This document shows positions 1 to 47,548 of a stretch of DNA of 47,548 nucleotides, one piece after another. Source of the DNA: Ministeria vibrans ATCC 50519 (taxonomy: Eukaryota; Protista; Filasterea). Numbering within the stretch: position 1 is the stretch's first letter; every line of letters starts with the position of its first letter. The DNA lies in the NCBI GenBank assembly GCA_943704425.1, contig CALSCP010001006.1, positions 1 to 47,548 of the forward strand, read 5' to 3'. The position numbers and the translations under genes were made by a program. A model generated the notes under the pieces. The model did no database searches, was not told the origin of the DNA, and worked only from the letters and a program-made list of their open reading frames with translations.

Positions 1-67
<67 letters not shown>

Positions 68-78
68 TAGAGAAAGAG
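1..78. repeat. (AG)n microsatellite inside a TSR3 intron
   Basis: Near-perfect AG run from base 1; it lies downstream of the minus-strand GT donor at ~114. Confidence 0.95.
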
Positions 79-114
79 AACATAGTGATTGGCACACAGA
101 GTACCATTGCCTAC

Positions 115-961
115 CTTTGCTTGTGCTGCCAACACTTCTTCGCTCGTCTCGCACGCTGCATAGCGCTCCAGCAGCTCTGCATTCAGTTCTACATGTACGT
201 TTTTATTTTGTTTTAGACTTGCACACACTAAATTCACATCGAGGTTATCACGAACCGAAGAAACTGTGTCCCCACGAAAACTTTTCGAGAACTTTTCGGG
301 CGTTTTCGGGCTGACCACACATGAAAAAGGCGGCGGCAAAGGCCTCGGCACACGACAGACGGCAGGGCTTGCCGTAGTTGATGGGATTGGCCGCAACAAG
401 ATAGGGTACTGTAAGATGGGAGCCACGACGTTGTGTCAAGTCACACGCTTGGACGTAGAATACACACGCTTACACAATCGAGGATGCTCGCAACGCAGTC
501 GATGAAACGGCACGGTTTCAAGCTGCGCCCATGAGCAGTCTACGACGGCCAGACCATGTTCAAGGACAATGTCTCGGTCGGCGGGAGACACCGTCGCCTT
601 GCCGTGAGGACTACAGCAACACCATGAGTCACACCACTGCAGCTTTTGATGCACTCTACTACCTCAAGACAAGTCCGAGGAACCGAGCATTCACACGCAG
701 ATCACGCACAAGACCAAATCGCATCAGTTTGCGTCCACTGCATTTCTTAGGATCGCATTGCGCAAAGTCCTACACATACCAGTGTACGTATGAAGCAAAA
801 CAAAAACAACAACAAAAAAAACGATGGCACACAGTGCGTGTCGTGTCTCGTCTCACCCACATCGCAAGGTCCGGAAGTCCCTGGGCCTTGGAAGCCGAAG
901 AAGAGGCGTCGCCTTCGTCGCCACTACCGCTGCACGACTCGTCGTCATCATTGTCATCATT

Positions 962-1004
<43 letters not shown>

Positions 1005-1171
1005 GCGGGAGCGCACTCGCGAAGATCACGAAACCGTTGACTGCCCCGTCCGCGTCCGCCTTTGCCTCGTGCGCCGCCGCCATGACCACCACCGCCCCCT
1101 CCCGAACTTCCCAAGCCTCCCTTTCCCCTTCCACGTCCGCCGCCTCCGCCTCCGCGTGTAGTTTTGCCCAT
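115..1171 (-). CDS. TSR3: 18S rRNA aminocarboxypropyltransferase Tsr3 (3' end runs off the window)
   Basis: Spliced translation LAMW|[15 protein letters not shown]...VLS|[11 protein letters not shown]...VVDCSWA...RL|[27 protein letters not shown]...FSWGHSFF|[17 protein letters not shown] introns at ~856-770, 662-611, 473-409 and ~256-189. Gly-rich and Asp-rich N-terminal extension. Confidence 0.95.
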
Positions 1172-1233
1172 ATTAACGAGAAAAAATTTGACGAAGTTCT
1201 GACTTCTGAGTCACTGCTTTTCAATTTATTTTG

Positions 1234-4200
1234 ATGTCCAACTCACAAAGATATCAGTGGACCGGCTCTCGAGGCCGCCTTGACATTGATCCGATGGGCG
1301 CATCGTCGCTGGCGTCACAACGCGACGCAGGCGCCCACAGATCATCTTCGTCGTCAAGCTACCGCCAAAAGGAGTTCACCGTCACCAGCACTTCTGCGCT
1401 GCCCCGTGCCTCTGCCGCCGCCTCATCGGTATGTTCCATGGACACATCCGTTATTGCGAGAGAGAAAGGGCGTGTGTGCGCTGCGTGAATAATCAGCATT
1501 GGACAACCTGTCAAAATTTGAAATACAATGGGTTTTGTTGTTTGGCGGTAGGCAACGACACGTAAAAACGTCGCAAATGCCCTTTCGGCGACACGCGACC
1601 AGGCGTCCATGGTCGAGTCCGATGCGTACACCAACGACAGGCTGACGCGCCGTGTCGACGAAGTCAAAGCAACCCAGGAGCGGCTGGCACGGGCGATTGA
1701 CAAGGAAAACTCAAAGGGCTCCTCTCGACAGGTATTCGCTTCTGCTGATCCACGATGCGTCTTGTCCCACCCCCTAACCCACTCACCCTGGACCAACACA
1801 CTCCATCATGCAACTATCGTTGCAAACACTGCTCATCATCTGTCAAACTTTTTGAATTTTTGAATTTTCCATTTTGATATGTCTTTTTTTTTTTTTTTTT
1901 TTTTTTTTTGAAATTTCCGTCTTGTGATGGAAAGGGACCCTCACGACTTGATTCGACTGGGGACGCTGGAGGGGCTCGGGTGCAAGAGGCGACGATCCGC
2001 CAGCTGCGCGATCAGCTGGCATCGAGCAAGAAGGAGGCGGACACCTTTCGGACGTCTGTGCTGGACTGGCGCAAAGAGCGCGACCAGATGGAGCGCAAAC
2101 TGGGGGCCATGGAGAGCCAGCTGGAGACGGAGCGACGCGCGCGCAAGACGGTCGAGGACACGTACATGTCGTCGGTGGCGGCACGTACCTCCGAGTGGGG
2201 CGGGCCCGCGTCAGTCAAGTTTGCCAAGCGTCGTCACCTGGAGCAAGAGAACGCCGAGCTCAAGCAGACACTGCAGGAGAAACACATGCGTCTGGGAGAC
2301 TTGGAGGCGTCTCGACGCGAGGCCCTGGATCGTGCACGCGAAACCGAAATGGCGGCTGTTGCTAATCTGGCGCAAGTGTCGCGCGAGCGAGACGATTTGG
2401 AGCGCGAGGCAACTCGTCTGAATGCTCGTGTGCAGGCGAGCAACGATGAGGTGCGCGGGTTTGTGCGCGCAGGCGAAGAGATGCGTCATGCGCTGGCATG
2501 TGCACAGGAGCGTGCGGAAGAGACAACGGTGCAGCTGAATGAGGAGCAGGACAAGCGAGCAATGGCGGAGGGAGAGGTGTGCCGCCTGCGCGACGCGCTA
2601 GACACGATGCGTCGAAAGTACACAGAGACGCGCACAGTCAAGGACGAGACGGAGGGTAGCGTCACTCGACTGCGCGAGCGTGTACGTGTGCTGGAAGCCA
2701 GCGAAAAGTGCAACGAACAGCAGCTGGAACTGGAGCGCAAGCTGTGCGAGGACGTCAAGCGACGCTGTGAGCTGCTCGAGGAGGAGGTCAAGGGTACGCG
2801 AACGGAGCTCAGCGAGACCCGTCGACGCCTCGAGACAACCTCGTCGACACTGGAGCAGTGCGAAGACGAGCTTAGTAGTGTTCGTGAGGCGGCGCAGCGC
2901 CATGGCGAGTCGGCCAAGGCATCGCTGGCACAGACGTCGGACGAGCTGCGAGATGCGCTTGAGGCACTGCGACGCGAGCAGAAGGCGCATCAAAGCGACT
3001 TGGAGAAGAGCGCACGCGAGGTGGACGAACTGCAGGAGCGCGTGCGTTTGGCACAGGACGAAGGAGAGCACTTACGACGTCTGATGGCGGATGGGGCTAG
3101 CAAGGCGGACGACACGGCGGCCATGCTGCGTGAGGAGTGCGCGCGCATTGGTGAACTGCGCAAGTCGGCCGAGGACCGTTGTGCGGCAGCAGAGCGTCGT
3201 ATTGTACAACTGCAGCAGCTGAACATGGAGGTAGAGGAGCGTCTGTCGCACACGGACGGTGAGCGTGCGGGTGCGGTGGAGCACGCAAAGCGGCAGCAAA
3301 CCGAGATGGAGACCCTGCGCGAACAGATGCAACGCCGCTCCGACGCCGCCACACAGCAAGAGTCGGAGGTGCGTCGACTGCGTAATAAGAACGCCGAGAT
3401 GGCGCGACAGTATGCGGTGGAGCGCGAAGAGCTCATTGACGAACACCGACGCGACCTGCGACGACTGGGCGAGGACCGTGAGCGACTCGTAGCCGAGCAC
3501 CGCGCAGCCATCGAGCGGCTCATTGCCGAGGCAGCCGCCGAGAAGCACCGTTTGCTGGACGGGCGGATGCGCGCCGAGGATGGAGCACGGCTGCAGCAAG
3601 AAATGCACGAGCAGCAACGAGCGCTGGAGGCGCGTCTGGCCGAGCAGACGGCGCAGGCAGACGAGGAGCGACGTCAGTTGGCGGACACGCTACACGAGCG
3701 CGCCGAGGCAATGGAACGCGAATGGCAGTCCAAGGTGGCACTGCTCGAGAACGAGAACGACAATTTGGCGGCAATGCTCGAGGAGAAGGACGCCGAGCTG
3801 CAGCATTTGGCGCAAGAGGCGGCGCACTACGAGAAGCTTGCCAACGACGGCGACATGTACCGCGAGCGGGCGCTTGAGTACCGCAAGCGCGAATTGTCGC
3901 TTGCAGCCGAACTCACCGAGACGGTCGCAGCCATGGACGAGCAGGCGGACGAGCGACGTCAAGGCTCGGCCGAGGAAAAGGAACTTCGCGAAGAAATGAC
4001 CCAGATCAAGGCCCGCTTGGCCGATGCCGACAACCTTGTGCGCAAGGCCGAGCAGGACGCAAACGTACTTCATATTACAAATGCTCAACATCCCATCTTA
4101 TACAATTGTATATCACTTGTAGGAACTGCGAGTGAAGCTGCAGCGGTCGACAGAGGAGCGCGATGAGCTGGAGGACACGATTGCGCAGCTCCGACGCACT

Positions 4201-4821
4201 GCGATGGCCAATGCAGCGGATGCCATCACTCGCGAGCGGTTTGCAGCACTTGTTGCGTCACTGCAGACGTGTGTGGGACTGGTGGAGCGCCAGACACAGT
4301 CGGCGCGCAAGCACATGCGATTCAGTGCAAGCATGAATCTGACACCGCGGTCGACGGCAGCGCACTCGCGCGAGGACCACGAGGCACTGGTGGAGGCGGT
4401 TGCGTCGGTGCGGCGCATTCTGGGGGCGGCGACGAGCCAACAGGAGCAGGCGGATGCCCTTGGCGCATCCATGTCGGCCTCGACAGCTCCGTCTTCTGCT
4501 GGTGCTGCTGCCGAGCCCCAGTGGCGTTCCGAGTATGCTTTCTGCCAGCCCATTCTCAAGGTGGTTGAGCGGTCGCGTCTAGAGACAGCGCAGTTCCTCG
4601 AGACACATCGCGAGACAGAGGGTGCAGGAGGAAACGAACTGACAACGGCAATGCGGGCCAAGGTGCTCGAGCTGGATCAACACATGGGACTGCTGATGCA
4701 GCTCATCACGCGCGTTGTTGGGTTTGCCACTGCGCAGGGCACCTCCATCAAGAACGCCGCCAACGCCATTGTATCGGCAACACCTCTCTCGCCGCGCACG
4801 CCCCGCACTCGTGCCCACTGA
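1234..4821 (+). CDS. Long coiled-coil protein (~1,050 aa), possibly centrosomal or cytoskeletal
   Basis: The 752-aa E/R/A/L/Q-rich heptad ORF 1908-4166 joins ORF 4132-4821 through an intron at ~4064-4102. Upstream exons are ~1234-1428 and ~1552-1731. No recognisable catalytic motif. Confidence 0.75.
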
Positions 4822-4914
4822 CATTGCGTATACATTGCGTTTTAATAATACAAACTGTGATTGTGTGAGAGAGAGAAAGTGTGCGAGTGAGTGGCCATTA
4901 TTTTAAATTGGGGT

Positions 4915-5934
4915 TTAGGCGTCAAGCTTTGAAACACCCCCAGCACGACCGTGATCAAAGTTATGGGCACGCTCCCACTCGATCATGGCAAGGGGGCGAA
5001 AGTTGGTGATGTAGGCGCGACGCTGGGTGCTACGTGAGGGAGAAAGAAACAAAGTGAGAGAGGAGAGAGAGAGAGATGAGGGGAAAGCAAGTGACAGTGT
5101 ATGCTGTACTTGGTGGTGTTGCCGCGTGAGTAGTGTAGTGTGCGGCCGTGGTGGAAAGTGCACGAGCCGGGGGGCAGAGGGATGGGAGTGCCCTCCGCCT
5201 CGGAGCAGTCGTGTGTCGTGAGGACGTGTGAGCCGGGAGATGCAGGCTCGTGTTTTCGAATCGCCGTGTTGGCCGGGCTGCTCGGGACAAACCACATGCA
5301 GCCATTGTCGACGGTGGACTCATCGATGGCGGTCCAGCAGCTCAACGCCGTCTTCTCTGGCATGTCCGGCCAATACCCTTCGTCCTGATGCCACGGCACC
5401 GCCGTGTCCGTGTGAGGTGCCTACACGATAAAACAGCCGTGTTTCAATGCAAGGGTGAAGGCATTTTCGGAGGGTCAAGCGACCTTGGCAATGAGCATGT
5501 CAAAATCAAAGGCGACATCATTTCGCCCGAGCAAGACTTGACTCAGCAAACAAGCTCGCGTATGCAGCGGCCCCTCGTCCAATTGACGCACAAAGTCGGA
5601 CGGCCACATGATCTGCAGTACATTCTCGGCTTGCTCCCTCTTCTGCGGCGTGTGCGCTCCTAGATCCCATCGGTGCGAGGCGGAGTTGATGCGGCCGTCA
5701 ACAAACCTTTCGTACAGCTCACGGTACACCGCCACACATGCCTCGTCGAGGATTCCGTCCACTCGAACATAGCCATTGCTCAAAAAGCTTGCACGCAGCT
5801 CGTCGACGGGCTGTGTTTTGAGCCATTCGTCCGCTGGCTACATAATTATATTGTTTACTTTCGCGGTTTCACAGTTGTATTCAAATTTCTGACCAAATGA
5901 GTTGGAAATTTAACTGGAGGCGCCTTCAAACCAT
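4915..5934 (-). CDS. Phytanoyl-CoA dioxygenase (PhyH)-family Fe(II)/2-oxoglutarate dioxygenase
   Basis: Motifs F..NGYVRV, PWHQD (HxD), WTAIDESTVDNGCMWFVP, FHHGRTLHYS (distal His) and RRAY. The start is tentative: ATG at 5934, then an intron to an acceptor at ~5838. Confidence 0.85.
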
Positions 5935-6182
5935 CCGGGATTGTTGACTCGGACGTTTTTACGTGTGTCATTTTGAATAAGATTAAGATTAATTCACTCA
6001 TTAATATTAATAATAATAATAATTATAATTTTTTTTGGTATTATGTTTCACACACACAGTTTTTTTGTGAGCTGTTCTTTTTCCTCACCTGTTACAAGAA
6101 ACGACGGGTGTGAGCGGACACAAACAAAAGGATTCCAAAAGTGTACAAGTTAGGTTATTGTAATGATACATGTCTCGTACGC

Positions 6183-7520
6183 CTACACAAAGGGGGCCTT
6201 TTTCAGATAGCGCTCAAAGAGCGACTCAAGATCACGAATGACAAAGGCACAGAAGACAGTGTGAAGGAAGTCACTGACGCGGCGGAGAGAGGCGAGAATG
6301 GCGGAGACGAGAGGCGTGTCGAGTTGACCGGGCGGAAGCGCTGACAAGTGCACGAGCCAATCTTCAAGGGGCAGCGACAGCGTGATGAACGACGCCAGTG
6401 TCTGGCCGTAACGTGACAGGGGCACTTGTTCGCCTTCCCGGTCTTTTGTCAGCAAACGTGTCATCTACGTTGGTACATTGTAAGCCTAATTTGTAGATCG
6501 CAGGTAATGCGCGATAACACCACGTTGCTCGGGTACCTTCCCCTTAAGACGCAACATGGCGCTGGTGCCCTTCTGGACATGTTGGGCACTGCCAGACTGA
6601 TCAATACGCGGAATGCTAAAGCTGAGTTTGCGCGCCAAATGGTTCTGAATCATGTCGAGGACCGTCACCAATTCGCTCAGTTCGTGATCGGCCGTCGCCC
6701 ACGACTGGCTCTCTTCGGTTACTCGGATGTCCTTCAGGATCTTTAAGTGTAGCATAATCGAGTCGCACGCAATGAACTGGGAGACAATGGAAGATAATGT
6801 GAGAGGGCCGCGTACGAAATTGTATTGTCACCTTTTGACCCATAGCTGCCGGTTTGACATCTTCTTGCCTCCAAAGTGCTGATGGCACATATCTACAGAG
6901 AGAAGAAGAAGAAAGCAACAGAGCGATGAGAGAAAAAAGGGAGAAGGAAACAAAGCGATAGAGAGAGAAGGAAGGGAGGGAGAAAGAAGCAAAGTGATAG
7001 AGAGAGGAGGGAGGGTGAAAGAAGCAAATAGAGAGAGGAGGGAGGAAGGGAAAAAGAAACAAAGTGATAGAGAGAGGAGGAAGGGAGGGAGAAAGAAACA
7101 AAGTGATAGAGAGAGAGAGTGCGTGTGTGTGTGTGTGTGTGTGTGACAGCGAGAGGGTGTGTGAAAGAGAAACAAAGTGATAAAGAGTGATGGAGAGAGA
7201 GAAACAACGTAATAAAGATATAAGACATGCTTTAGATGAAAAGGGTAAGTGGGCAGGAGAGAGGGATGGTGCAACACGTACAATTGAGGAGAAATGTAAC
7301 CGCCAGTGGTGATGATCTGATGGAAGATCTGCATGAGCCAAAAGGGTTGGCGTAGGGATGAGACAGGCGGAGGTGCGGGTGAGGTGCCGTGGGGCATGGT
7401 GGTGTCGTTGATGAAGGCGGGTCCTACTGCGGCCGTCGTCGACGGAGCGGCAGCGGTGCTCTCAAGTTCACGACATCGTTTGGTGTACGCCTAAGCGCAA
7501 AAGCAAGAAGGTGCATTGGT

Positions 7521-7555
<35 letters not shown>

Positions 7556-7820
7556 GCAATGGTACCTCGATAAGAGAGGTGATGCGACCTCGCTGCGTCT
7601 CCGATAGCCAGTCGGGTGACTGCTCGTCGGATATCTCGCTTGATAACACTTCGACAGTGGAGAGAAACTGGGCAGAGAGTGAGCGAGAGAGCATTTTTGC
7701 AAAACATACCTGCACTGAGAGACTGTACGCTGCAATGGCCGCATCACGGTCACCAGCGACGTCGGCGGCAACAGCGTACTTTGCGGGGTTGAGGGCGCGA
7801 CTGATTAAGTTTCGAGACAT
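6183..7820 (-). CDS. MIT-domain protein with a conserved helical C-terminal domain
   Basis: The N-terminus LISRALNPAKYAVAADVAGDRDAAIAAYSLSVQ fits MIT helices 1-2. The C-terminal LRQPFWLMQIFHQIITTGGYISPQLYVPSALWRQ and DFLHTVFCAFVIRDLESLFERYLKK resemble, from memory, an uncharacterised fungal MIT-protein family. Confidence 0.7.
6898..7215. repeat. Degenerate intronic minisatellite (AGAAAGAAACAAAGTGATAGAGAG-like units) plus (GT)n
   Basis: About 6-8 imperfect copies in an intron of the MIT gene; the same unit recurs in other introns. Confidence 0.8.
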
Positions 7821-7889
7821 TTTGAGACATAAAAAGAGTTAAGTTTTAGCCAGAGACTCAGATTCTAAGATCACAAAACCCTACTTTTT

Positions 7890-7931
<42 letters not shown>

Positions 7932-8034
7932 GCTCTTTGTTTTTGTTGATCGCGAACGAACACACTAATATTATAATATTTTTTATTGATATGACTACTA
8001 AACGAGTCAGAAAAGGACCAAACTGAAATACCAC

Positions 8035-10343
8035 CTACATATGACCCTTCTTCTCGGCCTGTCGCAATTTGCGTGCTAGATAGTGATCAAAGAGAGGCGA
8101 GTTCAACATTAGTTGATTGCATTGTTTTGATTGGTTTGGTACCAAGTTCCTGGTTTCGACTGAGAATGCGTTCCATTGCATTGCGAGAGCTTACATCGCG
8201 ACACTGGTAGCCAAACTTACGCAGCGATGAGTTCTTCTCGAGCAACTTTGGAATCTCACGCTCGACATTGGCACTGGGCATTTGACGCTAAAGAAACAAT
8301 GTTTGAGTCAAAGCCCCCCCTCACTTTGTTTCTTTCTCCCTCCCTCCTCTCTCTCTCTCTCTATCTCTCTATATGTGTGACAGTTTGCTCCGCGTTACTT
8401 GGTTGACGAGACGCAGCTCAGTGAGGAATACGTTCGAGGCGAGTGCGCGCAGAATGACCAGAACACCTTTGCCCGTAATGTTGTTTGTCTCCAGATTGAG
8501 CACAGTGATTGATGGAGAGCGCTCCAAAAGGGTTGCAATCAGCTGCAACGGCAACGACACTGTCGGTGAATATATAATATTATTTAAGAGTGGGTTACGG
8601 GTGCTTCTTCGTCGGTGAGCCCACAGTTGGCCATTTGCAGCTCCTCGAGATGCGTACTCTTAGCAGCCGCATTGAGAATGTTGCGGGCAACCTGCAAACC
8701 AATGTATTGGTGCGTATGAGTGTGTGTCTGTCTATCTATCAATCTCTTTCGGTGTCACTCAGTGTCTTGTCTCTCCGTTTTTTGTCTCTCATGTCTTGTC
8801 ACTCTCTCGTGTGTTGTCTCTCCGCGTTCATACGTCAATCGTGACACCCGTGTGATTGTTAAAGTTGGCGCGCGTGCACTCTGGCTCATCGTAAATGAGT
8901 TCCTTGACCGTCTTGTCAATCTCCGTCTTGTTCACTCCGTCAAATGACAATGTCGTAGCAGACGGTTTTCTCGGCTCTACGAGAACACCACACTCCATTC
9001 AATACAACCCTTCCTTCAGAGTGTTGCTTACGCGTCGCCAAAAACGAGTTTCTCTTAATGACACTCTTCTCCTGAGTGCTGACATGGCGCAGTCCATCAA
9101 GCGATGACGTAGAGCTCTTGCGCGTGCTGTCGACCGTCGACCTTAGCCCCGCTGCACTCGCCCCCGACGTCGTTGCGTGGCGCCCGTCCATCTACACACA
9201 TCCAGTCACACACACACACGTACCGTTTTTTTTACGAGTACCTCTTGAGCAAGTTTGGCAAGTTCTGCCTCGTCTACACCCGCCAGTGCTGCTTCAATCT
9301 CCGCATCCTCATCACTGCGCGCTACAGAGCCAGAAGACACCCGCAGACCCGTCCCAGCACTCCTACCCCAACACACAAAATACGCATAGCAATTAGAGCT
9401 CTGCCTGTTGCCTGTTTCTCTCTGTCTGTGCTTTACCCCGGCGAATTCGCTCGTGCCGACACTCCCTCAAACTCTTCTACTTTGTTGCGCAGTGCCAGCG
9501 CACGTGCTTTAATTGCTGCAAGTTTCTGTTGCTTCACCGGATCTGGCGCACAACATACAGTCATTTTGAATCGTTTGTTTTCTTTCTTTTTTAGAGACGG
9601 TACCGTCGGAAATAGACGCACGCCGACCTGCCTCAACTGCCTTTCCAACAGACGTGGTCGATGAGGTCTGGAAAAAGACATACAGAGGGCGCGTGTGTCA
9701 GACAGATGCACACAAAATGAGAAAATCACGTACGCGTTTTCTTTCGGCTGGAGGTGACTCCACCGATGGCGCACCCACCGACTAAGGGAAAGAAGAGCAG
9801 GTGTTAGTGAGAGTGGCAGGGGTGGTTCGCCTGTTTTCGTACTCTTGCCGACACAGTGGGCGATAGTCCCGCCTGAAACACACAACCCAACACACTTGAG
9901 CGACTCTCCTCTGCTCTGCGTTTTTTTTGCTCTTACCTTTCGGGCGGTCGTTGCACTCGCCATGCGAGCCGAGAAGGCTGATGCGGCATCAGACGCCGCC
10001 TTGGGTGCGGGCACATCGCTGGCCTTGTCCTGTGCGCACCGAGACACAAATGTAAACATACCATTTTTTGGAAAAAGTGGTCATTTTTTTCACATCTGCA
10101 TACCAGTGCAGCGAGCTCGGAAGCAAGCGCATCCACCTCTTCCTTCTTCAATGAATTCAACGTGGCGTCGGTGTCGTCGATTTTCATGGATCGCACCTGA
10201 AAAACAAACAATATGTTTTTTTTTTTGGACAACTTGACCGCCTTGATTCTGTTCCAGACAAACAGTCGACCAACAAAGATGGGTACCTGTGCGCGCATAG
10301 CACGAAGTTGTTCGCGAGCGGTCTTTCGTTCGGGGTTCGACAT
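8035..10343 (-). CDS. TMOD: Tropomodulin (actin pointed-end capping protein)
   Basis: N-terminal DDTDATLNSLKKEEVDALASELAALD and internal DAEIEAALAGVDEAELAKLAQE match the Tmod N-terminal helices. The LRR cap reads EIDKTVKELIYDEPECTRANFNN...SITVLNLETNNITGKGVLVILRALASNVFLTELRLVNQ...VEREIPKLLEKNSSLRKFGY...ILSRNQEL|ARKLR. Many GT-AG introns; stop at 8035-8037. Confidence 0.9.
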
Positions 10344-10528
10344 GACTACAAAATCAAAATGACTTACTTTTAACTTTTTAGTTTACTTATTTTGTTCACT
10401 GATCATCGCAAAACTATTGGTCGTCTTTCTCTTCTGTCGCTCACTTACACTACACAGCTGACATAAGAGTGATAAGACAGTGGACATTCTCTCCCGACAC
10501 CCATTCATTGCACAGTAGGACAGTCAGC

Positions 10529-10864
10529 ATGATGTCTGTCTGATGTGTTGTTTGACAGTGTTCTGCCCTCTAGGAAACAAGTATCACCTTGGCGATCACC
10601 CTCACCAATGCGCAGTCGTTCTCGCAGGTATCCTCCCCGCCCGATGTGTCTCCCAGCGCCCACCAAAGGCTCTTTTTGCCTTTATTGACTCTCTCTCCTT
10701 CATCTCCGCAGCCTGTCGCCTCGCCGCCGCTCTCCATCACGCTCTTATAGTCGAAGTCGTTCACCTGCTAGATCCCCATCCGGCTCGCCACCTCCACGAC
10801 GTCGCCAGTACGACTTTTTTTTTTCTTTTTTTTTGTATTTCTTTTCCATTCCTCTCTCTCTCTT

Positions 10865-10902
<38 letters not shown>

Positions 10903-11882
10903 ACTCTCTTCTCACCACGTCCATGTCGAGTGCTCCTTCCCTCACGTGCTTCATGGCGTTGACTCGATTGACCCCCCCCCACACACAAACACTCACACTT
11001 TGGTTGTGTAGCTCTGCGTCGCAGTCGCCTGATCAGCACCCTCCTCGCCGCGGATCTCGCTCAGTGTCGCCTTCCGCCGGCGCCGTTGCTACAGACTTTG
11101 CTGCAGGACGTGTCTATGTCAACAGTCTTACCAAGAATGTGACGCGTGCGCACTTGCAAGAGATCTTCTCTGTGTACGGACGATTGCGCAGCATTGACGT
11201 GCCCCATCGTCAGGGTGTGATGCTCGGCCATGCCTTTGTCCACTTTGAGGCACCCGAGGATGCCCTTACTGCCATTGAGCATATGGATGGTGGTCAAATT
11301 GATGGTGTTCATGTTACCGTGGAGGTGCGCAGACCGACTGGACGGGCGGGTGGTGGCAAACGACGCACCTCCAGACGCGGCGGTGGCCGTTCTCCGCCTC
11401 GCGGTCGTCGCTACAGTCGCTCACCTCCACGTCACTTTGGTGGCGGTGGTGGTGGACGAGCCTCGTCGCCTGCTTACCGTCGTCGTGGATCCCGTTCTCC
11501 GCCTCCTCCCCGCCGTCGACGTGGTGACTCCCGTTCGCCCCCTCCCCCTCGTCGTTTCCGTGCCTCTCGTAGTCCACCCCCACCTCGTCGCTTCCGCGAC
11601 TCTCGCTCTCCACCTCCACCTCGTCGTTTCCGCGACTCTCGCTCACCACCCCCGCCTCGTCGTCGTCGCGACTCACGCTCTCCCCCTCCCCCGCGCCGCT
11701 TCCGCAGCTCTCGCTCTCCACCTCCGCCTCGCCGTCGCGACTCTCGCTCTCCACCTCCGCCTCGTCGTCGTGAATCTCGCTCTCCTCCTCCGCCTCGTCG
11801 TCGCGACTCTCGCTCTCCTCCTCCACCTCGTCGTCGCGTCTCTCGCTCACCGCCTTCCCCTCGCGGTCGCGATCGCTTCTAA
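10529..11882 (+). CDS. RNPS1: RNPS1/SR45-like splicing and EJC factor (S/R-rich region, RRM, R/S/P repeats)
   Basis: RRM RVYVNSLTKNVTRAHLQEIFSVYG...GHAFVHFE..DALTAIEHMDGGQIDG. RS-rich upstream exons at ~10573-10627 and ~10711-10807. Start codon uncertain (10529 or 10608). Confidence 0.85.
11478..11865 (+). repeat. Coding tandem repeat: ~11 copies of a 33-36 nt unit encoding RR(F/R)(R)DSRSPPPP
   Basis: Ten SRSPPPP plus one SRSPPSP in the translation. Confidence 0.9.
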
Positions 11883-12080
11883 ATACAAATACAAAAAAGT
11901 AGTAGTAACCGGCCTCTTAACACACACATACAACAGCAACAGAAACGCACACACATACACGTGCACTCGACAGGCAAAAAAGGAAGTGATGAGACAAGAA
12001 GGTCACTTTTGACTTTACTGATTATTTTATTTTTATTTTTATTTTTATTTTTTTTCCTTTCTTACTTACTTACTCATAAA

Positions 12081-12527
12081 ATGGCTGACGACGATTTTAC
12101 TCCTGAGGAGACTCCGGGATACAAGGCCCCGGCTCAGGTGCGTTCCACTCGACCTTTTTCCCAACTTTTTTTTTTCTTCTCTTTTGTGTGTCTCTTTCTC
12201 TCTCTGTTTCTGTCTCTCTCTCTCTCTCTCTCCTACAACCCGTCTTCATTGCTTCTCTGTCCGCCTCATCCTTGCTTGCTCGTCAATGCATGTTTTCGGT
12301 GGCGGTCCACCGCTGGACGCACAGCGACAAGTGTCGACGAGCTTATTAAAAAACGCACAAAAAAAACGCTGAAAATCCCTCAACTGTGACCTCTGGAGAC
12401 ACCGCAGCCCCCGGATCTGTGCTCCATTGCGAACCCTTGCATGTCTTCCACCCCGTCGCGTCGTTGCCTGCTCGTGTACCGACCACACTTCTGTGTTTGG
12501 CGTTTTGTCTTTGAGATTCGTGAAAAT

Positions 12528-12568
<41 letters not shown>

Positions 12569-13499
12569 GTACTAATCGATTCTTCTGTCGACGTTTTTCC
12601 GCCTATCTGCCTGCTCGTCTTTGCAACGCATGTTTCTGTGCCAAACATCCTTCTCATTTTTTTCTTTTTGCTATACTTTTTTTTCTTCACCTTTTTTTTT
12701 TTTTTTTTTTCGCAAAAGCGATTCTCAGACTTGTCTTCTCTCTCTCTCTCACTCACACACACACACACACACTCTCTCTCTCTCTCTTCCTCACCCTCTC
12801 CTTGCTCTCTTTTTCGACAGGCCTCCCTCGAGGAGATGAAGCAGAAGGATGCTGACGACGAGAGTCTGAACAAGTGGAAGGCTGCTCTGCTTGGCGGTGG
12901 CGGTGGTACGACCTTGTTGTTTTTTCTTTTCTTTTTTCACACGCACACACACACACTCTCTCTCTATGTGTCTTTCTCTCTATTGCTTGTCTGGGCGTCT
13001 TTTTAGCTGGTCCCGGCGACGACCCTCGACGATGCGTCGTGCTGAAGATGTCCATGGTGATTGCGGGCCGAGGAGACGTCGATCTCGACCTGACGGGCGA
13101 CTTGACCAAGCTCAAGGAAGTGCCTTTTGTCATCAAGGAGGGATGCGAATACCGCCTTAAGATCACCTTCAAGGTGCAACACGAAGTCGTTTGCGGTCTC
13201 AAGTACATGCACGCAATCTACAGAAAGGGAATCCGATGTAAGAAGAAGCCGAGTGCACAACGAGCAATAACACTGTGTGGTCTCATCTTTGCTTTTTAGT
13301 CGCCAAGGACACGTACATGGTGGGTAGCTACGGACCGCAGGCAGAGCCCCATGTGTTCCTCAAAAAGGACGCCGAGGAGGCGCCGTCGGGCATGATCGCG
13401 CGAGGACACTACATTGTCAAGTCTAAGTTTGTCGATGACGACAACAACGTCTACTGCGAGTGGGAGTGGGCTCTGGACATCAAGAAGGACTGGGCCTAA
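12081..13499 (+). CDS. ARHGDIA: Rho GDP-dissociation inhibitor
   Basis: MADDDFTPEETPGYKAPAQ|ASLEEMKQKDADDESLNKWKAALLG...FVIKEGCEYRLKITFKVQHEVVCGLKY...RKGIR|VAKDTYMVGSYGP...EEAPSGMIARGHYIVKSKFVDDD...WALDIKKDW. Three introns. Confidence 0.95.
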
Positions 13500-13670
13500 G
13501 CTGCTCTTCTCTTGCACTCACCTTTACGCACCTCCCCTCCCCCACACAGACAGTAATAAATAAAAATTAAAATAATTCCCCGTGAATGATGAATGAACGA
13601 AGAAACAGCCATAAATTTATTCACTACAAATTGTTTATTTTTTCATTATTAATTTATACACTATAATATT

Positions 13671-16600
13671 TCACACAAGTGACATATGACAAGGCTGCAA
13701 CTCAATGGTCTCTTGGTGTGCGTCATCAAGAAGAAGAGTGGTCGATGCACACGAAGGCTTCGTGACGACAGTCGTCACTACACCAGGTGGTGTTTCCTCA
13801 GTTCCAATAAACTCCCCTCGTTCTTCGGTCGTTTCTGCACCTCCTCCTCCTTCCTCGTCCTTTTCTTGGTGCGAACGAGGGCGACGCAGTAAACGTGTCG
13901 ACACTCGCGACGGACGATGCGACCGTGGGCTGCTGTGCTGGGCCACAACACGCGCATGCCGCAGAAGACTGCTGCTCACAGGAGTGTGACGTCGCATCAG
14001 TGTCCCAAAGGTGGCAGCGACGGTCGTCAACGGATCGGCCAGGGAGACGGCACTGCCCTTGTGACAAGGCTGATTGGCATTCAGTTGGTGACCGGTGGGA
14101 CTCGTGTAGTGTCGCAACACCCGCTGAAGCTGCCCAAAGGCACTGACAAACGAGACGTGCTCGCGCGCATCGACTGCAGGTGCACTCTCCAGTACATCAT
14201 GTACAAGAGCATGCTCCAAGAGCTCCGTTGTGCAGTCGGCGGCAATCAGCACCACAATGGTCTTCTTGAGCTCTTGTGCATACATCACCTCCTCCTGGCA
14301 GTACTGCGAGCTCACCGACGTGGGCGTCGCCACAAACAGCAGCACACGACAGCCACGTACCGCATCGCCAATAGTTGTGCGCCAATAGTCGCCCGACGAC
14401 AGACCCAGAAAGTCAATCCAACAGTCGAAACCAGCCTTCTCCAAATCGGGCCACAGGCGCGCCTTGACAATCTCATGGTCTCGATGCGCCCACGAAATGA
14501 ACACCTCCTGCGGCTTCACCGCATCCGCCAGGCCAGGACCCAAGTCGCGCCCCACAGCAATCTTGGCAGGCACACCACCAGCAGCAACCCCACTAGTACT
14601 CGAAGAGATACCTATCGAAGTGCCCTTGGAGCTGCCTCCAGTCGCCAACAGAGCCATCTCCGTCCCGGGTGTGTTTCCAGTGAGAAAGCGTGCCAGACCC
14701 GCAATGAGCGCCTCGCAATCAATCGTACTGTTTGTCGCAGGCATATTCGTCCACTGGTACCGTTTCAGGAGCATCTCTAGACCCGCATCCGCCATCCCCA
14801 TCGCCTCGCTGTCCCGAATAATTGGGAATATTTGCAACTAAACAATTCAAAAAAGAAACAGATTAATGCAAAGGTATCAAAACAAACAGCAAACAAAAAA
14901 AATCCAATAAGAATATTATTATTATGATTATTATTATAATAATAAAATGACTATAATAACAATAATAATAATGGAAATAATAATGGTAATATTAATCATA
15001 ATAATATAATAATAATAATGGTAATAATAATCATAATAATTATAATAATAATGGTAATAATAATCATAATAATATAATAATAATAATGGTAATAATAATC
15101 ATAATAATTATAATAATAATGGTAATAATAATCATAATTTATAATAATACGTCTCTCTCTCTCTCTACCGTTGCACTTACTTTGCAATCGTATGCATACT
15201 GGACCTCCTCGAGACAGTACGGCGAGACAACTGACTCCTTGGATACAATAAAGAGCAGGACCTTACTGGCGCGGATCGCCTGTGCTACCTCCTTGCGCCA
15301 GAAGGCGCCGGCCTCGGCACGCACCTCGTCGACATGCACGCCCACACCATACTCGGACAGCTCCAGTACCAGCTGCGACATAAACTTTCGGTCGCTTGCC
15401 GCGTACGAGACAAAGGCTTCCTTGTCGCCGCCGTGCCACCCGAGAGAGCGATGACACACGAGCGCAACGGGCATAAAGACAAACACAATAATGAGCAGAA
15501 TAGTCGCAATGGAGAGGATGGCCGCTGAGAAGAGAACCCACTCTTGACGTCCCGACTCAATCGACACGATCACCGCAGCCGCCACACTCAGCAACACGAG
15601 ACCCCACAGCAGATACGAGAGTCGCGATGACTCACTGTAGAGCGTCGTGACGTTGCGTCGTCGCCATGTCTGGTACAGCAACCAGGCAAAGGGTAAACCC
15701 AAAATGACCAACAGGAGAATGCTAAGTGCCGACGACAGGGCACACCGCGTGTACACCAAGTCGTCGCTTCTGATGATCGCCTCAATGAGAATACCGTTCT
15801 CGGTTGCGGCAAATGCCCCAATAACAATGGACACTACAGAGAGCATAAACACCGTGGCAGCAACCACACGCCAGCCCGGCACAACCATACTCACATTGCG
15901 CACTTGCACCTTGGCAGCGAGACGCAGCGAGAAAAACTTGACAAGAAGTGGTGCAATTACAGCCACAATTTCGAAGGAGGCCATCACCAAGAGCACCGAG
16001 CAATCGGAAGGCGACCAATTCGACGAGTGTAGCATAGTGATCACCAGCGCGAACAGACAGCTGAGAATTAGACACGACAGTAGAGGCAGACCAAACACTT
16101 GCACAACCTTGATTGAGCGCCATCGCACAAAGTACGTGTAGAAAAGGAGAGCAACAAGGAAGACGAGCCAGCCAATCACGACGAGAGCAATCCGTAGACT
16201 GTCCATCACTTCAACACGCTGTGTGCAGCGCGGATAGGCGTCGTTGTTACCGTCGGGAATGAGCTCGGCCCGCGGGCCAATAAGATTGCAGTCGAGAATA
16301 GTCAGAGGAATCACCGCACCCAGAATGTTCGGGTCGTTGTCCGACTTAAACGAGATGCAGTAGTTGCCAGCGAGGCCATACACGGTTGGGGCGGGGTCAA
16401 TCGTCGACGTTCCATTGACGAGCGAAAGCATCAACAAGTCGACGTTGTTGATGAAGCTGGCATTGGACAGCAGTGACGGCAATGGCATGTCAAGACTGCC
16501 TTCACATGTGCCAATAAGACCATTCAAACGATCGTTCAAATTCAATGTGATCTGACCAAAAATGTCCACCATGCGCACGACTATGGGAGTCACCGTCACC

Positions 16601-17140
16601 AGATCACCGCTGAATATTTCAATTCTACTGTCCAACGTTGCCAATGGTGACACCACCAACAACTGGTAAGGGTTGCTTGCAACGATTTCGCCATATTCAG
16701 ACGCAACATTACCCGACGCGACAATTCCCGAGCGGAGCTCCGCAATAATTCGCTCAGGATTTATGGTAGGGTCGCTACCGTTCACATTGGTCAAAAAAAC
16801 GGCCCCACCGAGTCGCGCACGGTTCCCGGTGACCACCACCTGATCAATCAAATACGACGCGTTGTTGCGCGCATCCAGTGCCATTGCACCACCCGCCCCC
16901 AAAGCTGCCTCGTTGTGGTGGAAGTGACAATCTTGCACAACCACCTCAGAATTGACAACTGTAGGCACGCCCACAAACACCGCACCACCCACACTGTCAG
17001 AGTTACCAACAGCAAGATTTCGGTCAAATATTGATGTGGTAATCCGCACCGAGGTGTCCTCCGCAAAGATAGCGCCGCCCATCTACAAAAAGATGAAAAA
17101 AGAAGGGTTGAAAATAAGTAAAAAGCGAAAGATATTACAA

Positions 17141-17180
<40 letters not shown>

Positions 17181-19672
17181 GTTGTTGTTGTTGTTGTTGC
17201 TCTTGTTCTCTATTTATCTTTCTATTATTTTTGTTTGCCAACATTGTGAGATTGGCAAAATTATTGGGTTACTTGTGCAGAGTTATCTTTAAAGATGGAA
17301 CGTTCGACGGAAAGTTGAGACAAGGTGGCGTTGGCGGCGGCTACAAGGCCATCAAAGTTGGGGGAGTAAAGATTGGTGTTGTCCTCTTGAAGACCGGCGG
17401 CGATTGTGACACGGTCGAGACGCGTGAGAAGGAGAGAGGAGGTGACAGAGTCAAGCTCGTACATGGAAGTGATGGACGGGGTGACAGAGGAACCCTCGGC
17501 AATGACAAGGGTGGCGTGGATGACTCCACCAGTGCTGGTACGGGCGTGGTTGTCGATGAACGTGCAGTTGTTCACATTCACAAACGTCAAGTCCGACATG
17601 TAGATCACACCGCCCGACTGGGCAACGTTGCCAATGAATGTTGACCCAATAAGGGTTATATTGCCGTTCTCAAGGACACTGGCAACACCCCCAGACTCTT
17701 GCGAGGCAGTGTTGTTGACAATGTAAGACTGAGCGAGGACAGCACGAGCACTGCCCGTCAGCGACACACAACCCCCACCAAAGACTGCCGTGTTGTTGGT
17801 CAGTGCACACTCGTCGCACTCAAAGCGTCCATCCATTGTCGCCTGCACCACTCCCCCTTGCACTCCAATGTTGTGTTCAAAAGAGCTACATAAATACAGA
17901 GTAAAAGAGAGCAAGCAAGTCAAACACACAGGAAAACACGAAACAAAAGAAGAAAAATACAAAAAAATAAATAAGCACAAGAGTGTTGTATACCATTGCA
18001 AACACTCAATGTGACTGGTGTGGAGAAGAAGAAAAACACCGCCCCACCCCTGTGTAATGCAGTGGGAGGCAGAAAGATGGGTGGCAAGAATGCCGGAAGA
18101 GTCGCTCATGCCGATAGCGCCACCCTGAAGCGCCACGGACGCTCGAATTGTGACATTTGTGAGCTTCGCAAGGGACTCGTCAAAAGTCGCCAGGGCACCA
18201 CCGTAGGACGCAAAGTTGGCATTCAGCGTCAGAATGTTTGCAGTGAGAAGAGCAAACTTGGAAACGGAGATGGCACCACCGTGATAGGCAAGACACTCGT
18301 CAAAGGTGCAACGGGCAAGAGTGGCGCGTGCCGAGTTGTCAAGGGCGATGGAGCCGCCGGAGAAGCGCGCCGTGTTCAGACGGAAAGTACAGTCGGTGAG
18401 ATGTGCCTCGGCAAAGTCGTAGAGAGCAATGGCACCACCGTCAATATGCGATGCGCACGACTCAAAGGTGGTGTGGCTGACATCGATGCGTCCATTGGAG
18501 ACGACGGTGATGGCGCCGGCGCCCAAGAGCGAGCTAAGGCTGGAGCCAACGGAGTCGAGGGCTTTGCACTGAAGTATGTGAGAATCGCTCATGATCAGGG
18601 AACCAAAGACGTTGAAGCAGCCTGCGGCAAGGCCGCTTGAGAGAACTATCGACGAGACGTCGACTACAAGCGACGCCGTCTCGCTTACCACGGCAATGCC
18701 CGCCGTGAGTTCGCCAAGTGACGTTGTTACGTTTCCATCAAGGAGACGCGCTGTGCACAGCAACATGGTGGCACGTGTTAAAGAGACATGCGAGAGCCCA
18801 TTCTGGTAGATGACACCGCCAAAAGCACCGAAAGAGAAGGTTACATTCGTATCGGAGAGCGTCAAGCTTGCTTGACGGTGCACAAAGAAGGCGCCTGCAG
18901 GACTTCCAAACGATAGTGACACGTCCATGTGTGACATGGTCGCTGCTGCACCGGTGCCCACATAGGCAACACCAGCAACATCAAAGCGATCTGTTACAAA
19001 CACCCTGCCGGCATGGAAGAAGAGAGAGACGGTCGTCATCGCGTCGATCACTGCAAAAAAATACATCAAAATATACAAACGGGTGTCGGTTCGCACAGGG
19101 TCTTTTGACTCATGGCTATTCTTACGGGTCATATCAAAGATGACATGAAGTTCATCGGGAATGCCGCCAGTCACCTGCACATGGGAGACGTCGACGGTGG
19201 CGCGACTGCTGACAAAGATGGGCGATGCGTCAAAGCAACCGACGACGGTCAGGTTGGTAATGCTCACTCGGGATGCCCCTGCGCTCACAATCACCGCGCC
19301 GTCTGACGTGGCGGTGACATTGACAGAGGAATGGACGCAGCAGGTGAGGAGTGTGTTCGGTCCGCTCCCCACAAGTTGTGCGCCTGAATTCAGTGTGAAA
19401 GGTAGGACGTGCGGCGTAAAGACGCCCGCACTGAGCTGTAGGACCCCATCGCGGGGCACCTCCTTGGATCCACCCAGTGTAGCAAGCACCGCAGCCTCGG
19501 CTGCGTTCGGGCTTGCCTCTTGGCACGCCAATTTTGAGAGGGAGATGATCGACGAAATGTCGTCCACCGGTAAAACGGACGAGACCAAGTCCGATTCACT
19601 CAGTGCCGAATTGGACTGCCAGAAAAGAGCCAGAAACACACCCAGCATCAGGGCTCGTCTGTGCGTCTTCAT
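13671..19672 (-). CDS. Multidomain receptor: signal peptide, parallel beta-helix (GGA[I/L/V]/FxxNxA repeats), class C GPCR-like 7TM, two TIR domains (~1,750 aa)
   Basis: In-frame splices NSAQ|MGGAIF (intron 17272-17083) and YAYDCK|LQIFPI (intron 15180-14838), plus two probable in-frame introns (~19145-19052 and ~17993-17886). Seven hydrophobic segments at ~16200-15455. TIR motifs AFVSY...SPYCLEEV and VFISW...SQYCQEEV. Confidence 0.85.
14905..15150. repeat. (AAT)n-rich intronic microsatellite
   Basis: Degenerate ATA/AAT trinucleotide array in the intron that splits TIR1. Confidence 0.9.
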
Positions 19673-19955
19673 CGTGAAGATACGAAATTCAGTATTTATT
19701 TTGTTCAGTTTTCATTCTTTGGGTCTAAATGCACAATAATACTTTTTCGTAGTCTTTCATAATTGTGTCTTCGATCTCGTCCCCTTGGGGATGGTTGAGG
19801 GCAGTGAGTGCGGGCGTATTGACTAAAGGGTGTACAAGTGACAAGTACGTGCTCTTCTTGGCCAGCGATTTGCGGCTGTAAATTGTAATCATCATAACTT
19901 GAATTTTGACAATTTGACTTATTTTCAATTTTTATTCACTTTTTCTGTTATCGAT

Positions 19956-22004
<2,049 letters not shown>

Positions 22005-22211
22005 CCTCAGCCTCAACCTCACACGCACACACACACACACTATCTCTTTCTCTTTACAGTACACACTCCTTTCTTTTGTTTTCTTACTTGCAAATAACAT
22101 AGTCATATCTGCATTGTGACAAAAAAGAAGAGAAAAGAAAAAAAGGAGAGAAACTAAAAAAATAATGTACAGGGAGGATACAAAAAATGATACAGGACAG
22201 AAAAAAGATGA

Positions 22212-23551
22212 TCAGGCGAAGGAGTACGGTGACTTCCACTCGCCATTGCTCTTGAGCTTCTCTGGGTCCTGTGTCTGTGCCTTGGTCCACAGCTCAGCGG
22301 CCGTCTTGCCCGTCTTGGCCAGCGCTGGACTGGCAAACGTCGGTGCGTCCTGTTCGTCATCCCACAACTACAGAAAGACAATTAAGAAAGCGCGAGGATA
22401 AAAAAAAAAGTTTTCAAAAAAGGGAGCGGAGGGAGGAATGCGTACGCGGATGGCGCCACTGTCAATGGTGTCGGGAGCGATACTCATGCTGATCTGCACA
22501 ATGCGCGGCAGACCGTAGTCATCGTCGTCATTATCATGTCGTAGTTTAGACGCCACTTCCAGCGCGCGCTGTCGTCGTCGTTCCCTACACACATACAACC
22601 ATAATAAAATTATCATGAATAATTAAAAATCAATAGCAATAATAATAGTCAAAGACATAATAATACCGCTCTTCTCCTGATTCTGGCGCAGTTTCCACAT
22701 CGCGATCGTGTGCGCTCTTGGATGCCCTGCGCTGGAGCTTCTCTGCTACTTCAAGCGCCCTTTGTCGTTTCCGCTCGCGTTCTCTTTCTTCGTCTTCTTG
22801 CGCAGCCTCTTGAAGCTGAATATTTTGTGCTCCTGCAAACGAACAGCACGTCAACGGGGGGTTTGACTCAACTGTGGTTGGAGACGTACCAGAGAAGCGA
22901 CGACGGAACTTTGCGAAAACGCCCGTGTTAGTCTCACTGGCATTGTCATCCCCATTGGATGCAATGGAAGAGCGTGCCGAAGGATCATGGGGGTTGGTTG
23001 CGCTGAGGGCACTGGAGCGACGACGACGCGAGCCCTGTGTGCCAAACTTGTTCTCCAGGTCGCCTGCTTCGTCGTCCTCTTCGTCGCTGTCGACACCACC
23101 ATCCGCGTTGACACTACCCCGCCGAGACTCGCTTTGCCGTGAGTCAGTTTCGATCGCGCCCTGTTCGCTGCGGGGCGCATTCAGTTCGTTGTGGAACATG
23201 AGTCCTGCAAATGCAGCCGTGCGGTGCGTGAGTCATGAGTCGAGCAGTGCTCCGTCTCTCTTTCTCTCTCTCTCTCTCTCGCCATACCTTCATCAGCGTT
23301 CGCCTGAACAGTCGATTCACTTGGTCCCGCGGGTGCTTTGAAGCTACGCAAACGCAGAGGAAACAAAAACACGTTAAATTGAGAACCCCAAAAAAGGATC
23401 TTTTTTTAAAAATTCCGTGCAATCAGTCCTCAAGGGCAAAGGCCAGTAGATCTTTGGTGGTGATGACACATGTCCACCTCGCAGTGGGCAGACGCGAGTC
23501 GACAAAGGCCGAATCGGGGCGCGTTGGCAGACGAGAGAGACTTTACTCCAT
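22212..23551 (-). CDS. Hypothetical disordered protein with a duplicated ERxRQRALEVAxKL motif
   Basis: Consistent in-frame splicing FKAPAGPS...ADE|GLMFHNEL...FSG|AQNIQ...EER|ERRRQRALEVASKL...AIR|LWDDEQ...WKSPYSFA*. First exon uncertain. Confidence 0.6.
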
Positions 23552-23699
23552 TCACTTGTCGCCATTTTTTCAAAAAAAAAAAAAAAAAAAAAAAAAAACG
23601 ACGTTTTGGCGTTTGGCGTTTTCGCTGTGTAGAGTACATTGCGGCTCGCTTTGGTTCAGTGCCTGCCTCTGCTGAACTACCCCTTGTGTCCATATGTAG

Positions 23700-23932
23700 G
23701 AGGAGTGCCCGATCCACACCGGGGGGCGTCTGCCAAGGGCAGCATTGGCTACCAACAATCACCACCTCAACAACAACAACACACACAACAACAACAGCAG
23801 CAGCAGCAGCAGCAGCAAGCGCCCCTGCGACTGCCATCGTTCGGCCTCGACCTGGGCTTGGACCTCTACTCGGCCGGCTCCCAAGCAGGCGCCTCTCGCA
23901 TGGGCCTCCCGCCCGCACACAACCTACAGTAT

Positions 23933-23975
<43 letters not shown>

Positions 23976-24656
23976 GACACCCTCAACAGCCACAGCAACA
24001 CCAGCAGTGGCCGCACGCAATGCAATCTCAGCACCATCCTTCCCAGCAACCACCTCCGCAACAAGTAGCTCAACAACAAGCACAGCATATGAATCCGTAC
24101 CAGCGCGAAGCGGCCGTATGGAAAGAGCGCTACGAACACCTTGCTCAAGAACACAAGAATCTCCTCACGGAGTATCGGCGCCTTCTCTCCGTCGTTAAGT
24201 CGCAACACGAACACCAAAAGGCTACAGTGGCTGCCGTGCAACAGCAACAGCAGCAATCCATATCTCCTCAGCAACAGTCTCTCATGGAACAGCTCCGGTC
24301 GACTGCCTCCAGCGGCGCCGGCGCCGGCGGCGGCGCCGGCGGCAGTGGAAGTGGCACGTCCTCACCACGCGGATCGAATGCACATGGTTCCGTCACATCG
24401 AATAGTGCGGGAGCTGCACTATCAGCGGCTGCTGAACAGCAGCAACAACAGAAAGCGCTTGTGGAGCAACTGAGAGCAACGCAACAGCCATCGACCGAAG
24501 GCGAACAGAGACTACAGCAGCAGCAGCAGTACCAAGCGCGACTGATGCAGCAGCATATGCAGCAGCAACAACAAGAGAAGATGCGCCAACACTTGCAAGC
24601 GCGCCACCAACAACAGCTCGCAATCCAACAACAACAACAACAACAACAACAACAGC

Positions 24657-24705
<49 letters not shown>

Positions 24706-24832
24706 GTCCAGTCCTGTGCTCCCCTCGTCCGCATCTTTTGTTCCCTCTTCTGCCGCCCTTCCTTCGACATCTCAACCCGTCTCTCTCACTGCAGACGATC
24801 TTCTTGGCAGCGCTGCCTCAGACATTCTTTGA
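23700..24832 (+). CDS. Polyglutamine-rich protein with a short coiled coil
   Basis: Open frame of ~375 codons with several polyQ tracts and REAAVWKERYEHLAQEHKNLLTEYRRLLSVVK. True start unresolved. Confidence 0.65.
24625..24706 (+). repeat. (CAA)n coding trinucleotide repeat (polyQ, ~27 residues)
   Basis: Near-perfect CAA run. Confidence 0.9.
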
Positions 24833-24913
24833 TTTCATTAAAAAACTGAAACAAAAAAAAATATAATAATATTATTATAATTAATATTATATATCACACT
24901 CCGTTTTGGTGTT

Positions 24914-26310
24914 TCATTCTGATCCGCCTTCCATATCGCACACGTCCACAATAGACATGATAAAATCAACACTGACTGCCTCAAAGCGAAACTGCGCACC
25001 CGCCTCACAGAATTCGACCACAACAGACTCGAAAAGTGACTGGAGGGCGTCACGGGAGCACACACGACGCACTGTGCGCAGGCCCTGCGTGAGCCCTTCA
25101 AGGAGTGCCTGGCACTGCGCACGGGTGAGCTCACGGCCGCACGTGCGCTCCAGCGTGTCCACGACTCGCCTGAGCGCACTCCCGTCGAGAGCCTGATCGC
25201 GCACCTGTGCCACCGCATCGCGCACTGCGTCAAGGTAGCGCGCACTGCCCTCCACATTTACAATGGCCGTCGTCTGCTGGTCCACGGCCACCACTGCCTG
25301 TGTGTCCCGCTCGACAATCACATTCCCCAGATTACCACTGTTGCTCCACACAAACGGCACCCGATCAAAATTGTTGACAATCACATCGGCTGCAATAACG
25401 CGCCCCAGACTCACCAGCGCACTCTCACTCAGCTCCAAACGTTTCGCTGCAGTCAGTTCCAAAATGGTCGCACCCTATAGAGCAAAAGAGTTAGCGAGGA
25501 GCCCAAGAGTGATAGACTGTCAGTGACTTCGTCGACGTTTGAAGTGCCGCATCAGTTTTGTGTCGCATCAGTTGTGTGAACGTACGGGAATGTACTCCAT
25601 AATAAGCAAGTTTGCGTATTTGGCAAAGTGTTGGTAGCGCGTCATGTCGTTGGTGCACGGCACACGACGAAGCACCGTCTGTATGCGGTCGCGCTTCTCG
25701 CTCGCCAGCAGCTGGATGCGCGGCACAGTAATGTCCAAGAGACGATACAGACGCTCGCAAAAAATCTCTTGAAAAGCCATCTAGGCAGAAAAGAGGTATA
25801 GATGAAGGTGACGCGAGTGGGCACTCACTGACCACCAGCGCGCCACAAAAACACACACCTTGCCGCTCTTGATGACAAAGCATCCCTCGTCCGTATGCAC
25901 AAGATTGACGCCCGTCGAGCCCAGCCCACCGTCGACGTGGTGTACCACGTTGACTGTTGAGGGCGTAAACAGCTCGTATGCGCGTTCAAAGAGCGCCAGT
26001 GGCTGTGCCGTCCGAAATGGAAACTTCACTTCCTCCGGCTCCTTCCTGACCGCCTTTCTACACGATCACGCCAGTAAGAGTATGCCAAGGGTCTCTTGCA
26101 ACAAATCAACCTACTCTGAGATGCGTTGGTCCGCGGCAAGACGGCTGTCGTCTGAGACTCGATCGGAAATGGCTGTCGAAATTTTCAGAGCGGCCGTTGC
26201 GTCTATCCTGAAGCGACGCTGGAGGACGTCTGGCTCTCGAACATACGTAAGCATCTCGCCGGTAAACTAAACATACCGGGAGCAGAAGAGGAAGAGAGAG
26301 GGAGATAGAT

Positions 26311-26358
<48 letters not shown>

Positions 26359-26526
26359 GGAAGTTTAGATCTCTTTGGTCGAGCGACAAACTGTGTTGAT
26401 TCTTTAATGTACCGAATGCATACGAAGTCCTTTCGCAAGTGTCTCAAGGTGGATCTTTTCTACTCCCGAGATGCCTAGAACGAAGGCACACGCCTCGGCA
26501 TTGTCGCAGTCTTTGAGGGCCGCCAT
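24914..26526 (-). CDS. Actin-fragmin kinase-like atypical kinase with a possible N-terminal SAM-like domain
   Basis: GGLGSTGV...CFVIKS...QEIFCERLYRLLDITVPR...LLIMEYIP...LGRVIAADVIVNNFDRVPFVWSNSGNLGNVIV...VAVDQ matches the AFK/PI3-4K-like catalytic pattern. The N-terminal FTGEMLTYVREPDVLQRRFRI...LKI is SAM-like. Confidence 0.75.
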
Positions 26527-26650
26527 GATGAAAACGAATGAGATTACTATTGAGTATTGACTCGTCAAAATTTTTTCACTTTTGATATCTCAGATTTTTT
26601 TTCGACTTTTCATTTTTGTGTGTATCCTTACGAGTTGCCAACACCAACCA

Positions 26651-28662
26651 ATGTCTGGGGCAAATTCTGTCATTTTAAGTGAGTACATGCGTCCGCTTGG
26701 TATTTTTGCCCCGCTCTGACACAATCTGCTCTGAGTAGACGAACTGGGACAGCTGCGCTCCCTCATGCTGCAGGTTCTGGCGGAAGTTGCCGAACTAAAG
26801 GACCTCAAAGGCTCGGGCGCTGCGTTGGGCGCCTCGTCAGCCTCTACGAACGAGCCTGAGGTACAACAAAGTGAAAGTATCTGAACTTCTCTCTGTGCTC
26901 ATTCATTCCTCTCTGCGGAAAGCCCATTCACAAGTGCGTCCAGTGCAGCGTGGAATACAAGGAAAGTGACAATGCCAAGGGATCATGCAAGTTCCATGCG
27001 CAGTCGTGGTTCAGCCAGGGGCGGGGCGTTGTCTTTCGCTGTTGCCGGGCGACGGGGAGCAGTGCGGCACACGTCGACGGCTGTGTGCGCGGGAAGCACG
27101 CCGCCAAGCACCACAACAGGTATGCATACGCGGCGTATGCCCGACACATTGCTGACGTGTCGAACAACGGCTCGGCCTGGTTGCACTTGAACGGCGACGA
27201 TTTTGCTCGCCAACTTCCCGCTCACGCGTGTCTCGGCCTCCTACCTGCCGACCCCAACGACGACAATGACGGCGGCGATGCCAAACCCCAACCACGGCTT
27301 TTTGTTGTACTGGGCTCATCGCATGCGTGTGGTGAGTACGTGGCGACCTTCTCCCCGGAGGAACTCAGCAGACTCGGCGTGCACAACAACAGCGAGAGCG
27401 TCGACCTTACAACCACCGCCTCCACCACAACCACACTCATCCATCGTCTCGGCGAGCCAGATTCCAACGACGACACACCATCGCCGTGGTGGGCACATGC
27501 GGCGTGGGTACACGCGGGCGACGAGCCCAGTCGTATTGTCGGGGTTGAGATCAGCGTCAAACTGACACAGGACACTCGCGCCTCCACTGTACGTCGCTCA
27601 CTCGCCATCGACCCGCACACCAAGGCACTTGTGACCGGTGTGCCCGTTGTGGTGAGTACAGGCGAGACAATGGACTACCTTGCGTCGCACACTGAGCCTG
27701 CTGATGCACACGACGAGACGCTCTTTCCGCTGGCGCCCACCACTCGCGATGGGCCATCTCTCGACACTACCGCACCACCGCCAGTGAATGATGATACAAC
27801 GCCCGCCACCACCTGCTGCCAAGGGGACTCCGTCATTGTGTTGCGTCCCGATGCGCCCACCACAGCCCAGCAGCGTCGCCCGTACCGCTGCCTGGCCGAC
27901 ACGGACGTGGTGGAGCAGACCGTCACGAGCAGCGTTCTTGTGAGCAATCCCACGGCGGAGACTGTGAGTGTCATTGACATGCGTCTAGAGTACTGCAACA
28001 GCGACGGCACGTGGGTGCCGATGGAAGGGGTGCGCCATGCACCGGGCGGCATGGGCAGCCGCAACTGGTGCGCCAGTGGAACGGGAGAAGTCAACATTCT
28101 CAATGTGGGCGCAGGCGAGACAATGCGCCTTGGGGTTGAGGGCCACTTCTCAGTGCCGGGCCTTGTCTGTGCGACCGATGCGAACCGCGTACACGTGTCG
28201 CTGCCGCAGCCGTTGCGTGTGCGTCTCACCATCACCGATCTCCACGACAAGACGGTCTCGCTTGTGCGCGAGCACACCAATTCACCTCTCGTGCTCCCGT
28301 CAAGCGAGCGTGTTGCTTCCGACGCCGGTGTGCCCCTCTTGCACCTCTTTGTCTCCGTCGACGACACCGCTGCCCTTCAGCGTCACCCCTTTGCCGTGTA
28401 CCACAAGTCGGGCGAGATCTTTCTCAAGCGCGACGGACAGTACTGCTCGTTCTCCCCACTCGACTTTGCGCGCATTGCCTATCGTACAGTTCACAACACA
28501 CCTCGAGCACAGGGAGGGCAGCACGACCAGTCCGATGAGGCACAGTCCGACTTGCCGCTCATGCTTGAGCACGAACTTGCCCAGATCACCGCAGATCAGG
28601 CCAAGTTCAAAGCAAAAGCTTTTGCTCTCGTGGGTCGTCGCAACAGCAGTAAGACATTTTAA
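26651..28662 (+). CDS. Hypothetical protein with an N-terminal Cys/His Zn-binding motif; the 3' end probably continues into the gap
   Basis: Spliced MSGANSVIL|NELGQL...EPE|PIHKCVQC...NAKGSCKFH...FRCC...GCVRGKH followed by a 570-aa ORF. GTAAGA donor at ~28649 just before the gap. Confidence 0.7.
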
Positions 28663-28704
28663 AACTGACATCAGTTGTGCCTACCAGTGCTCAGTTTTTT
28701 TTTT

Positions 28705-28714
28705 NNNNNNNNNN
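28705..28714. other. Scaffold gap (10 N)
   Basis: Run of N flanked by homopolymers. Confidence 1.
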
Positions 28715-28746
28715 TTTTTTCAAAAAAAAAAAAAAAAAAAAAGTAC

Positions 28747-29082
28747 GTCGTTGGTTCAGATCTTCTCCGCTTCTTTCTGCAGCAGCATATGATGATGATG
28801 ATAGCAATGATAAGCACCGCCCCGCCGCCAGCAGCTCCAGCGATGATGGCAATGTCTATGGGTGAAAAAAGAACGCGTGAGATTGACGTATCCGCTACAG
28901 AGGCGGTATTTGGCACTGGGACGACAAGGACGACAGGGAGTTTGGGGTATATTGAGGCAACAAGGACAGGGCGAGGGAAGGGAAGACGCCGTTTGAGGTT
29001 TCTGACCAATAGCTTGCACTTGTGCTATGCAGGCCATCAGCAGACACGCGGTCCAGAACGACCGGTACGGATCGATCAACAT
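28747..29082 (-). CDS. 5' part of a single-pass type I membrane protein with almost no ectodomain
   Basis: MLIDPYRSFWTACLLMACIAQVQAI (signal peptide), intron 29006-28856, then DIAIIAGAAGGGAVLIIAIIIII (TM) and CCCRKKRRRSEPT. The GT donor at 28746 leads into the gap. Confidence 0.65.
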
Positions 29083-29235
29083 GATGGGGTGTTGACTCAA
29101 GAGGAAGGCACTTTTAATTGATTATTGATTTTTTGTTATTAATTTATTTTGATGGTTAGTTGAGTGTCACTACTAACTCCCTTGTCAAGTTTTCCCAAAT
29201 CCACATTAACATTTATTCATTTGCCTGCTTCTGCA

Positions 29236-30133
29236 ATGGCAATACCATGCGTCCAGCTTGCGTCTGGCATCAGCATGCCACAACTTGGAATGGGACTGTC
29301 GCACCGTGGAGGCTTCGCGCGAGAGACACTGGTGACATTGTTGCATGATAAGACTTACACCGCTCTCGACACCGCAACACGCTACGGCAATGAAGAAGAG
29401 GTTGGGACGCGTCGAGGAGTATTAACGTATGTCTAAGGCGCATTGTTTTCTTAAGTAGTTGCCAAGTTGCTGGCGTGCCGCGGGCGTTGCACGCGAGGAT
29501 GTATTTCTCACGACCAAGCTGTGGCGTGGGGACACAGACGACCCCGAAGCGGCGTTGCGAGACTCGCTCAAGCGTCTCCAAACGGACTATGTCGACCTTT
29601 ACCTTGTTCACTGGCCCGGCGTTGCGGTGCAGGCACAGGAGAGCCCGGACGAGGCACGCTTACGCGTGTGGCGACACCTCGAGCGTTTTTACGAGCAAGG
29701 ACTCTGTCGTGCCATCGGCGTGAGCAATTGGATGCCTTCGCACCTCTACGCACTCGCCGATCAATGTTCCACCCTTCCCATGTTAAATCAGTGTGAATTC
29801 CATGTACATCAAGCGTCGCCATTGGTGCGCGACGCTTGTTCCTCTCTCAACATTCAATTTGCCGGCTACTCCCCGCTTGGAAAGGGTGCCGCACTTGTCG
29901 ATGAAACTGTATGTGCCGTTGCCCAAGAAGTAGGTCGATCCGCCGCTCAGGTAGCTATTCGCTGGAGCATCCAGCACGGTGCTGTGACCATTCCAAAGTC
30001 ACGCAATGTAGAACGTGCGCGAGCCAATATGCAAGTGTTCGACTTCGAACTCAGTCGAGACCAGATGCAACGTCTTGATGCTCTCCACCATGACGATGTA
30101 CACGTTTCGTGGGACCCCACACATGTACCTTAA
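29236..30133 (+). CDS. Aldo-keto reductase
   Basis: MPQLGMG; catalytic tetrad LDTA, RYGNE, TTKLW, LVHWP; RAIGVSN, NQCEFH, YSPLG, IPKS. One intron at ~29401-29458. Confidence 0.93.
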
Positions 30134-30197
30134 CATTATCAATGTAGAAAATTATACGTCGTCAGAAATAAGACGAAGAAAACCAGTCTTATCACTT

Positions 30198-30817
30198 TTA
30201 TTGTACGCCTTGACTCTGTTCGAGGGCAACACACGACAAAGTGTGCTCAACATCGTCCGCATCCATTGGTTGAAACCCATTCACATCTGCATCCCCAAGC
30301 ACAAATGATTCTTGCTCCGCACCAAGCAACACCTCGTCCACGTCTGCACTCTCTTCCTCCTCATCCTCCTCCTCCTCTTCTTCTCCTCCTTCATCTGCGT
30401 CGCCCCCTTCACCTGAATCCTCTTCTTCCCCCTGCTCCGCACTCCCGGCTCCATCAACATCCTCCGTTCGTGCACGCTTCCTATTATTCCCTCCAATTGT
30501 GTCCAACATCTTCCTCTTGTTCGCCTCTTTAATCTACACACACACACACATAAAATTATGTGAAAAAAAAAATCTTGTTAAGAAATCCTTCTCAAACATT
30601 GTGTGCTTGTCTCGTGTACCTGTGCAATCTCGTCTCCCTCGTCCATCGCATCTCCACCATCTTCTTCCTCGGCCTCTCCCTGAATCTGTTCAATGACTTG
30701 CTCCACTTGGTCCATCGTAATGCGAAAGTCACGCGCTGTACTTCGCTTCACCTTCTTCATGTAATTCACCTATATTAAAAACAATAGAATAATAACAATA
30801 AATAATTAATAATAATT

Positions 30818-30859
<42 letters not shown>

Positions 30860-30877
30860 TAATAATAATAATTAAAA

Positions 30878-30918
<41 letters not shown>

Positions 30919-33900
30919 TAATCATCATTATTAAAAATTAATATCACAATGAAACTAATAATTAATCTGTGTGGTTTACCCCCGATTTTTGCGATAGCTG
31001 AATGAGAAACCGTTCGTTCTGCTCAATAGCAAAGATGAGAGCCGGCACAAGTTTGCCCTCACGCAGAATGCGAGCCTTGGCCGCCGATGTGGGTGCACCA
31101 CCCCCGCCGCCCTTCTTCTTGCCCTTGCCCTTTCCCTTGGGTGCGGCAAGAATGGTCGCATTCTCACTGTCAATCGTCTGCAGACCTGAAATGTAATCGT
31201 AGATGCTGTCCGAAAGCGCCACGGCGGTCACATCGACAAGACGCGAGAGGAGCGCAGGCGGGTGGCGACGGGCCTGTGATAGCGCCGCAAGAGCATACTT
31301 GACAGCACCCATGCATACGACGTAGAGGTGACGCAACGTCTTGAGAAGCATCTCGGCCTCCTTTCCATGGTAATCACAGCGCAAAATCAACGCGAGCGCA
31401 TCCGCAATGTGTATCAGTCGCTCAAGCACCGCCTCGTCAATGGCGCGCGGCTGAGACGAGCCGGGCACCGTCTGTTGTGAGTAGACCGCACCAAACACAC
31501 CAGCACCCGTCCCGTCAAGCGCACCCAACGCAGTCACCGTCGCTGCCGCTTTTTTGTCACCACCTTTCTTGCCGGCAGAAGCGGACGGGAGCAACGTCTT
31601 GAGACGGCCCAGAGTCCAGTCGGCTTCGTCGAGTGCTCGATCAAGAGCGGCAAGCGTCAGCGGATACACTTGAGCACAGGTGCGTGCGTTCACAATGGCA
31701 AAAACTGGGTCGACTGCGGGACACGAGTCGGTGGTGGTGTCGCGTGACTCGTGAAAGAGATCCTCGGCAAACTCGCAGGCAGCCATAAGGCTGTTCTTGC
31801 CGGGTTCGCCCACGAGCAGGGTTTGCTGCACAAGGGCGCGCACGAGCACAGTTTCGTCGCAAGCAAGACCTATACAGTGGCGGTACACATACTGACGGTA
31901 GCGATCGTAGCGTTCGTGGCTGTGGGGCACCAGCGACATGAGCAGGCCAATCGTTTTGACAATGGCGTGCGCCTCCTTGTACGCAGGGGGTGTAAGGCCC
32001 ACAAGAGCGTCCGCCTGGCGCTGCAAATTGCGCACGTGCGCAACGTACAACGACGAGCCCTGCAACACGACCGACGTAGTCGCACGCAGAGAAGCGACAA
32101 ACGTCTGGAAGCGCGGCTCGCTGAGGCGTGCACCGGCCGTGCGCACGGCATTGTAGAAACACTCAGCAGCGAGTCCCACCAGCGAGCGACTGCGCTTCTT
32201 CTCGGCATCGTCCACATCGGGACTGGACAGGTCGCCCACAAGGGACAGCAGCAGTGTGCGTGTCGACTCGCCGACCGAGCTCATCAGTTTCATGACACAC
32301 TCGCCATCGGGCACTAGCGCCTCGCCGGGACACCCACCACCACTGTGGATTTCCGACAGTTTCTCGGCACATACACGCAAAGCGTACGACACAAACGAGG
32401 CAGTGCGACGCAACGCACTAGGTTGCTCGAGAGGCAACGGCGGAGCAGCGGCAGCTGTTGTCGACGACATTCGACCACGGCTTGCAAGGGGCGAGCCTAG
32501 CGAAGCGTTGGGGTGTGTCGATGCGGCAAGCGCGGCGGCCGCCTCGGCCGAGGTGTCCTCGTTGTTGTTCACCAGATGGTGCAAGATGATGGCGACACAG
32601 CCCACGGAGAGACTGGAGCGTGTGCTGATCTTGACACGTTGCGACGGAGGCACAGTGGCGCCAGCGGTGGCGGCGGCAGCGCCACCGCCACCACCGCGTT
32701 TCTTGGCTGCATCCGCAGCCTTGGCACCTTTGCCCTTGGCACGTGCGACGCCAGGCTTTTTCGGTGCGTCTGCATCAGGAGCGCCGCTTGCGTCGTCGCG
32801 AACAGCCGCGCGTGCCGCTTCGTGTCGACGAAAGAGCGTAAGCACTGTGGTGCATGTTTCGGCGGACATGCGTATCGAGTTGGACGAAGGCGATGATGAG
32901 GTCGCTGCCGCCTTGTCCTGGCCGTTGCGAGTCTCACCATCATTATCGTCAGCGGAAGTGACAACGTCGTGTTGATTTGCCGCCCGCAGAATGGTCCACT
33001 CGATGAGAGACTCGTAGAGGGCAAGGAGAAGCGAGGCACAATGAACATTTTGTTGGGAGATGTTGGTGAGACCGCCAAAGTCGCAAGCGCGGTCCAACTC
33101 AAATTGATCCATGTCACAGTGGCACATACGGCGCGTCACCGCCCCCATAATGTCCACAAGACGAGTCTCGGCCGCGGACGGGGACGAGGAGGCAGCAGGC
33201 ATGTCGACGTCGTCGCCTGGCAAGACAAGCACGCGCACAACACACGCGACCAGATCACCAAGGGGCTCGGTGATGGAGGCGGCACCGGTGCCCGTGCCAA
33301 TGTCGACACAGGAGCGCAAGCGAAAGGGGGCAAAGCCGGCGCGATCGTCGTAGTAGCGAAGCAAGTGTTCCAAGAGAAGGTCGAGGACATGGACGCGCAA
33401 ACGGGGATTGGCCACGACCGCCTCGACAAGACCTTGGTAGAGCATGGTGCGCACGCTGGCCTGTTGGACAAGGCTGCGACGAAGCGTCGTGAGAATTTCA
33501 ATGCACACCGCCTCACCACTGAGCATGCCAAAGGAGGAGGATGCAATAGGGGCAGCGCGCGCGAGGCTATCGATGGACTGTTGCGACATTTCGCCAGCGG
33601 ACGAGAGCGCGCGAATGCGTTGTTGTGCAAGGAGTTGGAGGAATCCACCTGTGGCAATTTTGCGCGAGTCCACGTCGCGACTAAACATAGACTTGCGCAG
33701 TACGAGAGTGACGGAATCTCGCAATGAGACGCTAATGGTGAGCAATGGGCGCAGCGCGCGCAGAATGCTCTCGGCCGTGGCGGGCTCGACAAACGACAGG
33801 TAGTCGCAGGCGTCCTTGATGCGACCCTGATGCTCGAGCAGACTCTGGGGTGCGCTCGCGACCAAATATGTGAGCAGGTCAAGATAGTGAGCGACGCTCG

Positions 33901-35933
33901 AGAAGCTGTTAAAGCTCGACGAGGCGCTGCTTTTGGTGACGACGCGCGTGAGCACTTGGCTGATAATTTCACCGCGAGCCGAATCATGACGACGGAATGT
34001 TTCGAGGAGCAAGTCGGTGCCCAGACGTGTGGTGTTCATGCTGGCAAGTTTGATGGCCACCTGTAAAGCGTGGCCGGTCGTGACAGACGTGACGAGCGAC
34101 GAGGTGGCACCCGTGTAGGCACCCACGTTTGCCTCGACCTGGGGTGGCGTGGCAACGTCGTGAGGCATGCGAAGGCGCGGAGGGCAGCGTGTTCCCTGGT
34201 GATCAACGAGGTGGGTACCGAGACGCACAAGACCCTGTGTGACCTGTTCCCAGTCGCCCGACGATTGTTCGACCGTAGAAAGAACGGCACGACGCACGTC
34301 GGGCACGGCAAGAATGGATTCGCGTGTCGGGAGCCAAGAGGCGCACATGGTGTGCATGGCGTGGTCACGAAACGTCTTGATGAGGAGCGACGCAAGCAGG
34401 TCGTAGATGGCGTCGGAAAAACGATGAATCGAGGCGACAGCCAGTAAAACGGCCACGTTGAAAGGTGTGAGCAGATGCGAGCCAGCCGTCTTGCCCAGAC
34501 GCACCAGCTCGTGGCCTAGTTCGTGGTCCTGTTTGATACTGAAGACGAGATGAAGCAAGACGGTTCCCTCGGCCTGGCGCAGCTGCTCGGCATTGACATT
34601 GGTTGTGATTTCGTCGTCATCGTTGTCGTCGTCGTCGTTGTTGTGATTGTTATTATTGTGGTTTTGTTTGTTGCGCTGACGAAGCACAAGACGATCGAGT
34701 CCATTGAAGTGTTGCAGGATACGCTGAACGGCGTAGCGCTTGTGGCCTTTGGATGCGAGTAGAAGGAGTTGATAGACGAGTGGAGGTACCTCTTGGACGT
34801 CGAGCGGCGCCAGACTACGCGCAATCTTGTCCATGGTCATAAACAGTTGATCGTCGTCAAGGGGCACATCACGAAACATGTTTGCCATGTGATTCACTGT
34901 CACCGGCTCCCACGGCATGTTACACAGTCGGTAGATGGACCGACTGACGTACGTGGCACCGCTCATCTTTTCAATTTGTCCTACATCAAAACAAATTAAA
35001 ATCGTCGTCGTTTTTATTTTTCAATTTGCGTTTGGTATACCTGAATCTGTCTCCGTGGCGGCCACAGTGACTGAAGTGGCTGTGGAAATGGCCGAAAAGA
35101 GTTTAGGTAGAATTTCCAGGGAGACAAACGACTTGCGCGTGGCCAAACGGTCGGCACGAAGTTGACGAGCGCAATGACGCACAATGACTGTGAGCGACGT
35201 TGGTGGGAGTGCACCCAAGGTTGCTTTGGAGCCTGTACCACCGTCGTTGTCGACGCCTGTCGTGTTGGTCGTGGCCGTGACTGTCGCTGACGACAGGTCC
35301 GTCATGGATTCGTCGAGAGGGCCCGCGACAAGGAGCGTTGCAAGCACATTGAGTGTGTCGGTTGAGGTTTTTGCACACGATACGGCGCCCGCATCAAGCA
35401 AATCAATCGTGGCAATGGCAGTGCGTAACAACATTGCCAATGACTGTTGCGGATCATTGTCCATTGAGAGGTGCGCTGCAAGTTGCAAAAAAAAGGGGGT
35501 TTGAGATGAACGCGTTTGTTTCGTGTTTTCGACGGTGGCGAAAATCCTTTTGAAAACGAATGGCGATTGCAGAAAGTGAGTGAAAACGCGGTAGAGTACG
35601 AGTGAGATACAAAAGGAACGGAGTAAAAGGCGCGAATGTTATGAATTTGGAATGTTTCAAGTTTAACGTTTTTTTTTTCTCTTTCTTTTTTCTTCACATC
35701 TACCTGCAAAGACGTAGCGAAGACACGGGACAAGGACATCCTGGTCGCATGCTGTAGTAATGAGGTTGACGAGCTACAAATAAAACGAGAGAATCAGAGA
35801 AACGGCGCAAAACAACGCGTTTGTGTTGTCGAACATCGTCTTTGGAAAGAGGTTTGAGAAAGTCTTTGGCGCGTGCAAGCGTGTCCTCGCCGAGTGGCTG
35901 GGGTACAAGCGTGCAAAACTCGAGGGGTTTCAT
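30198..35933 (-). CDS. FANCI: Fanconi anemia group I protein
   Basis: DVQEVPPLVYQLLLLASKG, VLLHLVFSIKQDHELG, LVLRKSMFSRDVDSRK (monoubiquitinated Lys context), ILREGKLVPALIFAIEQNERFLIQLSQKS|...KRSTARDFRI and an acidic tail. Confidence 0.93.
30780..30962. repeat. (AAT)n intronic microsatellite
   Basis: AAT array in a FANCI intron. Confidence 0.9.
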
Positions 35934-36285
35934 TAAAAAGTAGTGTAATTTGTAATTTGTATTTTCAATTATGTCAAGTTCGTTGATTGTTTCTCGTGTG
36001 ACTAACTCTGGAAGTTCAAAATCCAGCCAACAGGCGATTCATGCTTCTGGGCCTGCGTCGGACCTGAACAGTATACTTCCTCGACAAAATAGACAGTCAC
36101 CGTACGACATATAGTCATACACAGTCCAAATAACAGGAATGTGACCGATTTGTCATTGGAAGTCTACACGACGGGAACATTGCAAGAGATGAAAAAAGTG
36201 TGTGAGAAAGCGATGCGCGTGTATGTGGGTGTGGGGGTGAGTGGGTCGTGTGTCGTGTGTCGTGTGTCGTATTGTATTACGCACC

Positions 36286-37233
36286 TCAATTGGAAGGGTC
36301 ATGGTGAGCTTCAGGTGCAAAGTAGGGGCTCAGTGGGAGTGCACAGCCCACGACGGCACCGACAATGGACAGCCATGAACACAAGTAGTTGCCTGTATCT
36401 GAATGTGCACCTTCCACTGTGCTCATGAGCGTTGCAGTCTGACAGGGGTGCAAATGGTAAAACACACGTCCCAACAGCGGATGTTCCTGAATCGAATCAC
36501 AACGGGTGAGTGCCACGAGAGCGCGACGTGAGACTCGATGTTTCACCTTTTGTGTAAGAAATGTCCATTGCTCGGTCTGGAGTCGCTCTCGATGATACAA
36601 ATCAATGTCGAGCCACACTTGCTCGCGGGTGAGTCGCTGTCCGTCTGTCCACCAACCAAAACAAAAAAGTTCAATCCGTAGTCCCTTGTACATATCTGCA
36701 TACCAATGGTAGACGCGTTGAAAAAGAGCACCGGCACACTGTAGGTGGTGCTGTACACAACGTGATATTCGTATTTGTGCCAGGCAGAAGTTGACTGTGC
36801 GAAAAACGAACTTGCGAGTCAAAATGAAAAACGACGAAGACAAAACCCCCACTGGTGTACGGTTGTGAGAGCAGCTGCGTCGTCATCGTCAACCAAAGAC
36901 TCATCAAGCAGGTCGTTATCGAGTGTTTCGTCCATCTTGCCTGCGATGGCATTGTCGCTTGGCGTCTTGGCAGGCGGGAGTCGCAAAACGTCCGCTTTGA
37001 GCAAATAGCCACCGCCAATTCGAGTCTACGCAGTACTAAGTCAGCCTTGCACTGCCAGGGAGGTGGTAGGTAGTCTGATCGTACATTCACCTGGCGCCAT
37101 TGCCAGCCGTCCGCAATGGAGTCGCTTGCTGTCACAATCGCTCGGGCATCCAACTGAGAATGAAATGCAGGTCATGAAATTTGCTTTGCAGCCTGCACTC
37201 GTGTACCTGAAACTTTTCCCACGAGAGAGTCAT
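36286..37233 (-). CDS. ATG10: Autophagy E2-like enzyme Atg10
   Basis: MTLSWEKFQ|L...SDSIADGWQW, EYHVVYSTTYSVPVLFFNA, EHPLLGRVFYHLHPCQT (catalytic Cys) and NYLCSWLSIVGAVVG. Confidence 0.92.
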
Positions 37234-37335
37234 GATTACAATACAGATAAATAAATAAATAGAGTTAATAGTATAGAAATTCTTTTTAAAATAAAACCCA
37301 TTAATTATTAATGATATAGGATTGAACTCGATTGA

Positions 37336-38953
37336 TTAAGATTTTAATTCTTTTATGGGAAAACGGCAGCGCTTGCCACAACCTCGACAGAGAGATTGGT
37401 CCGGAGAGGGTGCGGGTGGTTTTGGACATACACATCGGTTGTGCTTCTGGTGCTCGTCGAGTGTACGTGACACAAAGCCATCCAAATGCTGCTGCAACGC
37501 TCGCTGCATAGACACAACAACAAAAGTAAAATCACAACATTTGCACAGCATACGCCTTGATTTTACCTGGGTGGTGAACACTCGCTCGCACACATGACAG
37601 CACAGCGGTTGTAGTGCCAGGGCGGGTGCGTCCACGGGAGCCCCGGCATATCGTCGTTCCCGCTCCCGCTCCTCTGCGCTCACACTCGCTTTGTCTGTCG
37701 TTCCCACACCCCCTTCTTCATGTGCTACGAAACACCAAAATCGCGCCGTTATTACTTTTCTCTCGCTGTCGCTTTGTTCTTTCCCCTCATCTCCTCCTCT
37801 CTCTCTATCTCTATCACTTTGTTTCTTTCTCTATTACTTTGTTTCTTTCTCCTCTCTCTATTACTTTGTTTTTTTCTCCTCTCTCTCTATTACTTTGCCA
37901 CTTCCCCCTTCTCTCTCTCATGTATAATTATCATTTGTACCTTGAAGGGCGTCCGTGTCACCTGCAAAGTCCCACAAGCAAATGGAACATAAAGCGCCCG
38001 AACACTTTGCGGGTTGTGCACTCCCACACCGAAACACAGTCTCAATGTGGCGTTCGGCTGGAAACCGCTTTCCAACTATAATATGAACGATATATTACAC
38101 ATGCTGCAGTGCCACTCTATCTTTTTTTCGTCTCACCTTGGTGTCTTCTCAGTTCGTATCCATACGCTTCGGCCCAGTGTGCCTCTGATTGAGATTCCGT
38201 CGACTCCGCATGTCCTTGTGTGCCACCATGTATGAGTCGATCAAACGAGGGCGTGCCTTGCGAGACCACAACGAGTCCAAGGTGTGCAGCAATGCTGGCT
38301 ATGCCCCAGTCGCGCACTTGGTGCTCGCACAGAGTCAGGTGCACAGTACCCTCGTCTTTGTTGGCCAAACGACTGCAGGCGGAGTGTAAATAGTGTGCTA
38401 CAAGAGCTCGGTTGCGCTGAAGGAGGTCTTCACCAGAATGGGGAAAGTTGAAGACAATCCTATCGAAAGGTTGGACACTCTCGAGGGCGTTTGAGGCGAC
38501 GTGAAGACGACTCGCATCGACGCCGTGCAGGACGTGTTCGACAAGCCTGCGTTGCTCCAGATTCTCCACAATTCCTCGCGACTCGGGGTACTTGGCAAAG
38601 AGTGCGTCGCGCGAGTCAAACGTGGTGGCTGTGAGGGAGAGGGGAACGCGACGACCGGCACACCGACACAACGCCCGTGAATAGCTTAAATTTCCGTCTC
38701 CCACGACTAGTATCCTCCAAACAACCGGCGGCACAGTTCTAGGCGTCACATTGGCTGCAGCATCTGTCGACGGTGCGCTTGTCGTCGTCGTTGTCGCTGT
38801 CGTTGTCGCCAGTCGTTTCTTGTGCTTCGCTGCGACATGTTGCTTCAATCGATCTTGGTTCGCCGTTCGACGCCCACACACGTCGCAAACAAAGGAACGA
38901 ACGCCTGGCAAAGTCTCAGATGCCTCCGACGACTCACAGCGTTGCCTCTTCAT
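37336..38953 (-). CDS. BMT5/DUF2431-like rRNA methyltransferase domain flanked by C2H2 zinc fingers
   Basis: ILVVGDGNLSYSRAL, LTATTFDS, HGVDAS, FDRIVFNFPH, RNRALVAHY. Zinc fingers CDVC..HVAAKH and CHVC..QH. 3' exon structure approximate. Confidence 0.82.
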
Positions 38954-39094
38954 CTATGATGATTAGAGTGGCGAGGAATTGAACTTTAGTCAGTCGTTGT
39001 GAGAGTGTGATCGATTCAACACGAAGTCACGAAAGCGAATCAGTTATTTCTCTCCTCTCTACTCTATTCTACAGTTCCAGTCCAACATTCGACG

Positions 39095-39342
39095 ATGGGA
39101 AAGCACAAGAAGAAGCTTTTCGACAAGAAACGCGATGCGACATTTAGCCTCGTGCATCGAAGCCAACGCGACCCGCTTGCCGCCGATAGCGATGCGCCCC
39201 AGAGGATTCTACTGCCCACCAACGAAGCAGCGGTATGACGAACACGTGCGTGGTGGGGGGTGTGCGGAGGGTTTCGCTTTGATTTAGAGTCGCGCAAGAG
39301 AGAGACAATGATTATTCATTCTAAAAGGACCGGCTTTTTTTT

Positions 39343-39374
<32 letters not shown>

Positions 39375-41318
39375 GGAACGTATGCAAGCGGCCGTTTTGG
39401 CGCCGCCCACGCATGAACGGCATGAGTTCGAGGGTGTGGATGAGGAGGCGATGTGGGAGGATGCCGACGGGGACGAATTCGCGGATGCAGAAGACGAGAG
39501 TGTTGACGACGAGCAGAGGGTGAAGCTGGCCAAGGAGATGTTCAGCGAGGAGGTGGAGAGTGTCGACCCCAAGATGCGACGACGACAATTGGGCATTTTC
39601 TATGACGACGACTACGACTACGAGAAGCATTTGAGTCCGATTGGACGGGACGCCAACGCAACGTTTATTGCGGCGCCCTCGAAACGCGGCGGTGCGGTGT
39701 CGCATACGGACGCAGAACTTCCACGTGGACTTGACACGGGTGTTGCCAAAGTGGTGGCAGCGTTGCCCACAGACGTGTTTGCATCGACAGAACAGCAAGA
39801 TCTCGGGGCGCTGTATCGAGCAGCGGCGCCCGTCACCGGTCCTCAACTGGACGTTGACCCAGACATTTTGGCGGCACTCGATTCGGACTATGAGGAGGGG
39901 GATGTCGAGCCAGGGGTTTTTGGAGATCTGGACGATGACTTTGTGGTCATGGTAAGTGAAAGGCCATATAGAATAAGAAAGAAAGAAAGAAAGAAAAAAG
40001 TCACTGAAGTGAGGTGGTGTGTGTGTGTGTGTGTGTAGGCGAACGACGATGAGTATGAGGACGAAGAGTACGAAGAAGGGGGTGAGTACAGTGACGAGGA
40101 GGAAGGAGGAGCCAAGCGGGGCGGAGTGCACGAGTGGCTTGCGACGGGCGGAGGCAGTGCAGACGCCAGTGTGGATGTGGGAGAGGCAGTGCGAGCACGA
40201 TTGCGCGCAGTGCACTTTGACACGCACGAGCACACACATGGCGGCCCGTGTGTGGATGGAGGCGACGACGACGACAACGACGACGATAGGTTTGCTGCAG
40301 AGGAGACGCGCTCGCGCTTTACCGACTATTCGCTGTCGTCGAGCATCATGCCTCGCTCAGAAGCACTGCAGACGCTCGATGATCGCTTTGAGCGGCTCAT
40401 GGAGGAGTACGATGACGAGAAGGTACAATTGTTGAAATTTGTTTGGAGGATGGAACCGTGATAGTCTCTGTTGTGTAGATTGGAGCACTGGACGACGATG
40501 AGGAGGCGGTGCGGGGATGCATAGACGACGAAGAAGAGCAGATGGAGGGGAACGAGGCACTGAGTGGGGTGTTTGATGCGTACCTGGAGAAGCAAGAGAT
40601 GACGCGTGCAGACGAACTGGCAGCATTTGGGCGAGTGCGGACGGAGCTGCGGGACACGGTGCGTCTGCCGACGGCAGTGGCGTCGGACGACGAAGACGAC
40701 ACGCCTGAGGCAGACGAGCGGCGGGCGCTGGAAGTGCGAGAGATGTTTGATGCGGGAGGGGCCCAGAAGGAGCAGTGGGACTGCGAGTCGATTCTGTCTA
40801 CCTATAGCAATTTGTATCACCATCCAAAGGTGATTGAGGATCAGGATATGGCGCGGAGACGTAAGGCACGTCAGGCAGAGCGCGAGCGGCGCATGGCCGA
40901 GGCGCACGCCAAGGGCACGGGAAGCGCCCACAAGATTGAGCTGGGGGCCAAGGGAATGCCTGTGGGAGTCATTGAGGCGCATCGCGAGCAGACGCGCGCC
41001 AGTACGCGTAAAGGCGATGAAGGGAAAGGTGCGGATGCGGAGGCGGAAGAGGGCACTGACGATCGTGATAATGATGCTGATGATGGGGATGACGATGATG
41101 AGGATGATGCTGATTTTGTGGTGGGAGCGAGCTTTGCCCCACGACCCAAAGGAGAGTCTGCAGAGGAGAAGCGCGCGCGAAAACACGCAATTAAGGAGGA
41201 GCGACGTCTTAAGCGGGCCGTCAAGAAGGAGACCCGCTCGGCGTTTGCTTCTGAACGACGTCAGCAGGAGGCGTGCGCCATTGCACGCAAGGCCAATCTC
41301 GGAGCGCTCATCTTGTAA
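39095..41318 (+). CDS. LTV1: 40S biogenesis factor Ltv1
   Basis: FDKKRDATFSLVHRSQRDPL, GIFYDDDYDYEKHL, ETRSRFTDYSLSSSIMPRSEALQTLDDRFE, WDCESILSTYSNLYHHPKVI and RPKGESAEEKRARKHAIKEERR. Confidence 0.95.
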
Positions 41319-41638
41319 AAGTATATTTTTGACTCGGTTTTATTGTGTTACTTTTCCGCTACGTCATGTCACTGATTACACGATACATCTCTAATCTTGG
41401 AAAAAAAAATATTAACCACTTGACAATAAATTTGGTGAATAGTGAGCGTGCTCAGGTCTCAGTTATCAGTAGTTCAGTACTGAGTACTGACGATCGACGA
41501 ACATGAAACAATCACTTTAAGTGAGTGTATATTTTTACATTTCCAAATTCCAATTCGCACCAAATAAAAAATCAAAAATCAAAATATTAAATAATATCAA
41601 ATTTATTCACCCACTCTTCAGAAAAACTCATCTCAATC

Positions 41639-42800
41639 ATGGTAAGTGGTTACGGAACGTCGGTGTGCCAGAATGAAATACACAAAAAGTGTCGAGCAGC
41701 TCTCTTTTTTGACTGGAGCTCATCTTTTGCAATTTGTCCCCTCCACAGTCGTCAAAGGGAGCCAAGACCGGAGCCAAGACCAAGGATAAGGCCCAACCTA
41801 CGTCGCGTTCGCAGAAGGCCGGACTTCAGGTACGTACTGAGAGACGGCGAGCCGTGGAAAACTGTAAACGTTTTTTTTTTGAGTGCGTTTGCTTTGATCC
41901 TCAATATCTTGCCAACGCCGATGCGACTATCGCTGCCGTTCACTCCAGCCGTTTTAACAATGTGTTTTGTATACGCTACCGCGATTCGTTTTCTAATTGA
42001 AGTTGATGGCGAGCGGTGAGGGCGATGCGATGAAATGGACGACCGTTGAGATTTCTCAAGCGGGGCGTCTCTGCTTCTGGACGTCTTTCACGACTCTCTG
42101 CTGAGCCCAACCCCCTGTGTATGCACTATTACGCATTGTTGTGAACCCCTGTTGACGGTCTTCCCTTGTTTCGGATGTCCACTACAGTGTTTTTGAATTT
42201 GGCGCCAAAAGTTGTTTTGTCTTTGTTTCGTCCCACAATACCAAATGCGCGCGTTTGTTTGACACCTACCTTCCTTGTGTAATGTGCTCAAGATGCCTTG
42301 ATGGCGATTACGGCTACATTTGTTCAGTGTTGTGTCTAGTTTTGTTTTTGACTTGGCATTCCTACTGAGTGAGTGAGAGGACTCCCACCACACACTCGAC
42401 AATATTGTGACTGTGATGAAAACAACAAGCTTGTCTTCTCATCTTCTGCAACACACCTGACCCTGCCACTGCTCCAATTTCCTTGTAGTTCCCCGTCGGT
42501 CGTATCCACCGTCACCTCAAGTCGCGTGCCACTGCCCACGGCCGTGTTGGTGCCACCGCTGCCGTCTACACCGCCGCCATTCTGGAGTACCTCAGCGCCG
42601 AGGTGCTCGAGTTGGCTGGCAACGCCTCAAAGGATCTCAAGGTGAAGCGTATCACGCCGCGCCATTTGCAGCTTGCCATTCGTGGTGACGAGGAGCTCGA
42701 CACGCTCATCAAGGCGACCATTGCCGGCGGCGGTGTCATCCCGCACATCCACCGCTCGCTCCTCAAGAAGGCCAAGGCCAAGGAGGGCGAGAAGGCCTAA
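41639..42800 (+). CDS. H2AZ: Histone H2A.Z, copy 1
   Basis: Exons 41639-41641, 41749-41829 and 42489-42800. SRSQKAGLQ|[11 protein letters not shown]...[10 protein letters not shown]...[43 protein letters not shown] is diagnostic of H2A.Z. Confidence 0.97.
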
Positions 42801-42857
42801 ATTGGAAAGAGCAATCTTTTCGTGTATATGTAATACAACCAACCCCCCAACCCCAAC

Positions 42858-42876
42858 GGAGGATTTTCAATTCTCC
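42858..42876 (+). promoter_or_regulatory. 3' UTR hairpin GGAGGAT-TTTCA-ATTCTCC (copy 1)
   Basis: 7-8 bp stem including one G-U pair; also present downstream of copy 2. Confidence 0.5.
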
Positions 42877-43102
42877 ATCCAACCAAAAGAACAATGCGAG
42901 AACGAAGAACAAAGTTCATTTTTCGAGGTGGCGATATATCATTCAAGTGAGTTGATCAGTGTAGTGCTGACAAGTAAATAAGTTATGTGATTAAGTCTGA
43001 ACAGACTGAACTCTGATTATTCTGAAATTTGAAGTCAGTTTACTCAGTTTACAGTTAACAGTTTTATTCAACTAAACCCCTAACAACCTACATCTACATA
43101 TC

Positions 43103-44256
43103 ATGGTACGGATCATACACTCGGCGTGCGCTTCGTTGTTTGAGGCGCAGAGAGAAAGGAAAGTAACTCAACTCTCGTTCTGTCGCTCTCCTCATCGCGT
43201 AGTCGTCAAAGGGAGCCAAGACCGGAGCCAAGACCAAGGATAAGGCCCAGCCCACTTCGCGTTCGCAGAAGGCCGGACTTCAGGTATGCGTTGTGTGTGT
43301 TTTTTTTTTTTTTTTTTCCTCGCTTGGCCAAACCCTCTTTCGACTCCGTTTTCTCGCAACCTCTTTCACGACCACGCCCGCTTTTATCTCTCCCAGATAC
43401 GCCTCATTCCTCTCTATACGATACCGTTGGAATTTTCTCAGTGTCGTGTCTCAGCGTCGAGTTAGACGTGAGACAAGGCGCGCTCCAAAAAACTAAGAAA
43501 AAAATCGAAACGACCGTTGGAATGCTCTTCGCGCCAATGACGCGCGTGCACTGCCCAATCGTCTCGCCATGACATTGGCGATCATCATGTATTCCCAGTA
43601 GCACCGCCCGATCAGCCGCCAACCGCTCTCTTGACCGCTTCCGCAACGCGCCAAATGTTGGCTTTTTTTCGCTTTTTTTTTCGCTACTTTGCAAACGCTC
43701 TCGCGCTCGAGTCCCCTTGTACCATAGCGCGAATCTGTCTCGCCGACACCGTTATGCATAACGCATTCTACCGTGTGGATGGTAAAGCAGCAACCAGATG
43801 GTACTGGAGAGGCCACAGTGGTCCATATGAGTTGGTGAACCTCATTAATTTTTTTTCAGTATTAGTCATGAATAATTTTTATTGTCCATTTCCTTCAATT
43901 TGTACCACCGTTTGCTCTTGCTTACCGCGAATGTCTCCTTGTAGTTCCCCGTCGGTCGTATCCACCGTCACCTCAAGTCGCGTGCCACTGCCCACGGCCG
44001 TGTTGGTGCCACCGCTGCCGTCTACACCGCCGCCATTCTGGAGTACCTCAGCGCCGAGGTGCTCGAGTTGGCTGGCAACGCCTCAAAGGATCTCAAGGTG
44101 AAGCGTATCACGCCGCGCCATTTGCAGCTTGCCATTCGTGGTGACGAGGAGCTCGACACGCTCATCAAGGCGACCATTGCCGGCGGCGGTGTCATCCCGC
44201 ACATCCACCGCTCGCTCCTCAAGAAGGCCAAGGCCAAGGAGGGCGAGAAGGCCTAA
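43103..44256 (+). CDS. H2AZ: Histone H2A.Z, copy 2
   Basis: Exons 43103-43105, 43203-43283 and 43945-44256; same protein as copy 1. Confidence 0.97.
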
Positions 44257-44347
44257 AGTGCTTGTGCGCCCTCTCCCAACCCCCACCCCCCCACCCCTCA
44301 ACTTTCTGTAACTTTTTTCCGAAAAATAATACAACCCCCAAAACCAA

Positions 44348-44365
44348 GGAGGATTTCAATTCTCC
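44348..44365 (+). promoter_or_regulatory. 3' UTR hairpin GGAGGAT-TTCA-ATTCTCC (copy 2)
   Basis: 7 bp stem with a 4-nt loop, flanked by CCAA and ACCAA. Confidence 0.5.
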
Positions 44366-44521
44366 ACCAAAAAAAAAATTTCAGAATAGACGCAACCAAA
44401 ATTGCGCGCACAATACGCATCGACGCAATAAAATTATTGAGGCACCTGAAACTGCATGTGCGTGCCGCGTGTAAAGATGAGTCAGTCATCGAGGACATCG
44501 GGTGACATAATAAATGATTTG

Positions 44522-46180
44522 TTATGATTGCATTGAAATCAGAATGGCAGCGGCGCTGTCGACATCTCCGGCTGTGTGCTCAAGGATATCGCGTAGAAGG
44601 TCGTCATCAAAGTCAACGGCAAGAGAGGCGCGCAGCTGGGCAAGGGAGGCCGTGCGGTCCAGGACAAGACGCAGAGGACTGGCGGTCGGCGGTGCACGCG
44701 TTGCGGGCGCCGTGTCCTCTTCTTGTGAGCAAGGCGAATCTACTAGACTAGGAAAGTCGCCTGCGGAGGTGACGCTCTCCTCTGGTGTGCAAGGTAAATC
44801 TACAAGAGTGGGGAAGATGCCCGGTTGCGAGTCGACGCGCGACGATGCGACGCTCCCACAAACAGATGTCGGGTAGGCAACCACGACAAACTCATCTTCG
44901 ACGTCATCTTCGTTGCCAAACGCCGATGGCGGCAAGAACGGGTTTGTGTTGGGCATGCGAGCGCCTGTTGCTGTTGACGGGCTGCTGCTACTGCTGCTGC
45001 TGCTGGTGGTGGTGGTGGTGGCCGACTGGGCGACGGCCAGCGTCTCCTGTGCGTCCGTTTGCCCCTGCAGCCCTTGCGACTTCTCCTGCTCGACAATCAT
45101 TTCGACGACGCTCGTCTCAATCTCGCGCATGTCCGTATCTGAGAGGGGCGTCTCGTCAAAAACGTCCATCTCAGTGACCGACTCCTCATGGGTGCTGGTA
45201 AGACCCGCGTCGGCGGCCGAGACGGCGGGCATGGGTGGCTCGCGCTGGCGAATGGCGCGCATACGAATGCGTGTCATGACGCCCTCCACAATGGCCAGGA
45301 GACGCTGGCCGATGGAGCGCAGCTGGTTCTCTGTGTAAGTTCCCGCATGCCGCAGTGCCTGCATAACGTTGGCAGCAATTTCGGTGGCGTCGGGAAGTTT
45401 TCGAAGATCCTTCTTGACCGACTCGATCGAGCGACGCACCGTCTCCTTCACCACCTTGCCAGTGCGGTCCATCATACGGCCAAAATCGCTGTTAGACAGA
45501 CGACGAAATGTCCTCTGGATCGCCTGCTGCACCAGAATGATCTCTTGCTCGGTGCGCGAAAGAGGCTGTGGCGCTGGTGGAATGCGGCGAAGGACGCTCG
45601 ACGATGACGATGCGGCAGCCGCTGCCGCTGCCGGTGGAGGCGCAGTTGCAGTGACCGTTGTTGCCGAAGCTGCAACTGGCGCGGCCATGGTTGATACCGG
45701 GGCTGTTGTGGTGGCGTCATCCTCTGCGGTCGGCATGACCCGATCGTTTTGCGGTGGTTGGGCGGGGAATTTTTCAGACGCCACCAAGTCGACTTCCACC
45801 ACAACGTCGTGTGCTGGAGCCTTTGCGGCGTCCTCATTGTCGCTGCTGACATTGAGGTCACTCAGGTAGTCAACGGCAGGCTCAGACACACGCTCTACGT
45901 GCAGTCGCAAGCGAATCGTTTCCTCTTGCGAACTCGCCAAGTGTTGCTTGGTCAAAGGCTCGCGGGTCTCGGCGAGAGAGAGCGCCGCACGTTCACCCAC
46001 ACCAAAGCTGAAGAGTCGACCAACACACTCTTCGGCAGTCAGGACCGTAACGGGTGCGTCGGGAACAGTTATGCGGCGAACTTCGCCATCAAGCTACAGT
46101 CGCGTGTTGGGGTTTTAGCCGTCTTCTCGTTCACCCCTTTCACACTTAGTACTTACAATTGCTTTAATAACGGCAGGCAT
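44522..46180 (-). CDS. PB1-like, LIR and UBA/CUE protein (p62/NBR1-like selective autophagy receptor)
   Basis: MPAVIKAI|LDGEVRRITV (PB1 Lys and RR, joined through an intron at ~46156-46094), the EDDVEDEFVVV LIR motif and a C-terminal SLAQLRASLAVDFDDDLLRDILEHTAGDVDSAAAIL. Confidence 0.65.
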
Positions 46181-46492
46181 TTACGTTTCCTGTGTGTACA
46201 CGAGTAACACGAGGCGTTGAGTTTAGAAAAAAAAAATGAGATTCGAGAAGAAAAAAAAGAAGTTCATAAGCCACACTTACAAATAACGGGAATGTCCCAA
46301 GAGAACCAAGTATTACCTCTGGTACACCGCGCCTGTCAAGCTGGCTCAATAGCGAATAGACAGTTAGACACACTGATTGGCGATTGTATGACAAATGACG
46401 TGATAGGCACCAGAAAAGAACTTAAACTCAAACGTTATACGTTTTAATTACACATTAAAAATAGATAATTATTAATAATAATAATATTAATA

Positions 46493-47195
46493 TTATTCAT
46501 CATCAGAGTCAGAGTCCACAAATTCGTTTGTTTGGAAGCGTTTCTTCTTCTTGGACGTCTTATTCAATATGATGCCCGTGGGCTGTACCACCCCCGATTC
46601 AACCAGTGCGTCCACTTCTGCGCGTGCCTTCACCTGAAACACCCACCCTCCCAGTCGTCCGTTCCAACGTCCCCCAAGCTCTTTCAGCTCCGTTTTGTAG
46701 TTGCGCGTGTCACCCCGCACCACAATGCTCTTCTCCGAATGCTTTTCCACTCGCATTCCATTCCCCGATGTGAGCGCAACTGCAGATGCATTACTCGCGG
46801 CCACATCTCCTTCTCCTCCCGTTGCCGCAGTTGTCGTCTTGTCTTCAGTCGTCGTAGCTTTTAATATTGTTGCTGCTGTTGGTTCTACTGTTGCAGGATC
46901 CCCCTCTGACTTGCTCAGTAGCGCCTCAAGCTCGGCCTTTTTGCCTTTGGCAAACACCCATGCCACCAGTCCCGAATTCCAACGCCCGCCCAATGCCTAC
47001 AAGAACAGTCTCAAACAGATAGAAAAAGAAACAAAGAAACAAAGTGATAGACAGAAAAAAATAAAGATCGAATGGAGAAAAAACAGAGGGAGAAAGAAAA
47101 GAAATAGGAGGACGAAAAAAACACACAGACACACAGACACACAGACACACACACTAAACATACACACACACACACTAAACATACACACACACACA

Positions 47196-47262
<67 letters not shown>

Positions 47263-47513
47263 ACCAGTTTGACCACTGCTGCACATACCTTGAGCTTGTC
47301 CTTGATCGGCTTTGTGTCGCCTTTGACGATCACAGCCTTGTCACTGTACTCTTCAACGGCGACAGTTGCACTTTGCGCTGCGCTGTCAGGTGCGCTGGCC
47401 TCAGCAACAACTCCCGAGCAAATAAAAGCTTCAACCGCCGCTCGACTCCTCATCTGAAATATCCACCCGGACCCTCCCTTGAGTTTCGGATTGAACCGTC
47501 CCCCCAAGCTCTG
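46493..47513 (-). CDS. Partial gene (5' end off the window) with at least 3 tandem GDT..K..LK.LGGRWN....WVF domains (DUF5710-like)
   Basis: Repeats LGGRFNPKLKGGSGWIF; EYSDKAVIVKGDTKPIKDKLK|ALGGRWNSGLVAWVF; KHSEKSIVVRGDTRNYKTELKELGGRWNGRLGGWVF. KKKKR and an acidic tail at the C-terminus. Confidence 0.7.
47120..47260. repeat. (AC)n intronic microsatellite
   Basis: Long AC run in an intron of the last gene. Confidence 0.95.
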
Positions 47514-47548
47514 CAATGGAGAACAAGTGAGACATAACTTTTTTTTTT

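Follow-up and report, generated by a model that had tools for sequence, protein, structure and literature searches.

One gene for a beta-helix ectodomain, a class C-type seven-transmembrane core and two TIR domains in Ministeria vibrans

Can one gene encode an extracellular beta-helix, a seven-transmembrane (7TM) core of the class C GPCR type and two cytosolic TIR domains, and what would such a protein do? The question is raised by a minus-strand locus of Ministeria vibrans, a marine unicellular relative of animals, which lies within the 47,548-nucleotide stretch of contig CALSCP010001006.1 that we analysed as a whole (the window). An initial annotation had spliced three minus-strand ORFs (17261-19672, 15139-17082 and 13671-14837) into a single protein of ~1,750 aa, and had named transcripts across its two junctions, domain searches and AlphaFold modelling as checks. 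We find that the locus is a single expressed gene of five exons encoding a membrane receptor of type I orientation, with, in order, a signal peptide, an ectodomain of ~1030 aa, a class C 7TM and, on the cytosolic side, two TIRs followed by a variable tail.

The gene structure comes from X7, presumed to be an RNA run, in which one 5310-nt contig joins the whole locus across four introns (all features given here are on the minus strand). Two of these, intron 3 (17083..17272, 190 nt, rich in AAT/ATT repeats) and intron 4 (14838..15180, 343 nt, 16% GC, with ATT repeats), lie at the junctions NSAQ/MGGAIF and DCK/LQIFPI of the initial annotation, which are exact and in frame and are both carried by this one spliced, RNA-type contig. 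The contig also omits intron 1 (19051..19125, 75 nt) and intron 2 (17886..17993, 108 nt), which are both in frame inside the first ORF and had been missed. Because of these two introns the protein has 1761 aa (a coding sequence of 5286 nt) rather than the 1822 aa of the raw three-ORF sum, close to the size first proposed. All four introns run from GT to AG and have a GC content of 16-40%.

That separate genes encode the ectodomain, the 7TM and the TIRs, or that the assembly is chimeric, is highly improbable and already contradicted by the evidence. The RNA nature of X7 is a guess, a contig is no proof of a single molecule, and in this one 26 nt are missing from the 5' end of the coding sequence. 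Against an artefact, however, stand the four exact GT..AG joints, which a single contig carries together and none of which occurs in the DNA runs X1 and X3. Exon 4 (15181..17082, 1902 nt, 634 aa) is a single open frame in which the last four GGA rungs of the beta-helix are followed by a stalk with Cys residues, the 7TM and the first two thirds of TIR1, so splicing is not needed to join these parts; in all four paralogs, too, one exon holds both 7TM and TIR1. The same order of modules recurs in the four paralogs, two Capsaspora genes and one metagenome contig, and the module matches are not chance patterns.

The start ATG lies at 19672, in exon 1 (19126..19672, 547 nt; joint 19050/19126 present in the X7 contig), which encodes the N-terminus of the ectodomain. 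Residues 1 to ~25 resemble a signal peptide, with a basic n-region (KTHRR) and a 12-residue hydrophobic core followed by SNSA/LS, a reading that agrees with the initial annotation by eye and hydropathy only. Exon 2 (17994..19050, 1057 nt) encodes a parallel, right-handed beta-helix whose GGA(I/L) rungs are spaced 26-27 residues apart, and this continues as Pmp-type repeats in exon 3 (17273..17885, 613 nt). When the intron-free exons were searched, exon 2 matched Pfam Beta_helix (33.8 bits, gathering cut-off 25.9, E 3.1e-8) and exon 3 matched Pfam Chlam_PMP (30.3 bits, gathering cut-off 20.6, E 3.3e-7) and the TIGR01376 POMP_repeat (E 8e-8, likewise above its curated cut-off). AlphaFold modelled exon 2 as all-beta with three-strand rungs (mean pLDDT 87.6, pTM 0.87), and nearly all Foldseek matches to the ectodomain model are right-handed beta-helices, with weak E-values. 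The Pmp-type ectodomain first proposed is thus seen in profiles and models alike. Chlamydial Pmp proteins and autotransporter adhesins (TibA, Ag43, pertactin, PfbA) have the same GGA(I/L/V) and FxxN repeats and the fold modelled here, but since the structural matches to beta-helix adhesins are weak (E 7e-4 to 6e-2) the likeness is at the level of the fold only. Unlike these adhesins the window protein has a eukaryotic type I topology, and Pfam and TIGRFAM/NCBIfam profile searches reported an autotransporter beta-barrel for none of the exons. A juxtamembrane stalk (16204..16752, exon-4 residues ~111-293), delimited from the paralog sequences, the alignment consensus and a model of low to medium confidence, is mostly beta in that model and has three Cys positions common to the paralogs directly before TM1.

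The 7TM (15451..16203) occupies exon-4 residues 294-544, or ~1033-1283 of the protein. It matches Pfam 7tm_3 (42.4 bits, gathering cut-off 33.5, E 8.6e-11) and contains seven hydrophobic segments within exon-4 residues 296-543. The local class C motifs listed by the initial annotation are all in this exon: RWRSIK after TM1, the Cys and LLVKF of TM3, the Cys of ECL2, RNVTTLYSES, and the TM7 sequence FMP. The AlphaFold model has seven helices and an ECL2 hairpin, superimposes on the mGlu1 7TM (4or2) with an rmsd of 3.7 A over 261 columns, and retrieved class C GPCRs in Foldseek as 50 of the best 50 matches listed. A profile of the paralogs searched against the PDB placed the TM3 Cys, TM3 Lys, ECL2 Cys and R..E loop in register with GPR158 as the best match (1.3e-8), followed by GABA-B and mGlu receptors. 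The domain search and modelling therefore return the predicted class C core along with the beta-helix and TIR domains. In common with class C GPCRs (GPR158/mGlyR, GABA-B, mGlu, CaSR) the protein has the fold of the 7TM, the ECL2 hairpin of the model, the Cys pair of TM3 and ECL2, and the TM3 Lys with the Glu of the R..FNE-type loop, and all four of these residues are invariant in the family alignment; it is the Lys/Glu pair that keeps class C receptors inactive. It differs in having a beta-helix instead of a Venus-flytrap/ANF, NCD3G or Cache domain, and in retaining the Pro alone of the class C TM7 motif. We know of no TIR domain on any class C receptor.

An N-terminus resembling a signal peptide, together with seven TM segments, would place the TIR domains inside the cell, and the prediction of two cytosolic TIRs in the same protein agrees with this topology, with the spliced contig and with two matches to Pfam TIR_2 (56.9 and 69.5 bits, gathering cut-off 28). 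TIR1 begins ~12 residues after TM7, as it does in all paralogs. Its N-terminal part (15181..15423, exon-4 residues 554-634, TIR_2 E 3.8e-15) is separated by intron 4 from its C-terminal part (14682..14837, exon-5 residues 1 to ~52), which is collinear with an uninterrupted paralog ORF and, at 52-56% identity, with Capsaspora TIR1; the intron site is uninterrupted in paralog C2106 and in both Capsaspora genes. Exon 5 (13671..14837, 1167 nt including the stop) continues with a ~55-residue Gly/Ser-rich linker, TIR2 (14103..14510, exon-5 residues ~110-245, TIR_2 E 4.7e-19) and a nonconserved tail.

This tail ends in M-S-L-V (13674..13685), resembling a class I PDZ ligand. PDZ ligands follow the rule S/T-x-hydrophobic-COOH, and all six readable C-termini of the family carry S/T-x-V/L/I (-SLV in the window protein, -TAL in three paralogs, -TSI and -TAV in Capsaspora) on tails that are otherwise unconserved. 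Going by the known rule, the motif is a putative PDZ ligand.

Five genes of this architecture occur in the Ministeria genome, two in Capsaspora and one on a metagenome contig from a third organism. Beyond filastereans (Ministeria, Capsaspora and that one related environmental contig) the 7tm_3-TIR architecture was not found, and so far the family is filasterean only. The Capsaspora owczarzaki proteins are CAOG_08484 (XP_011270066 / KJE89761, 1897 aa; variant KJE89762) and CAOG_08660 (XP_011270271, 2102 aa; KJE92002, 2080 aa), each with Beta_helix/Chlam_PMP repeats, a 7tm_3 and two TIR_2 domains in the order of the window protein. As they form a clade of their own in the tree, the copies multiplied independently in each lineage. 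The TIRs are the most conserved part between the window protein and Capsaspora, at 43-56% identity (TIR1 43-56%, TIR2 48-55%) against 21-24% in the 7TM and 25-33% in the ectodomain, suggesting that selection acts hardest on the TIRs. Thirteen TIR matches were found genome-wide, ten of them on the five receptors; the three other TIR proteins are possible partners or adaptors.

What would the receptor signal through? The initial annotation proposed an adhesion or pattern-recognition receptor that would signal directly via TIR without an adaptor, and this role is inferred. We put at roughly one half the probability that signalling is of the Toll-like receptor (TLR) style. The beta-helix would bind an extracellular polymer or surface (a glycan, a prey or microbial surface, or another cell) and thereby shift the conformation of the 7TM; because TIR1 lies only ~12 residues below TM7 this movement could pass directly to the tandem TIR pair. 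The TIRs would then assemble with one another or with the few other TIR proteins in the cytosol, serving as the receptor's own output instead of or alongside a G protein, while the PDZ-ligand tail might anchor the receptor in a cortical scaffold. Among solved structures, where TLR TIRs are over-represented, the TIR2 profile is nearest to the TIRs of animal TLR1/2/6/10/15 (TLR15/TLR2 7e-10 over the whole domain, TLR1 1e-6, TLR6 2e-6; bacterial, plant and SARM1 TIRs 1e-4 to 1e-2). TIR1 is equidistant from TLR, plant and bacterial TIRs, a point against the TLR-style reading. TIR2 has Ser-Gly (LSSG) where the TLR15 BB-loop has Pro-Gly, and the BB-loop Pro is required for adaptor recruitment, which counts against a TLR-like output of the adaptor type. 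A search of the genome for a Rel-homology (NF-kB) domain returned nothing, which also counts against it, but weakly, because the assembly is fragmented and the search was silent in all control genomes.

It is also possible, if doubtful, that the tandem TIRs cleave NAD+ in the manner of SARM1 and plant or bacterial TIRs, with ligand uniting them into a composite active site; the output would then be depletion of NAD+ or a small signal of ADPR type rather than adaptor recruitment. The Glu of Y-C-x-E-E-[VLI] is conserved in both TIRs throughout the family, and that of TIR1 (YCLEEV) aligns with the second Glu of CLEEL in Roq1, residue 86, which we take to be the catalytic residue. However, the aligned Glu is also kept in TLR1, TLR2 and TLR15, so it does not discriminate enzyme from scaffold TIRs. 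Pfam TIR_2 scores far above Pfam TIR for both domains, in NCBIfam TIR2 scores best with a Thoeris TIR protein (E 1.1e-9), and the top TIR1 look-alikes among 1.84 billion proteins include bacterial multi-TIR proteins; as matches to TIR2, however, TLR TIRs outscore SARM1 and AbTIR by 20 bits or more. The known structures of TIR NADases suggest that an inter-TIR active site would form easily when two TIRs lie in cis. The TRPM-type SLOG domain (LSDAT_euk), which binds ADPR, was undetected in the genome, again only a weak point against an enzymatic output.

A conventional class C GPCR acting through heterotrimeric G proteins, with the TIRs as accessories for docking, clustering or desensitisation, is unlikely. 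The 7TM does have the class C fold and microswitch residues, and three or more G-alpha loci are present in the genome, so ordinary G-protein coupling is possible, which counts against an output through TIR only. On the other hand, TIR1 would put a folded domain at the place where a G protein docks, conservation is strongest in the TIRs and not in the 7TM loops, and the best solved match, GPR158, is not a classical G-protein activator.

The structural reading of the initial annotation thus holds, to which we add the conservation of the TIRs, the TLR-likeness of TIR2, the short TM7-TIR1 gap and the PDZ-ligand-like C-termini. Its claim of novelty needs qualifying: we found no description of a 7tm_3-TIR receptor in the searchable literature, and 'TIR' is absent from the main text of a recent GPCR catalogue for animal relatives, but the two Capsaspora proteins were already public, annotated merely as hypothetical or 'TIR domain-containing' and without any study.

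The TLR-style reading invites comparison with TLRs themselves, which likewise combine, at the cell surface, an ectodomain of solenoid repeats with a TIR in the cytosol. TLRs have one TM, LRRs and a single TIR, whereas the window protein has seven TM, a beta-helix and two TIRs. According to published work Capsaspora has no obvious TLR, and TLRs arose in the ancestor that animals share with choanoflagellates. SARM1 and the bacterial and plant TIR NADases share TIR_2-type domains and the conserved Glu with the window TIRs, but they are soluble and become active when ARM/SAM, NLR or phage cues make them oligomerise, while the TIRs described here are tethered to a 7TM. In layout the protein resembles the GPCR-bigrams, GPCR-PIPK/RpkA and GPCR-TKL/TK proteins, in which an N-terminal 7TM precedes a C-terminal effector; such fusions occur in protists, including close relatives of animals. 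In these the 7TM is known to be joined to lipid kinases, protein kinases, cyclases or PDEs, and in the window protein the partner is TIR.

The receptor gene lies on the minus strand, where an initial annotation had spliced three long open reading frames (17261-19672, 15139-17082 and 13671-14837) into one protein with a signal peptide, a beta-helix, a class C 7TM domain and tandem TIR domains. We compared four public sequencing runs with positions 13690-19689 of the window. In X7, a 2025 run whose RNA kind is our guess, a single contig of 5310 nt follows the window with 0 mismatches from 19646 down to beyond 13690 and shows exactly four gaps. Each gap skips a minus-strand intron with GT..AG ends: intron 1 at 19051-19125 (75 nt), intron 2 at 17886-17993 (108 nt), intron 3 at 17083-17272 (190 nt) and intron 4 at 14838-15180 (343 nt). 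None of these joints occurs in the DNA runs X1 and X3. The introns have a GC content of 16-40% and pyrimidine-rich 3' ends, and their removal leaves a coding sequence of 5286 nt in five exons that encodes 1761 aa; the X7 contig lacks the first 26 nt of this sequence and, being a contig, is no proof of a single molecule. The two junctions first proposed, at introns 3 and 4, have canonical donors and acceptors in frame and are both exact, since the contig skips precisely these stretches, while the three-frame model had missed two in-frame introns inside its first reading frame. The receptor gene is confirmed as real, and with these two extra introns its proposed architecture is borne out by the Pfam matches, the structural models and the X7 contig. 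Exon 4, a single exon of 634 codons, holds the last beta-helix repeats, the 7TM domain and the first two thirds of the first TIR domain (TIR1), so that the fusion of 7TM and TIR1 is independent of splicing.

Introns 3 and 4 are made up mainly of microsatellite-like ATT/ATA/AAT repeats (at 17132-17213 and 14904-15149), their GC content being 16-23% compared with approximately 50% in the exons, and the DNA contigs of all runs break there. Runs carrying the same species label differ by single bases at two coding positions: run X3 (2022) has C>T at 13784, and run X1 (2011) has G>A at 18785. Strain or allelic variation could account for this, as could errors of assembly. Approximately 700 bp upstream of the receptor start codon, and head-to-head with the receptor gene, a plus-strand ORF at 20380-20898 resembles an exon of a 26S proteasome regulatory AAA-ATPase (Rpt-type).

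All domain and homology searches were run exon by exon. Pfam matches to the ectodomain were below threshold on the raw ORFs and rose above the cut-offs once introns were removed, with Beta_helix on exon 2 (E 3.1e-8) and Chlam_PMP on exon 3 (E 3.3e-7, 30.3 bits, cut-off 20.6). A second match of exon 3 is to TIGR01376 POMP_repeat (E 8e-8, 31.8 bits, cut-off 15). The GGA(I/L) motifs are spaced 26-27 residues apart in exon 2 and approximately 30 residues apart at the start of exon 4, and the protein contains the GGA(I/L/V) and FxxN repeats that characterise the beta-helix passenger of chlamydial Pmp proteins and autotransporters. An AlphaFold model of exon 2, built on a seven-row alignment, consists of regular three-strand rungs (pLDDT 87.6, pTM 0.87), consistent with the Pmp-type beta-helix that had been read from these repeats. 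A Foldseek search of the PDB with this model returned right-handed beta-helices almost throughout, including the adhesins TibA, PfbA, Ag43 and pertactin, polygalacturonases, AlgG and phage tailspikes; the E-values are weak (7e-4 to 6e-2) and therefore support the fold and no particular beta-helix family. No exon matches an autotransporter domain in Pfam or NCBIfam, nor ANF, NCD3G, Cache or LRR in Pfam, Beta_helix and Chlam_PMP being found where the ANF, NCD3G or Cache domains might have stood. Matches to ivWA, HalA and GspN on exons 1-2 fell far below the cut-offs and were rejected.

The membrane part of exon 4 matches the Pfam family 7tm_3 at 42.4 bits (cut-off 33.5, E 8.6e-11) over profile positions 3-249 of 251, and scores elsewhere in the family reach 67 bits in the paralogs and 82-105 bits in Capsaspora owczarzaki. 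Residues 296-543 of exon 4 contain seven hydrophobic segments, the first of which (TM1) is followed by a basic loop. The AlphaFold model of this exon (pLDDT 70 overall, 80-90 in the membrane part) places seven helices at 294-544 with a beta-hairpin in ECL2, followed by the beta-alpha-beta fold of TIR1, which is the order that the initial annotation had expected. Class C GPCRs occupy all of ranks 1-50 listed by Foldseek for this model (mGlu2, 2.4e-9), and the crystal structure of the mGlu1 7TM domain superimposes on it with an rmsd of 3.7 A over 261 columns. When the PDB was searched with a five-paralog profile, GPR158/mGlyR came first (1.3e-8), followed by GABA-B and mGlu1/3/5, and the Cys and Lys of TM3, the ECL2 Cys and the Arg..Glu loop preceding TM6 all align with GPR158. 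In the alignment of the paralogs C78, C164, K99 and E201 are invariant, corresponding to the TM3-ECL2 Cys pair and to the TM3 Lys and TM6-proximal Glu of the "ionic lock". The TM7 of class C receptors carries a PKxY-type motif; of it, only the Pro (P255) is invariant in the paralogs, some of which, but not the window protein, have a Lys three to five residues further on. By its family model, predicted seven-helix fold, Cys pair and lock pair, the putative 7TM domain is that of a class C GPCR (glutamate-receptor family), as had been proposed. Class C receptors are obligate dimers that activate heterotrimeric G proteins. A homodimer prediction with two copies of 7TM and TIR1 scored 0.00, which is evidence neither for nor against dimerisation.

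The N-terminus has, by eye, a basic n-region, a 12-residue hydrophobic core and a cleavage-type site of small residues. This signal-peptide-like sequence, the seven segments and the basic loop would therefore place approximately 1030 aa outside the cell and both TIR domains inside. The first strand of TIR1 begins approximately 12 residues after TM7; the paralogs conserve this linker, including one Trp that is invariant. At the other end of the protein, the C-termini of all six readable family members follow the pattern S/T-x-V/L/I: -SLV in the window protein, -TAL in three paralogs, and -TSI and -TAV in Capsaspora. From the general rule for such sequences, these tails are putative class I PDZ ligands. 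The C-terminus of a further paralog, C2017, was left out of the count as it could not be cleanly read. At its 3' end (L016:2576-3250 and L016:1228-2643) the peptide ITADVSTSES is repeated in two overlapping frames, and an E-T-A-V/L ending of the family type appears in the second frame with no stop after it, an irregularity for which a missed intron, a frameshift or faulty assembly could be responsible.

Both of the TIR domains noted initially match TIR_2, the family that Pfam favours for each, above the cut-off of 28 bits: TIR1 from exon 4 at 56.9 bits (E 3.8e-15) and TIR2 from exon 5 at 69.5 bits (E 4.7e-19). The best NCBIfam match for TIR2 is a Thoeris TIR protein. In paralog C2106 the TIR1 frame runs unbroken across the point where the window gene has intron 4. 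The main alternative to TIR domains that signal in the manner of Toll-like receptors is that their assembly forms an NADase site, as it does in the TIRs of SARM1, plants and bacteria. Both TIR1 and TIR2 keep the Glu of a Y-C-x-E-E-[VLI] motif in all family members, and that of TIR1 aligns with the second Glu of the Roq1 CLEEL motif (residue 86), which we take to be the catalytic residue of Roq1. A catalytic-type Glu is thus present in the alpha-C region of both domains, but it is not specific: the aligned position is also Glu in TLR1, TLR2 and TLR15, and so does not divide enzymatic from scaffold TIRs. Searched against all solved structures, the TIR2 profile lies nearest to the animal TLR1/2/6/10/15 group (TLR15/TLR2 at 7e-10 over the whole domain, TLR1 at 1e-6, TLR6 at 2e-6), with bacterial, plant and SARM1 TIRs at 1e-4 to 1e-2. 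TIR1 shows no such preference and scores approximately 27-28 bits against each of TLR1, Roq1 and bacterial TIRs. Neither a Rel-homology domain nor a TRPM-type SLOG domain, both sought as potential downstream components, was detected in the genome, both negatives being weak because the controls matched nowhere and the assembly is fragmented.

The arrangement of 7tm_3 followed directly by two TIRs occurs at five loci in the 29.7-Mb genome (the window gene and paralogs C1920, C2373, C2106 and C2017), at each of which the 7TM domain and the start of TIR1 share one exon. These five genes account for ten of the genome's 13 TIR matches. The other three, which are candidate cytosolic partners of the receptors, are a possible PB1-TIR protein (G000:C2602:667-2319, L013), a 551-aa ORF in which a sub-threshold PB1 (E 1e-3) precedes the top-scoring TIR_2 of the genome, a minus-strand TIR-only ORF (G000:C2128, L014:2624-3775), and an ORF with a ZZ zinc finger and a weak TIR (G000:C2643, L015:2153-4999). 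Two 7tm_3 genes are without TIR (G000:C491:91403-91981 and G000:C1908:5496-6324), the former scoring 129 bits and lying far nearer the Pfam consensus than the TIR-bearing copies. No LHC gene was found in the genome of this non-photosynthetic organism, which occurs in seawater, algal-culture and biofilm metagenomes.

An HMMER profile of 7TM and TIR1 was searched against 1.84 billion representative proteins, and among the 150 best matches listed four proteins contain both domains. Two of these are from Capsaspora owczarzaki (CAOG_08484 and CAOG_08660), the third is a 549-aa metagenome fragment identical to paralog C2373 in the 7TM and TIR1 region, and the fourth, again a fragment (301 aa), is from a JGI metagenome. 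The rest of these 150 are almost all TIR-only, and those that were looked up are bacterial or unnamed multi-TIR proteins. The Capsaspora proteins, named hypothetical or "TIR domain-containing", carry Beta_helix/Chlam_PMP, 7tm_3 and two TIR_2 domains, the same Pfam order as in the window protein, with which they align collinearly domain by domain as members of one unnamed filasterean family. On the JGI contig Ga0620614_038236 (metagenome 3300071654, L017:1-3169), 7tm_3 is followed on the same strand by two or three TIR ORFs. Apart from a simple repeat, this contig matches no DNA of the genome studied here, and it therefore comes from a third organism. A word-index search with region 1025-1680 of the Capsaspora protein P0157 returned the two Capsaspora genes only. 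The same type of search with region 1000-1400 of a 1406-aa paralog ORF returned bacterial TIR-WD40/TPR proteins only, a blank that is uninformative because the known Capsaspora homologs were missed too. An exact look-up of five ORFs of the window in the protein collection gave no match, so the proteome of this organism is absent from it.

Maximum-likelihood analysis recovered a clade (support 93/93) of the two Capsaspora proteins and the JGI fragment, and grouped the window gene with C2017 (81/88). The branches are long, with approximately one change at each site, and most of the duplication therefore took place separately in each lineage. The closest homologs of the receptors are filasterean, and the window protein belongs to a small family of filastereans whose members are deposited in databases but have yet to be characterised. 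Identity between the window protein and Capsaspora is 25-33% in the ectodomain, 21-24% in the 7TM domain, 43-56% in TIR1 and 48-55% in TIR2, and the tail cannot be aligned. As the TIRs are the most conserved part, selection seems to act hardest on them, and this pattern in the sequences fits TIRs that serve as the working output. The second alternative is ordinary G-protein coupling in which the TIRs would be accessory, and at least three G-alpha loci in the genome speak for it.

Neither the Capsaspora locus tags and UniProt identifiers nor terms such as GPCR-TIR and 7TM-TIR occur in any paper of the searchable literature, in which the sole paper containing both "7tm_3" and "TIR domain" is on sponge NLRs. 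A 2025 eLife catalogue of GPCRs in the close relatives of animals covers glutamate-family receptors of filastereans and unusual ectodomains, and the word TIR is absent from its main text; a 2014 survey of GPCR architectures makes no mention of TIR. A 2022 review states that Capsaspora has yielded no obvious TLR, and a study of choanoflagellates placed the origin of TLRs in the common ancestor of choanoflagellates and animals. The suggestion that the design was new thus holds for print, where it appears to be undescribed, but not for the databases, where the two Capsaspora examples had already been deposited.

The most likely reading is one in which the beta-helix would bind an extracellular polymer or surface, upon which the class C-type 7TM domain would switch, a step we propose because the Lys/Glu lock pair is retained. 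The switch would reposition the tandem TIRs, as the tether to TIR1 is only approximately 12 residues long, after which the TIRs may associate, either mutually or with the cell's few cytosolic TIR proteins, while a PDZ scaffold would hold the tail. In its full form, a pre-animal receptor for pattern or contact recognition whose 7TM switch drives TLR-type TIR signalling directly, with neither G protein nor adaptor, this remains tentative, and we give it a probability of roughly 0.3. If true, it would put TLR-like TIR signalling on a GPCR chassis in unicellular holozoans before the LRR-TIR Toll-like receptors, and direct drive of TIRs by a 7TM domain would be a new mode of GPCR output. Should the TIRs be the output, the GPCR fold would have a G-protein-independent readout, and the family would be a candidate for TIR-based surface sensing before LRR-containing TLRs. 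The function is testable in Capsaspora, a laboratory organism with two orthologous-type genes, for which the strongly conserved TIRs, the 12-residue tether and the PDZ-ligand-like tails offer concrete targets for mutation.

A class C 7TM domain with its own tandem TIRs brings two major signalling systems into one polypeptide, and it does so in filastereans, close unicellular relatives of animals. The receptor is a variant of three known kinds, the class C GPCR, the TIR receptor and the GPCR-effector fusion. A Venus-flytrap (ANF) domain, with or without a cysteine-rich domain, is the typical though not universal ligand-binding ectodomain of class C receptors, whereas the window protein has a beta-helix in its place. 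Chlamydial Pmp proteins and autotransporters end in a C-terminal beta-barrel, while here the C-terminal half is formed by the 7TM domain and TIRs. Toll-like receptors combine an LRR ectodomain, one TM helix and one TIR, in contrast to the beta-helix, seven TM segments and two TIRs of the window protein; the likeness is limited to TIR2, which has Ser-Gly (L-S-S-G) where the BB-loop of TLR15 has Pro-Gly, a pair that serves to recruit adaptors in Toll-like receptors. To our knowledge, TIR receptors have been only single-pass (TLR, IL-1R) or soluble, and the effectors fused to GPCRs have been kinases, lipid kinases, cyclases or PDEs.
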